Origin: Pseudomonadota bacterium
Lineage (GTDB): Bacteria; Desulfobacterota; Binatia; Binatales; Binataceae
Reading direction: 5' to 3'
DNA length: 64,000 bases
Assembly (NCBI GenBank): GCA_021324855.1
Contig: JAJPIG010000011.1
Location: forward strand, 130,877-194,876
Shown here: in pieces, positions 1 through 64,000 of the stretch
How the letters are laid out: every line of letters starts with the position of its first letter
Numbering within the stretch: the first letter of the stretch is position 1
Translations under genes and position numbers: made by a program
The notes under the pieces: model-generated
Told to the model about the DNA's origin: nothing
Databases searched by the model: none
Seen by the model: only the letters and a program-made list of their open reading frames with translations

Positions 1-854
1 CGCGTTGCGAGGCGGAAAAGATCGCTGTTCGGATCGCCGAGCGCGGAGCCGACCTCGAAGTGATTCAGGCCGCGCAGCAAGACTAAATCGAAAAGCCGGC
101 CGAGCGGCTTGAGCATCGCGGCGAAATCCCGCGCCTGGCGCTGGAACTCGTGCGTCTCCTTCTCCCCGTACGCGATCGCGACCGGACACGGCAGACGATC
201 GAGATGGCGCGCCGGGCTCAGCTCCGCCTCTTCTTCCTTCGAGATCTTTACGTAGCTGCTACGCGCGCTGAGCATCACGGGCTCGAGATCGTACATCCCG
301 CTGACGCACAGCCCGCCCTTGATGATCGTGTTCGGCAAGTCGTGCATCCGCGGCCAATCGGTCACCAGCACATTGGCGGTCAGATGACCGCCTGAAGAGC
401 ATCCTGCAACGTAGAGCCGCTCGGGATCGCCGCCAAGTTCGCGCGCGTTGCGGTAGACCCACGCGACGCCGCGCCGCACCTGCGCGACCATGTCGGGCAA
501 TCGCACCTTCGGGATGTTCGCGAAATTGAGGACGACGAAGTTCGCGCCCGCCGCAACGAACGCGGGCGCGGCGTAGCTCGAATCCTCCTTGCTGAGATTC
601 CGCCACGCACCGCCGTGGATGAACACGAGGATCGGCGCGCCCGGACTGGCGGCCGGAAACAGGTCGAGGGTCTCATCTTCGGTCGGTCCGTACGCGAGGC
701 TTGCGCGATGTTTGAGACGCGCGCGGGCCGCGGCGCTGCCGGTGGTCCATTGCTTGATGACCTCGTCGGCATTCGGCGCCCATGCGCGCTGATCGTAATT
801 GCGATCGAGTTCCGCCTGATCGTAATTGAGATAGACCTTCGGTCCGTCGCCCAT
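1..854 (-). CDS. alpha/beta-hydrolase fold esterase/lipase-like protein; 3' end (C-terminus) runs off the window start
   Basis: Hand translation of the minus strand from an ATG near 854: MGDGPKVYLNYDQAELDRNYDQRAWAPN...ILVFIHGGAWRNLSKEDS...LYVAGCSSGGHL. Contains an HGGAW oxyanion motif and a GCSSG nucleophile elbow (GxSxG). Not in the ORF track because no stop occurs before the window edge. Arg-rich track ORFs 380..883 and 673..912 are wrong-frame shadows of this gene. Confidence 0.55.
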   Translation of the reverse strand, partial: MGDGPKVYLNYDQAELDRNYDQRAWAPNADEVIKQWTTGSAAARARLKHRASLAYGPTEDETLDLFPAASPGAPILVFIHGGAWRNLSKEDSSYAAPAFVAAGANFVVLNFANIPKVRLPDMVAQVRRGVAWVYRNARELGGDPERLYVAGCSSGGHLTANVLVTDWPRMHDLPNTIIKGGLCVSGMYDLEPVMLSARSSYVKISKEEEAELSPARHLDRLPCPVAIAYGEKETHEFQRQARDFAAMLKPLGRLFDLVLLRGLNHFEVGSALGDPNSDLFRLAT

Positions 855-908
855 GATGCTTCCTTGAATTTTCTTCTAGCCAACCGCGGCGCGATTCCGC
901 AACCGCGA

Positions 909-1247
909 TCACGATACGAAGCCGAGCTCCTTCAGCCGCTCGCGCGCCTCATCGGCGCGGTCCGCGTGCACCATCAGGCGCGTCGGCACCGCGGCGGTCG
1001 AGCCGAGCATCCGCGACGACTCGTCGTCGAAGACGAAGTTCTCGATTCCGGCCTCGGTCAGAAAATCGCGCGCGATGCTGACCTGAAACGAATCCATGCC
1101 GGCGAAAACCTCGACCAGCTCTGCGGGATCGAATCGATTATCGGCCACGTTCTGCCTCGCGGGATCGCGATTGATCGCAATCGGCAATGGCTGGATGGAA
1201 AGAAGCGATGCCGCGGACCCGGCGATAGAGCGCAAACGCGATCGCAA
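909..1247 (-). CDS. small DUF2007-like protein (putative signal-transducing protein family); true start probably internal
   Basis: C-terminal ~70 aa (FAGMDSFQVSIARDFLTEAGIENFVFDD...RLMVHADRADEARERLKELGF) resembles the DUF2007 pattern. The listed N-terminus would overlap dedA. Confidence 0.35.
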   Translation of the reverse strand: MRSRLRSIAGSAASLLSIQPLPIAINRDPARQNVADNRFDPAELVEVFAGMDSFQVSIARDFLTEAGIENFVFDDESSRMLGSTAAVPTRLMVHADRADEARERLKELGFVS

Positions 1248-1812
1248 TCGCGATCAAAACCGCGACCAAATTGTCGAAGCGGCGGAAATAAGGTCCGATC
1301 GATTCCCAGTGCTCGCCCAGCTTCATGCCGATCCACGCCAGCATCAGGCACCAGAGATATGAACCGGCGAGTGTGTAAACGCTGAAGGGCGTCAGGCGCA
1401 TCCGTGATACCCCGGCTGGAAACGCGATGAAGGTGCGCACCACCGGCAGCAAGCGTCCGATGAACACCGCGGCGCGGCCGAAGCGATCGAAAAAGCGATC
1501 GGCGATCGCGAGTTCGTGCGGAGTGATTAGGACGTAGCGGCCCCATCGCTCGAGCGCCCAGCGTCCGCCGCTCGCGCCGACCGTGTAGGCGGCGTACGAA
1601 CCGAGCAGGCATCCAAGCGCCCCGGCAATCGCGACCAATTGCAGGTTGAAGCGGCCGGTCGCGACCAGGTAGCCCGAAAACGGCATGATCACTTCGGACG
1701 GCAATGGGATGCACGCGCTTTCGATCGCCATCATCAGGATGACGCCGGCGTAGCCGAGCGCCGCGATAGTCGCGATCACGAACGCCGAGAGCACAGCCAG
1801 CATTTTGTACAT
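1138..1812 (-). CDS. DedA/TVP38 family membrane protein
   Basis: Multi-TM protein with the DedA signature region (FIGRLLPVVRTFIAFPAGVSRMRL, GRYVLITPHELA). Confidence 0.7.
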   Translation of the reverse strand: MYKMLAVLSAFVIATIAALGYAGVILMMAIESACIPLPSEVIMPFSGYLVATGRFNLQLVAIAGALGCLLGSYAAYTVGASGGRWALERWGRYVLITPHELAIADRFFDRFGRAAVFIGRLLPVVRTFIAFPAGVSRMRLTPFSVYTLAGSYLWCLMLAWIGMKLGEHWESIGPYFRRFDNLVAVLIAIAIAFALYRRVRGIASFHPAIADCDQSRSREAERGR

Positions 1813-1911
1813 CGACGGCTTCAGTCCCCCGAATAGGGACAGGCTGCCATGCGCCGCCTTCGGAAGCGAGCGTCAGGCGATGATCGAGCGCGCGATGTTG
1901 AGGCGCGGGGA

Positions 1912-2088
1912 TTAGGCCGGAGCCGGCGCTTTGGGCGTTGATGGGATAGCCTGGACGCTTCCGCGCTCCAGACGCTCCAGGTAGCGGGTCAGGATTTTTG
2001 CCTTCAGCGCCTCGATTGGCTCGCGCGGAAGATTCGCGACCCTCTTGGGCGCGAACAGTGACGGCGAAATCTTGATATCGCTGTCGTT
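1912..2088 (-). CDS. hypothetical 58-aa protein immediately downstream of, and co-oriented with, the metallophosphoesterase
   Basis: Hand-found ORF MNDSDIKISPSLFAPKRVANLPREPIEALKAKILTRYLERLERGSVQAIPSTPKAPAPA. A GGAG lies ~8 nt upstream of the ATG. Below the track's 60-aa cutoff. Confidence 0.3.
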   Translation of the reverse strand, partial: NDSDIKISPSLFAPKRVANLPREPIEALKAKILTRYLERLERGSVQAIPSTPKAPAPA

Positions 2089-2105
2089 CATCCCGGCTCA
2101 CTCCG

Positions 2106-4559
2106 TTATTCGAGCATACGCTGCTGAATTGCGTCGAAGCAAGCTCCTGCCACCGCCGAGCGAAACTCCTCGAATTTGATGGCGAGCTTCTCCTCCGTCA
2201 GTTCCATCAGTTTCGATGCGCGACGTTTCGAGCCGATCGAGAGCACCGCGTAGACCGCATCGGGCTCATCGGGATGGCTCAGGGGAAGCGAAAGGATGAC
2301 TTCGTCTGAAATCTCGGAACCACTCTCGGAGACCACGCCGCCGTCGATCGGCACGAAGTAGAACGGGGCGCTCTCCAGCAGCGCGCGCTGCTTGATGAAC
2401 AGACGGCTGCGGCGGCTCTTGAACGCCCGCCCGGCGATACCCGCGCCGTACTTCAACCTGAGCCGCCAGCGCGGATCGTCGGCGACGAACGTGGCTGCGA
2501 CGATTCGCAACTCGCGCGCCTTCGCGTCGTAGGCCATCAGATCCAGATCGAGCGGATCTTCGGTGCGATCGGCAAGCCCGAAATGTTCGCGTGCGATCTC
2601 CTCAAGGGTGACCAACAGCGCGCGCATCGGATCGTCCGCGGAGGTCGGCGTCGCGAGGCCGAGGAGCCATTGCGACATATCGTGTACTGCGCCAACCAGC
2701 GCCGCGTTGGCACCAATTCTCGGCTCCGGCGCAAGCCGCCATCGCACCTGGTATCGCAGGCCGAGCGGAGGATGCGGGATGCGCAGAAAAAGCACGTTAA
2801 TTTCGCGGCTGTAGAAAAGATTCTGCCGCAACCGATCGGCGACGGCCGAGGCGGGCTGTCCGGAAACCGCGTGGGTTATCAGCAGTTCTGGTTGGCCGTC
2901 GATTACGAAACCCTGCGGGAAATTCACGATTACCACCAGCTCGGCATAGGGACAATGCTGCAGGGTAACCATCGCGGATTCGATCGGCGCGCCGGCGTCA
3001 CCGTACATCTCGCGGTACTGCTCCTGCGACATCGCGTAAGCGTTGATTCCCCAATAGCCCCAAGTGTAGTTGACGGGCGGATCTTCGAACGTGAGTTGCC
3101 GTCCGAAATCGATCGTGGCCGACTGCGACCCCGGCTTGGGATCGGGGTCGCGCTGCAACTGGAGCCCCGCGGTCCATCCGAGAGGCAGCGGATGGGCGTC
3201 GAAGCGTTCGACGCGCCCAACCAGCGATCCGGCGTTCACCTTGTACGGCAGCTTGTCGAGCGGCTGGGCGCCCTTGCCGATCTTGAAGCCCCAGATCTCG
3301 TAAACATGACGCGCGTCGCCGTCCTCATTGATGTTGATCAGCGACATCAGCGTGCCGCCGCTGAAGCCGCGCTGGTCAGCCGCCTCGATGAACTTGCGGC
3401 GTGCGGAAACCTCAGGCTCCTGCGCCCAGAATGCCTGTCCGGGCCGGAAAGTGCCGCCATCCGCGATGTAGGGCAGGACACGTGCGTTGCCGTCGGCTTC
3501 GATCGTCAGCAGATTGAAATTGAAGCCGAAGCGTCCGGGGCGTCGACCGGCGGTCGCGGTGCCCGCGGCCAGTACGCTCGCCTCGAACTGCTCGTTCATC
3601 CCGGCATTGATCGTGACGCGTGAAAAATGATGGTGATGCTTATGGCCGTGCAGCACCAACGGTATCCGCTGATTGCTGATCTCGCTCAGGAACGCACCCG
3701 CATCTTCCATGATCATCAGCGGTTCCTGGCTGGTGTCGTAAGGGATCGGCAGCGGATGATGGTGCAGCAGCGCAATTCGATAGCGCGGCTCGGGCGGCGG
3801 TTCATTCGGTTTGGAGCCGTCGAGGGTGCGCCATTCGGGCGGCTCCTGCGCCTTTACGAATTCCGCCGGACCGATCTCGCCGCGTGCATACTTGCGACCG
3901 CGCGACGAGGAATCGAACGGATAGATGGCGAGCCGAAGATCGGTCCAATGCGTCGGCCGAATCAGCAGATAACTTTTGAACGTTTTTGTGAAATCGCCGA
4001 AACAAGCCACTCGTGCAACCAACGCCGTAATGACAGCCGCGGCCACCGGATAAACTGCCCAGCCCCAGCCCAGGTTCGTGAACAACCGCAGGGCCGCGTA
4101 CAAAACGGCGCAGATGACGAGGCCGATAAGCGGGACCAGCCATTTGAGCCATCGGATCGGGCAGATGCCGAGCACGCGGACATCATGGTTGCCGGTCACG
4201 AGCAGCAGATTGTTGATCGGCGCGCCCGCCTGAGTTTTGGCCGATTCGCGGGCCAGCATCTCAAGGGCCTTGAGGGCGCGCTTGAGCGTCCAGCGAAAGG
4301 GGCTGTTGACGAGATCGCCCGTGACGATAATCAGATGCGGAGCGTGCTCGCGGACGATGCGGCGGAGATTGTTCCACAGCGGGCCGTTGAAGCCACGGCC
4401 GAAGTGAAGATCGGAAAGATGGGCGATGCGGATCGTGGAATCGTTGGGCGCGGATGCGGGCGCCGCGCCGGGAGCCAGTGGCGCAGGTTCGCCGGCGGCG
4501 GGAGGTTTCCCTCCGGGAGCGGGCTCGACCGGCGTCGCTTGCTCGATCGCGGCAGCCAT
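2106..4559 (-). CDS. membrane-inserted calcineurin-like metallophosphoesterase with a long C-terminal extension (GAF-like region)
   Basis: MPE motifs LSDLHFG, GDLVN, GNHD, HHHPL and HGHKHHHH are split by predicted TM helices (WLKWLVPLIGLVICAVLYAALRLF, VYPVAAAVITALVARVACF). The C-terminal ~450 aa include a GAF-like GIAGRAF segment. Confidence 0.7.
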   Translation of the reverse strand: MAAAIEQATPVEPAPGGKPPAAGEPAPLAPGAAPASAPNDSTIRIAHLSDLHFGRGFNGPLWNNLRRIVREHAPHLIIVTGDLVNSPFRWTLKRALKALEMLARESAKTQAGAPINNLLLVTGNHDVRVLGICPIRWLKWLVPLIGLVICAVLYAALRLFTNLGWGWAVYPVAAAVITALVARVACFGDFTKTFKSYLLIRPTHWTDLRLAIYPFDSSSRGRKYARGEIGPAEFVKAQEPPEWRTLDGSKPNEPPPEPRYRIALLHHHPLPIPYDTSQEPLMIMEDAGAFLSEISNQRIPLVLHGHKHHHHFSRVTINAGMNEQFEASVLAAGTATAGRRPGRFGFNFNLLTIEADGNARVLPYIADGGTFRPGQAFWAQEPEVSARRKFIEAADQRGFSGGTLMSLININEDGDARHVYEIWGFKIGKGAQPLDKLPYKVNAGSLVGRVERFDAHPLPLGWTAGLQLQRDPDPKPGSQSATIDFGRQLTFEDPPVNYTWGYWGINAYAMSQEQYREMYGDAGAPIESAMVTLQHCPYAELVVIVNFPQGFVIDGQPELLITHAVSGQPASAVADRLRQNLFYSREINVLFLRIPHPPLGLRYQVRWRLAPEPRIGANAALVGAVHDMSQWLLGLATPTSADDPMRALLVTLEEIAREHFGLADRTEDPLDLDLMAYDAKARELRIVAATFVADDPRWRLRLKYGAGIAGRAFKSRRSRLFIKQRALLESAPFYFVPIDGGVVSESGSEISDEVILSLPLSHPDEPDAVYAVLSIGSKRRASKLMELTEEKLAIKFEEFRSAVAGACFDAIQQRMLE

Positions 4560-4689
4560 CAGCTCGGCAAGTTAGCGAGAGAGATGACAGTTTGTCTATC
4601 GGCCGGAGACGCTTCACCCGCGTGTCGCTTCACGGTATGTTGATGGTCATCACCGAGGGGGCCCAGTTTCGTTTGAACGCGCGCAAGCT

Positions 4690-5203
4690 TTGCACCCGCA
4701 GGCGATCGACGCTCGCGATTGGCTGGGCTGGGGGACCGGCCGCTGCGAGGTGCCTGATGACTGCTCAACGGGGGGCGCGATTTTGAAGCCAGCTAGGTTT
4801 GTCGATTTGTTCTGCGGCATCGGCGGAATGCGTTTGGCCTTCGAAAGCGTAGGGTGCCGCTGCGTCTTTTCCTCTGACTGGGATGTCCACGCACAGAAAA
4901 CCTACTTCGCAAACTTCGGTGAGGTGCCGGCCGGTGATATTAGGCAGATCGCTTCGTCGCAGATTCCAGAGCACGAAATTTTGACCGCCGGATTTCCATG
5001 CCAGCCGTTCTCAATATCGGGTGTTTCAAAAAAGAAGAGCTTGGGCCGCGCACACGGGTTCCGCGATCGAATTCAAGGGCCTCTTTTTTTTTGAGGTTGC
5101 CCGGATCATTCGTGAAAAGAAGCCGCGAATTTGTCCAAGGGAGGGACGAGCACGATGCCTATCGCGACTAGGCGGAAGGCCGCCAAACCCAAGGTTCCAG
5201 TGA
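4690..5203 (+). pseudogene. DNA cytosine-5 methyltransferase (Dcm-type) remnant, frameshifted at a T9 homopolymer and truncated
   Basis: Track ORF 4690..5094 carries motif I (DLFCGIGG) and motif IV (GFPCQPFS). The continuation GPLFFEVARIIREKKPRI (5021..5203) lies in another frame across a T9 run (~5084-5092). No ENV or TRD/motif IX-X follows. Confidence 0.6.
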
Positions 5204-5415
5204 CGCCGGATGACTTCGAGAACACCGAGAAGTTTCAGGAGCATCTCGCCAAGCTCTCGGAGGGATGGGCCAGTGTCATTCGATGCTACAGCTGCAAACA
5301 GGTGGTCATGATTGTGATCAAAGATTTCACGGACATCGTCGGCGACTACAACGAATGGGACAGCGACTCCAAAGCCGTCTGGTGCGCCCGCTGCAAGCCG
5401 CAGGAAATCCTGTAA
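5131..5415 (+). CDS. small hypothetical protein with a CxxC...CxxC zinc-ribbon-like pattern (likely start ATG ~5155 after GGAGGG)
   Basis: CYSCK...CARCK cysteine pairs. RBS-like GGAGGG sits upstream of the ATG encoding MPIATRRK. Lower-GC segment. Confidence 0.35.
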   Translation: MSKGGTSTMPIATRRKAAKPKVPVTPDDFENTEKFQEHLAKLSEGWASVIRCYSCKQVVMIVIKDFTDIVGDYNEWDSDSKAVWCARCKPQEIL

Positions 5416-5481
5416 GCGAAGAGAAGCGAACCGGAACCGTCGACGTCGCGCCTTGCTAGGCTACGCGGAGGGGCGAGTAAG

Positions 5482-5718
5482 TTGGCTATTGTCAGGGAAC
5501 TGAAAATGCGAGTTTTAGAGTCGGACTCGCGACATACTGAGGCAGACGGCACTTATTCTATCGTCCACCGCTCAGACGGCAGCAAAGTTCTGCAGATCGA
5601 TACCTACGGCTCAAAACACCGCCGCCTTCCTGGCAAAGTGAGTCAATCGATCCGATTCTCGCCTGAAGCGCTCGAACAATTGAAAAAGATCCTCATGGAA
5701 AATTTCGGCGGCTCCTGA
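5482..5718 (+). CDS. hypothetical 78-aa protein in a lower-GC segment
   Basis: ORF only. No recognisable motif. Local GC is lower than the flanks. Confidence 0.25.
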   Translation: MAIVRELKMRVLESDSRHTEADGTYSIVHRSDGSKVLQIDTYGSKHRRLPGKVSQSIRFSPEALEQLKKILMENFGGS

Positions 5719-5835
5719 ACACAACGGTTCTCCGATTTTCCGGCCTGCGGCCGACCCGTAAAGCTGGGCTTTGCCATCCTGCGCTTCTCCGCCATACGGC
5801 TTCACGCTATAAGTTAATCAACAAAATCGAGGGGC

Positions 5836-7227
<1,392 letters not shown>

Positions 7228-7238
7228 CGGCGACGGCG

Positions 7239-8192
7239 CTAGCCGATCACAAAACGCGTGCCGACGCTGTTTTGCACGAACGCGTCCGGGAATTCGCGCG
7301 CGATCGCGTGAGTCGCTTTCCATCCGGTGCAGTGCGCCGGCACGACCATCGCCGGACCGATGTCCTTGAGCGCCTCAATTGTCGGCGCGATGATCGGCTC
7401 GAAGATCGGGCCCGAGAGATGGAACCCGCCGATGATCGCGTGAATCCGGCGCACTCCCGTCAGTTCCTGGGCATAGCGGATTGTGTTGATCGCGCCCGCG
7501 TGACCGCATCCGGTGAGCACTACGAGTCCCTTGTCGCGAACGTTTACGACCAGCGCCTGATCGTCGTGGATTAGCGGGTCGCGCTGCCATTCCTTTCCGA
7601 TTTTCGCCCAATGGGTCGGAAAGCCGGTTTCAAACGGCGTCGAGCGATGAATCTGCCCGGTAATCAGAACTGAGTTGCCGAGCAGGTACGACGGGCCGCG
7701 TTCCTCGATCAACTCGATTCCGTCGTGGCGCAGGACGCGCTTGTCGGGCGGCGGCAGCGCCATCTCGTGACCGTCCGGGAAGACTACCTTCCGCTGCAGC
7801 ATCGCATCGGGATGGATCAACAGTGGCATCTTTTGGTGGCCCATCCGGCGAAGCATCCCGGCAAGGCCGTTCGTATGGTCGAGATGACCGTGGCTCAGCG
7901 CGATTGCATGAAGTTCGTTGGGCTTGATTTCCAGCACGTCGAGGTTGTGCATCAGGCCGTCGCGGCTGAGCCCGGCATCGAACAGGATCGCCTCGCCGGT
8001 GTTGCCGGAAAAGACGCGCACGATGGCTGAGAAGCCATGTTCGGCGCGCAGCACCTTCTCGCCGAGCCGTTTGCCGCGCGGGAATCGCTGAACGGTCTGA
8101 TTACCCGGAAGGAGCATGTCGGCGGTATTGTCGAGAACCGTGGTTATTTCGAGTCTATCGACTTCTTTGAGTTTTATAACATCGTTATTCAC
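7239..8192 (-). CDS. MBL-fold metallo-hydrolase
   Basis: HxHxDH motif (SHGHLDHTNG) plus downstream His/Asp ligands. Confidence 0.75.
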   Translation of the reverse strand: MNNDVIKLKEVDRLEITTVLDNTADMLLPGNQTVQRFPRGKRLGEKVLRAEHGFSAIVRVFSGNTGEAILFDAGLSRDGLMHNLDVLEIKPNELHAIALSHGHLDHTNGLAGMLRRMGHQKMPLLIHPDAMLQRKVVFPDGHEMALPPPDKRVLRHDGIELIEERGPSYLLGNSVLITGQIHRSTPFETGFPTHWAKIGKEWQRDPLIHDDQALVVNVRDKGLVVLTGCGHAGAINTIRYAQELTGVRRIHAIIGGFHLSGPIFEPIIAPTIEALKDIGPAMVVPAHCTGWKATHAIAREFPDAFVQNSVGTRFVIG

Positions 8193-8406
8193 TTTGTCCT
8201 CCGTTCTCCACCGTCCGCACCCCGTATCACCGGCCTGTTACGCGACGTAATCAGAACGACACGGTTTCAGCTTAGACCTACTTTATTATGTCTTTACCAC
8301 CTTGATCATGCTTGACATTTTGTACGTAAAGTTAGATGGTGAAAACAGGGCGGAGGATGGATAGAGGGCTTTGGCAGAAGCATTGCCTACTTAAAATCTC
8401 GCGTAT

Positions 8407-8655
8407 ATGGCACAAACCATGGCTTCTGAAGACGAAATATTCACCATCAAGGAACTCTCCGAACATCTGCGCGTCCATCCGACAACCATCTATCGCCTCC
8501 TGAGACAGGGTCGATTGCCCGGCTTTCGCGTCGGCAGCAACTGGCGCTTCAGCCGCGAAGCGATCGAGCAATGGGAGCGCGATCAAGCCGGTCGATCGTC
8601 GGGCGTCTCGCGGCGCGGACAGCATAAAAAAGCGCGCGCGGCGGCTCCGAATTGA
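8407..8655 (+). CDS. excisionase-family helix-turn-helix DNA-binding protein
   Basis: IKELSEHLRVHPTTIYRLLRQGRLPGFRVGSNWRFSREAIEQW matches the excisionase/MerR-like HTH (TIGR01764-type) pattern. Confidence 0.7.
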   Translation: MAQTMASEDEIFTIKELSEHLRVHPTTIYRLLRQGRLPGFRVGSNWRFSREAIEQWERDQAGRSSGVSRRGQHKKARAAAPN

Positions 8656-8663
8656 TTCCGTTC
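8649..8663. repeat. direct repeat GAATTGATTCC[G/C]TTC, copy 1 (overlaps stop codon of the HTH gene)
   Basis: Seen in sequence. Second copy at ~10699..10713. A 10-mer GAATTGATTC also occurs at ~39191. Confidence 0.3.
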
Positions 8664-8884
8664 CTCTCTTGCGCTCGTAGTCTAGCACGATCTGATTGAT
8701 TCGTTTCTTTGATGCACTTTCAGGCAGCCTGCGCTGAACGTCGCATCTGAATCTTCACCCGCTCGGCGTCGTCAACTGATGCACGCATCGCGACAGTTCG
8801 ATTCGCGATACTTGCGCGATTCCGACCCGCGATGCTAACCCGGAAGTTGGATTCGATGCATCTGCCGTAAGAGGAGGCATCCCG

Positions 8885-9529
8885 ATGGCCGACATACCGA
8901 AGTGGCGTGTCGCGGGGGATTGGTTCGATGTCTGTAGTTGCGACATCCCGTGCCCGTGCGAGTTCGCTCAGCCGCCCACCAATGACCGATGCTTCGGCGT
9001 GCTCGCCTATCATGTTCGCGAAGGCCGCTTCGGCGATGTCGCGCTGAACGGTCTCAACCTGGTTCTGGTCGCCTCATTCAGCGGCAATCTATGGGCGGGG
9101 AAGGCGCGCGACCTGCGGATGGGTCTGTTCCTCGATGCGCGCGCGAATGATCGGCAGCGCGATGCGCTCGGGATGATCTTCGGCGGACAGGCGGGCGGCT
9201 TCCCGGCGTGGCTCAACGGGGTCACCGGGCATGCGCAGATGCTCGGTATGGAAGTCGCGCCAATCAAGTTCGAAGTCGCCGCCGATCTCACCAGTTGGAG
9301 CGCCGAGATCGCGGGCAAGGTGAATGCAGCCGCGCGCGCCCTTGGCGGACCGACCACGCCCAAGGGCAAGCTAGTGCAGACGCTCAATCCGCCGGGCTCC
9401 GAGACCGGCGGCGCGGTCGCGACCTGGGGTGACACGACAGCGAACCGCGTCGACGCGATGGGCCTCAAGTGGGACATTACCGGCAAATCGAGCAAGCACA
9501 TCCCCTTCGATTGGTCCGGCCCGGGCTGA
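8885..9529 (+). CDS. DUF1326 domain protein
   Basis: N-terminal WF.VCSCDIPCPCEF cysteine cluster typical of DUF1326. RBS GAGGAGG upstream. Confidence 0.65.
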   Translation: MADIPKWRVAGDWFDVCSCDIPCPCEFAQPPTNDRCFGVLAYHVREGRFGDVALNGLNLVLVASFSGNLWAGKARDLRMGLFLDARANDRQRDALGMIFGGQAGGFPAWLNGVTGHAQMLGMEVAPIKFEVAADLTSWSAEIAGKVNAAARALGGPTTPKGKLVQTLNPPGSETGGAVATWGDTTANRVDAMGLKWDITGKSSKHIPFDWSGPG

Positions 9530-9715
9530 TCGCGCGGAAACGTTTTTCGGAAACCTTTAGACCGTCGCGTCCCGCTCGCACTTCCATCGGGTTTCACCCG
9601 GGCGCTGCGAGCTTTTCAGAGCATGCCGAGCCGCGGATGAAGGCTCTTCCGCTCCTGACGAACTACTTTTTGCACGATCCCGGCGCAATTACACTTGGTG
9701 TCAAACTCAAAGGTC

Positions 9716-10537
9716 TTACCTCCCAAACGGTGCCCAGATTGTTCCCCGCTTCGGCGAGAGAAATTCGTCGATGGGCGTGTCTCTCTTCTCGACCACCGCC
9801 ACGAACGGATACAGATGTACCGACCGCACGGCCGATTGAAACGCAGTCGCCGTGCAGACCAGCCGTCGATCCTGGTTGTCGAAATTCCGTTCCCATCGCT
9901 GGCTCGCATTTAGATTACTCGCGAATCCGTAGATATATGCTGCGAATCTGTTGTGGGCGAAGTGGAGATCCTCGCATAGATAGACGCCGCCTGCCCGCAA
10001 GTGTGGAAGCAGTTCCTCGAATGTGGCTATCTGCTGTTCGCTCTGATGCCCCCCATCGTCGATGACGATATCGAGCTCTGGTACATCCTTTTTGAACTGT
10101 CTCCAAAACCCGCGGTCGGCCTGATCACCAATGAAAACCTTGATTGAACCGTCCTCGTAGGCCTTGCAGGCCGGTTCGATGTCGACGCCGTAGATCCTGG
10201 CTTTTGGACCGAAATACTCCCTCCACATTTCGAGACTGCCGCCGCTGTAAATCCCGATTTCAAGGATATGAACTTCCCTTCCCCGAAATCGGCTGAAGTG
10301 CCTGTCATAAATGTCGAAGTAGTGTTTCCACTTCCAGATTCCATGCCCTTCCTTACGGGCCTCGAAAAACTTCTCCAGATCGCTCTGCTCGGCTTGTGGC
10401 CCTTTCGTCCCTGAACGGCAGGGCCAGAGCTTTGAACGGCGCCAGTTCGAATAGCCGCGCCGGAACGAATTCATCTGTGGCACGGCCGACGCGAGCCGCC
10501 TAAAGGGTCTTGTCACCTTTCTAAACATCAATTGCAC
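9716..10537 (-). CDS. class I SAM-dependent methyltransferase (CmcI/TylF-like fold)
   Basis: Gly-rich motif I (ILEIGIYSGGSLEMW), acidic motif (IVIDDGGH), WKWKHYFDIYDRHF N-terminal segment. Confidence 0.6.
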   Translation of the reverse strand: MQLMFRKVTRPFRRLASAVPQMNSFRRGYSNWRRSKLWPCRSGTKGPQAEQSDLEKFFEARKEGHGIWKWKHYFDIYDRHFSRFRGREVHILEIGIYSGGSLEMWREYFGPKARIYGVDIEPACKAYEDGSIKVFIGDQADRGFWRQFKKDVPELDIVIDDGGHQSEQQIATFEELLPHLRAGGVYLCEDLHFAHNRFAAYIYGFASNLNASQRWERNFDNQDRRLVCTATAFQSAVRSVHLYPFVAVVEKRDTPIDEFLSPKRGTIWAPFGR

Positions 10538-10698
10538 CGAAGAAAATCTCGCGCCTCGAAGCTCCGGGGCGCGGCCGTAAGGATCGCATGAGGTTCTCGC
10601 CGAGTGTCTAAAAAAAACGGTGGCGGGTGCGAAACATTTGCTAACATGGGTACTTTCAAGATCATTTCTGGCGTACGCGCGCTAAGCGCAATGGCGCA

Positions 10699-10713
10699 GA
10701 ATTGATTCCCTTC
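10699..10713. repeat. direct repeat GAATTGATTCC[G/C]TTC, copy 2
   Basis: Matches 8649..8663 at 14/15. Together they bracket the DUF1326 and methyltransferase genes. Confidence 0.3.
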
Positions 10714-10909
10714 GATCCTTTCCGCAAAGCACAACCGCCAAACGTTCCCGGCGATGTAGCTCTAAAAGACACCGATCTGCGATGTCAAGCTGCGCCTCGA
10801 TCGACAGGCAGGCGGAAGATTTTTAGTCACGTGTCGTGGTTTTTCCCTGTTTAAGAAGAGTCAAGCCTCCTTAATTCGTCTTAACGGACCCCTAATCAGG
10901 AGGAGGAAA

Positions 10910-11146
10910 ATGAGAATTCACGCGGGCGCCAGCGCCGTCACACGCCTTCAGGATCAAGCGGCAGCATCTGGTGCTGCAGGCCGAAACTGCCGGGGAAAAC
11001 TGTGGGCTAATCTCGTTGGTGTTGGCTGTATTTGCGGCCTCTTCGCTCACTTACGCGGACATCACACATACGTGCATGATCCCGACGGCCGCCTGGTGGG
11101 CGTCATCGATGCGTCAGGAAACGTAGTGACATACGTTGGGAACTGA
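10910..11146 (+). CDS. YD-repeat (RHS-like) fragment ORF ending exactly at the junction with toxin-module copy 1
   Basis: Strong RBS GGAGGAGG before the ATG. C-terminus HTYVHDPDGRLVGVIDASGNVVTYVGN matches the YD-repeat consensus. A TGA stop falls at the first bases of the conserved block. Confidence 0.4.
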   Translation: MRIHAGASAVTRLQDQAAASGAAGRNCRGKLWANLVGVGCICGLFAHLRGHHTYVHDPDGRLVGVIDASGNVVTYVGN

Positions 11147-11250
11147 AGTATCCGGGCGGACGGCCGGCGGCTCAGGGAGCGACCACCGGCCAATACCCGG
11201 AATGGGCGCCGGGGCAGGAACCGCTGGCGGGGCGGGTTATGTTGGTGGGC
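11133..11250 (+). repeat. conserved ~115-nt block, copy 1 (encodes RWELKYPGGRPAAQGATTGQYPEWAPGQEPLAGRVMLVG)
   Basis: Near-identical at nucleotide level to 12207..12320 and 13390..13507. Confidence 0.8.
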
Positions 11251-11550
11251 GATTATTCAACCCCGGGGGCGACTGCAAATTCGACGCCCCGGCCGCAGAC
11301 GTCTTCTCCGACACCATCCCCAACGGCCCGCTCCGGAAGCCGCTTTTCGAAGGCGTTCAGCGTATGCATAGCCAACGCGCTCGCTGGCCCATTGATTATT
11401 CCTCCGATAGTCTGCGGGGCGAGCGGATACGCATGCGCCCAGGGTTTTGGGATTGCTGAACCAGCTTGCCAAGTAGCAATACCATTTTGCACTGCGACGA
11501 TCGCAACCATCGGTGCATGCGCGACAGGCGTCGGGACGCCTGAGTTCTAG
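11239..11550 (+). CDS. polymorphic-toxin-like C-terminal module, copy 1 (Ser/Thr/Pro-rich linker plus hydrophobic Cys-containing tail); reading frame extends upstream to ~11125, out of frame with the YD ORF
   Basis: Frame-1 translation ...IRWELKYPGGRPAAQGATTGQYPEWAPGQEPLAGRVMLVGDYSTPGATANSTPRPQTSSPTPSPTARSG...CIANALAGPLIIPPIVCGASGYACAQGFGIAEPACQVAIPFCTATIATIGACATGVGTPEF. The track start is only the first in-frame Met. Confidence 0.4.
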   Translation: MLVGDYSTPGATANSTPRPQTSSPTPSPTARSGSRFSKAFSVCIANALAGPLIIPPIVCGASGYACAQGFGIAEPACQVAIPFCTATIATIGACATGVGTPEF

Positions 11551-11586
11551 AGATGTTATGAGAAGCCGTATCATGAGGCTCCATTT

Positions 11587-11964
11587 ATGCAGAATGTAAA
11601 CCTAACAAAGGGGACTCGAAGAACGATTAAAATCGCAATCTGCGCGATACTGATCGCGCAGGTATTAGGAAACATATGCTTATGGTATTTGAAAGCGGGG
11701 CCTGGCAACATGCGAATAGACCCGCGCCTGATTTTCTTGATTTTGCCCGGAATGATTTATTTGATGTGCACAAACGTACCATATGTGCTCGAAAGCTCGG
11801 AGGGCATTAAGCGTCAGGCCATTCATTACGCGAACTGGGCGCTGGCGTTCGGAATCTGGCAATTCTTAGCGCCGATTGGGCAGAGCGCTCTGGTCGCGCT
11901 CTTCGCAGTTGGTGTAGTGATAATGGTGCTTTCTGTGAAAGATGCTATTCGGGTCGAAGCATAG
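11587..11964 (+). CDS. small polytopic membrane protein (putative cognate immunity protein for module 1)
   Basis: ~4 predicted TM helices (IKIAICAILIAQVLGNICLWYL, LIFLILPGMIYLMC, WALAFGIWQFLAPIG, ALVALFAVGVVIMVL). Lower GC. Sits immediately 3' of module 1. Confidence 0.45.
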   Translation: MQNVNLTKGTRRTIKIAICAILIAQVLGNICLWYLKAGPGNMRIDPRLIFLILPGMIYLMCTNVPYVLESSEGIKRQAIHYANWALAFGIWQFLAPIGQSALVALFAVGVVIMVLSVKDAIRVEA

Positions 11965-12011
11965 CCCTGCTTAAGCGGCCATCCCGGTTGGAACCGTTGG
12001 GTTAGCGACCT

Positions 12012-12611
12012 GTGTCGCGGGCACCGCGGGCCGTGGCGGGATCCGACTTCATCGCTTCTCTGATCGCCGCTGACTTTACCGTGGGCATGATCGATCCGGC
12101 CGATCTGATTCCGGCCGCGGCGATCGCCGAGGCTCTCTATGAGATTGCCGACCTGTTCGGGCCTCGATCTGATCGGCGGCGGCCATCCGTACATTCCGCC
12201 GATTACACGTTGGGAACTGAAGCATCCGGGCGGACGGCGGCTCGGGGAGCGACCACCGGCCAATCCCCGGAATGGGCGCCGGGGCAGGAACCGTCGGCAG
12301 GCCGGGTTATGTTGGTTGGCCAGGTTTTCACCACCGCCCCGTATGCCCCATGCCAAGGCGAATGGATACCTCGGCGCCCCCCGGAAGCGTTAGGCTGGGC
12401 AGGCACCGGTACCGGGAGAGGGGAGGAGCCTGCCAATGGGGATGTGGGTTGTAGACAGTTCTGGGGATGCCGCAACTGTGATGACTGCTCCTTTGACTTA
12501 TACTCTGGGACAGGTCCATGGACGATTGGAAGGGGCGATGGCTGTGTAGCCGCTCCGGCCAGCCCGCAGAAGGGTTGTCCTGATATGAAGTTTTGGCGAG
12601 GACATAGATAG
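12012..12611 (+). CDS. polymorphic-toxin-like protein, copy 2 (conserved N-terminal region plus Cys-rich C-terminal domain)
   Basis: N-terminal IAADFTVGMIDPADLIPAAAIAEALYEIADLFG, the conserved block, then the variable tail CQGEWIP...VGCRQFWGCRNCDDCSFDLYSG...QKGCPD. The internal segment is in a shifted frame relative to copy 3 (+1 then -4 nt). Confidence 0.5.
   Translation: MSRAPRAVAGSDFIASLIAADFTVGMIDPADLIPAAAIAEALYEIADLFGPRSDRRRPSVHSADYTLGTEASGRTAARGATTGQSPEWAPGQEPSAGRVMLVGQVFTTAPYAPCQGEWIPRRPPEALGWAGTGTGRGEEPANGDVGCRQFWGCRNCDDCSFDLYSGTGPWTIGRGDGCVAAPASPQKGCPDMKFWRGHR
12207..12320 (+). repeat. conserved ~115-nt block, copy 2 (4 nt shorter)
   Basis: Nucleotide-level near-identity to copies 1 and 3. 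Confidence 0.8.
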
Positions 12612-12625
12612 GGGGCACACGGACC

Positions 12626-13165
12626 GTGAGAATTCTACGGGCTAAAGTCTATTTCCTTTTAATTTTAATTTTTCTTATAAGTACGATCGGCGCTGAGCAG
12701 CGACCCGCTGATGCTGCTCAACGTCCGAGCGCTCTGTTGCTTTATCCCAAGGCATCAAACGTCTCGTCCGGACGGAATGGAAACGACCTCACTTATCACG
12801 TCAATGTTAAGTATCCTGCCTCCGATTTTATCGGCTGGATTTCCAACAGGTTACAGGAGTTAGGCTGGGAGCCCCTTAAGGAGGATTTCCTGAACCCGGG
12901 CCTTCCAACATCTCAAGTAAGAGGCTGGTTGGAGTTCGTCGATGAGCGCAAAAAGCCTGAATTGATTCATCAATGGATCGGCGATTGGAAGGACTCCTCC
13001 GGAAACATCGTACGTTATGCACTTCGGTACAGGAAGCCCGGATATGGTACTTCCGACTTGACTGATTTGGAGGTGATAGCTTCGTACGATTCGGCCTCGA
13101 CTGTGCGCAAGCTACAGCGGAGCGTCGAACGATTCAAAGAGACTCAACAGCGATCCCCTCACTAA
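12626..13165 (+). CDS. secreted protein with signal peptide (putative immunity protein A)
   Basis: N-terminal signal peptide (VYFLLILIFLISTIGA). ~45% identical to the 13833..14339 product (shared FLNPGLPTSQVRGW and DWKDSSGNIVRYA). AT-rich start. Sits immediately 3' of module 2. Confidence 0.5.
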   Translation: MRILRAKVYFLLILIFLISTIGAEQRPADAAQRPSALLLYPKASNVSSGRNGNDLTYHVNVKYPASDFIGWISNRLQELGWEPLKEDFLNPGLPTSQVRGWLEFVDERKKPELIHQWIGDWKDSSGNIVRYALRYRKPGYGTSDLTDLEVIASYDSASTVRKLQRSVERFKETQQRSPH

Positions 13166-13168
13166 CCC

Positions 13169-13801
13169 TTGCTCAAGCGGAGCTTCGTCACCGTGGGCGA
13201 CGGCGCCGCCGCAGGCATGGAGGCGTGTAATGCATTCATCGCCGCTGATCTGGCGTTCGGCGATACGAATCCCGGCACCGCGTTGCCGGCTTGGGCGGTG
13301 GCGGCGATCGCAGAGGCAATTTATGGGATTGCCGACCTGTTCGGCCTCGATCTGTTCGGCGGCGGCCATCCGTACATTCCGCCGATCATACGTTGGGAGA
13401 TAAAGCATCCGGGCGGACGGCCGGCGGCTCAGGGAGCGACCACCGGCCAATACCCGGAATGGGCGCCGGGGCAGGAACCGCTGGCGGGGCGGATCATGTT
13501 GGTGGGCGTGAATGATTGTGGCGGCGAATGGGTGAATACAAAGTCTCGCGACAGTTTGGTCATCTGCTCCCCCAACTATGGCTGCGCGACTCTCGGGTGT
13601 CTTTGTTACTGGGGGTGTCGAGAGTGCGACGGCTCCTTTGACCTATACTCTGGGGACGTAGAGTCCGGGAACGGGCCCACCACGCGAGGCATACCGCTGG
13701 GCAATGGTGGTTGCTCTTGCTTGAATTATCCGGGTCCACAGCAAGGTTGCCAAAAGAATAACCCGCCTGGTCCTGGTATTTGGCGCCGCCGAAACCCTTA
13801 G
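13169..13801 (+). CDS. polymorphic-toxin-like protein, copy 3 (intact frame)
   Basis: AADLAFGDTNPGTALPAWAVAAIAEAIYGIADLFGLDLFGGGHPYIPPIIRWEIKHPGGRPAAQGATTGQYPEWAPGQEPLAGRIMLVG followed by the Cys-rich tail CGGEWVN...CLCYWGCRECDGSFDLYSG...QQGCQK. Confidence 0.55.
   Translation: MLKRSFVTVGDGAAAGMEACNAFIAADLAFGDTNPGTALPAWAVAAIAEAIYGIADLFGLDLFGGGHPYIPPIIRWEIKHPGGRPAAQGATTGQYPEWAPGQEPLAGRIMLVGVNDCGGEWVNTKSRDSLVICSPNYGCATLGCLCYWGCRECDGSFDLYSGDVESGNGPTTRGIPLGNGGCSCLNYPGPQQGCQKNNPPGPGIWRRRNP
13390..13507 (+). repeat. conserved ~115-nt block, copy 3
   Basis: Nucleotide-level near-identity to copies 1 and 2. Confidence 0.8.
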
Positions 13802-13832
13802 ATTTGATGGCCAGGGCGTTAGGAGTATCAAT

Positions 13833-14339
13833 ATGGCGGTTCGAGGCAAGATTTTCGCGGTCTGGGCTATAATTGGTTTAGTCTTGATTCAGGTACATTT
13901 TGTCTACACGCGCGAATATCCTGAAGCACTGCTTGAGTACCCTAGCGCTAAGGCTGCGAAATATAGCGAGGTCGAGGGCAAAACACAGCTTGACTACTTC
14001 TTGGACACCAAGTTTCCCGCTTCAGGGGTGATTGGCTGGGTTTCCGATCACCTTAAGGATGCCGGATGGAAACCACTCACGCATGATTTTCTGAATCCGA
14101 CATTACCCTCATCTCAGGTACAGGGTTGGCGTCACTTCATAGACGGAAGAGGAAAACACGATATCTGCGTTCATGCCTGGACGGGGGACTGGACGGACGC
14201 CTCCGGGAATGTTGTCACGTATGCTTTTATATACCGGACCGTTGATTGTAGCACTTCACATTTGACCAATCTTGAAGTGTTGGTCGTATATTATCCTGCG
14301 CAAACTGCAGAGCAATTCAGAAAGCTCGGAGGCGGATAG
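13833..14339 (+). CDS. secreted protein with signal peptide (putative immunity protein B), paralog of 12626..13165
   Basis: Signal peptide (IFAVWAIIGLVLIQV). Shares FLNPTLPSSQVQGW and DWTDASGNVVTYA with immunity A. Sits immediately 3' of module 3. Confidence 0.5.
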   Translation: MAVRGKIFAVWAIIGLVLIQVHFVYTREYPEALLEYPSAKAAKYSEVEGKTQLDYFLDTKFPASGVIGWVSDHLKDAGWKPLTHDFLNPTLPSSQVQGWRHFIDGRGKHDICVHAWTGDWTDASGNVVTYAFIYRTVDCSTSHLTNLEVLVVYYPAQTAEQFRKLGGG

Positions 14340-14383
14340 CGGCCCGCGGGCTCAGCCCTGCCTCAGCCTGGCCAGCCGAAGAA

Positions 14384-14500
14384 CTCATCGCCGCCGATCT
14401 GACGTTCGGCGATACCAATCCCGGCACGGCGTTACCGGCTTGGACGGTGGCGGCGATCGCCGAGGCCATCTATGGGAGTGCCGACCTGTTCGGGCCTCGA
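14384..14500 (+). pseudogene. truncated fourth copy of the toxin-module N-terminal region
   Basis: ELIAADLTFGDTNPGTALPAWTVAAIAEAIYGSADLFG matches the copy-3 N-terminus at nucleotide level. It carries the copy-2-type variant ttcgggcctcgatctgatcg, then diverges and terminates. Confidence 0.45.
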
Positions 14501-14619
14501 TCTGATCGCAGCCCCCCGCATCGCACGGTTCTTTGCCCTCGCCCAAATTGGGGGAGGCTGAGGGCGCCTGAAGGTCCGATTGACATATGCCCTCTGAGGT
14601 GCGGTGATTTGAGCGGCGC

Positions 14620-15711
14620 ATGATGGCGGGGCCAACCAAAGAATTGCTCATGGTCGGGAGCGTGCCGCTCGATACGGCGGAGGAAGTGATGCGCGCGCTC
14701 GCTGAAAAGCTGGGCCCATCGCTCGATTGCTTCCCCGACGGCGAGGTCGGCGAGCGTCATCGATGGATCACGTTCCAGGCCTATCGCGTGATGCACGGTC
14801 ATCCTGAGATCGAGACGCTCACCCGGCCTGCACCGATCAACGGGGTCGAAAGCTGGCGTCCCCGTGACATCCACGATTACTGGAGCTTCCGCGTTCGTCC
14901 CGGAGTCGAGCGCGTGCGCTTCGGCGATCCCGGATGGCGGCTCGGCTACGCGCACGACGCGGCCAATTCCTATTTTGTCTTCAAGACGCTCCGCGCGCAG
15001 GGCGTGATTCCCGCCGCCGCGCGCTTCCAGGTCTGCATCCCATTGCCGCTGAGCGTGCTGTATCTCCAGTTTCGCGATCCCGCGGATTGGGATCGCGTGG
15101 GGCCGGGCTACGAAGCCGCGATGCGTGACGAGATCGCGACTATCGTGCGGCAGATTCCCGCGCGCGACCTCGCGATCCAATGGGATTGCGCGAGCGAGAT
15201 GGTCGACCTTGAAAATTTCCTGCCGTGGACGCCGGGCGAAGGCAAGCTCGAGCGGCTCGTTGGGGAGATCGAACGGCTCAGGATGAGCGCGATTCCCGAG
15301 GACGTCTGGCTCGGGCTCCATCTCTGCTACGGCACGCTCGGCGGATGGCCGATGGTGATGCCCAAGGATTTCGGGCTCTGTGTTCAGGTCGCCAACGCGG
15401 CGGCCGCGGTTGCCGGACGCCGATTCGATTTCATCCATATGCCGGGGCCGGCGAATCGCTTCGACGACGATTTCTATCGGCCGCTCAGCGATTTGAAGAT
15501 ACCCGGCGCGCGCATCTACCTCGGCATGATTCACGATCACGAGCAGGACGCGGAGCCGCTGCGCCGGCGGATCGAGGTGGCGCGGCGTTATCTCCCGGAA
15601 TTCGGACTCGGCGCGCCGTGCGGCTTCGGTCGCCGCAAGCGCGAGGAGATTCCGCGCGCCTTGGAAGCGCATCGTGTCGCCGCGGAAACCTTGCGCGCAT
15701 CGCAAGCCTGA
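14620..15711 (+). CDS. MetE C-terminal-domain-like (UroD/MetE superfamily) putative Zn-dependent methyltransferase, paralog of 50080..51138
   Basis: Motif order resembles cobalamin-independent methionine synthase: DLAIQWD (cf. IQIDE), LHLCYGT (cf. HMCYS His/Cys Zn ligands), C-terminal GAPCGFGRR (cf. PDCGLKTR). Clear paralogy with the 50080 gene. Confidence 0.5.
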   Translation: MMAGPTKELLMVGSVPLDTAEEVMRALAEKLGPSLDCFPDGEVGERHRWITFQAYRVMHGHPEIETLTRPAPINGVESWRPRDIHDYWSFRVRPGVERVRFGDPGWRLGYAHDAANSYFVFKTLRAQGVIPAAARFQVCIPLPLSVLYLQFRDPADWDRVGPGYEAAMRDEIATIVRQIPARDLAIQWDCASEMVDLENFLPWTPGEGKLERLVGEIERLRMSAIPEDVWLGLHLCYGTLGGWPMVMPKDFGLCVQVANAAAAVAGRRFDFIHMPGPANRFDDDFYRPLSDLKIPGARIYLGMIHDHEQDAEPLRRRIEVARRYLPEFGLGAPCGFGRRKREEIPRALEAHRVAAETLRASQA

Positions 15712-15745
15712 ATTTCATCGGACAAAAGGAGAGGGGTAAGAAAGA

Positions 15746-16057
15746 GTGGGACGCAGAATCCTGGCCGGCTTTGGGACGCTGTTTGTAATCATCTTTTTCG
15801 GCGCGGCACCCTTCGCCGCTGCAGCCGGCCGCACGATCGAAGTGAACGGGCGGGGCGAGGCAAAGGCCAAGCCGGACACGATGCTGCTGTCGTTTGTCGT
15901 CGAAGCCAAAGGCGACAGCGCCGACGAGAGTACAACGGCGCTGACGGAGCGCGCCAAAGCGCTCGGCGCCGCATCGATTCCGAACGCTCTGCCGCGCCTG
16001 ACGCCGCGCGAGGTCAGCTACACCGCCGAAGTCAGCGTGACTTATCAGATCGAGTGA
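15746..16057 (+). CDS. SIMPL/DUF541-like periplasmic protein, N-terminal fragment only (likely remnant)
   Basis: Signal peptide plus RTIEVNGRGEAKAKPDTMLLSFVVEAKGDSADES matches the SIMPL-domain N-terminus. At 103 aa it is ~130 aa short of typical members. Confidence 0.4.
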   Translation: MGRRILAGFGTLFVIIFFGAAPFAAAAGRTIEVNGRGEAKAKPDTMLLSFVVEAKGDSADESTTALTERAKALGAASIPNALPRLTPREVSYTAEVSVTYQIE

Positions 16058-16112
16058 CGCTGCCCAATCTGATGCGTTGCAGTGTTCTTCGGCCGCGGCG
16101 CGTAGTCTTCCG

Positions 16113-16592
16113 CTACTTTACGTACAGAATCAGTGACTCGTAGATCACCGCCGGCCGATCCTGGCCGACGACGTGGATGTGCACCTCGGTCGTCACCTGC
16201 GTCCCCTGCGGGCGCGCCTCGACCGCGAGCAGCCGCGTGCGCGCATGCACGCTCGCACCCGCTGGCACCGGCTGAGCGAAGCGCAGCTTGTTCGCGCCGT
16301 AGTTAACCACGTTGCGATAGCCGGTGACCTTCCACGCCGTCGCCGAATCGTCAAACGTGGTAAGCGCGGGAATCAGGCTGAGCGTCAGGAAGCCATGCGC
16401 GACCGGTCCCTTGAACGGGCTTTCGCGTTTGGCACGCTCGACATCGACGTGAATCCATTGATGGTCGCCGGTCACATCGGCGAACTGGTTGATCTTCTCC
16501 TGCGTCACCGCGATCGGCTTGCTCCACGGGCCGAACTGATCGCTGATCTTCGAGCGCAGCTTTTCGAGGTCGTCGAAGCGGATGGTCTCCAT
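16113..16592 (-). CDS. MaoC-like (R)-specific enoyl-CoA hydratase, hotdog fold
   Basis: Hotdog hydratase motif region FKGPVAHGFLTLSL. Confidence 0.7.
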   Translation of the reverse strand: METIRFDDLEKLRSKISDQFGPWSKPIAVTQEKINQFADVTGDHQWIHVDVERAKRESPFKGPVAHGFLTLSLIPALTTFDDSATAWKVTGYRNVVNYGANKLRFAQPVPAGASVHARTRLLAVEARPQGTQVTTEVHIHVVGQDRPAVIYESLILYVK

Positions 16593-16712
16593 GGCGTCCT
16601 CCAGTGCCTATCGATGTAGCGCGCGCGGCGCATCGAATGGAAGCGCAAACGTTTGACAAGCGCGCTTCAAACCGCATAGCTAACCCAAATCGCACAGTAG
16701 CGAATCTCGGGC

Positions 16713-17531
16713 ATGCCGACCAAGTACTGGGACGTCTCAGGCCACGCGATCTATCTTCATTATGCGGGCGCGACCACGCTGCCCGGTGTTGCGCCCGACC
16801 TTGGCCGTGGACGCCGGTTGCTTTTCCTCCATGCCGCCGGCTCGAACGGCCACAACTGGCATCATCAGATCGATCACTTCGGCGCGGCGCATAGCCCCGT
16901 CGCGTTCGATTTTCCCGGCCACGGCCGCTCCACCGGGCTCGAAGGCTTCGGCTCGATTCGCGAGTATGCCGATTTCACTGTCGCGCTGATGGATTCGCTC
17001 GCGATGCGATCGGCGGTGATCGTCGGGCGCTCGATGGGCTCAATGATCGCGCTTGACCTGGCCGCGCGGCATCCGGCGCGCGCTGATGCACTGGTGCTGA
17101 TTGCCGCCGCTGCGAAGCTGAACCTGCCATCGGAACGGCTCGAGGCGCTCCGGGCGGTCGCCGTCGGACGCGCGGCGCAGGCCTTCACCAACGACGGCTT
17201 CGCGAAGGCGACGGTCGAGAAAAACTTCTCCGTCGTCCGCGAGTCGTGGATGGAACAGGTGAAGACCGACCCGCGCGTGCGCTACACGGATCTGATGGCG
17301 TGCAATACCGCCGATCTCCGCGACTCGCTCACGAGGATCGACCAACCGACGCTGTTGATCGCCGGCGCCGAGGACGGCGTAACCACGCCGGGCGACGCCG
17401 AATTTATCGCGGGCAGAATCAGAGGGGCGCGGGTCGTGGTCATTGCCGATGCCGCGCATAACGCGCCGATCGAACGCCCGGCCGAAGTGAACGCGGCGCT
17501 CGAAAAATTTCTCGCGGAGATTGCCCGATGA
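16713..17531 (+). CDS. alpha/beta-fold hydrolase
   Basis: GRSMGSM nucleophile elbow, HGxG-type oxyanion region, C-terminal His. Confidence 0.7.
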   Translation: MPTKYWDVSGHAIYLHYAGATTLPGVAPDLGRGRRLLFLHAAGSNGHNWHHQIDHFGAAHSPVAFDFPGHGRSTGLEGFGSIREYADFTVALMDSLAMRSAVIVGRSMGSMIALDLAARHPARADALVLIAAAAKLNLPSERLEALRAVAVGRAAQAFTNDGFAKATVEKNFSVVRESWMEQVKTDPRVRYTDLMACNTADLRDSLTRIDQPTLLIAGAEDGVTTPGDAEFIAGRIRGARVVVIADAAHNAPIERPAEVNAALEKFLAEIAR

Positions 17532-18694
17532 GCCTGCGAGGCAAGGCCGCGATCGTCGGCGCATGGGAACATCCGACGCGCTTCGCGCCGAACAAGACCA
17601 TGTTCCAGATCATGGCGGAGAGCGCGCGTGGCGCGCTCGACGACGCGGGCCTCACGATCAAGGACGTTGACGGCCTCTGCACGACCGGCGTCGGGATGGG
17701 CTGGATGGGCCTGCTTGGCTTCTGCGACTACCTCAACCTGACGCCGAGCTATGTCGACTCGACGGCGATCGGCGGCTCGTCGTTCGTGGCGCATACCGCG
17801 CATGCCGCGGCCGCGATCGCGGCCGGCCTCTGCGAGACGGTGCTGATCGTCTACGGCTCGACGGCGGCCTCGCAGCGCTTCGCGATCGGCACGGGCGGCG
17901 TGGCCGGCGGCGGCGAACCCTGCGATCAGTACGAGCTGCCGTTCGGACCGACCACGGTCGGCTCCTACGCAATGATTGCGCAGCGCCATATGCACGACTA
18001 CGGCACTACGCCCGAGCAGCTCGCCGAGGTCGCGGTGATCGCGCGCCAGCACGCCGCGCTCAATCCCGACGCGAAGTATCGCGAGCCGATCACGGTCGCC
18101 GATGTGCTTGCGTCGCGCATCGTGTCGTCGCCGCTCCATCTGCTCGATTGCTGCATGATTAGCGACGGCGGCGGCGCGGTGGTCGTCACCTCGGCCGAGC
18201 GCGCGCGCGATTTGAAGAAGCCGCCCGTCTACCTGCTCGGCGCGGGCGAGGCGGTGCGCCATACGGCGCGTGGCACGCGCGATTTCCTCGAGGTCGCAGC
18301 GGCGCAATCGGGGCGGCTCGCCTTCGAGCGCGCCGGTGTGAGCCATCGCGAAATCGATCTCGCGATGGTCTACGATTCGTTCACGATCACCGTGATCGTC
18401 ACGCTCGAGAACCTCGGCTTTTGCAAGCGCGGCGAAGGCGGCGCGTTCGTCAGTGGCGGACGGCTCCGCTTCGACGGCGATTTTCCGCTCAACACCGACG
18501 GCGGCGGGCTGTCGTCGAATCATCCCGGGATGCGCGGGATGTTCCTGCTGATCGAGGCGGCGCGCCAGTTGCGCGGCGAGGCCGGCGCGCGCCAGGTCCG
18601 CGATTGCCAAATCGCGCTCGTGCATGGCACTGGCGGAAATCTCGGCACGCGTCATTCCGGCGCGACGTTGATCCTGTCGAATCAGGTTGGATGA
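17528..18694 (+). CDS. thiolase-like protein (SCP-x/Ltp-type, non-canonical thiolase)
   Basis: Thiolase fold without canonical Cys-His-Cys spacing. Typical partner of DUF35 proteins. Start codon overlaps the upstream gene. Confidence 0.65.
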   Translation: MSLRGKAAIVGAWEHPTRFAPNKTMFQIMAESARGALDDAGLTIKDVDGLCTTGVGMGWMGLLGFCDYLNLTPSYVDSTAIGGSSFVAHTAHAAAAIAAGLCETVLIVYGSTAASQRFAIGTGGVAGGGEPCDQYELPFGPTTVGSYAMIAQRHMHDYGTTPEQLAEVAVIARQHAALNPDAKYREPITVADVLASRIVSSPLHLLDCCMISDGGGAVVVTSAERARDLKKPPVYLLGAGEAVRHTARGTRDFLEVAAAQSGRLAFERAGVSHREIDLAMVYDSFTITVIVTLENLGFCKRGEGGAFVSGGRLRFDGDFPLNTDGGGLSSNHPGMRGMFLLIEAARQLRGEAGARQVRDCQIALVHGTGGNLGTRHSGATLILSNQVG

Positions 18695-18700
18695 GCCCCG

Positions 18701-19123
18701 ATGGCCGCGGAATCGAAAGCCTACGCCAAGCCGCTGCCCCATCTGGATGAGGAAAATCGTCCATGGTGGGAGGCGCTCAAGCGCCACGAGTTGTACCTCC
18801 AGCGATGCCGCGATTGCGGCGCGACGCGCTACTACCCGCGCGCGCTATGTCCCGAATGTCTCTCGTCGCAGACCGAATGGCTCCGCTCACGCGGCGCCGG
18901 CAAGGTCTACACGTTCACGACAACCTGGCAGAACGCGACGCCCGGTTTTCGCGAATCGCTCCCCTATGTGCTCGCGTATGTCGAGCTCGATGAGGGCCTC
19001 AAACTTCTGACCAATATTGTCGACTGCCCGCCCGAACAGGTTAGAATAGGGATGCCGGTGACGGTGGTGTTCGACGACGTTACGCCCGAAGTGACACTCG
19101 CGAAGTTCCGGCCGGTACCGTAA
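18701..19123 (+). CDS. DUF35 OB-fold / Zn-ribbon protein (thiolase/HMG-CoA-synthase-scaffold family)
   Basis: CRDCGATRYYPRALCPECLS zinc ribbon followed by an OB-fold. Confidence 0.7.
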   Translation: MAAESKAYAKPLPHLDEENRPWWEALKRHELYLQRCRDCGATRYYPRALCPECLSSQTEWLRSRGAGKVYTFTTTWQNATPGFRESLPYVLAYVELDEGLKLLTNIVDCPPEQVRIGMPVTVVFDDVTPEVTLAKFRPVP

Positions 19124-19137
19124 AGGCAGCATCCCGG

Positions 19138-19824
19138 ATGGCGACGATTATCGATCTGCACAGTCACAGCGAGGCATCGGACGACTCGCGCGCGCCGGTC
19201 GGGGCCTATCTTAACTGGATCAAGCTGCGGCGCGCCGAGCGTCCCCTCGACGGCATCGTGCTCACCGAGCATCGCCAGTACAATCGCGCCGCCGACTATC
19301 GCGCGCTCGAAGACCAGTTCGACGTGATGGTGCTGCGCGCGTCGGAAGTCGAGACCGACTACGGCCATATGCTGGTCTTCGGCGTAAACGACGACATCCT
19401 GCGCCGCTTCGACTTCAGCAACGTACGGCTGCCCGCGCAGGAGGTGATCGACGGCGTGGCGGAGCTGGGCGGCGTGGTCGTGCCATGTCATCCGGGGCGT
19501 CCAACCGTCGGCCTGTGTGAGCATTACGAGACCAAGCCGCCGCTTGAAAATGTGACGGCCGTGGAACTGCTCAACGGCGGCTCGCGCAAGGGCGAAAATG
19601 AACGCGCGGCGGCGCTGGTGGATCGTTACGGCTATCGCGCGATCGGCGGATCCGACAGCCATATGGTGAGCCTGATCGGACTCTGCGCGACGCGCTTCGA
19701 CGCCGATGTCCGAACGATCGACGAGCTGGTACGCGAGCTCAAGTCGGGGCGCTACGAGCCGGTTGATTTTCGGCCGAATCGTCCGCGGCCGCGCCGCGCC
19801 GCTCCCGAAATGGCAGGAACGTAG
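19138..19824 (+). CDS. PHP-domain metal-dependent phosphoesterase
   Basis: N-terminal IDLHSHSEASDD (PHP motif I) and later His/Asp ligands. Confidence 0.6.
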   Translation: MATIIDLHSHSEASDDSRAPVGAYLNWIKLRRAERPLDGIVLTEHRQYNRAADYRALEDQFDVMVLRASEVETDYGHMLVFGVNDDILRRFDFSNVRLPAQEVIDGVAELGGVVVPCHPGRPTVGLCEHYETKPPLENVTAVELLNGGSRKGENERAAALVDRYGYRAIGGSDSHMVSLIGLCATRFDADVRTIDELVRELKSGRYEPVDFRPNRPRPRRAAPEMAGT

Positions 19825-19826
19825 AG

Positions 19827-20258
19827 ATGGCCGTCGATCAGTCGCTTATCGGCAAGCAGTTCGAGGCCACCGAGCCAGTGGTTGTGACCTCCGAAGCGAT
19901 CGCGGCCTATTGCGACGCGCTCGGCGATGAGAACTACCGTCGGCCCGGGCCCGATGGCGCAATCGTTGCGCCGCCGTCCTTTGCCGTCACGTTCCGCAAT
20001 ACCGAGGCTTTTTTTCATTACACACCGCGGTTCGGGCGGGGCTTCGATGCCGGCAAGGAGGTTGAGTTCTTCGCGCCGATTCGCGCCGGCGATTCGATCA
20101 CGCTGACTTCCGTTGTCCGCGAGATGTACGAAAAGACCGGGCGCAGCGGCACGATGACCTTCGTCGTGCTGCGATCCACATTGACCAACCAACGCGGAGA
20201 GACCGTCGCCCACGTCGACCATCGCTTCGTCCATCGCAACCCCGGCGAGCCCGGATGA
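19827..20258 (+). CDS. MaoC N-terminal-like hotdog domain protein (ChsH1-like hydratase subunit)
   Basis: FAS1-like dehydratase N-terminal hotdog pattern. Translationally coupled to the next gene. Confidence 0.55.
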   Translation: MAVDQSLIGKQFEATEPVVVTSEAIAAYCDALGDENYRRPGPDGAIVAPPSFAVTFRNTEAFFHYTPRFGRGFDAGKEVEFFAPIRAGDSITLTSVVREMYEKTGRSGTMTFVVLRSTLTNQRGETVAHVDHRFVHRNPGEPG

Positions 20259-20689
20259 GCGCGAATACGGGCAGGCATTTCGATTCCGTCGCGGTCGGCG
20301 AGTCGCTCGGCCCGCATGAGATCGTGATCGAAAAGCCGCGCGCCCGCGCTTTCGCAGCCGCGTGTGGGATGGACTCCGGCCGCTTTCACGATGACGAAGC
20401 GGCGCGCGCCGAAGGCTTGCCGGGGATGATCATCCCGGGGAACTTTAGCCTGGGCCTGCTGAGCAAGCTCGTGACCGACTGGCTCGGCGCCGGACCCGGC
20501 CGTCTGACGCGCATCGGCACCACCTACCGCGCAATCGTGCTTCCCGAACGCAGGCTTACGCTGCACGGCTTCGTCACGCATATCGAGCGCGAGGCGCGAT
20601 CGGTCGAAATCGATGTCTGGATCGAGAACGAAGAGGCCGAACGGCTTGTGATCGGCACCGCGAGCGTCGCGTTCCCGCCGACCGACTGA
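20255..20689 (+). CDS. MaoC-like dehydratase, catalytic hotdog subunit
   Basis: MaoC dehydratase core (GMIIPGNFSLGLL). Confidence 0.6.
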   Translation: MSANTGRHFDSVAVGESLGPHEIVIEKPRARAFAAACGMDSGRFHDDEAARAEGLPGMIIPGNFSLGLLSKLVTDWLGAGPGRLTRIGTTYRAIVLPERRLTLHGFVTHIEREARSVEIDVWIENEEAERLVIGTASVAFPPTD

Positions 20690-20748
20690 CAATCAGGCCG
20701 CGTGGATTCGCTTGTCACGCTCCGATATAAAAGGCGCGGGAGCGGGGG

Positions 20749-22209
20749 ATGGAGTCGACGGCCGGGCAGCCAGTTGCGATCGATGAGGCTTTCTCTCGCA
20801 CGCGAATCACACTGGCCGTTCTGATCGCCGGCAGTATCGTCACCTACCTTTCGCGTTTCGGCCACGAGCCGCTCGGCGCGAGCGAGGCGTTCAGCGCGTG
20901 GGCGGCTGCCAAGCCGAGCCTCCGCGCGATCATCGCAATCCCGGTTTTGTATGACCCGGGCAAGCAGCTCCTCTATTACATTGCGCTGCATTACTACACT
21001 GGGATCTTCGGCGCGAGTGAGATGGCGCTGCGCTCGCTCTCGCTGCTCTTCGCCATCGGGAGCATCGGGCTGGTCTACATCGCGGGGCGCGACCTGTTCG
21101 ATGCGGAGACGGGCGTTGCGGCGGTGGCAATCTGGTGTTTCAACCCGCTCGCGATGATCTTCGCCTACCGCGCACGCGGTTACGCGATGTTGTTATTCAT
21201 GGCGCTGGCGCAGCTAATCGCAATGTGGCGGGTGCGCGAACGTCCAAGCGCCGGGCGCGCCCTGTGGTGCGGCCTGCTCGGCGCGGCGCTGCTGTTTACA
21301 CACATGAGCGGGATTCTGCTGCTCGGCGTGGAGGGCGGGATGCTGCTGCGCGATCTTCTCCGCGGCCGCTCCACGTCGTATCCGTGGATTGCGATGGTCG
21401 TCACAGCGGTCCTGTTCGCACCGTATCTGCCGATCGCGATGACGCAAAGTCATCAGCTCGTTTCCGGCCATTGGCTCGACTGGATCGGCACGCGGCATTA
21501 CTCGATCGCCGAGCGAGCCGCGGCGGCGTTGCTCGCCGCCGTCTTGGGTGTCGCGATGGTCTTCGGGCCCAGAATCGAGAACGCCCGCGCTGAGCCGCTG
21601 CGATGGATCGCCGCATGGTCGCTACTGCCGTTAATCGGATTACTCGCGGGATCGGTTGTGATGCGCCCGATGTTCACGCCGCGTTACGTGCTGCCGTCGT
21701 TCGCCGGCCTCGCAATCCTCACAGCCGATATCCTCGCGCTGTGGAGCACCAAATTGCGGAACCTGGCCGCCGCCGGATTCGCAATCGCTTTTATCATGAT
21801 GATGCCCTATACACACGTCGCCAGCGAACCGTGGCCGGCGCTGGTGAGCGCAATCGATGCGGCTAAATCGCCCGCGCAGCCAATCTTTTTTGAGACCGGC
21901 TTTGTCGCGCACGGCGCGGCGGGCAAAGTCCCCAACGGCGGGTTTCCATTCGGCTATTACTCGATTCCGTTCAACTATTATTTTCACGGCCCGAATCCGC
22001 GCGTGACGATTCCGGGGCACGATCCCGCGGCGGCCCGCGCGATCATCGAGCGCGATGTCGGTGAGGCGGGCGGCGGGTGGCTGGTGAGCTGGAAGGAAGG
22101 CGAGGTGAAGCCGGAGCTGCCGGATGCCCGTCAATTTCGGATCAAGACCTTTGCGTCGCAACCGGAATTGGCGATTTATCGGATCGTGCCGATCACCTCG
22201 GCGCACTGA
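20749..22209 (+). CDS. polytopic membrane glycosyltransferase (GT39/GT83-like, ArnT/PMT fold)
   Basis: ~11 TM helices, with conserved residues in the N-terminal loops typical of lipid-linked-sugar transferases. Confidence 0.5.
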   Translation: MESTAGQPVAIDEAFSRTRITLAVLIAGSIVTYLSRFGHEPLGASEAFSAWAAAKPSLRAIIAIPVLYDPGKQLLYYIALHYYTGIFGASEMALRSLSLLFAIGSIGLVYIAGRDLFDAETGVAAVAIWCFNPLAMIFAYRARGYAMLLFMALAQLIAMWRVRERPSAGRALWCGLLGAALLFTHMSGILLLGVEGGMLLRDLLRGRSTSYPWIAMVVTAVLFAPYLPIAMTQSHQLVSGHWLDWIGTRHYSIAERAAAALLAAVLGVAMVFGPRIENARAEPLRWIAAWSLLPLIGLLAGSVVMRPMFTPRYVLPSFAGLAILTADILALWSTKLRNLAAAGFAIAFIMMMPYTHVASEPWPALVSAIDAAKSPAQPIFFETGFVAHGAAGKVPNGGFPFGYYSIPFNYYFHGPNPRVTIPGHDPAAARAIIERDVGEAGGGWLVSWKEGEVKPELPDARQFRIKTFASQPELAIYRIVPITSAH

Positions 22210-22368
22210 ATCGGGTCTGTTAGTTTGGACTTGACGAGTTCTTTCGAGCACAACTTGGGCGTAGATTTCGGGATGACGTGCGGCTCGGATCAGGTGATCA
22301 CGAAATTCCATCTGGAATGCGAGCGGTTCATCGGCGCGTTGCTGAGATGAATCGCCCACGGAAGCGCA

Positions 22369-22395
22369 AGCCGGCAGCGTGACGCGCTGCCGGCT
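22369..22395. terminator. perfect 11-bp-stem hairpin (AGCCGGCAGCG-tgacg-CGCTGCCGGCT) between convergent genes
   Basis: Seen in sequence. No clear U-tract on either side. Confidence 0.3.
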
Positions 22396-22416
22396 GCTAA
22401 GCGACGAAATTCCCGC

Positions 22417-22758
22417 TTACTGTCCCTGGGTTATCGTCCAGCCCTGTCCCTGGCAGGGATTGACCGAGTACTGGTAGGCGTATTGCGATGCGCCGTACAG
22501 CACTGCCATCACGTCGAAGGTGCAGTTATCGGCACTGCCGACATTGATGGTCATCGATTGTCCGGGAGCCAGCGACTGGCCGGCGATCAGGTTAGTGGTG
22601 CTCCAGCTCGAAACGTCGCTGCCCGACGCGTAGAACTCGGTCATCGTGTACGGAGTATTGTTCGTCACCTGCATGGTCACATTGTTCGACGCCCGCGCGC
22701 TGGTGAAAGTCATCCCAATAGCGAGCAGCAGGACCGATAGGTAGCGTAATGGTTTCAT
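22417..22758 (-). CDS. small secreted Cys-containing protein of unknown function (last gene of the Tad-like cluster)
   Basis: Signal peptide MKPLRYLSVLLLAIGMTFTSARA. Two Cys (NCTF...NPCQ). Confidence 0.5.
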   Translation of the reverse strand: MKPLRYLSVLLLAIGMTFTSARASNNVTMQVTNNTPYTMTEFYASGSDVSSWSTTNLIAGQSLAPGQSMTINVGSADNCTFDVMAVLYGASQYAYQYSVNPCQGQGWTITQGQ

Positions 22759-22774
22759 CTTTTTCCCTCCCCTG

Positions 22775-23311
22775 TCATCCTTCGCAGAAGGCAGATTCTG
22801 AATTGCTGAGCGACGTTGGAAAACTAATGCCCAAGAACGGATTGGGCACCGCGATCAGATGCTTAACATCGAAGGTGAGCGAGACCGTCAATGAATTGCC
22901 AAACGCGCAAGGCGGCGCCGGACTCAAGGTTGTAGTTAGATAGCTGCCGTTATTCGCACTGATGGTCGGCGATGCGACCGAAAGGATATAGCTGTTGACC
23001 TGCGACTGGGTCGCACTCGGGTTCACCGCGGCCCATCGGGCGCCCTGATAATTTGCCTGCCCCAGTGCGAGCGCGGCATTGCCGATGATCGCGAACTGAA
23101 CGCCGATCACCAGCACGATCAGCGCGACCGTCAGGATGATCGCGAACTCGACCGCGGCCTGCGCCTTTCCGCCGCCGGCAATCATTCGGCGGATTGCGGC
23201 GCTATCGATGAAACGTCCTCCATGGTTACCTACAGTTTTCGTCTCCATCGTCAGTTGGTCTCCTGTTCTTTCCTCCACCTGAAACCGCTCATCGTCGGAG
23301 CAGAATGCCAA
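22775..23311 (-). CDS. TadE/TadF-like pseudopilin-family protein
   Basis: AAVEFAIILTVALIVLV matches the TadE-like N-terminal helix (pfam07811 pattern). Probable start at METKT (~23248). Confidence 0.6.
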   Translation of the reverse strand: MAFCSDDERFQVEERTGDQLTMETKTVGNHGGRFIDSAAIRRMIAGGGKAQAAVEFAIILTVALIVLVIGVQFAIIGNAALALGQANYQGARWAAVNPSATQSQVNSYILSVASPTISANNGSYLTTTLSPAPPCAFGNSLTVSLTFDVKHLIAVPNPFLGISFPTSLSNSESAFCEG

Positions 23312-23312
23312 C

Positions 23313-24338
23313 CTATTTCGTGAGAATCGGATGCCCGCGTGAGCCGAAGTATGGTGCTCCGGGGCTGCCGAAACTATCGGCGATCACCTGGCTGATGAAA
23401 TGCACGTTGACCTGGCCGCCGCTGTAACTGTCGAGCCATAGTGTGGCGAAGGCTGTCACCTGCACCTGTGAACGGCCATTCTGACCTTCCCAATTAACCA
23501 CCGGTACAATCAGAACCCGTGGATCATTAAGCGTGTGATTCGAGAAGGTGCCGTTCGGATCGACCGTCTGCGCGAGCGTAAGCCGATCCTGAAAGCCCTG
23601 GTCAACCGGACCGACCTTCTTGCCGGGCTCGGTGGTGACCCAATCGCCCACGCTGACCATCCCGTTATAGCCATTGGCGATGTTAGTCCTAAGATTGCTG
23701 CCGCCGACTCCGCCGAGCGCGAGCAAGTCCCAATTACCAGGACCGACCTGACCCTGTTGGAGGGTTATCGAACTGCCGTCCGAATATTTTGTATTCGAAT
23801 CGAGACCGATCGGGACGAGCCCGCAGCTACCGGTACTCGCGCAATAGGTGCCGTTATTGCCATTGTTGTCTCCGCCTGGCGGAACCTGCGACGGCGAGGT
23901 GGCGTTCACAGTGCTCGGCGCGTACTGCGGAGAGGCCGACGCACTGACCGAAACCGTGCCGTTCGACAGCCCGAGCACCTTGGCGAAGTAATACGGCACC
24001 GTGCGCTTCAAGGTCATCGAGATCGTCAGATCGTCCGGACTAACCGTCGTGGACTGGATCTCGGATGCCGCCGCACCGTCGTTTTCCGCGTAGGCATTGG
24101 CGGTGTTGGTCGCCTGAGTCGGATTATCAGGCAGGTAGTTCGCTCCAGCCAGAACGCCGGCATCAGCCGCTTTCTGTAGCTGAACCCAGTTGAAGTAGAA
24201 GATCGCGACGTCGGTGCCGAGCGCAATCGCGCCCAGCAACGCCGGCATCACGAGTGCGATGATGACCATCGTCTGGCCTTTGCTCTTGCCCCTCATATGG
24301 TCCTTTCCCCAGCCGCATCGGCGGACGGTAAATTCCAT
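23313..24338 (-). CDS. TadG-like pilus-assembly-family protein (Tad N-terminal domain plus Gly/Ser/Thr/Asn-rich C-terminal region)
   Basis: KGQTMVIIALVMPALLGAIALGTDVAIFYFNWVQLQKAADAGVLAGA matches the Tad/TadG N-terminal domain. Probable start MRGKSKGQ (~24296). Confidence 0.6.
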   Translation of the reverse strand: MEFTVRRCGWGKDHMRGKSKGQTMVIIALVMPALLGAIALGTDVAIFYFNWVQLQKAADAGVLAGANYLPDNPTQATNTANAYAENDGAAASEIQSTTVSPDDLTISMTLKRTVPYYFAKVLGLSNGTVSVSASASPQYAPSTVNATSPSQVPPGGDNNGNNGTYCASTGSCGLVPIGLDSNTKYSDGSSITLQQGQVGPGNWDLLALGGVGGSNLRTNIANGYNGMVSVGDWVTTEPGKKVGPVDQGFQDRLTLAQTVDPNGTFSNHTLNDPRVLIVPVVNWEGQNGRSQVQVTAFATLWLDSYSGGQVNVHFISQVIADSFGSPGAPYFGSRGHPILTK

Positions 24339-24573
24339 GGAGGGCAGGAGCAGCTTCCATGCCGGGAAAACTCTGCAGGCAGAAGCGATTTAAAAACAAT
24401 ATTGCCGGACAAAGCGAAGCGCACACGAGTGTAGTCGTTGCAGCAGCGCAACGAGAAAATAAAACTGTCTACGACGGGTTCGCCGTACAATAAATGAATC
24501 GGGCGCCCGCCCGATGGCGTGGCGCCCGTCATTTACTCGCAGATGGCGCGAAGTTGAGTTTCGACCAGCGTCG

Positions 24574-25755
24574 CTACTGTTCGAGGACGACTGTGCAGAC
24601 CCCAGCGACCCCCTGAACACAAGTTTGAGTAGTGCCGCCTGGGACGCCGCCGCCGTTGGGATCAACCTGGACGAACGTCAGGTTGAGGACCCAGCTCTGA
24701 GGTCCGGTCTGCGAAACGCTATCGAGAAAGACCGTGGCAAGGTTCAATATCGGAACCGGAGTGCTGGCGCCTGTCACGCCAGTCGCGTTTACTACCGGGA
24801 TTATGACCACCCGCGGATCATTCGCATTGGGAGTCGTTGTTGGTGGACCGACGCTCGGAGGGACGGGATTATCGCTTGGGTAATTGGCCGAGCCTTGCGT
24901 GATCCTATCTTGGATGCCCGCCACCGCTCCTTGGAGAGCGGCATTGCCGGTATTAACCGGCATACACCAGGATGACACGGTGCAGCCGGGTTGTCCGTCC
25001 GGATTGTAGGTGATGTTGTCAAGTGGATTGGTCGGGTCCGGCGACACCCATCCAGTCTTCGTCAGGTTCTCCATGTACGGCTTGCCATTGCTGTTGGACA
25101 TGCCGGGTAGCTGCAAGATTCCCCAGTTTCCGGCGCCATAACTGCCGCTCGATCCCCCGAGGTTAAGCGATATAGTGGTGCCTAGCGTCCCCGGACATGA
25201 CTGACCCGTGGGACAATCGATCCATATCGGGAGCGTGTGACCACCCTGTCCGTTGCTACCGCTGACCGATGTAATGCCAGCCCTGGCCGTCACGTTGAGA
25301 GTGGCATTCGTCAGTCCGAGCACGCGGCCGAAGAAATAAGGAACCTGTCGTGACATCCGGACTTCGACCCAACTCGGGAAGCTCGAACCATCGACCGTCA
25401 CATTAATCGTGTCACCGGTTCGCCCATTCATCTGAGCATAGGATGTCGCCGCGGTGTTCGCGTCGGTGGTGTCATTGGGCAGATATCCGGCGCCGGCGAG
25501 CGCGCCTGAGTCAGCTGCCTTCTGTAACTGCAACCAATTGAAGTACATCACGGCGAAATCGGCGCCGAGCGCAACCGCACCAACGATCACTGGCAACACG
25601 AGCGCGATAATCACCGCCGTCTGGCCCTTTGAATATTTTGTTTTCATATGACTCCTGTAGCCCGGAAGCCTTCTGAATTTGCCGGAGAGTTTCTGGATGT
25701 TCATCACCTCCGTCGAAAGGGCTGTGCGAATTTGGGCCACGCCAGCAGTATTCAA
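24574..25755 (-). CDS. TadG-like protein, paralog of 23313..24338
   Basis: KGQTAVIIALVLPVIVGAVALGADFAVMYFNWLQLQKAADSGALAGA. Probable start MKTKYSKGQ (~25647). Confidence 0.6.
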   Translation of the reverse strand: MNTAGVAQIRTALSTEVMNIQKLSGKFRRLPGYRSHMKTKYSKGQTAVIIALVLPVIVGAVALGADFAVMYFNWLQLQKAADSGALAGAGYLPNDTTDANTAATSYAQMNGRTGDTINVTVDGSSFPSWVEVRMSRQVPYFFGRVLGLTNATLNVTARAGITSVSGSNGQGGHTLPIWIDCPTGQSCPGTLGTTISLNLGGSSGSYGAGNWGILQLPGMSNSNGKPYMENLTKTGWVSPDPTNPLDNITYNPDGQPGCTVSSWCMPVNTGNAALQGAVAGIQDRITQGSANYPSDNPVPPSVGPPTTTPNANDPRVVIIPVVNATGVTGASTPVPILNLATVFLDSVSQTGPQSWVLNLTFVQVDPNGGGVPGGTTQTCVQGVAGVCTVVLEQ

Positions 25756-25883
25756 TCCTATGCCGGTTCTATGTTCGTTGCAAACAATCTATGCGGGCTT
25801 TGGACCGATAAACTAAGCAATTTTAAGCGCTGTTCCCGGCTCCGAATAAGCCGAAATACGGGCAAAAAAGTCACAAAAATGTT

Positions 25884-26534
25884 ATGTTTTTCCAATTCAT
25901 GGGCAGGGCTTATCGCGTTAAGGAGATTTTTTATTCGCTCCAGGGAGAAGGTGCGAACGCAGGAAGGGCGGCGGTTTTTTGCCGTTTCGCGGGCTGCAAC
26001 TTATGGACGGGACGCTTGGAGGATCGTGCGCGCGGGCCGGGCTCGTGCTCTCGATGGTGCGATACGGACTTTCTCGGCGGCGTCAATTACACGCTCGACG
26101 AACTGACGGCGATCGTCGAGCGGGAGTTTCGCGGGAATTGCCGGCGCTTCGTCGTGATGACCGGTGGCGAGCCGATGCTTCAACTCGACAACGATCTGGT
26201 TCGCGCGCTTCATCGCCGCGGCTTCGAAGTCGCGATCGAAACTAACGGTACCATCGCGATCACGATTCCTGACCTCGATTGGATTTGCGTAAGTCCGAAG
26301 GCAGGCGCTCCCTGGGTCCAGCGCAGCGGCGACGAACTTAAACTGGTTTATCCGCAACCCGGCTTGATGCCGTCCGATCTTGATCTCGAGCAGCTCAATT
26401 TCCGCCACTTGCTCTTGCAACCGATGGACGGCCTCGAGTTGGCCGCGAACCGCGCGGAGGCGGCGCGCTATTGTATGGACAATCCACGCTGGCGATTGAC
26501 TCTCCAGACGCACAAGATCATCGGACTGCGATGA
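25884..26534 (+). CDS. queE: 7-carboxy-7-deazaguanine synthase (radical SAM)
   Basis: IFYSLQGEG...CRFAGCNLW Cx14CxxC-type QueE cluster motif. Confidence 0.8.
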   Translation: MFFQFMGRAYRVKEIFYSLQGEGANAGRAAVFCRFAGCNLWTGRLEDRARGPGSCSRWCDTDFLGGVNYTLDELTAIVEREFRGNCRRFVVMTGGEPMLQLDNDLVRALHRRGFEVAIETNGTIAITIPDLDWICVSPKAGAPWVQRSGDELKLVYPQPGLMPSDLDLEQLNFRHLLLQPMDGLELAANRAEAARYCMDNPRWRLTLQTHKIIGLR

Positions 26535-26623
26535 TCATCTGCTCTGGCGATTGCGTGCCATCTGAGAGTATAAGCGATTCAGAAACGGCCACGCCGGAAT
26601 AACGATTCAGGAGGCATCGCAAG

Positions 26624-27388
26624 ATGGCAGCCGTAGCCGGTCAAGTTGAACGTCCTGAACTCCTGGCCACCCAGGAGGTGAGCTTCATAAGTGAAGGCGC
26701 CCGCATCGGCGGATACCTCGCGCGCCCGCGCGAGAACGGCAAGTACCCGGGCCTGATGATCGTCCATGACATCTTCGGCGTGAGCGACCATGCCCGCGAC
26801 GTCGCGCGACGCTTCGCCAACGTCGGCTTCGTCGTGCTCGTCCCCGACTGTTTCAGCCGCATCGCACTCGGCACCGACGAATCGCGGGTGCGCGAGCGGG
26901 CCGAGCAGCTTGATGATCGGCTGACGGTGCGCGACCTCGAGAACGGCGCCGCGCTTTTGCGCAGCCTCTCCATGTGCAACGGCAAAGTGGGCACGGTCGG
27001 GTTCTGTATGGGCGGTCGGTCGGCACTGCTGTTCGCCTGCAGCAGCGACAAGGTCGATGCTACCGTCGATTGCTGGGGCGGATCGATCACCCCTGACACC
27101 GGCACGAGCAAGCTCCATCCGACTCCGGTCGTGGACCTGGTGAAGAATCTCAGCAAGCCCGTCTACGCAGTGTTCGGCGCGGAGGATCAGAACCCATCGC
27201 CGGCGCATGCAGCCGAGTTGCGCGCTCGGCTCGAGCGCGAGGGTACGCTCAACCTGGTCACGATGGAATCCTTCGCCGGCGCGGGCCACGCCTTCTTCGC
27301 CGATCACAGGCCGGACCGCTATCGCGAGAAGCAGGCGTTCGAGCTGTGGCCGAAGATGGTGTCGTTTCTCAAACAAAATCTGTCCTGA
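26624..27388 (+). CDS. dienelactone hydrolase family protein
   Basis: DLH fold: GLMIVHDIFG, nucleophile region GFCMGG. Confidence 0.7.
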   Translation: MAAVAGQVERPELLATQEVSFISEGARIGGYLARPRENGKYPGLMIVHDIFGVSDHARDVARRFANVGFVVLVPDCFSRIALGTDESRVRERAEQLDDRLTVRDLENGAALLRSLSMCNGKVGTVGFCMGGRSALLFACSSDKVDATVDCWGGSITPDTGTSKLHPTPVVDLVKNLSKPVYAVFGAEDQNPSPAHAAELRARLEREGTLNLVTMESFAGAGHAFFADHRPDRYREKQAFELWPKMVSFLKQNLS

Positions 27389-27432
27389 ACGGCAGGATTA
27401 TAAAACCCGAACCAAGTGCGGAGGGCATCGCA

Positions 27433-28380
27433 ATGGCGTTGATCAAGGTAACCGATATCGCTTATGGGCGGCTGCGCTCGCCCGATCTGGATCTGCAGGA
27501 GGAATTCGGCAAGCACTTCGGCTTCATCACGACGGCACGAACCAACAACGCGCTTTACATGCGCGGCTCCGATTCCCCGCATCATATTCATGTCACCGAG
27601 AAGGGCGACCCGGCCTTCATCGGCATGGCCTTCTATGCGGCGAGCGAGGATGACCTAAAGAAAATCGCCAAGGCGCCCGGCGCGTCAGGCATCGAGAACA
27701 TCGATGAGCCCGGCGGCGGAAAGCGCGTGCGATTGAAGGAGCCCAATGGCTATCAGATCGAGGTCGTGTGGGGGATCGAGCAACTCAAGCCGCTCGACGT
27801 GCATCGCGAACCCACCAATTCCGGCGATGAGCCGCTGCGCCGCGCAGGGCGCCTGATGCGCGTGCCGAAGCCGCCCACGACCGTCAAACGCATCGCGCAC
27901 GGTGTGATGGGCACGCCGCGCCTCGCGGAAACTCTTAAATGGTTCCGCGAGCACCTGGGCTTTATTTCTTCCGACGACATCTACGTAAAGAGCAGGGACA
28001 ACATCATCGCGTCGTTCAACCGCTGCGACCGCGGCGACATCTATGTCGACCATCATGTGTTCTTCTGCATGAAGCACGACAAGGCCGGGCTCAACCATTT
28101 TTCGTTCGAGGTCCCCGACATCGATGCGGTGTTTGTCGATCACGAGTATCTGATGAAGCTCGGCAAGTACGAGCATATGTGGGGCGTCGGCCGGCACATC
28201 CTCGGCAGTCAGGTATACGATTACTGGGCCGATCCATGGGGCCGCGTTCACGAGCATTGGGCCGACAGCGATCGTCTGAACGCCAGTAACGGATCGAACG
28301 TGTTGAGCGCGGAGGAAGGACTTAACTCGCAATGGGGCGAGCCGATTCCCGAGAAGTTCATGCACCGCATTTGCGCTTGA
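27433..28380 (+). CDS. two-domain VOC-family extradiol ring-cleavage dioxygenase-like protein
   Basis: Tandem glyoxalase/VOC modules. Start chosen at MALIKVTD with GGAGGG RBS. The track's 27346 start would overlap the upstream gene. Confidence 0.65.
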   Translation: MALIKVTDIAYGRLRSPDLDLQEEFGKHFGFITTARTNNALYMRGSDSPHHIHVTEKGDPAFIGMAFYAASEDDLKKIAKAPGASGIENIDEPGGGKRVRLKEPNGYQIEVVWGIEQLKPLDVHREPTNSGDEPLRRAGRLMRVPKPPTTVKRIAHGVMGTPRLAETLKWFREHLGFISSDDIYVKSRDNIIASFNRCDRGDIYVDHHVFFCMKHDKAGLNHFSFEVPDIDAVFVDHEYLMKLGKYEHMWGVGRHILGSQVYDYWADPWGRVHEHWADSDRLNASNGSNVLSAEEGLNSQWGEPIPEKFMHRICA

Positions 28381-28472
28381 GACGGGCGGCGTAGCCGGAC
28401 AACCATGGACGGTAGAAGGGCGCCATGCGGCGCCCTTCTTACAGGGTTGAAAAAAACTCCTTCCGACCGCGC

Positions 28473-29612
28473 TTAGGTCCTGCGCATCAGGCACTTCTCG
28501 TCGAGTTCCGCAATGCGTGCGCATCCGATTTGCGCCATCACGCGGTGGATCTCGTCTGTGAGAATCTTGAGCGCGCGGCGCACGCCAGTCATCCCGCCCG
28601 CCGCCGCACCATAGAGCGTGGCCCGGCCGACGAACACGAATTGCGCGCCGAGGCACAGCGCAGTCACGATGTCGCCGCCGCGTCGCACGCCCCCGTCGAA
28701 CATCAGCGCGGCCCGACCCGCCACTCGCTCGCGAATCGCCACCAGCGCATCGAGCGATGCTGGCGCCTGATCGAGCTGGCGCCCGCCGTGATTCGATACC
28801 CAAACTCCGTCGACGCCCGCTTCGATCGCGCGCGCTGCGTCGTCAGGGTGCATGACCCCCTTCAGGATCAGGTGACGCGGCCAGAGCCGCCGGAAATTTT
28901 CGAGGTCGCGCCAGGTGACGGTCGCGGGCGTCTGCGCGGCGAACAACCGGTTCGGATCGCCACCGTTCGTCACGTATGGCGTCCAGTTCTCGAAATGGGG
29001 CTGTCCGTGGCGGAGATATTCGGCGATCCATCCGGGATGCGTCAGCGCCTCGGCCACCACGCCCGGCGTGAGCCGCGGCGGCAGCGCGAAGCCATTGCGA
29101 AGGTTCCGTTCGCGCTTGGCATTAACGGGGATATCGACCGTGAGCACGAGCGCGGCGAGGCCCGCGTCGCGCGCCCGCCGAATCATGTCCTCGCTGATCT
29201 TCGGGTCGCGCGCGCAATAGAGTTGATACCACGCGTGCGCCGGCGCGATGCGCGCCGCGGCCTCAATCGAAGCGGTCGCCGCGCCCGACATCACGAATGG
29301 GATGTTGGTGTCGGCGGCCGCTTCCGCAAGCATCAGATCGGCGCCGGCGCGGAACAGACCCGCGAGCCCGGTCGGCGCGATGCCGAACGGGCGCGAATAA
29401 GTACGTTCGAAGAGCGTCGTCGATTGATCGATCTGCGAGACGTCGACCAGGTAGCGCGGCAAAAGAGGATGACGTGCGAAGGCCGACTCGTTACGCGCGA
29501 GGCATCGCTCATCCTCGACGCCGCCCTCGATGTAGTCAAACGCGATGCGCGGTAATCGCCGCCGCGCCATCCGGCGCAGGTCTTCGATATTGATCGCGTT
29601 CTCGATTTTCAT
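28473..29612 (-). CDS. FMN-dependent alpha-hydroxy-acid dehydrogenase/oxidase (LldD/glycolate-oxidase family)
   Basis: Family N-terminus DLRRMARRRLPRIAFDYIEGG and TIM-barrel FMN motifs. Confidence 0.8.
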   Translation of the reverse strand: MKIENAINIEDLRRMARRRLPRIAFDYIEGGVEDERCLARNESAFARHPLLPRYLVDVSQIDQSTTLFERTYSRPFGIAPTGLAGLFRAGADLMLAEAAADTNIPFVMSGAATASIEAAARIAPAHAWYQLYCARDPKISEDMIRRARDAGLAALVLTVDIPVNAKRERNLRNGFALPPRLTPGVVAEALTHPGWIAEYLRHGQPHFENWTPYVTNGGDPNRLFAAQTPATVTWRDLENFRRLWPRHLILKGVMHPDDAARAIEAGVDGVWVSNHGGRQLDQAPASLDALVAIRERVAGRAALMFDGGVRRGGDIVTALCLGAQFVFVGRATLYGAAAGGMTGVRRALKILTDEIHRVMAQIGCARIAELDEKCLMRRT

Positions 29613-29783
29613 CCGCTCGGCCGCCGAAGCATCTTATATCGCAGCGACGCGGACGACGGATACCTGGGTGCCTTCCCGGGACTACCTAATAGTCGCTCGC
29701 TCTCGCCGCGAACGTACTGCGAGCGTTTGGCGCGATGGTCAGAATGAAGGAATCGGCGACCCGATCAGAAAATCCGCTTCTGG

Positions 29784-30908
29784 TTATACAATCCGCTTCT
29801 GGCCGTGCTTGAAGCCGCCCTGCTCGCCGATCGCTGGCTCACGGCTGCGCTCCTCCCGTCCCCGTTCGCGATCACGGCCGCGTTCGCGAGAACCGCTTTC
29901 ACGGGGTAGGGGCGCTCCGCCGCCGACCGGACTGATCTCGATCGATCGCAGGTAACCCTCGCCCTGTGAGCGCGTGGTTATGAGCGGATCATCCCTCAGG
30001 GCCAAATGCACGATGCGCCGGTCGCGTGGCGGCATCGGATCGAGCTTGACGGTCGCGTGCTCGCGCTTGGCCTGCTCGCCCTTCGACAGCGCCATCCGAT
30101 GAATCTGATTGCGGCGGCGGGCTCGATACGATTCGGTATCGAGCACGATCGTCGCTGCTTCCCTGACGCGGCGTGCAAGGATGCGATTTACGATGTATTC
30201 GAGCGCATCGAGGGTCTGGCCGTGGCGTCCAATAAGGATTCCGGAGCCGTCGCCCTTGATTTGCAGTTCGATGCACTCGGGATCGTGCTCGCCCTCGGTG
30301 ATCTCACCTTTCTCGCCCATCAGGTCGAGGATACTGCGCAGGATGTCTGTCGCTTCGCGGGTCTGCTCGGCGCGATCCTCGATGCGGCGCATGTCCGGCC
30401 CCTGGTTTTCGGCCTCGGCCGCATCGTTTCCAGTTGCGGCGGCGCGGGGCTGAGGCGGTTCGCCACGCGGGGCGTGCCCCTCGCGCGGCGGACGATCTTC
30501 GCGGCGCGGTCGATCATCCCGCGACGGCCGTTCGCCGCGTGAGCGCTGTCGCTCTTCGCGCTGCGGCCGCGATCGTTGCGGCTCGGGACGATCTTCGGCG
30601 ACCGGGGCCGGCGGTGACGTCGCTGTCTGCTCTTCGCGCCGACGCATCGGCGCGTGGCGCATCGGCTCGGTCCGCGAGGGCGGTGGAGCGGGTGGCGGCG
30701 AAGTGACCGTGCTGCTCGCGGCCTCGGCCGGACGGCGCGTGACTCGCACGCGCGCCTGGCGCGCGCCGAGTCCCAGCACGCCCGAGCGCGGCGTGCTCAG
30801 CACCTCGATAATCACGTCATCTTCATGGGCGCCGAGTTCTTCGAGCGCCTGCCGGATCGCAGCCTCGACGGTAGCAGCGGTCTGTTCGGTCGAAATCCTG
30901 GTGCTCAT
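29784..30908 (-). CDS. khpB: RNA-binding protein Jag/KhpB (Jag_N plus KH plus R3H)
   Basis: KH (ILIGRHGQTLDALEYIV) and R3H (RRIVHLALRDDP) domains. Conserved position 3' of yidC. Long Arg/Pro/Glu-rich linker. Confidence 0.75.
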   Translation of the reverse strand: MSTRISTEQTAATVEAAIRQALEELGAHEDDVIIEVLSTPRSGVLGLGARQARVRVTRRPAEAASSTVTSPPPAPPPSRTEPMRHAPMRRREEQTATSPPAPVAEDRPEPQRSRPQREERQRSRGERPSRDDRPRREDRPPREGHAPRGEPPQPRAAATGNDAAEAENQGPDMRRIEDRAEQTREATDILRSILDLMGEKGEITEGEHDPECIELQIKGDGSGILIGRHGQTLDALEYIVNRILARRVREAATIVLDTESYRARRRNQIHRMALSKGEQAKREHATVKLDPMPPRDRRIVHLALRDDPLITTRSQGEGYLRSIEISPVGGGAPLPRESGSRERGRDRERGREERSREPAIGEQGGFKHGQKRIV

Positions 30909-32563
30909 GCGGTTGCTGGTGGAGTCTGTCGAAATTCGTAGTTAAGGAACACTTGCTGGAGAATGCCCAGCACGTTCGATGACAGATAATAGAGCGTCAG
31001 GCCGGCGGGCAGGCTAATGAAGATAAGGCTGAAGATCACCGGCATGTACATCATCATCTTTTGCTGATTCGGATCCGGCTGCTTGGGCGAGAGCCACTGC
31101 TGCAGCAACGATGTCGCGGCCAGCAGGATGACCAGCACGGGGATGCCGTGCAGGTTGGTCATCGGTATCGCGGGCATTCCAGGTATCGTCAGGCAGTCGG
31201 GCGCCGACAGGTCGTGAATCCAGCCGATGAACGGCGCCTGGCGGAGTTCAAACGCGTTCAAAAACGCCTCATACAGGCCGTACAGGATCGGAAGCTGAAT
31301 CGCCATCGGCAGGCATCCGCCGAGCGGGTTGACATGATTGCGCTTGTAAAGATCGACCATCTCGCGGTTCAGCCGCTCCTGGTCATTTTTGAACTTTTCA
31401 CGGATGCGCTCGACCTGCGGCTGGAGCCGCTGCATCCGCATCATTGAGCGCTGCCCCTTGATCGACATCGGCAGCGTCGCGAGCCGCACCACAATTGTCA
31501 GCAGGATGATAGCAACCCCGTAGTTCGGCAAAAAGTGGTAGAAAAGCTGGAGCGCCCGCAGCAACGGCAGCGCGATCACGCCGAGGAGGCCGAAATCGAT
31601 CGCCTTTGAAAGCGCGGGATTCACGCCCTCCAGGATGTTGAGCTGTTTTGGCCCAAAGTAGGCGTCGGTCCTGAGATGCGTCGCATGGTCGAACAGCAGG
31701 CGGGCGTGGGCTTGGTCCGCGCTGTAGGTCATCACCAACGTGCCCGCGCGCGGGTCGATCGGAAGATACGCCGATAGGAAGTACCGATCGCCGAAGCCGG
31801 CGTAGGTGATAACGCCGCTCGCGGTCGCGCTCGCCTTTTCCAGTTGCTTTTCGCTCTCGGTCAGCGCCTTGCCCTGGACGTCGGCCTGAAGCTCCGGGAT
31901 GTCGCGATAACCGCTACCGCGTGTCGCCAGCGACTGGCTCATGCTGAACCCGGATTGCGACACGCCGCCCGCTGCGCCGTCGAGGGTGACATCGAGATTG
32001 AAGACATAGCTGTCACCGAACGTAACGCGCTTCGTTACTTCGAGGCCGTCACGAGTCTTTGCGGTGAGCACCAGCGTTACCGGCTCAACGCCATTGGCTT
32101 TGATTTCCGATGGCGCGTCGGCCGTATAGATCAGTCCCGAATCGGTAAGCGTCGTTCCGCCACGATTCACGACCAGTCCGAGGGGCAGCCGCGCTCCCGG
32201 CCCGTCGCGGACCATCTGATACCATGGACTCCCGGGTGTGGCGGTCTCGCGATACTGCTTGAGCCGCAGACTTTTGAGGCGCCCGCCCTGCGTTGTTACG
32301 ATCGCATCGTAGAGCCGGCTCTCGATTTCGATATCGCGCGCCGTCGCCGGGGTCGCATTCACCAGCGAGTTCGCGATGAGCTGCGGAATCGACGCGGTCG
32401 CTGGGGCGCTCGCGCTCCCTTGAGCCGTCGCGGCGCTGGGAGAGGCGCTGCTTTCGGTCTGTTGATTCGGATGCGGCGGATAGAGCCGCTTAAGCACCAG
32501 CTCCTGGTAGGCGAAGATCAGCACCACCGAGAGCATCACAACGATCAATAGCCGGGTATCCAA
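30905..32563 (-). CDS. yidC: membrane protein insertase YidC
   Basis: N-terminal TM, large periplasmic domain, and the C-terminal 5-TM core with LPILYGLY / IFSLIFISLPAGLTLYY. Confidence 0.85.
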   Translation of the reverse strand: MDTRLLIVVMLSVVLIFAYQELVLKRLYPPHPNQQTESSASPSAATAQGSASAPATASIPQLIANSLVNATPATARDIEIESRLYDAIVTTQGGRLKSLRLKQYRETATPGSPWYQMVRDGPGARLPLGLVVNRGGTTLTDSGLIYTADAPSEIKANGVEPVTLVLTAKTRDGLEVTKRVTFGDSYVFNLDVTLDGAAGGVSQSGFSMSQSLATRGSGYRDIPELQADVQGKALTESEKQLEKASATASGVITYAGFGDRYFLSAYLPIDPRAGTLVMTYSADQAHARLLFDHATHLRTDAYFGPKQLNILEGVNPALSKAIDFGLLGVIALPLLRALQLFYHFLPNYGVAIILLTIVVRLATLPMSIKGQRSMMRMQRLQPQVERIREKFKNDQERLNREMVDLYKRNHVNPLGGCLPMAIQLPILYGLYEAFLNAFELRQAPFIGWIHDLSAPDCLTIPGMPAIPMTNLHGIPVLVILLAATSLLQQWLSPKQPDPNQQKMMMYMPVIFSLIFISLPAGLTLYYLSSNVLGILQQVFLNYEFRQTPPATA

Positions 32564-32580
32564 TTAGTTCTTATTTCTCC

Positions 32581-32841
32581 TCATGCGCTCGCAATGCGGT
32601 CCCGCGCAGGCACCGGATCTTCGCCCCACCCGCCCCACGGACGGCATCGCAGCAGTCGACGCATCGCAAGCCATCCGCCGCGGCCGAGTCCGTATTCCGC
32701 GATCGCCTCGCGGGCGTAGACCGAACAGCTCGGATGGAACCGGCAGGCATCGCCCAGCACGGCCGCAATCAACGGCGACACGATCGCCCGATAAACATCC
32801 AGTATTGCAATCGCGAGAGCGGTGGAAAATCGCGGCTTCAC
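32581..32841 (-). CDS. yidD: membrane protein insertion efficiency factor YidD
   Basis: CRFHPSCSVYAREAI signature. Confidence 0.8.
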   Translation of the reverse strand: MKPRFSTALAIAILDVYRAIVSPLIAAVLGDACRFHPSCSVYAREAIAEYGLGRGGWLAMRRLLRCRPWGGWGEDPVPARDRIASA

Positions 32842-33200
32842 AGTCGTTGACCGATCGAGGAGATCGCGGCAGCGAGCTCACGCACCATTGTAGCAGAATC
32901 GATCGCGCCGGCGCCGGGCTTCGCGATCACGATCATTCCGCTTTGTGCCGGCATCATCGCGCGCAGCGTGCGTCGAAAGCATTCACGGACGCGGCGCTTG
33001 ATTCGATTCCGCACCACTGCGCTGCCGATCCGCCGCGAGACCGTGATCCCCAGGCGCGTGCACGTCGGTTCGCTGATGCGCATCGCGTACACCACGAAAT
33101 GCGGGCTCTGCGCGCGGATTCCATGACGCTGCAGCGTAAGAAATTCTGCACGGCGGCGGATACGATCCTCAGGGCGGAAGCTCTCGGCCGCGGGCAGAGA
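32838..33200 (-). CDS. rnpA: RNase P protein component
   Basis: VSRRIGSAVVRNRIKRRVRE RnpA signature. The track start at 33374 reads through rpmH in another frame. The real (probably non-ATG) start is near 33190-33200. Confidence 0.7.
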   Translation of the reverse strand, partial: SLPAAESFRPEDRIRRRAEFLTLQRHGIRAQSPHFVVYAMRISEPTCTRLGITVSRRIGSAVVRNRIKRRVRECFRRTLRAMMPAQSGMIVIAKPGAGAIDSATMVRELAAAISSIGQRL

Positions 33201-33202
33201 GG

Positions 33203-33361
33203 TTAGCCGGGTTGCTTGGGCGGAATCGTGATGGCCAGTCGTTTGCGGCCTTTGGCGCGGCGGCGTTTGAGCACCGCGCGTCCGCCGGGCGTCGCCATGC
33301 GGGCGCGAAAGCCGTGGGTCCGTTTGCGTCGGCGATTGTGTGGTTGATAGGTCCTTTTCAT
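33203..33361 (-). CDS. rpmH: 50S ribosomal protein L34
   Basis: Hand translation [45 protein letters not shown]... Missed by the track because it is under 60 aa. Confidence 0.8.
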
Positions 33362-33498
33362 CGCTGAGGGCCAATTTTTCTCATTTTGCCGGCCGCTCTG
33401 GCCGGTCCTGGGTTTGGTCCTGAAAATGCCGGAATGTAGCGGCGAGTCAGCTTCCCAATCGAACCATACCGCGACACTCCGGGCAAGCGGGTTTGTGA

Positions 33499-34515
33499 TT
33501 AGCTAAGCACCTGGTTCACGACCAATTCGAACTGCTTGAACGGCTCCATCTCGCCGATCACCAGCTCGATATGGTCCATCCCGGCCGCCTCCAGCGCGGC
33601 CAGCTTTTCGCGGCACATCTCGGGCGGTCCGTAAACGGACCATCGATTGAGCGTGCCATCTGAGACCGGGTCGCCATTGAAGTACAGGCTCATCGCACTC
33701 CGGATGCGCTCGAAGCAGACCTTGGGATCGGGTCCCACATTAATCCAGATGTCAGTCGCCGCGGTGAGCGCTTCGGGCTTGCGGCCGTGGCTTGCAACCG
33801 CCTTGCGCAGCACGGCGAGCGATCGACGAAGCTCGTCGGGCGTGGCCATGATCGTGAGCCAGCCGTCGGCAAGGCGCGCTACGCGATCGAGCGGTCCCGG
33901 CAGATACTTCTGACCCTCATCCGGAATGTTACCCGATTGCGCCGAGAACTCGTCTGAGCCTGGCTGGTAGATACCGGCCGCGATCCAGATCGGCGGGAGC
34001 TTCTGTATCGGGCGTACCGGTTGATTGATTCGCGGGTGCGTCCCTGACCAAATCGCCCGCAATTCGCCAACGCATCGCTCGAGAACCTTACCCCGTTCGC
34101 CGGGTGTAATCCCGACCTCGCGGCATTCCGCGCCGACACCGTGCGGCGTACCCCCGCCGATTCCCAATGCGAGAACGGTCCGCCCTTCGCTCGCGATATC
34201 AAGCGTTGCCCACGACAATGCGAGCATCGCCGGATGGCGAAAGTGCGGCTGGATGATAGCAGCGCCAAGCTTTACCCGGCGCGTCCGCGCCGCAACCGCG
34301 CCAAGCGTCGCGATCGGTTCGAAGCGTGGACTGTCGAACAGACTGTCGCCGACCATCACCGCGTTGAACGGCGAGTCGTCGGCCATCTCCGCCAGCCGGA
34401 GCATCCCCTTAAAGCCGTACGAAGGAACAGCGAAGGCGAGTCGGTTGTTCAGTTGAACTGAGTAAGAGGTTTTCATCTGCACATCCTGAAGATGGTTTCC
34501 GAGTTCGACGCGCAA
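33499..34515 (-). CDS. LLM-class flavin-dependent oxidoreductase (luciferase-like monooxygenase family)
   Basis: TIM-barrel LLM signature. Probable start MKTSYS (~34476). Confidence 0.65.
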
Positions 34516-34579
34516 ACTAGCTTGCCATTGCTAGACGGTCAAACTAGCGTCTTACGATAGCTCTTCGCAGGCCGCTCAG

Positions 34580-35971
34580 ATGTATGTCGAAGACACAATT
34601 GTCGCGCCGGCGACCGCTCCCGGACGCGGCGCAGTCGCGATTGTGCGTCTATCGGGCCCTGATGCACATCGCATCGCGCTGGAAATCTGGTCGCCATCCA
34701 AACCGTTGCGGCCTGCGAGGCAACCGCCGCATCGGCGACTGACGCTCGGCGAGATTCGCGATCCGACGCGCGGTATGGTGATTGATCGCGCGATGGCGGT
34801 GTTCTTCGAGGCGCCACAGACACTTACCGGCGAGTCCGTTGCAGAATTGCACTGCCATGGCGGGCCTTACCTCGTGCGGCGCGTGCTCGGCCTCGCAATC
34901 GCCGCCGGCGCGCGCTACGCGGAGCCCGGTGAATTCACACGGCGTGCGTTTCTGAACGGCCGCATTGATCTGACCGCCGCCGAGGCGATCCGGGACCTGG
35001 TCGAGGCCCGTGGCGAGCGCGCGTTGAGCCTTGCGATCGCGCAGCTTGGCGGCGCGCTTGCGGCGCGCGTCGACCGGATGCGGAAGCAGACTGTCTCGAT
35101 CCTGGCGCATCTTGAGGCCGCGATCGATTTCGCCGATGAAGACCTCGATTTGCCTCAGCCGCAGCAGATTGCGGCCTCGATCGAGGCGCTTGCCAGTGAC
35201 GTTGCAGAGCTGCACGCAAGTTTCGAGCGCGGTCGAATTCGGCGCGAAGGAATCCGCGCCGCGATCGTCGGACGACCCAACGTCGGCAAGTCGAGCATCC
35301 TGAATCTGATGCTGGGTGCGGAACGGGCGATCGTCACACCGATTCCCGGCACCACTCGCGATGTGATCGAGGACACCATCGAGCTCGACGGCTATGCGGT
35401 TATCCTCCAAGATACAGCGGGTGTCCGTGAGTCCGGAGACGACGTGGAACGGATCGGCATCGAGCGCGCGCTCGAACGGGCGCGCGACGCCGATCTGCTG
35501 ATCGCGGTCTTCGATGCTGCAAGTGCCCTTGTCGATGAGGATTTCCGCGTCATCGCGCTGACTGAGAGGCGTCCGTCGATCGCGCTGCTCAACAAGAGCG
35601 ACCTGCCGGCAAAAATCAACGAACGCGATTTGCGGGCGCGCGGACTGCGCGCGCCGGTGATCGATTTTTCAGCGACCGAGGCCATCGGCGTGAATGCGCT
35701 GCGAACTGCACTGCTTGCGCAAATCGAAGCGACGTCCGGAGGGGATGGCGCCGGCGATGTTGCAATCTCGCGCGTACGGCATCGAGAGGCTTTGGGACGG
35801 GCGCTCGAGGCGCTCCGGCGCGCGCAGGAAGGAGTACTTTCCCGGATACCGCCGGAGATCGTTGCGGTCGAGATGACCGCGGTTGCTGACGCGTTGGGCG
35901 CAATCACGGGCGCGATCGGAGTCGAAGACGTGCTCGACGTGATCTTTCGCGAGTTCTGTATCGGGAAATAA
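34580..35971 (+). CDS. mnmE: tRNA modification GTPase MnmE
   Basis: G-domain GRPNVGKSS, DTAG, NKSD, C-terminal CIGK. Confidence 0.9.
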   Translation: MYVEDTIVAPATAPGRGAVAIVRLSGPDAHRIALEIWSPSKPLRPARQPPHRRLTLGEIRDPTRGMVIDRAMAVFFEAPQTLTGESVAELHCHGGPYLVRRVLGLAIAAGARYAEPGEFTRRAFLNGRIDLTAAEAIRDLVEARGERALSLAIAQLGGALAARVDRMRKQTVSILAHLEAAIDFADEDLDLPQPQQIAASIEALASDVAELHASFERGRIRREGIRAAIVGRPNVGKSSILNLMLGAERAIVTPIPGTTRDVIEDTIELDGYAVILQDTAGVRESGDDVERIGIERALERARDADLLIAVFDAASALVDEDFRVIALTERRPSIALLNKSDLPAKINERDLRARGLRAPVIDFSATEAIGVNALRTALLAQIEATSGGDGAGDVAISRVRHREALGRALEALRRAQEGVLSRIPPEIVAVEMTAVADALGAITGAIGVEDVLDVIFREFCIGK

Positions 35972-35989
35972 CGCTGCTGCGCTCGCGTT

Positions 35990-36245
35990 GGCGAATTCCC
36001 AATTTTCTGATTCATACGCGGCGCATCGTTGCTCAGTTGCAACAGACGCCGGGAGTGGTTGGCTTCGCGTTGTTCGCGCGCCCGCTGCGCGCGCATTTTC
36101 TGGACCCTTTCAGTGTGGGAAAACGACGGCGCGCTACGAACGTTCGTCAGGGCCGGCGCTGATGCAGACACGACGCGCGCGGTCGCGCCGCATATGGGAC
36201 CAACGCGATTCATCCGCTGGATGCTGCGCGGCAACAATTAGATCC
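35990..36245 (+). pseudogene. DUF3291-like gene fragment with an internal frameshift (remnant in the mnmE-mnmG spacer)
   Basis: Two overlapping frames give ...RIVAQLQQTPGVVGFALFARPL... then ...LSVWENDGALRTFVRAGADADTTRAVAPHMGPTRFIRWML, resembling the C-terminal half of DUF3291 proteins (LSVWES.EALRAFVY). No intact N-terminus. Confidence 0.3.
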
Positions 36246-36491
36246 CTTCTTCGTGGGACGATGCCTTCGCCCGGGAATCCAAGGCGGAGTGATGTCCTGG
36301 CTATCCGTGGTTCGTCATCCTACAATTCGTAGTCTAATTCTACGTATAGCTAGGTCTGGGAGACGCAGCTTTCCATCCCCCTGACCGGCACAAGAGTGCG
36401 GCAAGTCGACCATCACCTCGTCGCCGCCTAACCTGCGCAAAGCTTTTGCGAGCGGGGTTGCGATCGGCGATAATCAGCAACTCGAATTCCT

Positions 36492-38363
36492 ATGCGCTAC
36501 GACGTGATAGTGGTCGGCGCCGGCCACGCCGGCATCGAGGCAGCGCTCGCAGCGGCCCGGATGGGTGCAGCGACGCTGATGCTCACGCTCAACCTCGATC
36601 ATATCGGCCAGATGTCGTGCAATCCGGCGATCGGTGGAATCGGAAAAGGCCACCTGGTGCGGGAAATTGACGCGCTCGGCGGCGAAATGGGTCTCGCTAT
36701 CGACGAGACCGGAATTCAGTTCCGCTTTTTGAATACGCGCAAGGGACCGGCCGTGCGCGCCCGCCGTGCGCAGGCCGACAAGGCTGCCTATCGGTCGCGG
36801 ATGAAGCGCGTGCTCGAGCGTACGTCCAACCTTAGCATCCGGCAGGCCTCGGTCGAGCGGCTGATCGTGGAGGACGGCGCGGTGCGTGGCGTCGAATCGC
36901 AAATCGGTGAAGTTTTTCAAGCGCCGGCAGTGATCCTGACCACCGGTACGTTCTTAAAAGGTCTCGTACATGTCGGATTGAAAAATTATCCGGCCGGGCG
37001 GGCCGGCGATTTCGCCGCGATGGGGCTAAGCGCACATCTGGCGGAGCTCGGCTTTCGTATCGGGCGGCTCAAGACCGGGACCTGTCCCCGCCTCGATGCG
37101 CGGACGATTGATTACTCCGAGCTCGAACTCCAACCTGGTGACGATCCGCCACCTCCGTTTTCGTTTCGGACCAGAGAGATTGATTGTGCGCAGCTTCCGT
37201 GTCATCTGACGTATACCAACGCTCGCACGCATGAGATCATCCGTGGCGGGATCGATCGTTCGCCGATGTACTCGGGCGTGATCACCAGTCGCGGCCCGCG
37301 CTACTGCCCGTCGATCGAAGACAAGGTGATGCGCTTTCGCGACAAGGAAAGGCATCAGATTTTCCTTGAGCCTGAAGGGCGCGACACGGTCGAGGTTTAT
37401 CCCAACGGCTTGTCGACCAGCCTGCCCCTCGATGTGCAGATCGCGATGGTTCGCTCGATAAAAGGGCTTGAAAAGGCCGAGATAATGCGACCCGGCTACG
37501 CGATCGAATATGATTTTTCCGATCCACGCCAGCTTCGGCCGTCGCTCGAGACGCAGCTCGTCTCCGGCCTGTTCTTCGCTGGTCAGATCAACGGCACCAC
37601 TGGCTACGAGGAGGCCGGCGCACAGGGGCTGATGGCCGGAATCAACGCGACCTTGAAGCTTCGTGGCGAAACTCCACTCGTGCTCCGCCGCGACCAGGGG
37701 TACATCGGGGTGATGATCGACGATCTGGTGACGCGCGGGATCGGCGGTGAGCCGTATCGCATGTTCACCTCGCGCGCCGAGTATCGCCTGACGTTGCGCG
37801 AGGACAATGCCGACCGGCGGCTTTCGCCGATCGGTGAACGGCTGGGCCTGCTAGATTCGGAAGCGAGCGCGCGAGTAGCAGAGAAGACGGCCGCCGTCAC
37901 AGAAGAAATAGAACGACTTTCTGAAATTATTATCGATGCAAATAATGAGGTAAATCAGGAGCTTACGACGCTCGGCACGTCGCCGATCACGCAGTCCGTT
38001 CGTGCGATAGAATTGCTGCGGCGACCTGAGGTTTCGTATGCCGCGCTGATGCGAATGGCGAATCGAGCGTCGACGCTCGAGGTCGATCAGGCGGCAGAGC
38101 TTGAGGTTGAAATCAAGTACGATGGCTACGTGCGCCGGCAGTTGGAGTCGATCGAGCGGTTTCGAAGACTCGAAAATACCGTGATTCCAGAATGGTTCGA
38201 CTACGGGCGGGTGCTCGGGCTTTCAACCGAGGTCCGGGAACGGCTCAACGCAACCAGACCCGGGTCGCTCGGTCAGGCCGCTCGGATGCCGGGAATCACG
38301 CCAGCGGCGCTTTCAATTCTAGCGGTACATCTGAGGAGTGGCGATGGTGGCAGAGCGGCATAG
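36492..38363 (+). CDS. mnmG: tRNA uridine-5-carboxymethylaminomethyl(34) synthesis enzyme MnmG
   Basis: FAD-binding DVIVVGAGHAG and the full GidA architecture. Confidence 0.9.
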   Translation: MRYDVIVVGAGHAGIEAALAAARMGAATLMLTLNLDHIGQMSCNPAIGGIGKGHLVREIDALGGEMGLAIDETGIQFRFLNTRKGPAVRARRAQADKAAYRSRMKRVLERTSNLSIRQASVERLIVEDGAVRGVESQIGEVFQAPAVILTTGTFLKGLVHVGLKNYPAGRAGDFAAMGLSAHLAELGFRIGRLKTGTCPRLDARTIDYSELELQPGDDPPPPFSFRTREIDCAQLPCHLTYTNARTHEIIRGGIDRSPMYSGVITSRGPRYCPSIEDKVMRFRDKERHQIFLEPEGRDTVEVYPNGLSTSLPLDVQIAMVRSIKGLEKAEIMRPGYAIEYDFSDPRQLRPSLETQLVSGLFFAGQINGTTGYEEAGAQGLMAGINATLKLRGETPLVLRRDQGYIGVMIDDLVTRGIGGEPYRMFTSRAEYRLTLREDNADRRLSPIGERLGLLDSEASARVAEKTAAVTEEIERLSEIIIDANNEVNQELTTLGTSPITQSVRAIELLRRPEVSYAALMRMANRASTLEVDQAAELEVEIKYDGYVRRQLESIERFRRLENTVIPEWFDYGRVLGLSTEVRERLNATRPGSLGQAARMPGITPAALSILAVHLRSGDGGRAA

Positions 38364-39117
38364 TGTTGTTTCACGTGAAACGCGGCGCGTCCCGGTCCAA
38401 CATTCATCTGCGGTCACGCGTCGTCCGTCCGATCCAGAGTCGATAGGCGCTGAGGTCAGCCGAATCGTTCAGGATGAAGCGCGGGCACTCGGGCTGGATC
38501 TTACACCAGCATTCTTCTCGCGGGTCCGAAGCTTCGCGATGTTCCTCGCGATCTGGGGCGAGAAGATGAGCCTCACCTCGCGCCCTCATGACGTCGATGA
38601 TCTCGCGTTCCATGTGATTGACAGCCTCATGCCCGTCGCGCTCGCCGCATCGGGGAAGCTCCCGAACCTCGGCCGCGCTCTACAGCCGGGGATGGAGGTG
38701 CTCGACTTGGGGAGCGGCGCGGGCTTTCCCGGCCTTGTGCTGGCGTCAGCTTCGCGGGCACACTTCACACTATGCGAGGCGCGGCGCAAGCGGACGACCT
38801 TCCTTACCGTCACGGCCGAGGAACTCGGGCTATTCGATCTCACGGTCAAAGGCGATCGCATCACGCCGTCGACCTTCAGTTCCGCGTTCGACTTGGTAAT
38901 GACCCGCGCGCTCGATGGCGTCAACAATTTTCACACAATCGCGAAAGCAGCCCTCAAGCGCGGCGGCCTCGCAATGCTCTACGCGAGTCCGCGCCAGGCC
39001 GCCGATCTGACGGCACGTCGGATTGTGGGGTTCGAACTCGCCGCAAGCGCGCCATACGAGGTCGCTCGCCGCGGTGAGACCGTCCCGCGCGCCATCGTGA
39101 TGTGGCGCAAGGCCTGA
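38338..39117 (+). CDS. rsmG: 16S rRNA (guanine527-N7)-methyltransferase RsmG (true start probably ~38450)
   Basis: LDLGSGAGFPGLVLA SAM motif and the gidB-family core. The listed N-terminus overlaps the mnmG 3' end. Confidence 0.75.
   Translation: MAMVAERHSVVSRETRRVPVQHSSAVTRRPSDPESIGAEVSRIVQDEARALGLDLTPAFFSRVRSFAMFLAIWGEKMSLTSRPHDVDDLAFHVIDSLMPVALAASGKLPNLGRALQPGMEVLDLGSGAGFPGLVLASASRAHFTLCEARRKRTTFLTVTAEELGLFDLTVKGDRITPSTFSSAFDLVMTRALDGVNNFHTIAKAALKRGGLAMLYASPRQAADLTARRIVGFELAASAPYEVARRGETVPRAIVMWRKA
38367..38382. promoter_or_regulatory. parS-like centromere palindrome tGTTTCACGTGAAACg
   Basis: 15/16 match to the Spo0J/ParB parS consensus TGTTNCACGTGAAACA. Located at the mnmG/rsmG junction. 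Confidence 0.65.
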
Positions 39118-39146
39118 TCGCTTTTTCGGAATTCTCGCCTGTGTAA

Positions 39147-39183
39147 AAACCGCGGCTTCGTCGATGGCCGCGGTTTGCTTTCG
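39147..39183 (+). terminator. putative intrinsic terminator after rsmG
   Basis: AAACCGCGGC-ttcgtcgatg-GCCGCGGTTT hairpin followed by a T-containing tract (TGCTTTCG). Confidence 0.5.
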
Positions 39184-39228
39184 TCCCCGAGAATTGATTC
39201 TATAATCCAGCATTGTTGATTGATTCAT

Positions 39229-39244
39229 CGTTTCACGTGAAACG
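39229..39244. promoter_or_regulatory. parS-like palindrome cGTTTCACGTGAAACg (18-bp perfect palindrome TCGTTTCACGTGAAACGA) in the parA promoter region
   Basis: 14/16 to the parS consensus. Perfect dyad. ~75 nt upstream of parA. A TTGATT/TATAAT-like promoter element is just upstream (~39195-39212). Confidence 0.65.
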
Positions 39245-39316
39245 ATGACCGTCAGCGGGCGATAAGGATCAGGCCGGCGGCCGCTCCTATGGTCGTCGCG
39301 CGATGAGTCGGATGAG

Positions 39317-40123
39317 TTGGTGGTGGCCGTGGGGCGCGTCATCGCGATAGCCAATCAGAAAGGCGGGGTCGGTAAAACGACGACCGCGATCAACGTCGCC
39401 GTAGCGCTCGCTCAATCGGGCGCGCGCGTCCTGCTAATCGATCTCGATCCTCAGAGTAACGCGACCTCCGGATTGACGCGGGATGCCAGCGACCTCAAGC
39501 CTGGCGCGCCGCGTGTCTCAATTTACGACGCGATGATCGAGCGGCTCTCGCTCTCCGCGATCATCCGCCAGGTACGCGACAACCTGATGCTCGCGCCGGC
39601 GGGCGCGGATCTCGTCGGCGCCGAAATTGAGCTGGCCACGGCTGAAGCGCGCGAACTGCGCGTCAAGCACATTGTAGAATCAGCCAGAGTAGAATATAAC
39701 TATGTTCTAATTGATTCGCCGCCGTCCCTTGGCCTGCTCACGCTCAATGCTCTCGTCGCCGCGGACTCGGTCCTCATCCCGTTGCAATGCGAATATTATG
39801 CATTGGAAGGGCTCTCGGCCCTGCTTGGCACGATTCGCCGGGTGCGCCAGGCACTCAACCCCGGCTTGCGAATCGAAGGAATCGTCCTCACGATGTTCGA
39901 CTCGCGCAACCGGCTTAGCCGTGATATCGAGCGCGAAGTGCGCGGCCATTTTCCCGACCAGGTATTCGCGGTCGTCATTCCGCGAAGCGTGCGGCTCTCC
40001 GAAAGTCCGAGCCATGGGCTTTCGATCTTCGAGTATGAGGGGCGCTCGGCCGGCGCGGAGGCGTATCGGCGGCTGGCGGCCGAGGTCGCGGCGCGCACCG
40101 AACAACCATCTGCCGAATCATGA
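39317..40123 (+). CDS. parA: chromosome partitioning ATPase ParA/Soj
   Basis: Deviant Walker A KGGVGKTT and the full ParA architecture. Confidence 0.85.
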   Translation: MVVAVGRVIAIANQKGGVGKTTTAINVAVALAQSGARVLLIDLDPQSNATSGLTRDASDLKPGAPRVSIYDAMIERLSLSAIIRQVRDNLMLAPAGADLVGAEIELATAEARELRVKHIVESARVEYNYVLIDSPPSLGLLTLNALVAADSVLIPLQCEYYALEGLSALLGTIRRVRQALNPGLRIEGIVLTMFDSRNRLSRDIEREVRGHFPDQVFAVVIPRSVRLSESPSHGLSIFEYEGRSAGAEAYRRLAAEVAARTEQPSAES

Positions 40124-40166
40124 CCCACCGCATATCACGTTTGTCTGAATTCCCGGAGGTACTGGC

Positions 40167-41108
40167 ATGATCCGCAAAAGCCTGGGCCGCGGTCTCGACG
40201 CGCTGTTCGAAAGCACGGTCGAGATTTCGCCGCCACATCCGGAGCCACAGCCTGAAACGAAGTCTTCCGACGATCGCGCGCTCATGACGATCGCAGTGGA
40301 TCGGATCGAGCCCGGGCAGTTTCAACCGCGGCGGCATTTCGACGCACAACGGCTCCAGGAGCTACGCCGCGCGATCGAAGCGCAGGGCGTGATCGAGCCG
40401 CTGGTGGTGCGCCCCAAGCCGAACGCCGGCGCCGACGGGATGCCGCACTACGAATTGATCGCCGGGGAACGGCGACTCCGTGCGGCGCGCGAAGCGGGAT
40501 TATCGACGGTACCGGTGATCGTGCGCGCGCTCGATGATCGCGCCGCGCTCGAAATGTCGCTGGTCGAGAACCTGGCGCGCGAGGATCTGAATCCGATCGA
40601 TGAAGCGCGCGCGCTCAGCCAGCTTAATCGCGATTTCAACCTGACGCACGAGGAGATTGCGACGCGCGTCGGCAAGAGCCGACCATACGTCAGTAACGCA
40701 ACGCGGCTTCTCGAGTTGCCGCCGCCGGTGCTCGCGATGGTCGAGGCGGGGCGGCTAAGTCCGGGGCAGGTGCGTCCGCTGCTGGCCCTGGAATCGGCCG
40801 AGATGCAGATCGCGGCTGCCAACCGGATCGCAGAACAAGGCATCACGGCGCGTGGCGCCGAGCAGATAGCGATGGCGCACAAGGAGCGGCGCGCGCCGAC
40901 GCATCGCGGCAGTAGCGATGGAGCCGGGCGCGATCCGAACATGGCGGCGCTGGCCGAGGCGCTTAGGCGGACGCTCAAGCGTAAAGTCACGATTGTCCGG
41001 CCGCGCGGCCGCACTCCGGGCCGCGTCGAGCTTGAGTATTACAATGATCAGGATTTGACCGAACTCGCCTCGTTGCTCACCGCCGCCGGCGCGCAACGCA
41101 AGGGGTGA
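40167..41108 (+). CDS. parB: chromosome partitioning protein ParB/Spo0J
   Basis: ParB box GERRLRAA, HTH, and C-terminal dimerisation region. Confidence 0.9.
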   Translation: MIRKSLGRGLDALFESTVEISPPHPEPQPETKSSDDRALMTIAVDRIEPGQFQPRRHFDAQRLQELRRAIEAQGVIEPLVVRPKPNAGADGMPHYELIAGERRLRAAREAGLSTVPVIVRALDDRAALEMSLVENLAREDLNPIDEARALSQLNRDFNLTHEEIATRVGKSRPYVSNATRLLELPPPVLAMVEAGRLSPGQVRPLLALESAEMQIAAANRIAEQGITARGAEQIAMAHKERRAPTHRGSSDGAGRDPNMAALAEALRRTLKRKVTIVRPRGRTPGRVELEYYNDQDLTELASLLTAAGAQRKG

Positions 41109-41122
41109 GACCCGATTGTCGA

Positions 41123-42733
41123 TCACATCCTGAACACGCCGAAGGTGGCGGCGGGCGGAATCGGCGCGTTGAGCGAAGTTGCGATGCCGAGCGCCAGCAC
41201 GTTGCGAGTCTCGACCGGATCGAGCACGCCGTCATCCCACAGCCGCGCCGTCGAGTAATAGCAGCTCGATTCGCGTTCGTACTTCTCGAGTGTCGGACGC
41301 ATGAACTCGGCCTGCTCTTCGGCGCTCATGGTCTGATTTTGCGCCCTGAGCTGATCGAGCTTGACGGTGAGCAGCGTATTCGCCGCTTGTTCGCCGCCCA
41401 TCACGGAAATGCGCGCGTTGGGCCACATGAAGAGCAGCCGGGGCTGATATGCGCGTCCGCACATCCCGTAATTGCCCGCGCCGTTCGAGGCCCCGATGAT
41501 CACCGTGAACTTAGGCACCTGCGCGTTGGCGACCGCGTTTACCATCTTGGCGCCGTCCTTTGCGATGCCCCCCTGTTCGTAGCGCTTGCCGACGATGAAC
41601 CCCGTGATGTTCTGCAGAAACAAGAGCGGCGTCTGACGCGCGCAGCATAGCTCGATGAAGTGCGTCGCCTTAAGCGCGGATTCGCTGAACAGCACTCCGT
41701 TGTTGGCGACGATTCCTACCGGGTAGCCGAAAATCCGCGCGAAGCCGGTCACTACCGAGGCGCCGTAGCGCGCCTTGAACTCATGCATCCGGCTGCCGTC
41801 GACGATTCGCGCGATCACCTCGCGCACGTCGAATGGTTTGCGCGGATCGTTGCTGATGATCCCGTACAGCTCGGCCGGATCGTAATATGGATCCTCGGGT
41901 TCGCCCTGCACGATCGAAGCTGTCGGCGCGGGACCGAGGTTCGAGAGCACCGAGCGCGCGATCTCCAGCGCATGCCGATCATCGTCGGCGAGATGATCGC
42001 TCACACCTGAAATTCGTGTATGCACATCGCCGCCGCCCAGTTCCTCGGCGCTCACCTGCTCTCCCGTCGCGGCGCGCACCAGTGGCGGCCCGGCGAGAAA
42101 GATTGTCCCTTGGTTCCTGACGATGACGTTTTCATCGCACATCGCGGGGACGTACGCTCCACCCGCCGTACACGAGCCCATCACGACTGCGACCTGCGCG
42201 ATACCCATCGCTGACATCCGCGCCTGGTTATAGAAGATGCGCCCGAAATGGTCGCGATCGGGGAAGACTTGGTCCTGGAGCGGCAGGAACGCGCCGCCTG
42301 AATCGACCAGGTAGACGCACGGGATGCGGTTTTCGGTCGCGATCTCCTGCGCGCGCAGGTGTTTCTTCACGGTTATCGGATAGTAGGCGCCGCCTTTTAC
42401 GGTCGCGTCGTTTGCGACCACCATCACCTCGCGTCCATGGACGCGTCCGATGCCGGTGACGATGCCGGCCGACGGCGCTTCATCGTCGTACATCCCGAAC
42501 GCAGCGAGCGTCGACAGCTCGAGGAACGGGCTTTCCGGGTCGAGCAGGCCGCGGATGCGATCGCGCACCAAAAGTTTGCCACGCCTTACATGGCGCTCGC
42601 GCGAGGCTTCGGGGCCGCCGAGGCGGATGCGCGCGATGGTCTCGCGCAGCTTCTTCGTCGCCGCCTCCATCAGCTCGCGGTTACGGCGGAAATCTTCGCT
42701 CTGCGGATTGATGCGCGTCTCTATCCGTTCCAT
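41123..42733 (-). CDS. acyl-CoA carboxylase carboxyltransferase subunit (methylcrotonyl-/propionyl-CoA carboxylase beta-like)
   Basis: Two crotonase-like CT subdomains with the family motifs. Confidence 0.8.
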
Positions 42734-42820
42734 CGATGACCTGCTGCTCGCTGCCAGGGCCTGAGTTAGGCTAGATACTAGCGGTCTGAAAGATGTCGGG
42801 CGAAGCCCCGGCAGCCTGCC

Positions 42821-45151
42821 ATGCGCGAACGTGATTTAAGGGCGCTCGAATTCGACAAGGTACTTGAGATTGTCAAGGGCCTCGCGGCCTCCGAACCGGG
42901 GCGCACTGCGATTGCCGCGATCGCTCCTGCGACCGATGCCGATGAGGTGCGCGCTCGCTTGCGCATCGCCGCCGAACTGGTCGAATTGCGCGGCCATGCC
43001 GGCGCGCTGCCTGTCGGCGAATTCACCGATCAGCGCGATCTGCTGCTCGCCGCCGCTCGGGGCGGCGCGGTGCTCGACGGTTCATCGCTGGTCCGGATTC
43101 GCGATTTCGTGATCGCGGCGCGGCATGTCGCCGCGTTCATGCGTTCGCGCGTCGAACCATTCCCGCATCTCGCCGCCCTTGCCTCGATGCTGGTTGCGCC
43201 GAAAGAGCTGGCCGATGCGATGCTCGCTGCGCTCGCCGACGACGGCGGCCTGCTCGACGATGCCAGTCCCGAGCTCAACCGGCTGCGCAACCGGATTCGC
43301 GAGGGCCGCCTGGACCTCGAGGCGCGGCTGTTTCGGGCGCTCAACAGCCCCGGGATGGAACCGTTCGTTTCCGACTATCTCGTCACGGTGCGCAATCGGC
43401 GCTTCGTCCTGCCGCTTCGCCTTAACTACGCGGAGAAGCTGGAAGGTATCGTGCAGGATCGCTCGGTTTCGGGCGAGACCCTGTTCGTCGAGCCCCTGTG
43501 GGCGGTCGAGCTGAACAACCGGCTGATGATGCTGGAGCGCGAGGCCGAAGCCGAAGAGCGGCGCATCCTCGCAGCGCTTACCGCGATGGTCCGCGGCTAC
43601 GTGCGCGAGCTTCGGATGACGTTTGACGCGATGGTGCGGCTCGACCTGCTGAACGCGTCGGCGATTTTCGCGGAGCGTTTCGGATGCAGCGAGCCGGAGA
43701 TCGTCGAGGGCGGGCTCGAGCTCACCGGCGCGCGGCATCCGATGCTGATCGCGAGCGGACGCGAGGTGGTGCCGATCGATGTCCGAATCGGCGCCGACCA
43801 GCACGGCATCGTGATCTCAGGGCCGAACACCGGGGGCAAAACCGTCGCGCTCAAAACCGTCGGGCTGCTCGCGATGATGGCGCAGGCGGGCCTGCTGGTT
43901 CCTGCCGAGCATGCTCGTCTTCCGGTCTTCCACTCATGCTTCGTCGATATCGGCGACGAGCAGTCGATCGAACGCAACCTGTCGAGCTTCGCCGCGCATA
44001 TCGCGAACCTGCGAGAGATAGTCGCATCGTTTGCTGAGCCGGCACTGGTCATCCTCGATGAACCCGGCGCGGGTACGGACCCGGCCGAAGGCGCCGCGCT
44101 CGCCATCGGGCTGATGAACTACTTTCGCGAGCGCCGCTGCCTGCTCGGCATCGCGACCCATTCCGCAGCGGTCAAGCTGCACGCCTACACGAGCGGCGGT
44201 TTTGAAGCGTCCGCGGTCGATTTCGATCCCGAACGGCTCACGCCGCTCTATCGACTACGGCCGCATGCTATCGGCGAAAGCTACGGCCTCGCGGTGGCGC
44301 GCCGGCTCGGGCTGCCCGACGAGATCATCCGCGCGGCTGAGGCGGCGCGCGGCGAAACGACGATCCAGCTTGACCGGGTGCTGCGTCAGCTTGAAAGCGA
44401 GCGCGATGCGCTCCGGGCGGAACGCGAGCGAATCGCCGGGCGCGAACGAGAGCTCCTTCGGCGCGAGAGCGAAGCCCGCGCCGAGCTTGATCGGGCGCGC
44501 GCGAAGTTCGAGGCTGAGACTGTGCGGCTTCGCGGCGAGGCCGAGAGCCTGATCGCGGATTTGCGCCGCCAGGGGCTGGACCTCGCCCGCGAGCTGCGCG
44601 AGCAGGCGCGGCCGCGCGCCGCGCTCAAATCGATCGTCGGCGCAGCCGCGGAACGCGCAGCCCGGCTCGCTCCCGAGGCGCGCGGTAGATCGGGGCCGGA
44701 GGACGCTCCGCAAGCGCCCTTGCGCGTCGGCGATCAGGTCGAGGTGGGCGACTTGCGCGGCGAGTTAATCCAGCTCGATCAGAATCGCGCGGTGATCGGA
44801 CGCGGCGCGCTCCGGATCGAGGTCTCGCCCGATCGCCTGCGCCGCGCGAAGGTGGCGCCCGCGCCGGCGCGCGGACCCACCGTCACGGTTGCGGCAGCGC
44901 CATCGGAGGCCGGCGAACTAAACCTGATCGGGATGCGCACGTCCGATGCGCTCCGCCGGCTGGAGGAGTTCCTCGATCAGGCTTATCTGACGAATCGCGC
45001 TGAAGTCAGGATCGTGCACGGAATCGGCTCGGGCGCGCTGCGCAAGGCGATTCACGATTACCTGGCCGACTCGCCCTACTGCGCTTCGTTTCGCGAAGCC
45101 GAGCCGCATCATGGCGGCGCCGGCGCGACCATCGTCACGCTGCAGCTCTGA
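42821..45151 (+). CDS. mutS2: endonuclease MutS2 (MutS domain III/IV-ATPase plus C-terminal Smr)
   Basis: Walker A GPNTGGKT, and the Smr domain [42 protein letters not shown]. Confidence 0.85.
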
Positions 45152-45254
45152 TAGCGCGGTCGAGCAAAACCTGTTTAAGGTCTCAAATGCTCGGCAGCCG
45201 GACAGGATCTCCCGCCCGGCTGCGATGATGCGATGATTTGACCGGTCCGACGCG

Positions 45255-45614
45255 TCAGGCGTTGGGATCGAGGCCCCATTTCTTCTTGTTGGCGGCGACC
45301 TGCTCGGGCGTGGGGTGCTCGGTCGCGGTGAAAGTTTTCACCTTGAACTGGTCGCTCAATTCGACTGACTTTCGATTGAGCGCGATGTCGTCTTTGAAGA
45401 TTTCGGGCACTGCCGGCTCCTCAAAGATTGCCTGCCACGGGCATTCCGGTTCACACGCACCGCAGTCGATGCATTCGTCGGGATTTATGTAGAGCTGGTT
45501 GGGAAAATGCTCCTTGTCCGACCCGACATACTCGTAGATACAATCGACGGGACAGACGCTGACGCATCCGGTATCCAGGCAATCAATGCAAAGGCGGGTT
45601 ATAACCCATGGCAT
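45255..45614 (-). CDS. ferredoxin (FdxA-like, two Cys clusters)
   Basis: [14 protein letters not shown] and [12 protein letters not shown]. Start set at MPWVI by hand. The track's upstream extension is unlikely. Confidence 0.7.
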
Positions 45615-45775
45615 GGCTGACTCTCTTCTCCTCCAGGGACTGAACTTATCGCGGCGCGACGGCCAATTAAAGTCCGCGCGATGCCGCACTGCCGGCCGAA
45701 TCTTCGAATCGCGCAACGCTTGCGCATCGGCCACTTTGCACGATCGAATTCTCGGTTACAATAACCGGCTGACAC

Positions 45776-47233
45776 TTGGGGCCAACGCCTAGCACAAACC
45801 ATGGTGGTATTGAAATGAAACCGACCGATTCAGTTACCGTCACCCAGACCCGCACCGAAACCGACAGTATGGGCCCAATCGAGGTCCGCCAAGATCGCTA
45901 CTGGGGCGCGCAGACCGAGCGCTCGCTGATCCATTTCGCAATCGGCGATGATCGGATGCCGCGCCCTCTGATCCGCGCGATCGGAATTCTCAAGAAGGCC
46001 GCTGCGATCGTGAATCAGAAGCTCGGCAAGCTCCCTGACGAGAAAGCGCGCCTGATTATCGCCGCTGCCGATGAGGTCATCAGCGGCAAGCTCGACGATC
46101 ACTTTCCCCTGCGCGTCTGGCAGACCGGTAGTGGCACGCAGACCAACATGAACGCCAATGAGGTCATCTCGAACCGCGGCATTGAGATGGCAGGCGGCAA
46201 GATGGGCTCAAAAAAGCCGCTCCATCCCAACGACGACGTCAACATGTCGCAATCCTCCAACGACACCTTCCCGACCGCGATGCACATCGCGGCGGCCGAG
46301 GAACTGGTTCATCGATTGATTCCGGCCGTCCGCGAGCTGCGCAACGCGCTCGATGCGAAAAGTCGCGAATTCAAGGATTTAATCAAGATCGGCCGCACCC
46401 ACCTGATGGATGCAGTGCCGCTCACGCTCGGTCAGGAGTTCTCGGGTTATGTTGCGCAGCTCGATGCGAATTTGAAACGCATCGATGCGATCCTGCCCGA
46501 CGTTTACGAACTTGCGATCGGCGGCACCGCGGTCGGCACCGGCCTCAATACCCATCCCGAATTCGCCGAGCGCACCGCGCAGGTAATCGCCGAGTTGACG
46601 GGGCTGCCGTTTCGCTCCGCGCCGAACAAGTTCGCGGCGCTCGCCGCGCACGATGCGCTGGTGATGGCCTCGGGGGCGCTCAGGACGCTCGCCTGCTCGC
46701 TGATGAAAATCGCCAACGACATCCGCTGGCTCGGCTCAGGTCCGCGCTGCGGCCTGGGCGAGCTGCTCCTGCCCGAGAACGAGCCGGGCTCATCGATCAT
46801 GCCGGGCAAGGTGAATCCGACCCAGTCCGAGGCTATGACGATGGTCTGCGTGCAGGTGATGGGCAACGACGCGGCAATCGGCTTCGCCGGTTCACAGGGG
46901 AATTTTGAGCTCAACGTCTTCAAGCCGGTTATCATCTTTAACCTTTTGAACTCGATCCGGCTGCTCGCTGACGCCTGCCACATGTTCACCGAACATTGCG
47001 CACTTGGGATCGAGGCGAACCGCCGCCGGCTGCATCATTTCGTGCACGACTCGCTGATGCTCGTGACGGCGATTGCGCCAATCGTCGGCTATGACAACGC
47101 GGCCAAGGTCGCCAAGAAAGCGCATGCCGAGGGGACCACGCTGCGCGATGCGGCGATCGCGCTCAAGCTAATGTCAGGCGAAGAGTTCGACAAGCATATG
47201 CGCCCCGAAAAGATGCTCGGCCCGGAAGGCTAG
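45776..47233 (+). CDS. fumC: class II fumarate hydratase
   Basis: [13 protein letters not shown] signature plus full-length fumarase/aspartase fold. Probable start at MKPTDS (~45812). Confidence 0.9.
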
Positions 47234-47315
47234 ACTTGAAGTGGCAATTGCTCGGGAAATTTGAGACCCCTTGGTAGGCAACGGCTTTGTCGTGCCGCCA
47301 GAACAGGAGGCGATC

Positions 47316-48470
47316 ATGAAATTCGGCGCATTCTATCTGCACCAGGTGCCGCGGCCTTGGGATCTCGAAACCGAGCATCGCTACTTCAAGGACACTCTGA
47401 CGCAGGCCGAGCTGCTCGATCGCCTCGGTTTCGATTATTTCTGGGTGGCCGAGCATCACTTCCTCGAAGAGTATTCGCATTCTTCGGCGCCGGAGATCTT
47501 TCTGGCCGCCGTCACGCAGCGCACCAGCCGGATTCGACTGGGCCACGGGATCGTGCAGATGCCGCCGCTGATCAATCATCCGGCGCGCGTCGCCGAGCGG
47601 ATCGCGACGCTCGATCTCGTCAGCGACGGGCGCATCGAATTCGGCACCGGCGAAGGCGCCTGCATCAGCGAGCTCGAGGGCTTCCGCGTCCCGATGGAAG
47701 AGAAGCGCGCGATGTGGCGCGAGGGCGTAGAAGCGGTGACGCGGCTGCTGGTCGAGGTCCCGTTCCAAGGCTACCGCGGCAAATACCTCGATCTGCCGGT
47801 GCGAAACCTGGTGCCGAAGCCCTATCAGCGGCCGCATCCGCCGCTATGGCTCGCCTGTACGCGTCACGCAACTATCCTGACCGCCGCGCGGCTCGGGATG
47901 GGTGCGCTGTGTTTCGCCTTTATGTCGCCGGAAGAAGCGGCGGGATGGGCGCGCGATTACTATCGCACGCTCGAAGCGGAGTGCGAGCCGATCGGAGCGG
48001 CGATCAATCCCAATATCGCAGTTATGTATCCGTTTTTCTGCGATCGCGACGAGCAGCGCGCTCGCCAGATCGCCGGCGAAAACCAGGGCTTCTTTCCCTA
48101 CGGGCTTGCGCATTACTGGACGCTCACCGATCACGAGCCGGGCAAGACCGATTTATGGGACGAGTATCGGAATAATCCGCGTGAGGTGAACCTGCCGCTC
48201 GGCAAGACCGATTGCATCGGCACGCCCGATCAGGTGCGCGAGCTGCTCCGCGGCTTCGAGGATACCGGAATCGATCAGATCATCTTCATGGGCCAGGGCG
48301 GCAAGATGCCGCATCAGGCGCTCTGCGGCGCATACGAACTCTTCGCGCGTGAGGTGATGCCGGAGTTTGCCGAGCGTGAGCGCAGCCGCGTCGCCGAAAA
48401 AGCGGCGACGGTCGCCCGCCTCACGGAGGCGATCGGCAGGCGCCCGCGCCGCGGCTCCTCGGCAGCATAA
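47316..48470 (+). CDS. LLM-class flavin-dependent oxidoreductase
   Basis: Luciferase-like TIM barrel. Start at MKFGAF with AGGAGG RBS. Confidence 0.7.
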   Translation: MKFGAFYLHQVPRPWDLETEHRYFKDTLTQAELLDRLGFDYFWVAEHHFLEEYSHSSAPEIFLAAVTQRTSRIRLGHGIVQMPPLINHPARVAERIATLDLVSDGRIEFGTGEGACISELEGFRVPMEEKRAMWREGVEAVTRLLVEVPFQGYRGKYLDLPVRNLVPKPYQRPHPPLWLACTRHATILTAARLGMGALCFAFMSPEEAAGWARDYYRTLEAECEPIGAAINPNIAVMYPFFCDRDEQRARQIAGENQGFFPYGLAHYWTLTDHEPGKTDLWDEYRNNPREVNLPLGKTDCIGTPDQVRELLRGFEDTGIDQIIFMGQGGKMPHQALCGAYELFAREVMPEFAERERSRVAEKAATVARLTEAIGRRPRRGSSAA

Positions 48471-48706
48471 GGCCTTCTCGGACACCGGGAAGGTCGGAGC
48501 GGCTGTCCTAAATCCCGCCGGCCTCGAAATATGACGGACGAACGGGTTTGCATGCCGATCGGACACGTTCCGATCGAGGGTTTCGGACTGTTTGCGATAT
48601 CCCCTTCTCCTTGCTAGCTTCTCACTACTAGTTTTAAACCTGAATTACTGATTTTATCCTCCCACCGACTGAATTAGCACGCCGACGTTCGCGTTATCGT
48701 GCGAGG

Positions 48707-49978
48707 ATGCAATGCGAGAATGAGTCGCCGCACTTCGGAAACTATCGCGCGAGAGAACTGGCGATTGTGCCGTCGCCGATTCTCGTCGTGATCAAAAAGC
48801 ATGAAGGGCTGTTGCAGCTCGGAAGCGCAGCGCTGTCATCGAGGTATTCTAAAATGATCGCGCAAATTTCGACCAGGTTGTTCTCGGTCCCATCGACCCA
48901 GGGGTCGTGGGAGATCATTCGCTTCAAGGGCCTGATGCGCTATCTCGGCGCGATCTGCTTCGCCCTGCTGGCGATCGGCTTTCGTTCAGTCCTCGACCAA
49001 CTCCTGGGCGATGCGTCGCTTTATCCATATGCGACGTTTTACCTGCCAATCGCACTCAGCACGTGGCTGTTCGACCTCGGCCCGGGATTCGTTACTGCAG
49101 CGCTGTGCGAGATTTTTGTCGTATGGGGGCTACCGCCGTCGGGCTCGTTTGTAGTTGCCTCACGTGGAGATCAGACCAACCTCGCGTCCTTTACGATCGA
49201 GAGCGCAGCCATCTGCCTGATCCTGGCCAAGCTTAAGGCGATTCAGCGTGAGCTTCAGATTGCCAAGAACGGGGCGGAAACAGCAAACCGCAGCAAGGAC
49301 GAGTTTCTCGAAATGGTTTCGCACGAGTTGCGCACCCCGCTCAATGCGATCGTGCTGTCGAACCGCCTGCTCGCCCAGGATGCGGATGCCTCTGGGAAGA
49401 TTCAGCACTCGGTGCGCGTAATCGAACGCGCGGCACATACGTTAGCGAATATGGTTGACGACCTGGTCGATTCGGGCCGCATCGTCAGCGGTCGACTGGC
49501 GATTAATCGCACCCCTGTCGATCTGGTTGAGATCGTCCGCGCCGTCGTCGACATGATGAATCCGGCCGCCGAGGAACGCGGGGTCCGACTGATCACGAAA
49601 CTCTCCGAATCATCGATTGCACTGTTTGCGGATTCCGACCGGATCCAGCAGGCGCTTTCCAATCTGATCAGCAACGCCATCAAGTTCACTCCGCGCGGTG
49701 GAATAGTTGAGATCGCGGCGAAGTCGGTCAAAGGTGGAGCTGAACTGCGGATCAGGGACACTGGGGAGGGGATCGATCCCGTTCTGCTGCCTCACATCTT
49801 CGACCGCTTCGCGCAGGATGACGGCGCGCCGAAAGGCCGCTGCGGAGGCCTTGGCCTCGGCTTGTTCATCGTCAAAGCGCTGGTCGAGCTTCATGGCGGC
49901 ACGATTGTCGCTATGAGCGCGGGCAAGGGATGCGGCGCCATCTTCGCGATATTCATCCCAACGGGCGCTGATGCCTGA
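48707..49978 (+). CDS. sensor histidine kinase with DUF4118-like membrane sensor region; no response regulator adjacent
   Basis: H-box EFLEMVSHELRTPLNAI, N/G1/G2 boxes, N-terminal polytopic region (YLPIALSTWLFDLGPG). Start uncertain. Confidence 0.7.
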   Translation: MQCENESPHFGNYRARELAIVPSPILVVIKKHEGLLQLGSAALSSRYSKMIAQISTRLFSVPSTQGSWEIIRFKGLMRYLGAICFALLAIGFRSVLDQLLGDASLYPYATFYLPIALSTWLFDLGPGFVTAALCEIFVVWGLPPSGSFVVASRGDQTNLASFTIESAAICLILAKLKAIQRELQIAKNGAETANRSKDEFLEMVSHELRTPLNAIVLSNRLLAQDADASGKIQHSVRVIERAAHTLANMVDDLVDSGRIVSGRLAINRTPVDLVEIVRAVVDMMNPAAEERGVRLITKLSESSIALFADSDRIQQALSNLISNAIKFTPRGGIVEIAAKSVKGGAELRIRDTGEGIDPVLLPHIFDRFAQDDGAPKGRCGGLGLGLFIVKALVELHGGTIVAMSAGKGCGAIFAIFIPTGADA

Positions 49979-50079
49979 GCCGCAGCGCGCACGGCACAAC
50001 CACCGACATCAACTCTTGCCGATATTCAGCGTTCTGGTAGATAGGGCGCTGAGAGCATCAATCGCAGGAGGTAATCGCG

Positions 50080-51138
50080 ATGGCTGCATCGACGAAGTCA
50101 CGGCCCGTACTGTTGCTGGGCAGCGTTCCACTCGGCTCAGCAGCCGAAGTTTTTGAGGCCGCCGGCGCGACGCTCGGCGAGCTTGCTCGTCGAATTCCCG
50201 ATGGCGAGACCGGCGCGGTCCGCCTCAATTGGGTTGGATGTCAGGCGCAGCCGTTCCGCGATGGGGTCGGTCTCGAGCCTGCCGCTACTCGGACCGTACC
50301 TGGTGTGCCGGAATTCACGCTCTATGGCATCAAACCCGGAAACGGTCCGGAAGGGGTTAAATTCGGACCGCTGGGTTACGCTCGATGGGCGATCGAATCG
50401 TACAAGGATTTCACGCGGCTGCGTTCGGCGGGCAAGATTCCGAAAGAGACGCGCATGCAGGTCAGCATGCCAACGCCGTTCGCGGTCGCATTCAGCTTCA
50501 GTGCACCGGCATCGTTCCCGGCGTTGTGGCGGATTTACGAGCGGCGGATGTTCGAAGAGGTCGACGAAATGGCGCGCGCGATACCGCATCGCGACCTTGC
50601 GATCCAATGGGACATCGCGCCGGACATGATCGAGTTCGACACCGTCTCCGAGCGGCCCGAGGCGATGCGGAAGTTATTCGCAGCGGGCGCGACGCGCGAT
50701 GAAATCGTGGCAGGCATTGCGCGCGCCGCGGACAGCGTTCCGGCGGACGTCGAGATGGGACTGCATTTCTGTTACGGCGATCCCGGTCACAAACACCTTG
50801 TCGAGCCGAAGCATACCGGGCCGGCGGTCGAGCTCGCGAATCGGCTGGCGACGATGATCAGCCGCCCGATCACCTGGGTGCATCTGCCCGTGCCGCGCGG
50901 CCGTGTCGATCGCGATTACTTCGCGCCGCTCGGCGGCCTCAAGCTCAAGCCGGGCACCGAACTCTACCTCGGTCTGGTGCATTTCACTGACGGACTTGAC
51001 GGAGCAAAACGGCGCATCGCGGCGGCAAGCACCGTAGTCAGCGATTTCGGGATTGCTACGGAGTGCGGGATGGGCCGGCGCAAGCCCGAGACGATTCGCG
51101 ATCTGCTGCGGTTGCATCGCGAGATCGCCACGCTCTGA
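50080..51138 (+). CDS. MetE C-terminal-domain-like putative Zn-dependent methyltransferase, paralog of 14620..15711
   Basis: Shares LLGSVPL, DLAIQWD, LHFCYGD and ECGMGRR with the 14620 gene. Confidence 0.5.
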   Translation: MAASTKSRPVLLLGSVPLGSAAEVFEAAGATLGELARRIPDGETGAVRLNWVGCQAQPFRDGVGLEPAATRTVPGVPEFTLYGIKPGNGPEGVKFGPLGYARWAIESYKDFTRLRSAGKIPKETRMQVSMPTPFAVAFSFSAPASFPALWRIYERRMFEEVDEMARAIPHRDLAIQWDIAPDMIEFDTVSERPEAMRKLFAAGATRDEIVAGIARAADSVPADVEMGLHFCYGDPGHKHLVEPKHTGPAVELANRLATMISRPITWVHLPVPRGRVDRDYFAPLGGLKLKPGTELYLGLVHFTDGLDGAKRRIAAASTVVSDFGIATECGMGRRKPETIRDLLRLHREIATL

Positions 51139-51169
51139 ACGGCTGCCGGCCAGGCGTCGAAACGTCAGA

Positions 51170-51382
51170 TCAAACGGTTACTGCCCAGGCTGCGACGGCC
51201 ATCAGGATGAGCGCGATCAGCGCGTAATACCTGAACATGCGTCGCTGTTCGGTGTACTTGACGGCGAGATAGACGAACATCACGCCACCGACATAGAGAC
51301 CCACGATCGGTTGACAGGTCTGGGGGCCGAGATAATCGAACAAAGCCTCGAAGATGCCTGATAACAGTGTCGCCACTATCAA
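51170..51382 (-). CDS. small two-TM membrane protein, hypothetical
   Basis: ORF with two hydrophobic helices. Confidence 0.3.
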   Translation of the reverse strand: MIVATLLSGIFEALFDYLGPQTCQPIVGLYVGGVMFVYLAVKYTEQRRMFRYYALIALILMAVAAWAVTV

Positions 51383-51660
51383 TCAGCCTTTCGGGGGTTC
51401 GATTTGTTCTCACAGGGTCTTAGCAGACTCAACTAGAATGATGCAATATTAATCTTTTATTACCGTTCTCAAATGAGAGAATCTCCGGCCGGATTACCGA
51501 CCGGATCTGTCCTATGGGCTCATTCAGAGCCGTGGGAGATCGGATCGAACGAGCCGACGCTCGAGTCGCCGAAGCTTCGACCGCCAAACGATAAACAGGA
51601 AAGCGCTCGCAAACAGCGCACTATCATCTCGATCGCGGCGCGCCTGCGGTGCCTGAACCT

Positions 51661-54180
51661 TCAAAAAAGATTCTTGAACGTGCCCAGTGGATTCGATGGC
51701 GCCGGGGTCGCTTGCGGCTGAGCGCCTCCGCCGCTTCCGCCGCCGGCTCCGCCACCAAGCAGTCCGCCCAGCCCACCGCCCTTCTTGCCGAGAAATTTGC
51801 CGAGCAGATTCTGGCCCTTCTGCTGGATCGCCTGCGATGCTGCACGTTGCGCGATTTCACCCACGTCAGGTTGGATTCTCGGCTTCGGCAGCTCACCCAT
51901 CACCCGGAGCGGGATCTGGACCTGGCCGTTCTGATTCTGCAGATAGACGATATTTCTCTTGTCTGCGCGCAGCTCACTGCTGAACTGCCGGCTCAGGATA
52001 ATTTGCGCAGCCATATCGATCTGCTTGTTGAGATCGAACCATCCGTCGCCCAGCATCGAGTAGTCCGCGGCGCGCACTGTCAGGTCGTGGGTTGTGATGC
52101 GCGGACCCTCGATGACGAAGCTCAGGTCGGCCTGATCGATATCAGTGTCGGGATTCTTGAACAACTCCGGATGGTTCTGGATCGCGGACATTGGGAGCAG
52201 CGCGCCGATTCCGGGGACGTTGTCGACCTTCTGGAGCGCGGTCGCGACCACGTTGACGCCGACCAGCTTGCCATTGCGCACTGCGAGCCGTCCGTTCCCG
52301 GCCAGCGTCGGCTTGATTTCATCTAAATTCCGGCCCGCGCCACTGGCCTTGACGTCGCCGGTTAGGATTCCGCGAACAATATCGGCAGCTTTCGATTTCT
52401 GCGAGGCCAGCGCCTGCTGGAGATCGACCTGGTTGAGATCGGCAGTGATATTGAACCGCGGCGCAGACGCGAACTCGGCCGCGCCGGCTGCGCCGATCGT
52501 ACCCCCGAAAGCGCCGAGCGCCAGCGAACGGATGGTGGCGCGCTTGTCGGCATATTGCGCGTCGAGCTTCAGATTCTGGTACGCGACGTTGTTTACGTTG
52601 CCGGAGGAGGAGCTTAGGTTGGCCGTTATGGCCGGAGCGCTCGTGACACCCTGTGCAGTACCGCTCACTTTCAAATTGTTGAGGATCTCGTCGGGCGGCC
52701 GCGACGGAATCAGGCCGGCGGTCTTAATCTGGTCGGCGCTGAAATCGTAGGTCGCAACCAGCGGCTGAATCGAGGTCGCGTGCGCGACCAACGTCGCGCG
52801 CTGCCCGCCGAGCATAAAATTGAGCGGGCCGACATCGCCGCGATTGCCGCTCAGCTTGATATCGCCGCTCAAACCGCTAAGCCCTGGGACGTTACCGCCC
52901 GGCGAGAGCGCGACGTTGGCCAGCGTGAGAGTGCCATCGACGGTGGGCTTCTTCGCGGCCATCGCCACATTGGCGTGCAGTTCCGCCTGGCCGGAGAGTT
53001 TCTCCTTCTGCAGTGCGATCACCGTGCGTCCGAGATCGCCGAGATCGAAGCGGTTACTGTCTAGCCGCGCGGCGAAGAGCCCGTTTTCCATCATCAGATT
53101 GGCGGCTTTGAGCTGGAGATCGGCGAGCGTCAGATGCGCCTCCTTGATGGCGAGCTTGCCGTTAGCGCGCGAGCCCGACGCCGCCGCAGTGAGCGCGACG
53201 CCGGCAACCTTATCGAGCATCCCGGCGTACACCACGTGGTCTTTGCTGAGGTCGGTGTTGAAGTCGAACGCAGGCGCACCGACCGTACCGGAAACTTTGA
53301 CGCCGGCCGAGATCGGACCGTCGATCGAAAGTTCAGGGGGAATCGCTTTGGCAAGCGGCTTGATTGATTTCAAATCCGTGGCCGCGATTGGCCCGACATC
53401 GACCGCGAACGCGAGCGGAATTGCATCGATATCGATGCCGCCGTCGCGGACGATTGGTCCGGCCCGGCCGTCGAGCTTCAAATTCTGATCGTTACCGAGC
53501 GCCGCCAGGGCGAGCTTGAGATTGAACGGCGCGTACAGACGGAAGTTCTCGATGTCCAGATCGACCTTGCGAATCGAGAGGGGATTTGGTCCCCAGGCTG
53601 GATCCTGGTAGACGATCGTGCCGTTGCTGATCGAGAGGCTGTTGACCGAAAGCTGAGCCAGCGCGCCGAGTGCACCGGCCCCGGCCTGTGCCGGGCCGCC
53701 CGTCGCCTCCATCGGCGAAGCTTGTGGAGCACGCGACGGTGTTGGAGGCTTTTCGGTCGGTTTATTAGCTGACTTCTTCCCAACAGCCGCGATGTTGAGT
53801 TCACCGGCGGCATTCCTAATCACATGTATTTCCGGATTCTGAATGTCGAGTCGAACGATCCTGACATGCTTCGAGAGCAGTGGGAGCAGCTCCAGCCGGC
53901 AATAGACATCCTGCACGGCGACCATCGGCTGAGATGAGAACGCGGGGTCGTCGGCGAGTGTCAGACCGTTCAGATCGAGCGACACACCCCATCCGAGCGT
54001 CGCCTTGATGGCCGAAACCGCGACCGGCCGTCCCAGCGAGTCGCTGACCTTATCCAGAATTCGCTGCCGGTTCGCCGCGATGATCGAATTCAGATTGAGG
54101 GCCGCGTAGGCGAAGATTGCGACGATGATGATCACGATCAGCCCGATTATCGAACCGCCGATGATTAACCCACGACGCAT
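51661..54180 (-). CDS. AsmA-family outer-membrane-biogenesis protein with Gly-rich C-terminal tail
   Basis: N-terminal TM anchor, a long beta-rich periplasmic region typical of AsmA/TamB-like proteins, and a GGLGGLLGGGAGGGSGGG tail. Confidence 0.75.
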   Translation of the reverse strand: MRRGLIIGGSIIGLIVIIIVAIFAYAALNLNSIIAANRQRILDKVSDSLGRPVAVSAIKATLGWGVSLDLNGLTLADDPAFSSQPMVAVQDVYCRLELLPLLSKHVRIVRLDIQNPEIHVIRNAAGELNIAAVGKKSANKPTEKPPTPSRAPQASPMEATGGPAQAGAGALGALAQLSVNSLSISNGTIVYQDPAWGPNPLSIRKVDLDIENFRLYAPFNLKLALAALGNDQNLKLDGRAGPIVRDGGIDIDAIPLAFAVDVGPIAATDLKSIKPLAKAIPPELSIDGPISAGVKVSGTVGAPAFDFNTDLSKDHVVYAGMLDKVAGVALTAAASGSRANGKLAIKEAHLTLADLQLKAANLMMENGLFAARLDSNRFDLGDLGRTVIALQKEKLSGQAELHANVAMAAKKPTVDGTLTLANVALSPGGNVPGLSGLSGDIKLSGNRGDVGPLNFMLGGQRATLVAHATSIQPLVATYDFSADQIKTAGLIPSRPPDEILNNLKVSGTAQGVTSAPAITANLSSSSGNVNNVAYQNLKLDAQYADKRATIRSLALGAFGGTIGAAGAAEFASAPRFNITADLNQVDLQQALASQKSKAADIVRGILTGDVKASGAGRNLDEIKPTLAGNGRLAVRNGKLVGVNVVATALQKVDNVPGIGALLPMSAIQNHPELFKNPDTDIDQADLSFVIEGPRITTHDLTVRAADYSMLGDGWFDLNKQIDMAAQIILSRQFSSELRADKRNIVYLQNQNGQVQIPLRVMGELPKPRIQPDVGEIAQRAASQAIQQKGQNLLGKFLGKKGGGLGGLLGGGAGGGSGGGAQPQATPAPSNPLGTFKNLF

Positions 54181-54184
54181 CGTT

Positions 54185-54835
54185 TCACCTCGTTTGCAGC
54201 AGCCGTCGCAGCTCTCCGTGCATCAACCGGGCGAGCCGCTCCTCGTAGTCCGCGATTGAAGCGATGCCCGCGCGCCGCATCCCGGCAATATTCGCGGTCG
54301 ACGGATGCATCAGGGGAATAACGCGCACGCCGTCAACACTACGATGCGCCGTGCCGTGCGCCAAGCTCATCACAACCGGATAGCCCAGGGCGGCCCGCGC
54401 CGCGCGCGCTCCGAAAGCGAGAATGAGCCGCGGCCGGATCATTGTGAGCTCGACGCTCAGATGGCGTGCGACACAGTTGCGCATCTCGCGCTCGCGCGGC
54501 GCGCGATTCGCACCACTCGGAGTGGCGGGCCAGCATTTGACGGTGTCGGTGAGATAGAACATCTCTTCGAGCTCGAGCTTGCGCGGCGCGATCGCCCGGG
54601 CAAAGGCGCGGCGAATCGTGAGATTACGCGGGTTCGAAAAGCCGCGCCCGTTGTCGAGCGAGACGCGGCCGGGTGCTTCGCCGAGAATCATCAAACCGTG
54701 GCGAGGAGTGCCGTGGCTGGTCGGCGGAAATTTCCGCCACGGCGCGATCGTCGCACAAATGCGGCATCGGATGGTCCTGCGCCACCATTTGTGAAGCGCC
54801 GCCTCGAGCTCGGATTTCGCCGGCTTGCGTTCCAT
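54185..54835 (-). CDS. uracil-DNA glycosylase, family 4-like (Fe-S type)
   Basis: GEAPG motif A, HPSTANIA motif B, Cys cluster (CRIC...KC). Start set at MERKP. Confidence 0.6.
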   Translation of the reverse strand: MERKPAKSELEAALHKWWRRTIRCRICATIAPWRKFPPTSHGTPRHGLMILGEAPGRVSLDNGRGFSNPRNLTIRRAFARAIAPRKLELEEMFYLTDTVKCWPATPSGANRAPREREMRNCVARHLSVELTMIRPRLILAFGARAARAALGYPVVMSLAHGTAHRSVDGVRVIPLMHPSTANIAGMRRAGIASIADYEERLARLMHGELRRLLQTR

Positions 54836-55011
54836 CGCACGGGTCGCGGCCGGCCGCCGTATCGGCGACTGTCCGCGACCAGCTAAAATAAGAGCGGAGG
54901 GGCGTAGTGGCACGCAAGCGCAAACCCGCCCGCCAAGGCAGTCAGCGTCAGGACAAGACGCCGTCATCCAAGCCGATTTTCCGCTCGCCGCTCAGCGAGC
55001 TTCCGAAGCTG

Positions 55012-55677
55012 ATGCGCCAGAAGAGCGAGGAGATCGCGCGCCGCAAACCGGCAGAACCTCCCGCAGCGCCTCCCAAACCCGCCGCGACCGCATCTGTCGT
55101 CACTGACGCCGCGCTGTTCCGGCAGGCCGTCGATGGCGCCCGGCCGCTGGCGCATGCCGGCACACGGATCGCGGTTGAACCGCGAGTTTCGGTCAGCATC
55201 GTCAGCGAAGAGGCCGAGGTGATGGCCGAACTCTCCGACCTGGTCTCCGGGCAGGCGCCATTCGAATTGACCGAAACCGAGGATTACGTCGAAGGGATGC
55301 GCCGTGGAATCGACCCGCGGCTGGTGACGCGGCTTCGCCGAGGGGAGTTTGCGATGCAAGGGCATATCGATCTCCACGGGATGACGCGCGACGCCGCCAA
55401 ACTCGCACTGGTCGATTACATCGTCGATTCAGTGCGCAAGGGTCGCCGCGCCGTGCTGATCGTTCACGGCCGCGGACGCGGCTCGCCCGGCGGCCATCCG
55501 ATACTCAAACACGCAACCGCGCACTGGTTGTCACACGGCGCCATTAGCGGCTACGTTCTGGCTTTCGCGACGGCGAGACCCGGCGATGGCGGGGCGGGCG
55601 CGATGTACGTATTGCTCCGACGCGAACGGCGTCGCGAACCGATCGATGTCCTGCGCGGGACGCATCGGCGCGACTGA
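55012..55677 (+). CDS. Smr-domain protein (SmrB/YfcN-like)
   Basis: HIDLHGMTRDAAKLALVDYIVDSVRKGRRAVLIVHGRGRGS Smr domain. Start uncertain. Confidence 0.6.
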   Translation: MRQKSEEIARRKPAEPPAAPPKPAATASVVTDAALFRQAVDGARPLAHAGTRIAVEPRVSVSIVSEEAEVMAELSDLVSGQAPFELTETEDYVEGMRRGIDPRLVTRLRRGEFAMQGHIDLHGMTRDAAKLALVDYIVDSVRKGRRAVLIVHGRGRGSPGGHPILKHATAHWLSHGAISGYVLAFATARPGDGGAGAMYVLLRRERRREPIDVLRGTHRRD

Positions 55678-55869
55678 CACGTCGGACCGAAGCGAACGGG
55701 AATCGAACGCATCGAGGTACGACGGCGAAACCAACGCTCTAGCCGCCTGATGTAACGCGCTCGGCGAACTCGATGCGACGCTCGGCCGTCTCGACGCGCG
55801 GCTCAAAGATGCGTCGTTTATCGGTGGTGACTCGTATTCTGTAGCGGATGGGTGGGTGGGATTTGATGG

Positions 55870-55907
55870 AAATCGAAAATGAAATGGGGCCCAAGAGGGC
55901 CCCATTT
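55870..55907 (-). terminator. rho-independent terminator of atpE
   Basis: 11-bp perfect stem AAATGGGGCCC-aaga-GGGCCCCATTT followed on the minus strand by CATTTTCGATTT. Confidence 0.6.
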
Positions 55908-55930
55908 GCATCTCGTCTTGACCGGGCCGG

Positions 55931-56266
55931 TTAAATCTTGCCCTGCAGAATGTAGGCGATCAGCAGCGCGTAGAGGCTCAATGACTCGACGAATGCCAGG
56001 CTGATGATCAACCACGTGCGGATCTGCGGCTCGGAGTTGGGATTACGCCCCAACGACTCCATCGCGGAGGCCGCCAAGCGTCCCTGACCCATGCCGCATC
56101 CCAGCGCGCCGATGCCGATCGCGAGGCCCGCGCCGAGCGCGATCAATCCGGCGCGCACGCCCCCGCCGGGGGCTCCTGCTGCTCCTGTTTGCGCCATCGC
56201 AAGCATCGGCGAAGCGATCACGATCGCCGCCGCGGCGCCTAACCATCCGGAAACCTTTCGAAACAT
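55931..56266 (-). CDS. atpE: F0F1 ATP synthase subunit c
   Basis: GAGLAIGIGALGCGMGQG...RTWLIISLAFVESLSLYALLIAYIL with an N-terminal extension. Confidence 0.75.
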   Translation of the reverse strand: MFRKVSGWLGAAAAIVIASPMLAMAQTGAAGAPGGGVRAGLIALGAGLAIGIGALGCGMGQGRLAASAMESLGRNPNSEPQIRTWLIISLAFVESLSLYALLIAYILQGKI

Positions 56267-56401
56267 TACCCTTCCTCCTTGTTTTCCGCGGCTATCAGCG
56301 CCGGCCATGGCTCTTTTTTTAACCCCTCTATCCTCTTCCACACCGCGAACCGGACGGAACTTGGCCGCGAAAATTTGACTCCTGGCTTAACCGGCCCCCG
56401 A

Positions 56402-57091
56402 CTAGTGTTCGTGACTCGCCAGCATCACGTAGACCATCGCCAGCAGGACGAAAACGAACGCCTGCACCACGCAGACCAGTGAGCCCAGTGCATAGAACAC
56501 CACCGGTACGATCAGCTTGGTCAGACCGGTGAAAACATTCAGCACGCGATGGTCGGCGAACATGTTGGCGAAGAGACGGATGCCGAGTGAAAAGGGGCGC
56601 GCGAGATTATCGATGATCTCGATGATCACTATGAACCACGAGAGCCACCAGACCGGACCGAGGAAGCTTTTCAGAAACTTGCTGCCTTGGATCCTGAAGC
56701 CCTGGTAGATGTAGTAGACGAAGCAGATGACCGCGAGCGCCCAAGTCAGATCGGTGTCGCTGGTCGGAGGCTCCATCCCGGGCACCAAGCCAAGGAAGTT
56801 CGCCACTAGGATAAAAAGAAAAAGCGAGCCGAAGAATCCGACGTAGGTATTGAGGTCGTGCTCGCCGAGCAGATCGCGCGCAAAAGCCGCCATCCCGCCG
56901 ACGATCAGTTCGGAAGCCGAGCGGACCGTAAGGCCCTCATCCGGAACCGCAGGATCGGCCGCACCGGCGAGCGCGCTCCGCGCAACGAGCGCGAAGACCA
57001 GCAGGATCGCCATCACGATCCAGGTTCCGACCACAACCGGCGGAATTCTCCCGCCGAAGCTCAAAATGTCAATGAAATTGACCGGATTCAA
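56402..57091 (-). CDS. atpB: F0F1 ATP synthase subunit a
   Basis: LGIRLFANMFADH signature with the essential Arg. Confidence 0.85.
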   Translation of the reverse strand: MNPVNFIDILSFGGRIPPVVVGTWIVMAILLVFALVARSALAGAADPAVPDEGLTVRSASELIVGGMAAFARDLLGEHDLNTYVGFFGSLFLFILVANFLGLVPGMEPPTSDTDLTWALAVICFVYYIYQGFRIQGSKFLKSFLGPVWWLSWFIVIIEIIDNLARPFSLGIRLFANMFADHRVLNVFTGLTKLIVPVVFYALGSLVCVVQAFVFVLLAMVYVMLASHEH

Positions 57092-57507
57092 ACCTGATTT
57101 CCTTTGATTTCGGGTTGCGCAATCGATCTAACTCGCGGCGCCGTGCGCCAGACTTCAATCAGGATGGCAGCCGGCTGAGTCAAGACGCCGGCGATAAAAG
57201 CGCCGAGATTCACTTCCAAGCGTCTAACGATCAGGTACGAGACGCCGATAAAGAACAGCAGCTTGATTGGAATCAGGAGGATCCCTAGCCACGAGAGGCC
57301 ACCGCTCTCGCTACTCATTGCGAGCATCGCACGCCCGACGATCGCCAGCAGGAAGAAATTGACGATCATGAAGGTGCTGCCGGTGATCGCACCGAAAGCG
57401 ATCGTTGGGCCCGCGGTCGCGTAGAGCGCGATCGCGAGGATGACGCCAACGATCGCGGTAGTGCGTTCGACACCAGGAATTGTGACGGATTTCGGTGCGC
57501 CGTTCAT
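57088..57507 (-). CDS. atpI: ATP synthase protein I (AtpI-like)
   Basis: Small 4-TM protein upstream of atpB with overlapping stop/start. Confidence 0.5.
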   Translation of the reverse strand: MNGAPKSVTIPGVERTTAIVGVILAIALYATAGPTIAFGAITGSTFMIVNFFLLAIVGRAMLAMSSESGGLSWLGILLIPIKLLFFIGVSYLIVRRLEVNLGAFIAGVLTQPAAILIEVWRTAPRVRSIAQPEIKGNQV

Positions 57508-57510
57508 GGG

Positions 57511-57810
57511 TTACCGGTCAAGATGCCTGAGGCCGATGATCAGTCGATAGATTCCGAGAACCAGCCCGAGGATGAGACCGATCACGCCGAGCCATGGAGT
57601 CAGATTAAAGTAGGTATCGAGCAAATAGCCGGCAACGACCAGCCCAAGGATGGTCGAGAAGAATTCGACGCCGATCGCGGCCAGGCGAAGACTCTGCCCC
57701 CGGTTGCCGGGAGAGCTATTGCGCGGCTCATTCATAGAGGTCTGCGAAGCAAGTTGAGTTCCTTTAGCGTTCGGAACTAAAAGCTTCGCTAAATCGAGCA
57801 TCAGCTCCAT
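57511..57810 (-). CDS. AtpZ/AtpI-family small membrane protein
   Basis: LRLAAIGVEFFSTILGLVVAGYLLD pattern. The start is uncertain because the listed N-terminus overlaps hemL. Confidence 0.45.
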   Translation of the reverse strand: MELMLDLAKLLVPNAKGTQLASQTSMNEPRNSSPGNRGQSLRLAAIGVEFFSTILGLVVAGYLLDTYFNLTPWLGVIGLILGLVLGIYRLIIGLRHLDR

Positions 57811-57829
57811 TTTCGCATTACTTATATCA

Positions 57830-59125
57830 TCAGGGCTCGAGCCCGGAGGCAAGCGCCTGATCCGCTGCCGTTATCGTCCGCTCGATTTCCTCGCCGCCAT
57901 GTGCGAGCGATACAAACATCGCTTCGAACTGGGACGGGGCGAGATAGATTCCGCTCTCGATCATGCGATGAAAGAACGTGGCGAATTTCTTCGCGTCCGC
58001 GCGGCGCGCGGAATCCGCATCGACGACCGCATCCTCGCCAATAAACATCGTGAGCAGCGAGCCGACGCGATTTACGCATCCGCGGATACCGGTTTTGCGT
58101 AACGCGTCGCGCAGACCGTCGCCAAGTCGTGCCGAAGCTGCCTCAAGCGTCTCATACGCTCCGGGAGCGGCGAGAATTCTCAGCGTCTCCAGCCCCGCGC
58201 GCACCGAAAGCGGATTACCCGACAAGGTGCCGGCCTGATAGACCGGACCCTCCGGTGCCAGTAGGTCCATCAAGTCGGCGCGTCCGGCGATCGCACCAAT
58301 CGGCATCCCTCCACCGATCACCTTGCCGAACATCAACAGGTCGGGTTCGGCCTTGTAGGTCTCACACGCCGCACCGAAGCGAAGTCGAAAACCCGTGATG
58401 ACCTCATCGCAGATCAGCAGTGCGCCGTGGCGATGCACGAGATCGCTGAGCCCTTTAAGAAACCCGGGAGCCGGCTCGACGACACCCATGTTCGCGGGGA
58501 CAGACTCGACGATTACAGCCGCGATTTCGTTCGGCGCAGTCCGAAAACATCGCTCCACGTCATCCAACGTGTTATACCGCGCGACCATCGTGAGCGATGC
58601 GATCGGCTCGGGCACTCCGGCGCTGTCAGGTTGACCGAGCGTCATACCACCTGATCCCGCCCGCACCAGCATAGAATCGCTATGGCCGTGATAGCAGCCA
58701 TCGAACTTGATGACCTTCGCCCGGCCGGTGGCGGCGCGAGCGATTCTCAGCGCCGTCATCCCGGCTTCCGTCCCCGAACTGACGAGACGGACCTTCTCAG
58801 CGGCAGGTACCGCGCGCGCGATGGTTTCTGCGAGTTCGATTTCGATTTCGATCGAAGCGCCATAGCCGAAGCCATGGCGCGCCTGCTCATGGACGGCAGC
58901 GACGACTTTGGGATTAGCATGGCCAAGGATTGCGGGTCCGTATGCGCCCACATAATCGACGTATCGATTGCCGTCCTGATCGATTACGTAGGCCCCGGCC
59001 GCATCGGCGATAAAGACCGGCGCGGCATTGACTGCTTTCCAGGCACGGACGGGAGAATTGACGCCTCCCGGGATCACTTTTGCCGCCCGCTTGTGCAGCC
59101 GATCGGATTTTTCGCGAGTGTTCAT
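57830..59125 (-). CDS. hemL: glutamate-1-semialdehyde 2,1-aminomutase
   Basis: Full-length class III aminotransferase with the HemL N-terminus VIPGGVNSPVRA. Confidence 0.9.
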   Translation of the reverse strand: MNTREKSDRLHKRAAKVIPGGVNSPVRAWKAVNAAPVFIADAAGAYVIDQDGNRYVDYVGAYGPAILGHANPKVVAAVHEQARHGFGYGASIEIEIELAETIARAVPAAEKVRLVSSGTEAGMTALRIARAATGRAKVIKFDGCYHGHSDSMLVRAGSGGMTLGQPDSAGVPEPIASLTMVARYNTLDDVERCFRTAPNEIAAVIVESVPANMGVVEPAPGFLKGLSDLVHRHGALLICDEVITGFRLRFGAACETYKAEPDLLMFGKVIGGGMPIGAIAGRADLMDLLAPEGPVYQAGTLSGNPLSVRAGLETLRILAAPGAYETLEAASARLGDGLRDALRKTGIRGCVNRVGSLLTMFIGEDAVVDADSARRADAKKFATFFHRMIESGIYLAPSQFEAMFVSLAHGGEEIERTITAADQALASGLEP

Positions 59126-59149
59126 TTCGAGGCCATCGATTTCGCGGTG

Positions 59150-59817
59150 GTGTCAAAATTCGATTTGCGACGGTTTTCGAGCATTAAAAACTGTTCTCTC
59201 ACCTTCTGCAATTGTACGGCGTCGCTTGCCTCGCGATTGACATGGGTTGAACGCCCTTTGCAACGCTCCTCCGATCGGAAACCCGGTCGAACGATCTGAG
59301 TGCGATGGTAGCGAACTCTGTCCGTGTGCGCGCAGGGATTTTTTCCGCACGTTCTTGAGCGCTCCTGGAGCCATCGAGAGCATAGCTGAAAAATCTCCGC
59401 GTGCGCGGCGATCGCTTCTGAGCGATCCGCTCCGAATATTGCGTCAGAAAATCAACGCTTTTTGACCGCCGTGCGGGTTTCACTTGTACCCGCGTGCAAA
59501 AGAGTTTATCAAGATTGCTTCGTTGTTAAATTTGCGCGCGCGTGATTGGAAATTGTCGCGCGTTTTCGCTGGGGCGGCGCAGAGTGGCGATCGAAACGGG
59601 TTGGCATTCTTCTGTAATCGATCTCCTGAAAAACAAGCTCTCAGATTCCGCTCTCATCCAGAATCAAGTTGATAGGCGCTCCGCTTGATCAACGAAGATC
59701 ATGGTTGGAACAAAGAAAAATTTATTTATCCACAGATGTGCATAAAGTTGTGTGTAATTTTTCATTCGACCGAAGCGCGCGCGTGCGCGGTCGGTCGCCC
59801 GCCGCGGAGGGGGACCA
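59150..59817. other. oriC-like region upstream of dnaA: perfect DnaA box TTATCCACA (~59726-59734) plus 7/9 boxes (~59506, ~59656) and an AT-rich tract (59700-59770)
   Basis: Seen in sequence. A 690-nt non-coding stretch immediately 5' of dnaA. Confidence 0.55.
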
Positions 59818-61188
59818 ATGGACGGATTATGGGAAAAAACCTCGGGAAGGGTGCGTGACAAGCTAGGACAGGTCGGATACGAGACTTGGATCTGCCCGCT
59901 GAACTTCCTTGGCCTGAAGGGAAGAACCGCGGTCATCGAAGCGCCCAATCGGTTTTTCCGCGATTGGGTGCAGGATCGCTATTTCGACGTGCTCCGCGGA
60001 TCGCTCGCTGCAGAAGTGGGTGAGGATCTCGAGCTCAAGATCACCGTATCCGAGCATAACGGCAACGGTAATGGGAACGGTTCTGCGCCCGCGGTCGCCA
60101 CAGCGCGGCCACCGCGGAACGACCGTGCTGAAGAACGGCGCGATCGCATGACGCCCAATCATCTGAACTCGCGTTATACTTTCGCTGAATTCGTCGTCGG
60201 CTCCGGCAACCAGTTCGCTCACGCTGCGGCGCAGGCGGTCGCCACGATGCCGGGCGAGAAATACAATCCGCTCTTCATCTACGGCGGGGTTGGTCTCGGC
60301 AAGACTCACCTTGTGAGCGCGATCGGTCACCATGTTATCGCCACCGGGGGCGGCCGCCGCAAGGTGCTGTTTATGCCGGCAGAAGTTTTCATGAACGAAC
60401 TCATCAGCTCGCTCCGACGCGACAAGATGGGCGAATTCAAGGACCGTTTCCGCCGCGTGGACATGTTGATCCTTGATGATGTTCAGTTCCTGGCGGGACG
60501 CGAGCGAACTCAGGAGGAATTTTTTCACACTTTCAATTCACTTCATTCCGAGCGCCACCAGATTGTACTCACTTCGGACAAGGTTCCACGCGACATTCCG
60601 GAGCTTGAAGAGCGGCTGCGGAACCGTTTCGAATCGGGATTGATCGCTGATATTTCGCCGCCCGACCTCGAGACGCGCGTGGCGATAGTGCAGAAAAAGG
60701 CAGTCCTCGAAAACCTTGACTTGGCGCCGGACGTCACTCTGTATATCGCGCAGAACGTTTCATCGAACGTGCGTGAGCTTGAGGGATGTCTGACGCGGCT
60801 CGCGGCGCTCGCATCGATCAACAAGACCCTTATCACCGTCGACTTTGCACGCGAGGCGTTGCGCGACCTGATTCGCGACCACGATTTGAAGCCGGATATC
60901 GAAGCGATTCAGAAGGCGGTGGCGGACTTCTTCCACATCCGGCTTGCGGATCTTAAATCCAAGAAACGGACGCAACACATCGCCTTCTGCCGACAGGTCG
61001 CGATGTATTTATGCCGCAAGCTGACTGAAAGCTCATTCCCAACCATCGGTGAGTCTTTCGGCCGCGACCACTCGACGGTCATCCACGCCTACAACCTGAT
61101 TGCGCGGCGCGTTTCGAACGATTCAGCGTTTCGCAATTCGATCGATCGAATCGCCCGCGAGCTCAAGGTCATGAGCCGTGCGGCATAA
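59818..61188 (+). CDS. dnaA: chromosomal replication initiator DnaA
   Basis: Domain I, a Gly-Asn-rich linker, AAA+ ([10 protein letters not shown], Walker B DDVQF), domain IV. RBS GGAGGGGG. Confidence 0.95.
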
Positions 61189-61423
61189 ATTCTCGATGAA
61201 GTTAACAGCTTTGTGAACAAGATGTGGATAAATCAGAACCTATCTACAAGGGAAATTTCGAATCCGAAAGTACGGTTTCGATACGGACTCCGACCCCACA
61301 TCCGTGATGAAGGCAAATTGCTTTTATTTTCAAGTGTTTGACTGATGTCATAACATATGAACAAGACCTACTGATCTTACTGATCATCATGATCAAATTA
61401 TGATTAGTAATAGGACAGACTAA
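61189..61423. other. dnaA-dnaN spacer with DnaA box TGTGGATAA (~61223-61231) and a strongly AT-rich ~120-nt tract (61300-61420); candidate second oriC module / DNA unwinding element
   Basis: Seen in sequence. Confidence 0.5.
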
Positions 61424-62551
61424 ATGGAACTTTCGATCGATCGGACTTCATTGCTGAATGGACTTGCGCTGGTCCAGGGCATCGTCGAACGTCGCAACAC
61501 GGTTCCGATTCTCGGTCATGTAATGCTCGAAGCGGAAAACGGCAGCCTGAATCTGTCGGCGACTGATCTCGAAGTGGGGGTGCGCACGGCGCTTGCATGC
61601 CGATCGAACGGCGGCGGAACGATCACCCTTAATGCGCGAAAAATTTTCGAAATCGTGCGCGAAGCCGGCGGCGAGGAAGTCAAACTTAAGTCCCTGGAAA
61701 ATGATTGGGTCGAGCTTCGATGCGGCCGCGCGCGGTTCATGATGATGGGGCTCGATCCGCGCAGCTTCCCAGCCATGCCTCACAAGACCGAGGCGAAATC
61801 CGATAAGACCGTAAAGGCCGAGATTTCGGTCGCTCCGGGACTGCTGGCAACGATGATCGACAAGACCATCTTCGCCGTCAGCCCCGACGAAGCGCGCTAC
61901 AACCTGACGGGCGTTTACATCGAATCGCCGGCGCCGGGTTCGGCGCGGATGGTCGCAACGGACGGTCATCGGCTCGCGATGATCGATCGCGAAGTGAGCG
62001 GCTTCTCGATGCAAGGGGGGGTCATCATTCCACGCAAGGGGCTGGTCGAGCTGCGGCGTCTCCTCGATCGCACCGAAGAGGGCGACGTTCAAATCCAAAT
62101 CGACAATCAAATCGCATACATCAAGCGATCATCAACCGAGGTCTCGATGCGCCTGGTGGAGGGCGAATTTCCGGATTACAAAGGCGTCATTCCAAAGCAA
62201 AGCCGCTATCAGATCGGGGTCGAGCGCGACACGCTGACGGCAGCGATAAAGCGCGCGGCGATCTTCTCGAACGAACGATACCACGGCGTTAAGCTCGGAC
62301 TCTCAGCCGCAACGCTGACGGTTTCATCGACTAGCCCCGAGATGGGCGAGGCGAGCGAGACCATCGATGTCGATTTCAAAGGCGAAGAATTCGCGATCGG
62401 TTTTAACGCCACTTATCTGCTGCAAATGCTGGGCGTGGTCGAATCCGGCAGTGACGTGGTGCTTGGGTTGACTGACGAAGTAAGTCCGGGCGTCATCACG
62501 ACGCCGTCGGACAGCCAGTTCACGTACGTCGTGATGCCGATGCGGCTCTGA
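61424..62551 (+). CDS. dnaN: DNA polymerase III beta sliding clamp
   Basis: Three-domain clamp and the typical N-terminus MELSIDRTSLLNGLALVQGIV. Confidence 0.9.
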   Translation: MELSIDRTSLLNGLALVQGIVERRNTVPILGHVMLEAENGSLNLSATDLEVGVRTALACRSNGGGTITLNARKIFEIVREAGGEEVKLKSLENDWVELRCGRARFMMMGLDPRSFPAMPHKTEAKSDKTVKAEISVAPGLLATMIDKTIFAVSPDEARYNLTGVYIESPAPGSARMVATDGHRLAMIDREVSGFSMQGGVIIPRKGLVELRRLLDRTEEGDVQIQIDNQIAYIKRSSTEVSMRLVEGEFPDYKGVIPKQSRYQIGVERDTLTAAIKRAAIFSNERYHGVKLGLSAATLTVSSTSPEMGEASETIDVDFKGEEFAIGFNATYLLQMLGVVESGSDVVLGLTDEVSPGVITTPSDSQFTYVVMPMRL

Positions 62552-62555
62552 CAGC

Positions 62556-64000
62556 TCAGCCCGGATTTTTGGGCTTAAGTCTTACGAGCACGACTGCATC
62601 GCGAATTCCGCGTTGTCCCTGCCACGGGAATGATTCCTCGCGCGCGACGACCGAACCGTCGAGCTTGAGCTTCTGAAGGTCGCGTTCCCTGACCATCACC
62701 CACCGTACCCGGCCTTTGTCAATTGCATGATGCAACGTGTCGGGATCGAGGAATAGCGGATGGGTCATGAATGGCTCTATATAGAAGAAGCTTTCGAGAT
62801 TGTTGTAGTAGGCGAGCGAATTTAGCTGCGGTCCGACGGCCTTCATCACTACGGCAGCGAATGGCCTCTCACCGCGGTACGCCTCCGCCGCCGGCATCGC
62901 AAAAATATAGAGGTAAACCATCGAAAGATAGGCGATAATCCCGACCGAAACGCCGATTCGCATCGGCGTCATTTTCTTGAGGGCGTAAATCGCGCCGATG
63001 ACCGAAGCGACCCAAGCGAGCGCGTAAATCGCAGGCTCAGGCAGCATCGGCAATTGATCGAGCGGCCGCGGCATTATCCACGAAGGCGGAAAAAGCGCGA
63101 CAAATCCAAGCATTGTCGCGATGGAGAGAATCCAATAGCCGACCTTCGTCAGCCACGATGCAACGCTATCGAGCGATTCGGCGGACTGGGTCACAAAACG
63201 CGCGACGATCATCGCAGCAGCGGGCAGAATCGGCACCAAGTAATAGCTGCGCCGCGAGCCGGACAACGTAAAAAAAACGAAAGTGGTCCAAAAATAGACC
63301 ATCGCGAAGCGATCGCCCTCCGCTTCCTTCGCCGTGTTGGCGGGCACGCGATGGATCTGCGCCAGCGCGCCGGGGAGAAGCACCGACCACGGCGCCATCA
63401 GCAGGAAGATGACGTAGACGTACAGGTAGATAGGCCCGCGATGGTCGAAAGGCTCGAAGTATCGAAGGACATTCTCTCGATAGACCAGGTAAAGCCCGCG
63501 ATCTGAATGCATCAAGCGGTTCGAGATCACGAATGGAGTAGCGTAAAACGCGATTCCGATTAGCGCAGCCGGGATCGTCGTCCAGTTGAACAACCAGCGG
63601 TTGCGCTCGACCAGCCATTTGAAACGTCGTGCGACACTGCCGTGCAATAGACCGCCACACAGATCGCTCGCCCCGTACCGACAGCAGCAATAGACGCCGA
63701 TTACCATGATCGGCAGGACGAAGCCGAGCAATCCCTTCATGTGTGACGTCAGCGCCATCACCAGCCACAACGCGAGGAGCCACCATCCGCCGCCCCGTTC
63801 CTCGTTGTGCAAGAAAAGGGCGAGTGCGATCAGTTCGCCAGTGACAGTTTCGACATCAGCGGACGCGTGACGCGAGAAAAAAACAAAACTGTAGCTAGTC
63901 GCGAGGATGAAGCCGCTCCATGCGGCATTACGCCAGTCGTAAAGCCGACTCACGATGAGCATCAGGGTGGCGACGCCGATCAAACCTGCAATCGCGCATG
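62556..64000 (-). CDS. polytopic membrane glycosyltransferase (ArnT/PMT-like, GT39/83); N-terminus probably beyond the window end
   Basis: Many TM helices, and a C-terminal soluble domain. The track Met at 63983 may be internal. Confidence 0.45.
   Translation of the reverse strand, partial: CAIAGLIGVATLMLIVSRLYDWRNAAWSGFILATSYSFVFFSRHASADVETVTGELIALALFLHNEERGGGWWLLALWLVMALTSHMKGLLGFVLPIMVIGVYCCCRYGASDLCGGLLHGSVARRFKWLVERNRWLFNWTTIPAALIGIAFYATPFVISNRLMHSDRGLYLVYRENVLRYFEPFDHRGPIYLYVYVIFLLMAPWSVLLPGALAQIHRVPANTAKEAEGDRFAMVYFWTTFVFFTLSGSRRSYYLVPILPAAAMIVARFVTQSAESLDSVASWLTKVGYWILSIATMLGFVALFPPSWIMPRPLDQLPMLPEPAIYALAWVASVIGAIYALKKMTPMRIGVSVGIIAYLSMVYLYIFAMPAAEAYRGERPFAAVVMKAVGPQLNSLAYYNNLESFFYIEPFMTHPLFLDPDTLHHAIDKGRVRWVMVRERDLQKLKLDGSVVAREESFPWQGQRGIRDAVVLVRLKPKNPG

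Follow-up and report, generated by a model that had tools for sequence, protein, structure and literature searches.

A probable decayed RHS toxin island with orphan toxin and immunity cassettes in an uncultured soil lineage

Within the window, by which we refer to the whole 64-kb stretch of DNA analysed, we identified a + strand locus that very likely (probability about 0.8) represents a decayed RHS (YD-repeat) polymorphic-toxin island with orphan toxin/immunity cassettes. A first-pass annotation had proposed an RHS-type orphan array from layout; this reading now draws further support from relatives, among which were found fusions to RHS cores and conserved synteny between tails and immunity-gene homologues. 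The locus displays an upstream YD repeat, RHS-fused relatives, a recombination handle with an abrupt switch in sequence and, for tails 2 and 3, a paired downstream gene; a full-length shell gene with a TIGR03696 core is lacking at the locus.

Organization and lesions of the locus

All elements of the four tandem + strand units described in the first-pass annotation were recovered. The first is preceded by a 78-codon stub ORF (10910..11146), which possesses a strong Shine-Dalgarno sequence, AGGAGGAGG, and terminates in the single YD repeat left, HTYVHDPDGRLVGVIDASGNVVTY. Profile searches matched the stub to TIGR01643 (18.4 bits, above the cut-off of 15.8) and to Pfam RHS_repeat (E 9.5e-4; 20 bits, under the cut-off of 22). 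Also consistent with the proposed out-of-frame fusion of a YD-repeat fragment to module 1, the stub is joined to block copy 1 one base out of frame, at the short common string ATACG. We infer that the stub is a remnant of the 5' end of a former YD-repeat/RHS delivery gene, and put this no more firmly because one YD repeat remains and the scores are marginal.

Module 1 (11134-11550) comprises block copy 1 (11134..11250), of which the 3' 39 codons are left (RWELKYPGGRPAAQGATTGQYPEWAPGQEPLAGRVMLVG), and tail 1 (11251..11550), in which a Pro/Thr/Ser-rich linker leads into a hydrophobic stretch of ~60 aa that is rich in Gly and Ala and contains six cysteines. Module 2 (about 12060-12611) consists of block copy 2 (12060..12320), carrying two indels, and tail 2 (12321..12611), which belongs to a Cys-rich family and retains six of six invariant cysteines. 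Module 3 (13235-13801) is contained in an ORF that begins at 13169, adjoining the stop codon of imm2 and sharing its frame, and combines undamaged copies of the block (13235..13507) and of the Cys-rich tail (tail 3, 13508..13801; C.G.W ... C.C.WGC..C.G..DLY ... C ... GC). Module 4 is a 5' fragment of the block only (copy 4, 14384..14508; LIAADLTFGDTNPGTALPAWTVAAIAEAIYGSADLFG). As previously annotated, each of the first three units is followed by a small gene for an exported or membrane protein: imm1 (11587..11964; 125 aa, 3-4 predicted transmembrane helices, GAGG upstream of its ATG), imm2 (12626..13165; 179 aa, N-terminal signal sequence) and imm3 (13833..14339; 168 aa, N-terminal signal anchor, AGGAG Shine-Dalgarno). 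These three genes are complete and possess ribosome-binding sites, that of imm2 being weak.

The conserved block common to the four units (..AIAEAIYGIADLFG..GGGHPYIPP..RWE.KHPGG..AGR.M, a Gly-rich/hydrophobic linker) occurs within the window only at this locus. The same confinement applies to a 27-nt exact repeat and a 44-nt degenerate pattern, each present three times with 0 expected from 100 shuffles. Over the 90 nt that precede the block/tail junction, modules 1 and 3 share 93-100% identity and pairs with module 2 share 76-96%, whereas just past the junction identity drops abruptly to 13-43%. Across the units, nucleotide identity of 83-100% gives way to chance levels precisely where the tails start. 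The earlier description of a conserved region followed by different tails needs correction for tails 2 and 3, which are homologous (40% identical) and form one family of ~85 aa with six invariant cysteines. Block copies 1 and 3 are 95% identical in DNA, and module 4 is a mosaic, 91% identical first to module 3 and then to module 2, its homology stopping at 14508. Such mosaic copies show past recombination among the modules.

Relative to module 3, module 2 has gained a G near 12160, also present in module 4, and lost 4 nt near 12234. Some 24 codons are therefore misframed (true frame between the indels: 12163-12234, LDLIGGGHPYIPPITRWELKHPGG), which destroys the best-conserved block motif, GGGHPYIPP..RWE.KHPGG. 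Thus, of modules 1-3, previously taken as complete units, only module 3 is intact. As had been reported, the window contains no delivery gene: no RHS core, further YD repeats, PAAR, VgrG or Eag context was found elsewhere across the 64 kb. The window also gives no sign of a T6SS-delivered Rhs effector, neither a PAAR/VgrG/Eag context nor an N-terminal PAAR domain being found there. With only the 78-codon stub left of its delivery gene, the locus appears offensively dead.

Relatives of the tails and the block

Searches of modules 1-3, imm2 and imm3 against Pfam, NCBIfam, PADLOC and PHROGs returned zero family matches, and no PDB sequence matched the block, tails or immunity proteins, in agreement with the earlier statement that the conserved region and the Cys-rich tails fit no toxin or pretoxin family that could be named. 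For imm1, NCBIfam gave only a far sub-threshold match (E 0.0097; 15 bits against a cut-off of 270). An HMMER search run exhaustively over 1.84 billion representatives returned 14 matches for the Cys-rich tail. Among these, the metagenomic proteins P0042 and P0045 carry the tail directly after DPxGL, preceded by a complete TIGR03696 (1-76 of 76; E 1.9e-24 and 9.5e-19, respectively), and P0039, P0047 and P0049 are block-plus-tail proteins. A complete TIGR03696 (1-76 of 76; E 1e-19) also precedes the tail in the RHS gene of locus L008, while in L013 an 871-codon YD-repeat ORF (TIGR01643 E 1.3e-23) has at its end a hydrophobic, Gly-rich linker and then the Cys-rich tail, with an imm homologue next. 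No PAAR, VgrG or Eag gene was seen upstream of either RHS gene in the 10-kb flanks. In total, six loci (the window twice, L008, L013, L021, L029 and L030/L031) supply seven pairs in which an imm2/imm3 homologue comes immediately after the tail. The six invariant cysteines point to an oxidising compartment, and tails 2 and 3 most likely represent one small disulfide-rich domain acting outside the cytoplasm, in the periplasm or envelope.

The block itself follows a partial Rhs core in P0002 and L023 (profile match) and, judged by eye, the same core-end sequence in L022 and L025. In block-bearing relatives, the TIGR03696 match is confined to positions 1-47 of 76, their core end being atypical. 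Arrays of a related organism join the same block to other tails, including a peptidoglycan-lytic Pfam 3D domain (E 9.7e-10) and a PLA2-like tail. The Cys-rich tail, its partner and the block are all rare, the block occurring in four loci among 241 million metagenome records, one of them the present locus.

Tail 1 has one candidate relative, the tail of P0038, at weak similarity (pairwise E 0.004). From its composition, tail 1 is most likely a membrane-damaging peptide toxin, for which imm1 is a candidate immunity protein; their pairing is one of adjacency in the window, and no relatives of the pair were found among the collected loci.

Function of the cassettes and competing explanations

From these features we infer toxicity, site of action, an order of decay events and present expression as follows. 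The ancestral locus would have comprised a YD-repeat shell gene ending in the pre-toxin block and tail 1, followed by imm1 and by displaced orphan cassettes, each consisting of part of the block, a different tail and its immunity gene, with the block portion acting as a recombination handle. Tails 2 and 3 would be neutralised through binding by exported imm2 and imm3, of predicted Mog1/PsbP/DcrB fold, and membrane damage by tail 1 would be countered by the multi-pass membrane protein imm1. A deletion would then have removed the shell and brought an early YD repeat up against block copy 1, out of frame. Given this deletion, the module 2 indels and the module 4 truncation, no toxin would be delivered from the locus. 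With the main gene destroyed, it probably works now only through its immunity genes, and imm1-imm3 probably still shield the cell from relatives carrying the same toxins.

A less likely possibility, though one deserving some weight, is that the array constitutes an offensive reserve, in which an intact block-bearing YD-repeat/RHS gene elsewhere in the genome would be loaded with tails 1, 2 or 3 by homologous recombination, for which the block, and above all its 27-nt repeat, would provide the matching sequence. Recombinational tail loading has been described for enterobacterial orphan rhs/cdi modules, and the intact module 3 ORF, the invariant cysteines retained by tails 2 and 3, and the inter-module recombination shown by the mosaic copies (module 4; modules 1 and 3) are compatible with such a role. 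Further, the 27-nt perfect repeat adjoins the tails downstream of the module 2 lesions, and an exchange at that point would leave these behind. However, the neighbouring main gene is destroyed, no full-length parent near the present organism was recovered, the rest of the window is devoid of RHS, PAAR, VgrG and YD-repeat sequences, and the extreme rarity of the block also argues against a reserve.

The imm2/imm3 family bears on a second alternative. An alignment of 34 members revealed a hydrophobic N-terminal segment in most full-length sequences (four fragments lack the N-terminus), and several possess a lipobox-like L-x-x-C. The AlphaFold2 model of imm3 (pLDDT 87.5) resembles the Mog1/PsbP/DcrB-like fold (DcrB, PA1624, PsbP), the fold thereby predicted for imm2 and imm3. 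Of 17 imm-homologue loci, ten have no RHS or tail within ~10 kb; an H+-PPase|imm gene order is kept in L009/L011, L014 and L016, and PrmC|imm|EPSPS in L010 and L012. Such conserved housekeeping synteny shows that the family is not exclusively one of immunity proteins. This synteny, the ten isolated loci and the likeness to lipoprotein DcrB would each fit a reading in which imm2 and imm3 are ordinary housekeeping envelope lipoproteins and the Cys-rich tails non-toxic secreted cargo, e.g. for adhesion or signalling. We nonetheless regard this as improbable: an imm gene directly follows the tail in all seven independent pairs, tails joined to the block in the related arrays include the 3D and PLA2-like domains, and toxin-free orphan immunity genes are known elsewhere (PMC10539506). 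Moreover, paired imm copies within one locus are 34-52% identical, in contrast to 68-95% among syntenic copies, a pattern that would be expected of cognate immunity genes. Similarly, the identity between imm2 and imm3 (42%) alongside that of their tails would accord with co-diverging cognate pairs.

There is very little to recommend a third alternative, in which internal starts would drive expression of the orphan toxins and these would work in the producer as toxin-antitoxin modules with their partners. Internal-start toxin-antitoxin action is reported for Salmonella orphan rhs (PMC7043789), and a GTG at 13193, with GGAG 12 nt upstream, is a possible start for module 3. Yet the partners are exported or membrane-bound, an internally started module 3 product would have no signal peptide, the tail cysteines point to an oxidising compartment, and scanning the region for promoters gave none on the + strand. 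Finally, that the repeats and lesions are MAG assembly artefacts or chance similarities can practically be dismissed: repeats commonly break or mis-join metagenome assemblies and one ENA contig terminates within the array, but independent assemblies from ENA (2 samples), JGI (2 samples) and Logan supplied six contig loci (five distinct contigs) that match the window at 100% identity wherever they overlap the locus, stub junction and module 2 indels included, and the shuffles produced no repeat matches.

Comparison with known systems and implications

The decayed island shares with the enterobacterial rhs loci of Salmonella, Serratia and E. coli (PMC7043789, PMC10539506) a conserved 5' segment with an abruptly variable tail, a small cognate gene per tail, delivery-less tandem orphans and retained orphan immunity genes. 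It differs in that its main gene is only a stub, its handle is a separate linker block rather than a canonical core end with DPxGL, no T6SS, PAAR or VgrG context is seen, and it probably belongs to an uncultured, Binatota-like bacterium from soil. The cassette logic of CDI (cdiBAI) and WapA orphan arrays (handle, variable tail, immunity gene) is alike, but the VENN motif is absent from the module translations, no filamentous-haemagglutinin repeats or CdiB were found, the modules have no Pfam or NCBIfam match at E <= 1, and relatives are instead fused to YD-repeat/RHS cores; a CDI (CdiA-CT/CdiI) orphan module was rejected on the VENN and haemagglutinin results.

An exported immunity protein is also a feature of Tse3-Tsi3 of P. 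aeruginosa, a periplasm-acting T6SS pair, in which Tsi3 is a beta-sandwich reported to resemble Mog1/PsbP (PMC3792639). The imm3 model is likewise of Mog1/PsbP type, with no sequence similarity to Tsi3, and the candidate toxin here is a Cys-rich domain rather than a muramidase. Identity of imm2 and imm3 to DcrB, PA1624 and the DUF1795 Eag chaperones (SciW, PA0094) amounts to 8-17%. Eag chaperones are cytoplasmic and encoded ahead of the effector gene, unlike imm2 and imm3, which are exported and lie downstream of the toxin. Membrane-permeabilising toxins with multi-pass immunity proteins are known from CdiA-CT/CdiI (E. coli EC93) and from T6SS Tse4/Tsi4 and Ssp6/Sip6; tail 1 and imm1 resemble these in composition and layout only, with homology undetected, and the six cysteines of tail 1 depart from the outline of that set.

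A more far-reaching reading, which we offer as a long shot, is that block-bearing YD-repeat proteins form a separate Binatota-like RHS lineage, in which the Gly-rich/hydrophobic linker would replace the DPxGL self-cleaving end and non-T6SS delivery would be limited to cargo that acts on the envelope, namely the 3D domain, the PLA2-like and Cys-rich tails and hydrophobic peptides. The Cys-rich tail would then be a new toxin fold, and the immunity family would either derive from a DcrB-like lipoprotein of the core periplasmic set or have become fixed as one; this lipoprotein may be the physiological target of the toxin or a decoy of that target.

With the type of locus, an RHS contact weapon, well known, the decayed RHS island is a modest rather than surprising find, and nothing here overturns current understanding. 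It adds three families new to Pfam, NCBIfam, PADLOC and PHROGs, namely the Cys-rich tail, its exported Mog1/PsbP-fold partner and the pre-toxin linker block, from an uncultured soil lineage for whose interbacterial weaponry we found no paper linking Binatota and Rhs. Being small, without a fold match and probably envelope-acting, the tail is a tractable candidate for revealing a new antibacterial target. The locus may further illustrate an end-state of rhs decay, in which the weapon is gone and the shields are retained, and, its immunity family being fixed in housekeeping settings in related genomes, it is relevant to the persistence of immunity genes beyond the loss of their toxins.

Organization, mosaicism and decay of the array

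Four tandem units occupy 10.9-14.5 kb of the forward strand, as the first-pass annotation had proposed, and are tied together by a 27-nt exact string and a 44-nt degenerate pattern, each occurring three times, confined to the locus and with none expected in shuffled sequence. The array opens with a stub ORF of 78 codons (10910-11146, +) that has a strong ribosome-binding site and a single YD repeat at its end (TIGR01643, 18.4 bits against a cut-off of 15.8; Pfam RHS_repeat E 9.5e-4, slightly below cut-off). At about 11134 the stub enters a conserved pre-toxin block one base out of frame, with a short common string (ATACG) overlapping the junction. The block copy in module 1 consists of just the 3' 39 codons (RWELKYPGG...AGRVMLVG), and from the sequence the joint looks like an illegitimate deletion junction. 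A second frame over the stub (10971-11126, +) encodes a signal-peptide-like stretch, LISLVLAVFAASSLTYA, just 5' of the YD repeat, which could be a frameshifted remnant of the Sec-exported N-terminus of a lost RHS protein, or chance. Module 1 continues into a variable tail (tail 1, 11251-11550, +) and the small downstream gene imm1 (11587-11964, +); module 2 (about 12060-12611, +) is followed by imm2 (12626-13165, +), and module 3 (13235-13801, +), whose ORF runs from 13169 straight after the imm2 stop, by imm3 (13833-14339, +). Module 4 (14384-14508, +) comprises the first ~125 nt of the block alone.

Identity between modules is 76-100% over the 90 nt preceding the block/tail junction and falls to 13-43% directly after it, an abrupt drop that is a signature of cassette exchange. 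Module 2 had been taken to be complete; with module 3 as the reference, it carries two indels, one additional G near 12160 and a loss of 4 nt near 12234, which place ~24 codons in the wrong frame, including the block's best-conserved motif (GGGHPYIPP..RWE.KHPGG). Module 4 has the additional G in common with module 2, and 5' of that G it resembles module 3 (91%); the block copies are hence mosaic, indicating that they have recombined with one another. An assembly artefact was ruled out by six fetched loci from independent assemblies (five distinct contigs; ENA, JGI, Logan), which are 100% identical to the window over the overlapping parts of the locus, all lesions included. One further protein relative (P0052), from a 43.5-kb JGI contig, is a 202-aa variant of module 3.

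An atypical RHS linker and its cargo families

A block scan of 241 million metagenome records returned only four loci, one being the window's own. The other three, together with another fetched locus (L001), belong to a related soil organism, in whose arrays the orphans all retain part of an RHS core end (…YYKPGRYYSPLMGRPL…). When compared with the Rhs-associated core domain profile, TIGR03696, this partial core end aligned to positions 1-47 of 76 only in the two cases tested (protein P0002 of L001, and L023; E about 3e-3); loci L022 and L025 carry the same core-end sequence as P0002/L023 by eye, and no TIGR03696 match was found for L013 or protein P0038. The order in the related-organism orphans is partial core end, Gly-rich stretch, block (…GEINPGTALPAAVVAAIAETVFEVLDLFGVFGGGHPYIPP…) and variable tail. 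Within block-type RHS proteins (P0002, L023, L013), a Gly-rich/hydrophobic linker takes the place of the canonical DPxGL self-cleavage motif; the L013 equivalent of this linker has a sub-threshold glycine-zipper match. This succession of partial core end, block and variable tails in related arrays identifies the block as a linker joining an atypical RHS core end to interchangeable cargo. The window orphans keep only its distal ~270 nt.

Each module had been described as bearing a different tail, which holds for tail 1; tails 2 and 3 are 40% identical and form one family, and their downstream partners imm2 and imm3 are 42% identical. Tail 1 and imm1 are the only odd pair, differing from tail 2/3 and imm2/imm3. 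An alignment of nine Cys-rich tails revealed invariant six cysteines, G6, W8, W35, D45 and L46, within the pattern C.G.W ... C...W.C..C....DL ... C ... C. A word-indexed search of 5.8 billion proteins matched only the query protein itself and P0002, and with the tail profile returned P0044 alone; the family was recovered by the exhaustive HMMER search. Two relatives, P0042 and P0045, possess a complete TIGR03696 domain (positions 1-76 of 76; E 1.9e-24 and 9.5e-19) ending in DPLGL or DPFGL, with the Cys-rich tail immediately after. A diverged block precedes the Cys-rich tail in P0039, P0047 and P0049, and the block is joined to other tails in P0038 and P0043. Tail 1 itself consists of a Pro/Thr-rich linker followed by a hydrophobic Gly/Ala/Cys-rich segment, and its one candidate relative is the tail of P0038, a weak match (pairwise E 0.004; five aligned cysteines). 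Similarity of tail 1 to the L023 tail, and of imm1 to the L023 transmembrane (TM) protein, was not significant in pairwise comparisons, and we regard the resemblance as no more than analogy; the stub, tail 1 and imm1 had no relatives in any fetched locus by tblastn.

Neither the modules nor the immunity proteins significantly matched any Pfam, NCBIfam, PADLOC or PHROGs family (imm1 had a far sub-threshold NCBIfam match), and nothing meaningful emerged when the tail profile, module 1 and the imm profile were searched against PDB sequences, in agreement with the earlier view that no toxin or pretoxin family could be named. The cargo, linker and immunity families are absent from the libraries searched and rare: the exhaustive HMMER search with the module profile found 14 proteins among 1.84 billion cluster representatives, and the imm2/imm3 profile 34 relatives among 5.8 billion proteins.

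The window array matches the layout and logic of the main-plus-orphan rhs loci described in enterobacteria (PMC7043789, PMC10539506). Unlike these, the window has neither a full-length RHS core nor a T6SS context, and a distinct linker serves as the handle of its modules in place of the canonical DPxGL core end. The array is of an RHS orphan type already known, with cargo, linker and immunity families new to the libraries searched. Of the RHS/CDI/WapA-type layout originally suggested, the RHS part is borne out by relatives fused to RHS cores and by tail-imm pairs, and membership of CDI or WapA was rejected, their defining repeats and motifs being absent. An anti-phage defence system was likewise rejected, with no PADLOC matches. 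No relevant publication emerged from a literature search on Binatota combined with Rhs or secretion systems.

Tail-immunity pairing and putative site of action

Using custom HMMs on six-frame translations of every fetched locus, we identified seven pairs at six loci in which a Cys-rich tail lies directly upstream of an imm homologue. Two are in the window; the others comprise a frameshifted tail terminating an RHS gene that has a complete TIGR03696 domain (L008), the end of an 871-codon YD-repeat ORF (L013), a long orphan array (L021), a YD fragment fused to a diverged tail (L029), and a tail after a canonical NLYAYVGDDPVNATDPLGL core end (L030/L031). A further RHS array, L007, has two imm homologues and a tail remnant only. 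Paired imm copies in one locus are 34-52% identical and form long, scattered branches on a neighbour-joining tree, a divergence that fits cognate co-diversification. The imm homologue of L013 (9875-10507), which follows the only near-full-length RHS gene with a Cys-rich tail, lies in two frames (9875-10276 and 10280-10507) and is apparently frameshifted. Adjoining the end of the L021 array is a gene (7792-8891) with a P-loop (GATGAGKS) that by eye is TraG/VirD4-type coupling protein-like, which hints that this array may sit beside a conjugative element.

Scanning one genome per species with a 10-sequence imm alignment revealed 10 loci in Candidatus Binatus, 'delta proteobacterium'-labelled MAGs and Armatimonadota. 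Neither RHS nor tail occurs within about 10 kb at 10 of the 17 imm-homologue loci. Such RHS-less homologues sit at about 10000-10600 in L005/L015, L009/L011, L014, L016, L010 and L012, and among these, in conserved synteny, imm follows H+-PPase in L009/L011, L014 and L016 and is flanked by PrmC and EPSP synthase in L010 and L012; in the syntenic loci imm copies are 68-72% identical and their neighbours 76-97%. One possibility is that these copies are orphan immunity genes that became fixed in the core genome; such orphans are a known phenomenon (PMC10539506). Another is that the imm family has an ancestral housekeeping function and supplied the immunity genes by recruitment.

Other cargo seen in these arrays, in L022, L031 and L013, is all of predicted envelope-acting types. 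In L022 (2-787) the tail matches the Pfam 3D domain (E 9.7e-10), a cell-wall (peptidoglycan)-lytic family; by eye, L031 (3-554) has a phospholipase-A2-like tail (CCELHDLCY; CCxxHDxCY) followed by a multi-TM ORF, and an ORF of L013 (12560-13816) has weak PLA2 Pfam matches. Most full-length imm family members possess a hydrophobic N-terminal segment, with a lipobox-like L-x-x-C in several. Taken together, the exported partner, the six invariant cysteines and the co-resident envelope-attacking cargo lead us to infer that tails 2 and 3 probably act in the periplasm or envelope. The periplasmic immunity protein Tsi3 is reported to resemble the same Mog1/PsbP-type folds as the imm family (PMC3792639), and was not among the best 60 structural matches. 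Three to four TM helices are predicted in imm1; analogy with membrane-permeabilising polymorphic toxins suggests that tail 1 may be a membrane-damaging peptide.

Genomic setting and state of the locus

Genes typical of the chromosomal origin (dnaA 59818-61188, yidC 30905-32563, mnmG/gidA 36492-38363) place the window close to it. The 64 kb lack further YD repeats as well as PAAR, VgrG and T6SS genes, confirming that a full-length delivery protein is absent from the window. The array region may represent an island gained by horizontal transfer; the window yielded neither an integrase nor a tRNA gene. An HTH_17/excisionase-like gene (8407-8655, +; Pfam E 2.5e-16; PHROG excisionase families) lies 2.3 kb 5' of the array, and G+C content is 54-58% across 8-14 kb (62% at 9-10 kb) versus about 62-65% in most flanking sequence. 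Just 3' of module 4, a 363-aa ORF (14620-15711, +) without Pfam, PADLOC or PHROGs match is overlapped by a 411-codon opposite-strand ORF, probably a high-G+C artefact.

All three immunity ORFs are complete and preceded by Shine-Dalgarno-like sequences (weak for imm2); promoter and terminator scans gave counts at shuffle level and no forward-strand promoter. With the shell gene deleted, module 2 frameshifted and module 4 truncated, the toxins are undeliverable from this locus. Given a parent gene elsewhere in the genome, module 3 and the tails reachable via the 27-nt repeat could potentially serve as recombination donors. Most economically, the locus is read as an rhs island whose weapon is gone and whose shields survive.

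Follow-up and report, generated by a model that had tools for sequence, protein, structure and literature searches.

The closest described systems are the orphan rhs-CT/rhsI cassettes of Enterobacteriaceae, for which Salmonella Typhimurium LT2 (STM0291/STM0292) and the rhsC locus of Dickeya dadantii served as the comparison (PMC3967940, PMC3150448). In Salmonella, a 522-bp, 95%-identical stretch has been proposed to mediate recombination between the main gene and the orphan, and evolved lineages were found to contain junctions of main-orphan fusions (PMC3967940, PMC3150448). Orphan cdiA-CT/cdiI arrays may act as immunity repertoires (PMC3150448). We analysed a 64-kb stretch of DNA (hereafter the window) from an uncultured Binataceae-like soil bacterium, which appears to hold four tandem orphan cassettes, each with a conserved head, a variable predicted toxin tail and a putative cognate immunity gene. 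Our reading, with a probability of about 0.8, is that these are RHS orphan toxin-immunity cassettes whose heads are alike by recent descent or conversion and whose array has become stranded and is decaying. The features are as follows.

9530-14575, no strand: accessory island of ~5.1 kb with a Methyltransf_24 gene, an RHS fragment and four cassette heads
9716-10537, minus strand: Methyltransf_24 gene, within the island
10910-11146, plus strand: RHS fragment, a 78-aa ORF with the last YD repeat and the pre-core segment
11133-11250, plus strand: block copy A (RWELKYPGG...AGRVMLVG), in a frame different from that of the upstream RHS fragment
11251-11550, plus strand: tail A, a Pro/Thr-rich linker and then a hydrophobic Cys-containing domain ending PEF
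11587-11964, plus strand: ImmA, immunity-like, 125 aa, with three to four hydrophobic segments (hydropathy)
12012-12611, plus strand: cassette B, a 199-aa ORF with head (~12030-12206), block (12207-12320) and Cys-rich tail (12321-12611)
12626-13165, plus strand: ImmB, immunity-like, 179 aa, hydrophobic at the N-terminus (signal or anchor, by hydropathy)
13169-13801, plus strand: cassette C, with head, block (13390-13507) and Cys-rich tail (13508-13801)
13833-14339, plus strand: ImmC, immunity-like, 168 aa, with an N-terminal hydrophobic segment and AGGAG 7 nt before its ATG
14381-14508, plus strand: copy D, a stub with the conserved head only, which breaks off before the block and has the extra G of cassette B

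Like the enterobacterial orphans, this locus consists of tandem toxin-tip and immunity cassettes (PMC3967940, PMC3150448), its tip fragments keep a conserved upstream coding piece without an evident initiation or export signal, and tips that stand alone as orphans in one locus form part of full-length genes elsewhere (the window versus contig L007 and protein P0009). The retained pieces are also near-identical in nucleotide sequence in both cases (522 bp at 95% in Salmonella, ~120-300 nt at 89-95% here). Unlike in enterobacterial rhs genes, the boundary is not PxxxxDPxGL but comes ~130-150 residues later, past a post-core module, and the array stands without a main gene in its Binataceae-like host. 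The full-length relatives also seem to differ in bearing a Sec-type signal peptide and DUF6531, and apparently in their surroundings, as no PAAR or VgrG was seen in the 1.6 kb of upstream sequence available. The orphan CDI arrays of E. coli EC93 and EC869 likewise keep a pre-toxin junction on displaced fragments together with an immunity gene, but the present locus has no VENN, haemagglutinin-type repeat or two-partner secretion gene, and its relatives are YD-repeat proteins. A CDI reading was rejected, since VENN did not occur in the translated cassettes and neither cassettes nor relatives had such Pfam or NCBIfam matches. With PT domains and the N-terminal "entry" subdomains of CdiA-CT, the module shares its place between a delivery scaffold and a variable toxin, with tips of unrelated activity; unlike them, it matched no Pfam, NCBIfam or PDB entry. 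Finally, as in orphan immunity islands (poly-immunity clusters, T6SS/Rhs loci), intact immunity genes accompany truncated or frameshifted toxin parts in an accessory island. Unlike in those islands, toxin fragments with conserved heads are still present, so that the locus resembles an orphan array in decay more than a cluster devoted to immunity alone.

This is a known kind of arrangement, found here in an unstudied soil lineage, and the current understanding of RHS systems is unchanged by it. The findings suggest that RHS toxin diversification by swappable tips on a nucleotide-conserved head also operates in an uncultured lineage near Candidatus Binataceae, and that the unannotated post-core module, which differs from the textbook PxxxxDPxGL junction, may serve as a handle for finding toxins and immunity genes in soil metagenomes. 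Besides, the locus clearly illustrates how such arrays end, with the immunity genes retained and the toxin parts in decay.

The post-core module and its RHS relatives

An initial annotation of the window had likened the repeat block to an RHS core/tip junction. The comparison was sound, as relatives carry the same segment right after the end of the RHS core and before unrelated tips, although the junction lies in the post-core module and not at the canonical PxxxxDPxGL motif, which was absent from the window cassettes and from most relatives. In the relatives, the module directly follows the core end YY.P..GR.LS..GP. It has ~100 codons, of which the block makes up the last ~39, and is composed of two predicted helices, the motif LFG.DLFGGGHPYIPP..RWE.KHPGG and ~25 further residues ending ...AGR(V/I)MLVG, after which conserved and variable sequence are sharply demarcated. 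In relative P0135, a canonical NNPVNEIDPTGM core end was located upstream of the module, and the module would thus travel with the released tip. The helical part in orphan 1 of L007 matched the glycine-zipper 2TM family (E 7.5e-4, below cutoff).

The RHS/YD-repeat relatives with the module bear a signal peptide. For example, P0009 (1323 aa) has DUF6531, RHS_repeat (E 2e-21), YD_repeat_2x (E 1e-21) and a partial match to Rhs_assc_core (TIGR03696); such matches in relatives covered model positions 1-54 of 76 and, with 21.7, 18.0 and 27.8 bits, fell short of the cutoff of 32.5. Their tips are diverse: phospholipase A2 in P0005, P0019 and P0059, a 3D domain in L003, a Cys-rich tip of the B/C type in P0009 and P0012, and a hydrophobic A-type tip in L005, L006 and orphan 1 of L007. 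The all-against-all search from which matches were taken used a profile that included the RHS core of P0002, and most of its 1718 matches were core matches; those reaching profile positions >160 were informative. The entries P0273 and P0001 denote one protein, with V in the former where the latter has M.

An intact layout was found in the metagenome contig L007, where a full RHS gene is followed by its immunity gene and then by at least two orphan cassettes, which have the same tail/immunity pairs as the window; nucleotide repeats occur there at the same place (191 nt at 97% and 113 nt at 85%). Tail and immunity gene co-vary across loci, both A/ImmA and B-C/ImmB-ImmC having homologous pairs in L007. 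Tail A is 39% identical to the tail of L007 orphan 1, and ImmA is 55% identical to the L007 ORF that follows the A-type tail. Tail C shares 37% identity with tail B and 33% with that of P0009, a full-length protein. The identity of ImmB is 47% with ImmC and 43% with the ORF that follows the main RHS gene of L007, a gene with a B/C-type tail.

Protein searches returned no near-identical module except in the window's own cassettes, and there is thus no known recombination partner; the nearest module outside the window, in another organism, was 59-65% identical. A word-indexed protein search with cassette C matched itself and one relative, and a scan of genome contigs for the module motif gave no confirmed match. 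Pfam and NCBIfam searches with all cassette and immunity ORFs assigned no family to module, tails or immunity proteins, and an AlphaFold2 model of cassette C (12-sequence alignment) was unusable (mean pLDDT 47, pTM 0.20).

In these signal-peptide-bearing RHS/YD-repeat proteins of soil bacteria, the module has its place between shell and exchangeable C-terminal toxin. A tentative proposal, possible rather than probable, is that it represents a pre-toxin/translocation domain not described before, in which a helical hairpin precedes LFGGG.P..PP..R.E..H.GG, and which is specific to Sec-exported RHS toxins in uncultured soil lineages (Binataceae-like and others). It would accompany envelope-directed tips (PLA2, 3D-domain, Cys-rich) into the periplasm or membrane of the target, and the Cys-rich B/C tail with its exported immunity partner may form a new toxin/immunity family.

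State of the array and its likely benefit

Related Binataceae genomes lack the island. The DUF1326 gene and the 361-aa gene adjoin, ~78 nt apart, in MAG contigs L092 and L093 (Binataceae), and in a 94%-identical relative (L088-L091) homology to the window begins at 14575. GC content is mosaic (blocks 0.70, tails 0.57-0.60, immunity genes 0.49, window 0.61). No full-length RHS gene was found in the island or elsewhere in the window. What precedes cassette A is the 78-aa ORF, which matched TIGR01643 YD_repeat with 18.4 bits (cutoff 15.8) and Pfam RHS_repeat with E 9.5e-4 (20 bits versus a cutoff of 22). Over its last 44 aa it aligns with the stretch that immediately precedes the core in RHS relatives (...DALGSTIALVDASGNLVT; E ~0.03 in a 150-sequence database), and the RHS assignment of its first ~30 residues is weak (E ~0.05). 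The RHS-associated core region survives in the window as its first ~20 residues alone, inside this ORF, for which a protein search gave no homologue apart from itself. The ORF stops 4 codons past its out-of-frame junction with block A, where direct reading of the sequence revealed CATAC in common with the sequence preceding the block in copy C.

The other cassettes are in varying condition. In cassette B, the G run 12159-12161 is one G too long (+1) and 4 nt are missing after ~12234 (-4), which leaves ~25 codons of the conserved segment out of frame, and the net -3 restores the frame; the same frameshifted sequence was present in JGI contig L004. Cassette C, of 210 aa when counted from TTG and 202 aa in the public gene call, is the sole uninterrupted one. 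Cassettes B, C and D start ~25-70 nt past the stop codon of the preceding immunity gene, inside the post-core module, and showed no signal peptide or repeats. Promoter and terminator scans gave counts equal to the shuffled expectation. All three immunity-like genes are intact.

These features are consistent with a stranded array in decay, with A fused out of frame to the RHS fragment, B frameshifted and D reduced to a stub. In intact loci, by analogy with Salmonella rhs, the shared stretch may act as a homologous-recombination handle that lets an orphan tip be placed onto a full-length gene. Because cassette C and the three immunity genes remain intact here, the present benefit of the array is most likely immunity to the toxins of neighbours.

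The cassette shuffling suggested by the initial annotation found no support for the present day: the window lacks a full-length recipient, two of three cassettes carry disruptions, and collinearity with the window is kept in all of seven public metagenome contigs (sample identifiers: two ENA, two JGI, one Logan read run), which match it here at 100%, frameshifts included. No rearranged junction was found in public contigs carrying ImmA, ImmC, B or C. An unlikely alternative is that a full-length RHS gene with the same module exists elsewhere in the genome, unassembled or unbinned, so that the block is an active handle and tip C (and A or B after repair) is moved onto that gene. RHS genes are repetitive and often missing from MAGs, contigs of several assemblies break at the repeats, cassette C is uninterrupted and the indels of B restore its frame. 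Against such a live reservoir, however, stand the identity of only 59-65%, in another organism, of the nearest module outside the window, the lack of variant junctions in the seven contigs and the disruption of A and B.

A family of bacteriocin or RiPP precursors, with a conserved leader, hypervariable Cys-rich cores and immunity genes of their own, would also fit a conserved N-terminal part, a variable Cys-rich or hydrophobic C-terminal part and a small membrane or exported ORF behind it. This is very improbable, as the "leader" has homologues that form C-terminal portions of RHS proteins with shells of >1000 aa, tips in relatives are enzymes (PLA2, 3D domain) and the island has no modification or export genes.

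Nucleotide identity of the heads

The ~115-nt block reported at 11133, 12207 and 13390 was recovered in all three places with pairwise identities of 89-95% (A-C 110/116; A-B 104/112, with 4 further nt missing from B after ~12234; B-C 100/112). The window has exactly three copies of its 27-nt core, CCGGAATGGGCGCCGGGGCAGGAACCG, and none was expected by chance (100 dinucleotide-preserving shuffles). Every copy of the block ends at a true 3' boundary after gttatgttggtgggc, and identity drops to 39-49% downstream. The strong divergence of the flanks described initially was thus seen on this side; upstream, B and C are neither strongly diverged nor "freely variable" (83/91 directly upstream), and their homology reaches ~90-200 nt further 5' of the block. 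The truncated fourth copy D also has the upstream part (C-D 58/65). The block forms the 3' end of a longer conserved coding segment, and the shared stretch, proposed as a recombination handle, has a length of ~300 nt and not 115 nt. The 5' edge at "acgttggga" is apparent only and is due to the out-of-frame joining of copy A to the RHS/YD-repeat fragment at that point.

It is hardly probable that the block is a cis-acting nucleic-acid element, such as a structured RNA, a shufflon-like recombinase site or an internal start at the ATG of VMLVG. An in-frame ATG does lie 12 nt before the block end in three copies, and in tail A it is the sole in-frame start (11239); however, the block had no Rfam match at E <= 1, RNA folding z-scores were 0.24, 0.88 and -0.04, inverted repeats were weak and at chance level, no recombinase ORF was noticed in the island, and the Met is not kept in L007 (RIQLVGD). 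Mis-assembly of strain mixtures, creating or homogenising the repeat, has a negligible chance of being the correct explanation: several short contigs end at or inside the repeats, but the seven contigs together span every junction (for example, L001 covers 3193-14586, L004 11946-13117 and L098 13178-15312), and their agreement down to the frameshifts makes an assembly error unlikely.

The identity exceeds that of the tails at synonymous sites as well. The synonymous difference per site (pS) was 0.08-0.21 in the block versus 0.75, a saturated value, in the homologous B/C tails, a comparison named in the initial annotation as the means of refuting an excess of nucleotide identity. Identical residues in the block had the same codon in 35/36 (A-C), 30/33 and 28/32 cases (88-97%), where codon usage predicts ~0.49 (P from 3e-10 to 7e-6), whereas the tails shared codons at 17/36 identical residues. 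Both tests thus agree with the earlier claim that the near-identity is one of nucleotides rather than protein, and they point to recent common descent or gene conversion. Protein constraint alone, without recombination or recent common descent, can be dismissed almost entirely, although the motif GGG.P..PP..R.E..H.GG is kept across distant relatives: the same conserved residues share codons between genomes at 43-50%, which is the codon-usage expectation, while synonymous sites within the locus are nearly unchanged.

The heads are thus alike base for base because they descended recently from one another, and the route may have been repeated displacement of old tips by recombined-in new ones, gene conversion between heads, or both. 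A simple star tree accounts for the differences among the three block copies, and conversion is therefore not proved by the block on its own. In the upstream head, B, C and D form a mosaic, at few sites only: copy D has a C-like 5' end and a B-like 3' end (Fisher test on site patterns, p = 0.011), and the frameshifting extra G is common to B and D.

Repeated block and the cassettes that carry it

The initial annotation described a block of about 115 nt, conserved almost base for base in three coding modules with strongly diverged flanks. We found all three near-identical copies and a truncated fourth copy; the block is the 3′ end of a longer conserved segment (~300 nt), the head.

Features of the array and its surroundings (window positions)
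9716-10537, minus strand, Methyltransf_24 gene, in the same island as the array
10910-11146, plus strand, 78-aa ORF (RHS fragment), ending HTYVHDPDGRLVGVIDASGNVVTY-VGN*
11133-11250, block copy A
11587-11964, ImmA, immunity-like ORF of 125 aa, three to four hydrophobic segments
12207-12320, block copy B
12626-13165, ImmB, 179 aa, one N-terminal hydrophobic segment
13390-13507, block copy C
13833-14339, ImmC, 168 aa, one N-terminal hydrophobic segment
14381-14508, copy D, truncated, upstream part of the head

Pairwise identity was 110/116 (A-C), 104/112 (A-B) and 100/112 (B-C), and a 27-nt block core occurred exactly 3 times in the window, with 0 occurrences expected from shuffles. Past ...gttatgttggtgggc, identity fell to 39-49% for all copy pairs, which makes the 3′ edge a true boundary. 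Thus, the claim of diverged flanks held on the 3′ side only. The 5′ edge is not a true boundary, as B and C remained homologous over the preceding ~90 nt (83/91) and more weakly farther upstream. Copy D has the same upstream homology and ends before the block, 112 nt from the next housekeeping gene. The start of copy A at acgttggga is due solely to its out-of-frame junction with the 78-aa ORF at this point.

This ORF scored as a YD/RHS repeat (TIGR01643, 18.4 bits with a cutoff of 15.8; Pfam RHS_repeat, E 9.5e-4) and was the sole exception among the cassettes and small ORFs, which had no Pfam or NCBIfam match. Its last 44 residues aligned to the pre-core segment of many RHS relatives (ANLI.GGIDEIF..D..G.YTPL.DALGSTIALVDASGNLVT) with 41% identity, which is moderate evidence (E ~0.03 in a 150-sequence database), and its first ~30 residues aligned weakly. 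In the full-length relatives P0002 and P0009, this segment is located ~190-220 residues upstream of the block. Since it is normally so distant, copy A represents the 3′ remnant of an RHS gene with an out-of-frame deletion inside it. CATAC is common to the copy A junction (...GTGACATAC followed by GTTGGGA...) and the sequence preceding the block in copy C (...GATCATAC followed by GTTGGGA...), which would fit a microhomology-mediated deletion. No other RHS-like sequence was found in the 64-kb window.

The conserved segment of copy C translates as ...AADLAFGDTNPGTALPAWAVAAIAEAIYGIADLFGLDLFGGGHPYIPPIIRWEIKHPGGRPAAQGATTGQYPEWAPGQEPLAGRIMLVG, followed by the variable tail (a putative toxin tip) and a stop codon, and the motif of the encoded post-core module in the cassettes is ...LFGLDLFGGGHPYIPP..RWE.KHPGG.... 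One small ORF is present behind each of tails A, B and C. C is the only uninterrupted cassette. In cassette B, the run 12159-12161 is one G too long, as it is in stub D (14492), and 75 nt farther on, after ~12234 (~12234/12235), 4 nt are deleted. These +1 and -4 indels place ~25 codons out of frame, including the GGGHPYIPP..RWELKHPGG motif, and the 199-aa ORF stays open because their net effect is -3. The frame may have been restored by chance, for which the odds are about 1 in 3, or under selection to keep tail B translated. In the frame of tail A, the sole start codon is an ATG at 11239. Mis-assembly was rejected: seven public contigs (sample identifiers: two ENA, two JGI, one Logan read run) were 100% identical to the window where they overlap it, and therefore the disruptions are not assembly errors. 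Besides, contigs L002, L095, L096, L099 and L001 end at window positions 11206, 11257, 13463 and 14586, at or beside repeat copies. These ends, from different assemblies, are typical repeat fragmentation and give no sign of alternative joins. The source population is sampled in ERZ27279669/70 and JGI 3300005531.

Synonymous sites and codon identity

It had also been proposed that the block is conserved at the nucleotide level, and synonymous sites bore this out.

Synonymous (pS) and nonsynonymous (pN) differences per site in the block (Nei-Gojobori counts)
A-C, pS 0.082, pN 0.040
A-B, pS 0.119, pN 0.055
B-C, pS 0.208, pN 0.073

Tails B and C are homologous (36/81 aligned residues identical), with a saturated pS of 0.75 and a pN of 0.41, so that block and tails did not show equal synonymous divergence. 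At identical residues, the same codon was used in 35/36, 30/33 and 28/32 cases in the block and in 17/36 in the tails. With an expected codon identity of 0.49 (window codon usage), the block gave binomial P values of 3e-10, 5e-7 and 7e-6, and the tails gave 0.75. Between genomes, same-codon counts for the module were 24/56, 24/51, 22/46, 14/32, 18/37 and 16/32; codons are thus not preserved, which rules out protein constraint as their keeper and leaves recent common descent or gene conversion as the source of identity within the locus. Differences among A, B and C within the block fit a star tree, and the block alone therefore does not separate recent duplication or displacement from conversion. 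Some evidence for mosaicism was found in the upstream head: across alignment columns 82-136, about 19 informative events group D with C and 2 group it with B, and across columns 148-199, D matches B at 4 sites, one of them the common extra G, and C at 2 (Fisher test, p = 0.011).

RHS relatives and an intact counterpart locus

The comparison of the block with an RHS core/tip junction was supported by relatives, which carry the module after the RHS core end and before tips unrelated among themselves. In the protein P0002 and the metagenome contigs L003, L005 and L006, the module is directly behind a degenerate core end (...YQFQGMENDAWAYYKPGRYYSPLMGRPLSSTGP...), with a Gly/Ser linker and a hydrophobic stretch between. 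In P0135, it comes after a canonical ...NNPVNEIDPTGM core end, and this upstream position of the core end suggests that the module may belong to the part released together with the toxin. HMMER added further members from among 1.8 billion representative proteins. The profile inadvertently took in the RHS core, and most of the 1718 matches were core matches; the informative ones, reaching into the module (past profile position 160), all had the motif family LFG(.DL)FGGG.P..PP..R.E..H... P0009 (1323 aa) contains DUF6531, RHS repeats (E 2e-21), a partial Rhs_assc_core match and an N-terminus that is signal-peptide-like as judged by eye.

Tips behind the module
Phospholipase A2 tip (CC..HD.CY signature), in P0005, P0019 and P0059
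3D-domain tip (Pfam), in L003, 20-790
Cys-rich tip homologous to window tails B and C, in P0009 and P0012
Hydrophobic Cys-containing tip like tail A, in L005, L006 and L007 orphan 1

P0009 is encoded by L007, a metagenome contig with an intact RHS locus (positions 1-9284, JGI Ga0438459_0012918).

Genes of L007
1683-5654, gene 1, full RHS gene (P0009)
Gene 2, ORF with 43% identity to ImmB
Orphan 1, starting within the post-core module, its tail with 39% identity to tail A
ORF after orphan 1, with 55% identity to ImmA
Orphan 2, starting within the RHS core
9078-9160, orphan 3 (start only), 88% identical to 4727-4809

L007 has nucleotide repeats in corresponding positions, one of 191 nt in the core end (97%) and one of 113 nt (85%) that runs up to ...LVGDNTPP. 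The homologous tail/ORF pairs in L007 and the window indicate that tail and immunity ORF co-vary across two independent loci. The window array is the orphan part of an L007-like locus. A sub-threshold glycine-zipper 2TM match in orphan 1 was the sole database hint for the module, and structure prediction for cassette C gave a pLDDT of 47, too low to use.

A short ORF upstream of the main gene in L007 (1274-1660) has RHS_repeat and TIG matches. A-type tails (window 11251-11550; L007 6328-6978) have a common C-terminal ...(T/L)PEF and, in both loci, a spaced Cys pattern within a hydrophobic Ala/Gly-rich stretch, their partner being a three- to four-segment membrane ORF. They may form an unannotated family of membrane-active toxins.

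Genomic setting and present state of the array

Flanking genes were closest to MAGs labelled Candidatus Binataceae (363-aa protein, 80% and 76%), and citrate synthase matched a Centralia soil MAG with the label Proteobacteria (84% identity). DUF1326 adjoins the 361-aa gene in two contigs of Binataceae MAGs, with a gap of about 78 nt (L092 9945-10023). In the window, 5.1 kb (9530-14575) containing the methyltransferase, RHS fragment and array lie between them. In the 94%-identical relative L088 (~9956), homology begins at window 14575, with unrelated genes (UPF0093, MFS) upstream. The absence of the 5.1 kb from the two Binataceae MAGs, together with this synteny break, indicates that the array is accessory DNA. 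GC content was 0.70 in the blocks, 0.65 in heads, 0.57-0.60 in tails, 0.49 in immunity genes and 0.61 in the window. Such contrast is usual for RHS core/tip regions.

The observation in the initial annotation was correct, and the underlying biology is already established. The array is best filed as, and works like, an orphan rhs-CT/rhsI array. Unlike in enterobacterial rhs, the boundary is not at PxxxxDPxGL but ~130-150 residues later, behind the unannotated post-core module; in addition, the TIGR03696 match of the relatives is partial and below cutoff, full-length relatives appear to be Sec-exported, and the window array lacks a main gene. Our proposed mechanism builds on tandem units of head, variable tail and co-varying small ORF with RHS-attached relatives, on the excess nucleotide identity of the heads, and on an accessory island in which A, B and D are disrupted. 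The cassettes would be toxin/immunity pairs, with heads that probably stem from tip displacement, gene conversion or both. At loci that are still intact, an orphan tip may be transferred to the main gene through homology supplied by the head. Evolved lineages of Salmonella were found to contain main-orphan fusion junctions, and this recombination is proposed to take place in a 522-bp region of 95% identity (PMC3967940). Orphan modules keep upstream conserved sequence and lack initiation signals (PMC3150448). The envelope is a likely target of the tips, considering the phospholipase A2 and 3D-domain tips in relatives, the pairing of Cys-rich tails B and C with ORFs whose single N-terminal hydrophobic segment we read as an export signal, and that of hydrophobic tail A with a multi-pass membrane ORF.

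At present, the island most likely serves through its three intact immunity genes, and its toxin parts are in decay. A recipient full-length RHS gene was found neither in the island nor in the 64-kb window. The array might instead be a live reservoir serving an unassembled RHS gene elsewhere in the genome; this is unlikely, as protein searches returned no protein with a near-identical module beyond the window's own cassettes, and the seven contigs contained no alternative junction. Other candidates were rejected: a shufflon or other recombinase site (neither meaningful inverted repeats nor a recombinase ORF noticed in the island), CDI (VENN motif absent), RiPP precursors (homologues are RHS C-termini) and a structured RNA (no Rfam match, folding z-scores near 0).

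Other differences were observed near the island. At window ~15964, 749 nt present in L088 (11347-12095), within a 353-aa SIMPL-domain gene (11128-12189), are missing, suggesting that window ORF 15746-16057 is a deletion remnant of this gene. The neighbour of citrate synthase is a Lactamase_B-fold gene in the window (7239-8192, minus strand) and a PF14373 Imm_superinfect gene in the Binataceae MAGs (L092 7896-8435). This position is a second variable slot, separated from the island by an HTH_17 gene (8407-8655).

What the first reader, a model, noticed from the sequence alone, without database searches (positions are those of the whole stretch)
10910..11250. YD-repeat ORF terminates exactly at the start of the conserved block; module 1 continues in a different frame
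The 10910 ORF has a strong RBS and a YD-repeat-like C-terminus (YVHDPDGRLVGVIDASGNVVTYVGN). Its TGA lies at the first bases of the conserved block (acgttgggaacTGAag), and module 1 reads on in the -1 frame. This looks like a fossil recombination junction between an RHS/YD-repeat gene and the toxin module. It ties the modules to an RHS-type delivery scaffold. Programmed frameshifting is less likely.
Basis: partly seen in the sequence, partly recalled or inferred. Interest (0 to 1): 0.6.

Follow-up and report, generated by a model that had tools for sequence, protein, structure and literature searches.

The report
Broken RHS fragment heading orphan toxin array
A short reading frame ending in one RHS/YD repeat is joined, one base out of frame, to the first of four tandem "orphan" toxin–immunity cassettes of an RHS-type toxin family; this is an ordinary recombination scar in a known kind of locus, not a recoding signal.

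Summary
ORF 10910-11146 (78 aa) sits behind AGGAGGAGG and ends in one YD/RHS-type repeat. Its TGA (11144-11146) lies 15 bases into a 122-nt block that recurs at 12200 and 13387. Module 1 continues in the -1 frame.

Relatives place the block between the end of an RHS core and variable toxins, always in one frame. They are metagenome contigs L005, L007 and L008, proteins P0026 and P0007, the 1323-aa RHS protein P0010, and MAG loci L009 and L010. Relative to these, module 1 lacks at least about 450 nt: the core end and a hydrophobic linker.

The join falls on a 7-nt string, CATACGT. This string is present both in the YD coding pattern and at the block start of module 3, but one base out of register. 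That fits a microhomology-mediated deletion.

There is no slippery heptamer and no unusual downstream structure, and a second assembly carries the same junction. The module 1 toxin and its immunity gene are intact, so module 1 is a silent cassette.

The locus is an array of orphan RHS toxin/immunity modules without a full-length rhs gene in the window. It is a new member of a known kind, of low to moderate interest.

The parts
10898..10906 (+). Shine-Dalgarno-like AGGAGGAGG, 3 nt upstream of the ATG at 10910
   Evidence: Read directly from the sequence.
10910..11146 (+). 78-aa ORF. The N-terminal 48 aa have no detectable relatives. The C-terminus is one RHS/YD repeat. The stop lies inside the block.
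   Evidence: The only match among 5.8 billion proteins is itself. GC3 is 0.54 against 0.69-0.86 in housekeeping genes of the window.
11069..11134 (+). YD/RHS repeat unit (YVHDPDGRLVGVIDASGNVVTY)
   Evidence: PF05593 E 9.5e-4; TIGR01643 18.4 bits, above its 15.8 cutoff. Custom core-end profile: 10.0 bits, 0/2000 shuffles.
11130..11136 (+). Junction microhomology CATACGT. It reads as ..T-Y-V.. on the YD side and as ..I-R.. on the block side, one base out of register.
   Evidence: ACATACGT recurs at 11066 in the preceding YD motif. CATACGT sits at 13387, the block start of module 3. About 2.6 occurrences of CATACGT are expected per strand in the window.
11144..11146 (+). TGA stop of the 78-aa ORF, bases 15-17 of the block
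11130..11251 (+). Conserved block, copy 1 (IRWELKYPGGRPAAQGATTGQYPEWAPGQEPLAGRVMLVG). This is the constant pre-toxin segment of this RHS subfamily.
   Evidence: 116/122 identical to 13387-13508. Aligns to P0002 residues 183-218.
11080..11550 (+). Module 1 in its true frame: block, Pro/Ser/Thr spacer and a Cys/Ala/Gly-rich hydrophobic toxin tail. The frame is open from 11080, and the first start codon in it is the ATG at 11239.
   Evidence: The tail is 45% identical over 88 aa to the C-terminus of the RHS-CT protein P0026, and both end in ..PEF.
11587..11964 (+). Putative immunity gene 1 (125 aa, three hydrophobic segments)
   Evidence: Position directly after the toxin. Hydropathy peaks of 1.7-2.4. 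Function is inferred.
12012..12611 (+). Module 2: linker, block and Cys-rich toxin, with a +1 insertion (within 12152-12168) and a -4 deletion (near 12234)
   Evidence: Identical in JGI contig L006.
12626..13165 (+). Putative immunity gene 2 (179 aa, N-terminal hydrophobic anchor)
   Evidence: 40% identical to the gene that follows a homologous Cys-rich toxin in L010.
13169..13801 (+). Module 3: intact linker, block and Cys-rich toxin in one frame (contains P0001, 202 aa)
   Evidence: The toxin is 33% identical to the C-terminus of full-length RHS protein P0010, E 3e-7.
13833..14339 (+). Putative immunity gene 3 (168 aa)
   Evidence: 41% identical to the L010 immunity gene.
14340..14510 (+). 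Module 4 remnant: linker only, carrying the same +1 G as module 2. Homology breaks off near 14508.

Best explanation
The region 10910-14510 is an array of orphan RHS C-terminal toxin/immunity cassettes. Three are complete and a fourth is a stub. No full-length rhs gene lies in the window.

In this RHS subfamily the protein runs in a fixed order: YD-repeat shell, core end (RYYSPxMGRxLSxxGP), Gly-rich stretch, hydrophobic linker, constant block (GGGHPYIPPxxRWExKHPGG...AGRVMLVG), variable toxin. A small immunity gene follows.

The 78-aa ORF is what remains of RHS core coding sequence at the head of the array. An illegitimate, microhomology-mediated deletion joined a YD repeat (...ACA TAC GT...) to the start of the block (...C ATA CGT TGG...) through the shared CATACGT. 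Because the string lies in different codon phases on the two sides, the product is one base out of frame. The deletion removed at least about 450 nt, comprising the core end and the linker.

The YD frame therefore stops 15 nt into the block, and module 1's true frame has no start codon before the ATG at 11239. The module 1 toxin is not made as a deliverable RHS protein. It persists as a silent cassette, and its intact block could still recombine in frame with a full-length rhs gene. Its immunity gene can still protect the cell.

Shown: the sequence anatomy, the frames, the homology boundaries and the in-frame architecture in relatives. Inferred: the deletion mechanism and size, the silence of the cassette, and the toxin and immunity functions.
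For: - Sharp homology boundary at 11130: 116/122 identical inside the block, 10/60 just upstream.
- The YD repeat is supported in the ORF frame up to Tyr 11132-11134, so the YD and block sides overlap by at least 5 nt. CATACGT or ACATACGT occurs at 11066/11067, 11129/11130 and 13387.
- Relatives read RHS core end, linker, block and toxin in a single frame. These are L005 (3D-domain toxin), L007, L008, P0007/L009 (PLA2 toxin), P0026 (module 1-type toxin) and P0010 (1323 aa, signal-peptide-like N-terminus, DUF6531, five RHS repeats, module 3-type toxin).
- In P0002 the last YD hairpin and RWE are 149 aa apart.
- The module 1 tail matches the P0026 C-terminus at 45% over 88 aa. imm2 and imm3 match the L010 immunity gene at 40-41%.
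- L010 is likewise an orphan array headed by a 5'-truncated core next to an unrelated gene.
- Orphan rhs-CT/rhsI modules are described in PMC3150448. They retain upstream rhs sequence, sometimes carry in-frame stops, and mostly lack start signals.
- The junction is identical in ENA contig L001, an exact match over 11,394 nt.
Against: - The RHS assignment of the ORF rests on one repeat with modest scores. It is below the Pfam gathering score, and E is 0.41 in the window-wide six-frame control.
- The first 48 aa have no significant RHS similarity, and the ORF has no homologue.
- Neither parental sequence is available, so the microhomology and the deletion size are inferred from paralogues and distant relatives.
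- No full-length rhs gene of this organism could be found. The window has none, and the block is absent from 185,579 species genomes.
- The strong RBS in front of a supposed remnant is not explained.
Confidence: 0.8

Rival explanations
1. The YD resemblance is chance. The 78-aa ORF would be an unrelated small gene or non-coding DNA. Position 11130 would simply be the left edge at which an orphan cassette (block, toxin, immunity) was inserted or truncated. It is still a recombination boundary, but not one with an RHS gene.
For: There is only one repeat. PF05593 gives 20 bits against a gathering score of 22. The custom profile gives E 0.41 across 1254 six-frame segments, and an unrelated segment scores 6.7 bits. 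The N-terminal 48 aa are not RHS-like. The ORF has no homologues.
Against: TIGR01643 scores above its cutoff. 0 of 2000 shuffles reach the observed score. The best-scoring segment of the whole window directly abuts modules that relatives show to be RHS C-termini. The repeat period is visible in the DNA, with ACATACGT 63 nt apart.
Confidence: 0.12
2. A single-base assembly or sequencing error. The ORF would really be in frame with the block, giving a protein of about 213 aa that runs from the YD repeat through the block to the toxin.
For: One missing base anywhere in 11080-11143 would fuse the frames. Contigs L001 and L002 end at or next to block copies, which shows the repeats troubled short-read assemblers.
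Against: The 263-kb source contig and the MEGAHIT-style contig L001 agree exactly over 11.4 kb including the junction. There is no long homopolymer at the site. Block-1-specific SNPs lie within 20 nt of both block edges, and the stretch identical to module 3 is only 81 nt, so a chimeric path is unlikely. Even if in frame, the product would still lack the core end and linker present in every relative.
Confidence: 0.05
3. Functional recoding or internal initiation. One version is a low-level -1 slip from the YD ORF into module 1. The other is initiation at the conserved ATG at 11239. Either would produce a shell-less toxin inside the cell, acting like a toxin-antitoxin pair.
For: The ORF has a strong RBS. 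The frames overlap by 64 nt. A non-canonical heptamer A GGA AAC lies at 11116-11122. A Met is conserved at the end of the block in all copies. Salmonella Rhs-CTs are expressed from internal promoters and starts and behave as type II TA modules (PMC7043789).
Against: No X XXY YYZ heptamer lies in the productive stretch. The only one, GGGAAAA at 10993, runs into a -1-frame stop at once. The nearest hairpin starts 29 nt after the non-canonical heptamer, and the downstream fold has z 0.15. The arrangement is not conserved: relatives are in frame and the ORF is unique. The Met is part of a conserved peptide, not a recognisable start site.
Confidence: 0.03

Closest known systems
Orphan rhs-CT/rhsI modules downstream of rhs genes (Dickeya dadantii 3937 rhsC locus, Yersinia pseudotuberculosis, Salmonella Typhimurium; PMC3150448, PMC7043789)
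   Same: Both are tandem cassettes of a variable C-terminal toxin plus a small immunity ORF. Each cassette is preceded by a piece of constant rhs sequence. The toxin parts mostly lack their own start and sometimes carry stops in the retained upstream sequence. [quoted passage not shown]
   Different: No full-length rhs gene or T6SS gene is adjacent in this 64-kb window. The toxin boundary is not the PxxxxDPxGL motif. It lies about 150 aa further on, after a hydrophobic linker and a constant block that no Pfam or NCBIfam model covers. Module 1 has an internal out-of-frame deletion rather than a simple 5' truncation.
Orphan cdiA-CT/cdiI arrays of contact-dependent inhibition loci (E. coli EC93, EC869; PMC3150448)
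   Same: Both are arrays of silent toxin/immunity pairs that keep a short constant segment upstream of the variable toxin, lack initiation signals, and may serve as an immunity repertoire or a toxin reservoir.
   Different: The delivery protein family differs (CdiA/two-partner secretion against RHS). The demarcating motif differs (VENN against the block ending ..AGRVMLVG-D).
The "C-terminal displacement" model of rhs evolution (Jackson et al. 2009, BMC Genomics; cited from my own knowledge, not read here)
   Same: The model explains a series of displaced toxin tips, each with a fragment of core or constant sequence, downstream of or detached from the main gene.
   Different: The model invokes homologous exchange at the core/tip boundary. 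The junction studied here is an illegitimate, out-of-frame join on 7 nt of microhomology.

Membership tests
RHS/YD-repeat polymorphic toxin locus (orphan rhs-CT/immunity array) | Sequence derived from an RHS/YD-repeat scaffold is present | tested here: inconclusive
   One repeat at ORF residues 56-75. TIGR01643 gives 18.4 bits, above its 15.8 cutoff. PF05593 gives 20 bits, below its gathering score of 22. 0/2000 shuffles reach the score, but E is 0.41 in the window-wide control. No other RHS fragment lies in the window.
RHS/YD-repeat polymorphic toxin locus (orphan rhs-CT/immunity array) | The constant 5' part of each module is homologous to the region that follows the RHS core in full-length RHS proteins | tested here: met
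   The block and linker align to P0002, L005, L007 and L008, where they directly follow an RHS core end. Their equivalents do so in P0010 (1323 aa, DUF6531 plus five RHS_repeat) and in L009.
RHS/YD-repeat polymorphic toxin locus (orphan rhs-CT/immunity array) | Canonical core-end motif PxxxxDPxGL marks the start of the toxin region | tested here: not met
   The motif is absent from the window. The nearest relatives have RYYSPxMGRxLSxxGP instead, and toxins diverge only after the block (..LVGD).
RHS/YD-repeat polymorphic toxin locus (orphan rhs-CT/immunity array) | Variable C-terminal toxin domains sit on a constant stem, each followed by a small cognate immunity ORF | tested here: met
   Module 1 has an unrelated tail, while modules 2 and 3 share a homologous Cys-rich tail. 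Relatives carry PLA2, 3D-domain and other tails after the same block. The toxin/immunity pairing is conserved with L010. Toxicity and protection were not tested.
RHS/YD-repeat polymorphic toxin locus (orphan rhs-CT/immunity array) | Linked full-length rhs gene and secretion apparatus (VgrG/PAAR/T6SS or other) | tested here: not met
   No large RHS ORF and no T6SS gene lie in the 64-kb window. The neighbours are housekeeping genes (mnmG, yidC, mutS2, thiolase). The rest of the genome could not be searched.
Programmed -1 ribosomal frameshift site | Slippery heptamer X XXY YYZ in the zero frame within the overlap | tested here: not met
   None lies in 11080-11143. The only one in the ORF (GGGAAAA, 10993) leads into an immediate -1-frame stop.
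Programmed -1 ribosomal frameshift site | Stable stimulatory structure 5-9 nt downstream | tested here: not met
   The fold of 11147-11260 gives -46.9 kcal/mol against a shuffle mean of -47.4, z 0.15.
Programmed -1 ribosomal frameshift site | The two-frame arrangement is conserved in relatives | tested here: not met
   Relatives are in one frame through the block. The upstream ORF has no homologue.

The most novel reading that the evidence does not exclude
The out-of-frame overlap would be used rather than dead. A rare -1 slip (for example at A GGA AAC, 11116-11122) or initiation at the conserved ATG at 11239 would let the cell make a shell-less module 1 toxin. The membrane immunity protein would keep it in check, as in a toxin-antitoxin pair. 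The strong RBS of the YD ORF would serve as the translational entry point for the orphan array.
Probability: 0.03. Interest if true: 0.6.

Novelty: new member of a known kind. Interest (0 to 1): 0.25.

Why it matters
The finding assigns a run of unannotated ORFs (10910-14510) to a known biological system: interbacterial RHS toxins with spare toxin and immunity cassettes. It also gives a base-level example of how such cassettes are damaged, through an out-of-frame deletion on 7 nt of microhomology.

The RHS subfamily itself is the more useful by-product. It is rare: two protein clusters share the block in a word-indexed search of 5.8 billion proteins, four metagenome loci carry it, and none of 185,579 reference genomes does. 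It lacks the canonical DPxGL boundary. Between core and toxin it carries an undescribed constant region, a hydrophobic linker plus the GGGHPYIPP..RWE.KHPGG block, which appears to be the segment shared between cassettes. That region may interest people who work on polymorphic toxins. It does not change current understanding.

Tried and rejected
- Homologue search with the 78-aa ORF returned only itself.
The scan with the trimmed block alignment found no relative in 185,579 species genomes. A full-length rhs gene of this organism could therefore not be examined.
- I tested whether the ORF's C-terminus derives from the immunity gene, because imm3 also carries DASGNVVTY. All nine codons differ at the third position and there is no DNA homology, so I rejected this.
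- I tested whether the whole ORF, not just its end, is RHS core. BLAST gives collinear alignments to RHS core ends at E 0.004-0.005. A profile test of the N-terminal 48 aa is not significant, with 100 of 2000 shuffles doing as well. This remains unproven.
- GC3 and frame analysis of the ORF was inconclusive.
- The promoter and terminator scan of 10400-14800 found no more sites than in shuffles.
- A hydropathy test for a signal peptide in the ORF gave a maximum of 1.41, so no clear signal or TM segment.
- Slippery-site and structure checks for frameshifting were negative.

Full report
**What is in the sequence**

ORF 10910-11146 (+) starts at an ATG three bases after AGGAGGAGG (10898-10906). 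It encodes 78 aa ending ...HHTYVHDPDGRLVGVIDASGNVVTYVGN*.

A repeat search finds a 122-nt block in three copies, at 11130-11251, 12200-12321 and 13387-13508. Further shared sequence lies upstream of copies 2 and 3, and there is a fourth, partial copy near 14385-14508.

At single-base resolution, module 1 and module 3 are 116/122 identical inside the block. They are only 10/60 identical just upstream and 16/60 just downstream. The block therefore starts sharply at 11130 and the toxins diverge at 11252.

The ORF's TGA occupies 11144-11146, bases 15-17 of the block. The block's protein frame (IRWELKYPGGRPAAQGATTGQYPEWAPGQEPLAGRVMLVG) is -1 relative to the ORF. That frame is open from 11080 to the stop at 11548-11550, and its first start codon is the ATG at 11239.

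**Is the ORF's end really a YD repeat?**

- Pfam RHS_repeat matches residues 56-75 at E 9.5e-4 and 20 bits, just under the gathering score of 22.
- NCBIfam TIGR01643 scores 18.4 bits, above its cutoff of 15.8.
- A profile I built from the core-end region of 77 RHS relatives aligns residues 49-74 to the last hairpin before the Y-x-Y-D-P-x-G motif.
- With that profile the C-terminal 30 aa score 10.0 bits, and 0 of 2000 shuffles reach it.
- In a six-frame control over the whole window, the ORF's segment is the best of 1254. However, E is 0.41 there and an unrelated segment scores nearly as well.

The first 48 aa give collinear BLAST alignments to RHS core ends, but these are not significant by the profile test (100/2000 shuffles). 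The ORF has no homologue among 5.8 billion proteins. The YD call is reasonable, mainly because of where it sits, but it rests on one repeat.

**What the modules are**

The intact module 3 protein has only one relative in the word-indexed protein search, P0002. P0002 is an orphan-like fragment. It reads, in order: last YD hairpins, RHS core end (YYKPGRYYSPLMGRPLSSTGP), Gly-rich stretch, hydrophobic helices, GGGHPYIPPLTRWEIKHPGG.

A metagenome scan with the block found L005, L007 and L008, and a full HMMER search with P0002 found many more. In all of them the order is RHS core end, linker, block (or its equivalent), variable toxin, in a single frame. The toxins differ:

| Relative | Toxin after the block |
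|---|---|
| L005 | 3D domain |
| P0007 and L009 | phospholipase A2 |
| P0012, L010 and P0010 | Cys-rich domain homologous to modules 2 and 3 |
| P0026 | hydrophobic Cys/Ala/Gly-rich tail homologous to module 1 |

These rest. The module 1 tail is 45% identical over 88 aa to the P0026 tail, and both end in PEF.

P0010 is a complete 1323-aa protein with a signal-peptide-like N-terminus, DUF6531 and five RHS repeats.

The genes after modules 2 and 3 are 40-41% identical to the gene after the homologous toxin in L010. This is the co-conservation expected of toxin/immunity pairs. imm1 has three hydrophobic segments, and imm2 and imm3 have an N-terminal anchor.

The window holds no other RHS sequence and no secretion-system genes. 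The neighbours are housekeeping genes. L010, from a Deltaproteobacteria-labelled MAG, is also an orphan array headed by a 5'-truncated core next to an unrelated gene.

This is the known organisation of orphan rhs-CT/rhsI modules (PMC3150448).

**The junction**

In P0002, 149 aa separate the last YD hairpin from RWE. Here nothing separates them, so at least about 450 nt are missing. More are missing if the surviving repeat is not the last one.

The join lies on CATACGT (11130-11136). On the YD side, the preceding repeat has ACATACGT at 11066, exactly 63 nt (21 codons) upstream, coding T-Y-V. On the block side, module 3 has CATACGT at its block start (13387), coding (I)-I-R.

The YD protein pattern needs the Tyr at 11132-11134, and block homology starts at 11130, so the two sides overlap by at least 5 nt. 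The shared string sits in different codon phases on the two sides. That accounts for the one-base frame offset without invoking any later mutation. I infer a microhomology-mediated deletion.

**Alternatives**

*Frameshifting.* A productive -1 shift would have to occur between 11080 and 11143.
- No X XXY YYZ heptamer lies in that stretch. The only one in the ORF (10993) meets a -1-frame stop at once.
- A non-canonical A GGA AAC lies at 11116-11122, but the nearest hairpin begins 29 nt later.
- The region downstream of the stop folds no better than shuffles, z 0.15.
- The arrangement is not conserved in relatives.

*Assembly error.* ENA contig L001 (15.4 kb, from a different assembly than the 263-kb source contig) matches the window exactly over 11,394 nt, including the junction.
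- There is no long homopolymer at the site.
- Block-1-specific SNPs lie within 20 nt of both block edges, which argues against a chimeric path through the repeat.
- The two assemblies may share reads, so this is not full independence.
- Even an in-frame version would still lack the core end and linker.

*Chance YD resemblance.* This remains the main rival. It would leave a recombination boundary but remove the direct RHS remnant.

**Verdict**

- The YD piece is best read as a truncated remnant of the 3' part of an RHS core at the head of an orphan array.
- The module behind it is a silent but intact cassette, not a decayed one.

It is a new member of a known kind. The only mildly novel aspect is the rare RHS subfamily. 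It has no DPxGL motif, and it carries an undescribed linker-plus-block constant region that no Pfam or NCBIfam model covers.

Noticed in passing
window 12012-12611 (sites within 12152-12168 and near 12234); also L006: Module 2 carries a +1 G insertion and, 26 codons later, a -4 deletion (net -3). The 199-aa ORF stays open, but the most conserved part of the block is read off-frame (GPRSDRRRPSVHSADYTLGTEASGRTAA instead of LDLIGGGHPYIPPITRWELKHPGGRPAA). The same sequence occurs exactly in a JGI soil-metagenome contig, so it is not an assembly artefact of this record.
   Followed up: partly
window 14340-14510: A fourth module survives only as its linker. It has the same +1 G as module 2 (14485) and is 91% identical to the module 2 and module 3 linkers. 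Homology ends near 14508, before an unrelated 363-aa ORF with no Pfam match (14620-15711).
   Followed up: partly
window 14196-14222 (imm3), 12992-13018 (imm2); L010 3308-3856: The immunity proteins carry a YD-hairpin-like motif: DASGNVVTY in imm3, DSSGNIVRY in imm2 and DRSGNIVRY in L010. The imm3 peptide is identical to the end of the 78-aa ORF, yet all nine codons differ at the third position. This is a protein-level resemblance, not shared DNA.
   Followed up: partly
L003 and L004 (P0002 locus): In this related orphan the block is in one frame and a phospholipase-A2-like toxin (YCGPG...CCQAHDNCY) in another. It is another frameshifted cassette. Related protein P0007 has the same toxin in frame.
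   Followed up: partly
P0002, P0004-P0012, L005-L010; window 13169-13508: This RHS subfamily ends its core with RYYSP(L/V/I)MGRxLSxxGP instead of PxxxxDPxGL. It then has a Gly-rich stretch, hydrophobic helices and the constant block, and toxins diverge only after ..LVGD. No Pfam or NCBIfam model covers the linker and block. The block is absent from 185,579 reference genomes.
   Followed up: partly
window 10910-14510: Composition is mosaic. Immunity genes have GC 0.49, toxin tails 0.57-0.60 and constant blocks 0.66-0.70, against 0.61 for the window. This fits cassettes of foreign origin attached to a resident constant segment.
   Followed up: no
L001 (window 3193-14586) and L002 (window 11257-15360): Two short-read metagenome contigs of the same population end at or next to block copies: L002 starts 6 nt after block 1, and L001 ends just after the module 4 stub. 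The repeats evidently break short-read assemblies of this locus.
   Followed up: no

Follow-up and report, generated by a model that had tools for sequence, protein, structure and literature searches.

Related systems

Orphan Rhs modules are known in which the tip is demarcated by the motif PxxxxDPxGL (PMC7043789), and Serratia has Rhs effectors with orphan immunity genes (PMC10539506). Serratia also has Ssp2 and Ssp4, T6SS effectors that act in the periplasm and whose disulfide bonds are formed by the DsbA of the target cell (PMC5792426). Tse5-CT of Pseudomonas aeruginosa is an Rhs-borne pore-forming toxin, and its immunity protein, Tsi5, is an integral-membrane protein (PMC9637101, PMC10684867).

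The locus that we discuss occupies positions 10910-14510 of the window, by which we mean the whole 64-kb stretch of DNA that was analysed, and all of its features are on the plus strand. It is probably part of a Binatota genome, and a literature search found no such system described in that phylum. We think it quite likely that orphan Rhs-type polymorphic-toxin cassettes with cognate immunity genes form an island here. Each cassette would comprise a conserved pre-toxin block, a variable C-terminal toxin tip and a tightly linked cognate immunity gene, with tip and immunity gene travelling together as a unit between delivery scaffolds.

The locus shares several features with enterobacterial orphan rhs-CT/rhsI genes such as those of Salmonella Typhimurium and Serratia. 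In both, cassettes of conserved 5' piece, variable tip and small immunity gene are arranged in tandem and lack an N-terminal part for delivery, the tip and immunity gene are of lower GC and lie past a sharp boundary, the two form a mobile unit, and solitary immunity genes are found elsewhere. The present locus differs in that there is no full-length rhs gene upstream or anywhere in the 64 kb, in that a block of about 110 aa ending in MLVG, which in relatives comes after a degenerate core end (GRPL..GP.), is found in place of a core ending in PxxxxDPxGL, and in that two of the three tips have decayed and the apparent host phylum is Binatota.

Organisation of the array

The array consists of a decayed head stub, three modules and the remnant of a fourth block. 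Each module has the conserved block of about 110 aa, then a variable tail and then a small downstream gene, and the ORFs of the array are of 210 aa or less. Two independent ENA assemblies have the locus, including its indels, with 100% identity, and an identical copy of the module 2 block is present in L003, L004 and L012.

The stub ORF (10910-11146; 78 aa, with an RBS and ATG, ending in TGA) contains the one YD repeat of the window, recognised by Pfam RHS_repeat (E 9.5e-4) and by TIGR01643 (18.4 bits, cut-off 15.8), and is, as judged by this repeat, the remnant of the Rhs-like head gene of the array. Frame analysis shows that the module 1 block is fused to it in a different reading frame.

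The block is common to the three modules at both DNA level (74-95% identity) and protein level, and ends exactly at ATGTTGGTGGGC (MLVG), past which DNA identity is lost abruptly; in the modules of the window the conserved part ends AGR[IV]MLVG. Only the 3' half is present in module 1 (11130-11251; RWELKYPGG...AGRVMLVG), with 95% DNA identity to 13387-13508, and a start codon was looked for upstream in this frame and not found. Alignment of the repeats shows that the module 2 block (12012-12321) has compensating indels of +1 (about 12160) and -4 (about 12236), such that the ORF stays open with the 26 most conserved block residues out of frame, P0011 being the alternative frame. The module 3 block (13169-13508) is intact, and the start chosen by gene callers is GTG at 13193 (P0001). 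The fourth remnant (14385-14510) is the 5' half of a block, 91% identical to 13236-13344; it carries the +1 insertion of module 2 and has neither tail nor immunity gene. The M of MLVG is encoded by an ATG exactly at the boundary of block and tail in all three modules (11239, 12309 and 13496), with a G-rich stretch upstream, and this Met is not kept in more distant relatives of the block, whose ends read LVGD, LVAQ or LIVDQ.

The blocks have a GC content of 66-71%, the tails of 57-60% and the immunity genes of 49%, which is the classic composition step between Rhs core and tip. In the window the gaps between tail ORF and partner gene are 14-36 nt, and inspection of the sequence shows purine-rich SD-like stretches before the starts of I1, I2 and I3, with a weaker one for T3. 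A scan for consensus promoters found promoter-like sites to be no commoner than in shuffled sequence. All three partner genes and T3 are full-length open frames. In its present state the array thus has a truncated head gene, a truncated T1, a frameshifted T2, a T3 with no delivery domain, and intact I1, I2 and I3.

The 64-kb window has no full-length Rhs gene, no RHS core and no secretion gene, and none of its ORFs exceeds 839 aa. The ten flanking ORFs that were scanned (8.9-22.2 kb) are all metabolic, with no PAAR, VgrG or secretion genes among them and none of the other neighbours (hcp, tss, Eag chaperone genes) that would point to T6SS delivery; a methyltransferase gene lies upstream of the array on the opposite strand, and the upstream genes of L003 are likewise metabolic. 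The ORFs of the array have no N-terminal delivery domain (PAAR/prePAAR), and there is no long Rhs ORF in the 41 loci fetched. Of the characters by which orphan Rhs-CTs are recognised, the missing delivery part and the shared recombination-capable stretch are both found here, and a location downstream of a full-length rhs gene is not found within the 64-kb window. Neither PxxxxDPxGL nor DPxGL is present before the tips in the window's own modules. In the relatives P0002, P0010 and L028 the block follows an Rhs core end. P0002 shares the block of the window, and its match to TIGR03696 covers the first half alone and, at 18 bits, is below the cut-off. With no DPxGL and a core match that is partial and below cut-off, the modules of the window work like Rhs orphans but form a non-canonical subtype.

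The Cys-rich tails and their partners

T2 (12322-12611, 7 Cys) and T3 (13509-13801, 10 Cys) are Cys-rich Rhs-CT domains (profile E 3.5e-22 and 1.9e-28, with HMMER relatives for T3). The first-pass annotation had taken them to be homologous, and BLASTP of the tails alone bears this out (37% identity, E 4e-9), as does the presence of the motifs that it listed, C.GEW, WGCR[NE]CD..SFDLYSG (with a length difference of one residue) and Q[KQ]GC. Six Cys are invariant across the family. T2 has decayed through its compensated double frameshift, and T3 alone among the toxin ORFs of the array has kept an undisrupted frame. Structure prediction for a toxin tail gave a pLDDT of 41. The Cys-rich tip has no recognisable enzyme motif, so its target is likely to be new for delivered toxins.

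Its position in relatives marks the Cys-rich tail as a genuine Rhs C-terminal domain, as it starts there right after the Rhs core and PxxxxDPxGL. TIGR03696 (62-86 bits) ends just before the tail in P0015 (86 bits, residues 61-136), P0020, L010 and L014, and PVLLADPLGL, PILFFDPFGL, PNLFTDPYGL, PVTRLDPSGL and PTLLTDPSGL are found in relatives directly before the C.G.W motif. The L014 ORF has matches to RHS_repeat (E 1.5e-23) and TIGR01643, with the Cys-rich domain at its extreme C-terminus. L017 matches RHS_repeat (E 2.3e-11), with partial matches below threshold to TEN_YD-shell (24.5 bits, cut-off 50) and RHS (20.1 bits, cut-off 27.9).

The genes that follow encode I2 (12626-13165; 179 aa, with a signal peptide) and I3 (13833-14339; 168 aa, with an N-terminal hydrophobic signal or anchor), both putative periplasmic immunity proteins. 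They had been described as homologous signal-peptide proteins, and indeed they are 47% identical over 137 aa (E 6e-45) and both have hydrophobic signal-like N-termini, as do all members of the family (27/27 signal-peptide-like, three with lipobox-like motifs). Together with the six invariant Cys this fits the periplasmic part of the earlier prediction, that modules 2 and 3 act in the periplasm or extracellularly. T2/I2 and T3/I3 belong to one family pair, the tip being a domain of about 85 aa that is most likely disulfide-stabilised and active in the periplasm of the target cell, and that would be neutralised through direct binding by its Sec-exported alpha+beta partner. As with Ssp2 and Ssp4, the immunity protein would be Sec-exported and periplasmic, and the effector made in the cytoplasm with its conserved Cys presumably oxidised after delivery. 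Unlike Ssp2 and Ssp4, the Cys-rich domain is much smaller (about 85 aa), Rhs-borne and without an enzyme motif, and has no sequence or fold relation to them; DsbA dependence, established in their case, is something we only infer for the Cys-rich tip.

Pfam and NCBIfam profiles, which include toxin, pre-toxin (such as PT-TG) and immunity families, gave no match at E <= 1 for T1-T3 or I1-I3, Pfam searches with 20 members of the I family found no consistent family (one chance-level match, DUF6810, E 0.14), and no sequence relatives of the toxin or immunity families were found in PDB. An AF2 model of I3, from a 2-sequence alignment and with a pLDDT of 70, has DcrB as its best Foldseek match (E 4e-4, TM 0.40-0.46, 11-12% identity), and after it Mog1p, PsbP and SciW, an Eag chaperone of the DUF1795 family; for fold membership we would ask for a confident model that superposes with a TM-score above 0.5. 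Like DcrB, I3 is predicted to be periplasmic. It is unlike the DcrB, Mog1p and PsbP proteins in having no Pfam match, and the similarity is at most one of fold and not family membership.

According to the first-pass annotation the type of tail and the type of downstream gene co-vary; this was its central claim, and it stands. All 10 loci found through the Cys-rich tail (modules 2 and 3, L005 and seven extra loci) have an I2/I3-family gene next to it, with E values of 1e-47 to 1e-72 in the seven extra loci. There are 16 distinct pairs of Cys-rich tail and I-family gene (16/16, gaps 32-156 nt), and in multi-module arrays the I family follows seven of seven Cys-rich tails and none of 12 other tails (Fisher p ~2e-5). 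This tail/immunity pair is found behind at least five different upstream scaffolds. I-family partners from different arrays are 31-64% identical, the near-duplicate pair L020/L028 being 85% identical. Divergence of tails and of immunity proteins is correlated (Mantel r 0.49, p 1e-4; r 0.25, p 0.02 without the near-duplicate pair). Linkage alone could give a Mantel signal. As tip types keep the same partner type in unrelated metagenomic contigs the pairing is real, and the sequence comparisons support the view that the co-variation reflects cognate toxin-immunity pairs.

At least seven solitary copies of I2/I3-family genes are present beside housekeeping genes in Binatota MAGs, the neighbours in Binatus/Binataceae MAGs including genes for an aldo/keto reductase, a PrmC-like methyltransferase, DnaN and an H+-PPase. 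Homology of the downstream proteins to unrelated housekeeping lipoproteins had been named in advance as evidence that would count against toxin-immunity pairing; the solitary copies and the weak fold match to DcrB touch on this, but do not outweigh the synteny.

Module 1

Module 1 had been described as unrelated to the others in both its tail and its downstream membrane protein, and we find no similarity between T1 and T3 or between I1 and I3. The T1 tail (11252-11550) has an S/T/P-rich linker followed by a hydrophobic segment with six Cys, and is putatively a membrane-acting toxin tip. It is 5'-truncated and out of frame with the stub ORF, and its sole in-frame start is the junction Met; in the window T1 is probably either a pseudogene or dependent on the ATG at 11239 for its expression. 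I1 (11587-11964, 125 aa) has 3-4 segments of TM length by hydropathy and is a putative membrane immunity protein for tails of this type. L036 has a tail homologous to T1 (4964-5614; phmmer E 1e-13) and directly 3' of it a homologue of I1 (55% identity, E 1e-42), so the two loci known with a T1-type tail both have an I1-type protein after it. Beyond the window, L036 is the one locus that bears on this pairing.

T1/I1 would be a second pair, in which a hydrophobic, small-residue-rich, Cys-containing tip acts on the cytoplasmic membrane and is blocked by the 3-4-TM protein I1. There is an analogy with Tse5-CT/Tsi5, for which we claim no homology, in that the tip is hydrophobic with no enzymatic motif and has a small multi-TM partner. 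It is unlike that pair in that T1 has six Cys and an S/T/P-rich linker and is truncated, and in that I1 has 3-4 TM segments as against two predicted in Tsi5.

Function and alternative explanations

The toxins of the array have decayed or have no delivery part while all three immunity genes are intact, and its present-day role is therefore most likely protection against toxins of neighbours. T3 may in addition be a reserve tip, which recombination at the shared block could join to a full-length gene located elsewhere. What we have observed are the homologies, the layout and decay of the array, the conserved adjacency, the link to Rhs proteins, the signal peptides and the step in composition; we infer that the tips are toxic and are bound by their partners, where they act, how they are delivered and that they recombine.

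The retention of immunity genes also bears on whether the array is a non-functional graveyard in which every toxin ORF including T3 is dead and the co-variation is only history. The truncation of T1, the two indels of T2, the half block of the fourth module, the failure of gene callers to call T1 and T2 in two assemblies, the lack of a delivery gene in the window and the result of the promoter scan would all suit this. However, I1-I3 and T3 are open and full-length with short gaps and SD-like stretches, the identical locus is present in several assemblies, and immunity genes kept while toxins decay are what an immunity function predicts, so we regard a graveyard as unlikely. It is also improbable that I2 and I3 are a lineage-specific periplasmic housekeeping or accessory family with a DcrB/PsbP-like fold, travelling with the Cys-rich domain as folding helper, target mimic or receptor. 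The housekeeping neighbours of the solitary copies and the order of the fold matches point that way, but the fold match is weak and on a model of pLDDT 70, and solitary immunity genes are already known (PMC10539506). Further, the family adjoins Cys-rich tails over many scaffolds and none of the 12 other tails, its members are highly diversified in step with the tails and are intact here as T1 and T2 decay, and a Sec-exported protein could not chaperone a cytoplasm-made Rhs-borne tip before export.

That the tails are self-expressed from the junction ATG, or from T3's own start, and serve as TA-like growth regulators inside the producer is suggested by the position of that ATG and the G-rich stretch before it, and has a precedent in Salmonella, where main and orphan Rhs-CTs are reported to be internally expressed and to act as type II TA modules (PMC7043789). 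We consider it very improbable, as the partners of the I2/I3 family all have signal peptides and, being exported, could not neutralise a cytoplasmic toxin; moreover the reducing cytoplasm is an unlikely place for a six-Cys domain to fold, and the junction Met is lost in more distant blocks. On a further reading, which we think doubtful, the cassettes would be a distinct class of shell-less short polymorphic toxins confined to Binatota. The arrays would be headed by conserved mini-Rhs proteins of 390 aa or so, each with some three YD-like repeats, a core end that is degenerate and lacks DPxGL, a hydrophobic stretch rich in glycine and a pre-toxin block of a new type that ends in LVG/LVxQ, and neither a full Rhs cage nor a T6SS would be needed for their export and delivery. 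If this were so, the six-Cys tip would represent a novel type of small toxin that acts in the periplasm on a new target.

Putative additions to the polymorphic-toxin repertoire

On our preferred reading, that of orphan Rhs-type cassettes with cognate immunity genes, this is the first evidence for Rhs-type interbacterial antagonism in Binatota, an uncultured phylum of soil and peat. The number of solitary partner genes suggests that in those communities the toxin exerts important selection. The Cys-rich tip is experimentally attractive, as it is small, occurs on many scaffolds and is always accompanied by an exported partner. The principle that tip and immunity gene co-vary in orphan arrays is a textbook one; the toxin and immunity families are new, and two, probably three, undescribed family pairs are added to the known repertoire. 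The third tail/partner pair recurs in L036 and L039, behind different blocks.

The array and its layout

The region 10910-14510 (+) is a series of short ORFs that make up an orphan array of Rhs-type cassettes, in which putative toxin tips are joined with putative immunity genes. Each of its three modules has a tail (T1, 11252-11550; T2, 12322-12611; T3, 13509-13801; all +), followed 14-36 nt later by a small ORF (I1, 11587-11964; I2, 12626-13165; I3, 13833-14339; all +). A conserved pre-toxin stretch of about 270 nt, the block, is present in four copies on the same strand. It is complete and in frame in module 3 (13169-13508), complete in module 2 (12012-12321) but altered by two indels (+1 near 12160, -4 near 12236), reduced to its 3' half in module 1 (11130-11251), and to its 5' half in a fourth remnant (14385-14510, 91% to 13236-13344). 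The copies have 74-95% DNA identity to each other, which ends abruptly past ATGTTGGTGGGC, the codons for MLVG, and beyond this point the three modules diverge into unlike tails of about 95-100 codons each. Base composition falls stepwise across the block/tail boundary, GC being 66-71% in the blocks, 57-60% in the tails and 49% in the downstream genes, with 65-68% in the flanking genes.

The fourth remnant is a cassette that lost its tail and immunity gene. It has the +1 G insertion of module 2 and then runs into unrelated sequence. Directly after the array there is a 363-aa ORF (14620-15711, +) with no Pfam match; the other strand has a 411-codon ORF (14470-15705) that overlaps it.

In all three modules an ATG, for the M of MLVG, lies exactly on the block/tail boundary (11239, 12309 and 13496) with a G-rich stretch upstream. 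It may be an internal start yielding tail-only products; the ATG is not conserved in more distant blocks. A promoter and terminator scan gave background level.

State of the putative toxin ORFs

The array has one intact and two decayed putative toxin tips, and three intact putative immunity genes, as judged from the reading frames. It begins with a stub (10910-11146), a 78-codon ORF preceded by a strong RBS. This ORF contains one YD/RHS repeat (RHS_repeat of Pfam, E 9.5e-4; TIGR01643 above its cut-off) and reaches a TGA where it joins the module 1 half-block in a different reading frame, with the junction at about 11130. The stub looks like a deletion remnant of the head gene of the array. A programmed -1 frameshift that would carry translation from the stub on into T1 was considered and rejected, as the sequence ahead of the TGA at 11144 lacks an X XXY YYZ heptamer. 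T1 is 5'-truncated and its sole start codon is the Met of MLVG. In the case of T2 the two indels compensate and leave a 199-codon ORF open, with the block's 26 best-conserved residues (GGGHPYIPPITRWELKHPGG) in the wrong frame by comparison with module 3 and the related protein P0002. T3 is the only intact toxin ORF of the array.

The module 2 indels are not assembly noise, as the same sequence is found in three other assemblies: two ENA metagenome assemblies match the whole locus base for base, and one JGI contig has the identical module 2. The gene callers used for the ENA assemblies called I1, I2, T3 and I3, and did not call T1 or T2.

The Cys-rich tail and the pre-toxin region

The first-pass annotation described modules 2 and 3 as having homologous Cys-rich tails followed by homologous signal-peptide proteins, and module 1 as having an unrelated hydrophobic, Cys-containing tail followed by an unrelated multi-TM protein, and all of this is borne out. 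T2 and T3 have 37% identity (E 4e-9, with the block left out of the comparison) and contain 7 and 10 Cys respectively, and I2 and I3 have 47% identity (E 6e-45) and one hydrophobic N-terminal segment each. Neither T1 nor I1 is similar to T3 or I3; T1 has 6 Cys inside a hydrophobic stretch, and I1 has 3-4 hydrophobic segments of TM length.

None of the six proteins T1-T3 and I1-I3 has a Pfam or NCBIfam match at E <= 1, and profiles of the tail and I2/I3 (I) families matched no PDB sequences. An exhaustive HMMER search with T3 as query gave 14 proteins. When T3, I3 and the tail profile were used in word-index protein searches, nearly nothing beyond the query came back, and this silence is not counted as absence because that search missed I2 with I3 as query. 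A related-locus search of genomes and metagenomes with the tail alignment confirmed nothing.

Across 16 aligned tails six Cys are invariant, in the frame C.G.W ... C.C.W.C..C.G..(D)LY ... G..C ... P.TGCP. Reading the tail as an HNH or zinc-finger nuclease was rejected, as the conserved residues include no His, no Asn and no acidic catalytic set (the D of 'DLY' alone) and the partner is exported. The structural model of the tail, with pLDDT 41, is too poor to use.

Canonical Rhs proteins carry the Cys-rich tail at their C-terminus, right after the Rhs-associated core domain and PxxxxDPxGL, the motif by which Rhs toxin tips are classically delimited (PMC7043789). The TIGR03696 score is 62-86 bits in the tail proteins P0015 and P0020 and those of loci L010 and L014, and the L014 ORF also matches RHS_repeat (E 1.5e-23). 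In P0002, P0010 and L028 the block sits past an Rhs core end (YTYDP.G...YY.PGRYYSP..GRPL..GP.) that gives a partial TIGR03696 match of 18 bits and is without DPxGL. The block itself is not a second DPxGL site, as its 'DLFGL' is unconserved in relatives.

A fast-diverging pre-toxin region, consisting of a Gly-rich hydrophobic stretch, (D)LFGGG.P, an aromatic motif, GG.P and an LVG/LVxQ end, recurs in the window blocks, in P0002, P0010, P0012, P0014, P0017 and P0018, and in L005, L028, L036 and L039; it has no Pfam match. A degenerate Rhs core end precedes it and many unlike tips follow it, and it may replace the canonical DPxGL cleavage module.

Pairing of tail and partner

The unbiased direction for looking at pairing is tail first, using the contigs of seven HMMER-found tail proteins, and in 7/7 the next gene belongs to the I family (E 1e-47 to 1e-72). 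P0004 and P0010 had no useful context. P0013, the sole tail protein from the word-index search, sits in another orphan array (L005) with an I2/I3 homologue directly after it and a further one at the contig start. Including this array and modules 2 and 3 gives 10/10. A further 27 loci were retrieved with four I-family sequences as query, and a Cys-rich tail lies directly upstream of the I-family gene in L010/11, L014, L017, L019, L020/31 and L028. Overall 16 distinct pairs were counted, in which 32-156 nt separate the tail from the partner gene. By our own count over the multi-module arrays (window, L005, L028, L034, L036 and L039) the I family comes next after 7/7 Cys-rich tails versus 0/12 other tails (Fisher p ~2e-5). 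The same pair occurs behind canonical Rhs ends and at least 4 different block versions, from which it follows that tip and partner travel together.

The first searches gave no relatives of T1 or I1. In L036, fetched via its Cys-rich tail, one module is intact and carries a tail of the T1 type (4964-5614; phmmer E 1e-13) that shares the PEF ending; next after it is a homologue of I1 (5681-6061; 55% identity, E 1e-42). A third kind of tail, paired with a 138-aa TM protein, is shared by L036 and L039, where it follows different blocks. The rule that tail type predicts downstream-gene type thus holds for three families. The co-variation reported in the first-pass annotation is real and its interpretation as toxin-immunity pairing is supported, the qualification being the decayed state of the toxin ORFs. 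We infer the toxicity, binding, compartment of action and delivery route of the cassettes. The kind of system is well known, while its toxin families, its immunity families and the pre-toxin block are undescribed.

Divergence of tail and partner is correlated (Mantel r 0.49, p 1e-4; r 0.25, p 0.02 minus one near-duplicate pair), a correlation that physical linkage alone could produce. The I family is also found solitary beside housekeeping genes in at least 7 contexts (L008/L025, L015/L027/L029, L009/L026, L013, L016, L030 and L032), with up to 49% identity to I3. In Binatus/Binataceae MAGs these copies adjoin genes for H+-PPase, an aldo/keto reductase, a PrmC-like methyltransferase and DnaN, and some may have a housekeeping role. 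No tail or toxin remnants were found near them. We read the solitary copies as probable orphan immunity genes (PMC10539506).

All 27 distinct I-family members have a basic-then-hydrophobic N-terminus, and 3/27 have lipobox-like motifs. Exported-type partners and six invariant Cys are consistent with a tip whose folding, action and neutralisation all take place in the oxidising periplasm; DsbA of the target cell is known to activate some effectors after delivery (PMC5792426). For I3, AF2 modelling from a two-sequence alignment gave an alpha+beta sandwich (pLDDT 70, pTM 0.65) with DcrB as best Foldseek match (E 4e-4, TM 0.40-0.46), followed by Mog1p, PsbP and SciW. The predicted likeness is weak, and suggests a fold resemblance only.

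Delivery context and other cassettes

The neighbours of the array are metabolic genes. Across the 64-kb window no ORF exceeds 839 aa, and an RHS core is absent. The host genome is very probably a member of the Binatota; the genome-derived loci among the 27 are all from Binatota MAGs (8/8), labelled Candidatus Binatus soli, Binatus sp., Binataceae or the older 'Deltaproteobacteria'. None of 41 fetched loci contains a long Rhs ORF, although that of L010/11 and that of L014 extend beyond the contig start, and none has an ORF above 600 aa with YD-repeat motifs. The arrays of L028 (2051-3202) and L036 (1973-3178) are headed by 'mini-Rhs' proteins of about 390 aa, whose homology to each other begins close to the N-terminus (35% identity, E 6e-46). 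Each head directly follows an unrelated gene, for a housekeeping-type enzyme in L028 and a 197-aa ORF without Pfam match in L036. Since the array heads are homologous proteins of this kind, there is room for a non-canonical, shell-less delivery form.

Module 1, with its hydrophobic tip and multi-TM partner, is at most an analogue of Tse5-CT/Tsi5 (PMC9637101). Other cassettes seen in the fetched loci combine a tip with a Pfam 3D domain (from the contig's precomputed Pfam annotation) and a 254-aa partner with an internal hydrophobic segment (L039, 803-1816), a Gly-rich tip and an Rce1-like/CPBP membrane partner (L028, 6299-7237), and a Gly/aromatic tip and a 72-aa TM partner (L034, 7331-8398).
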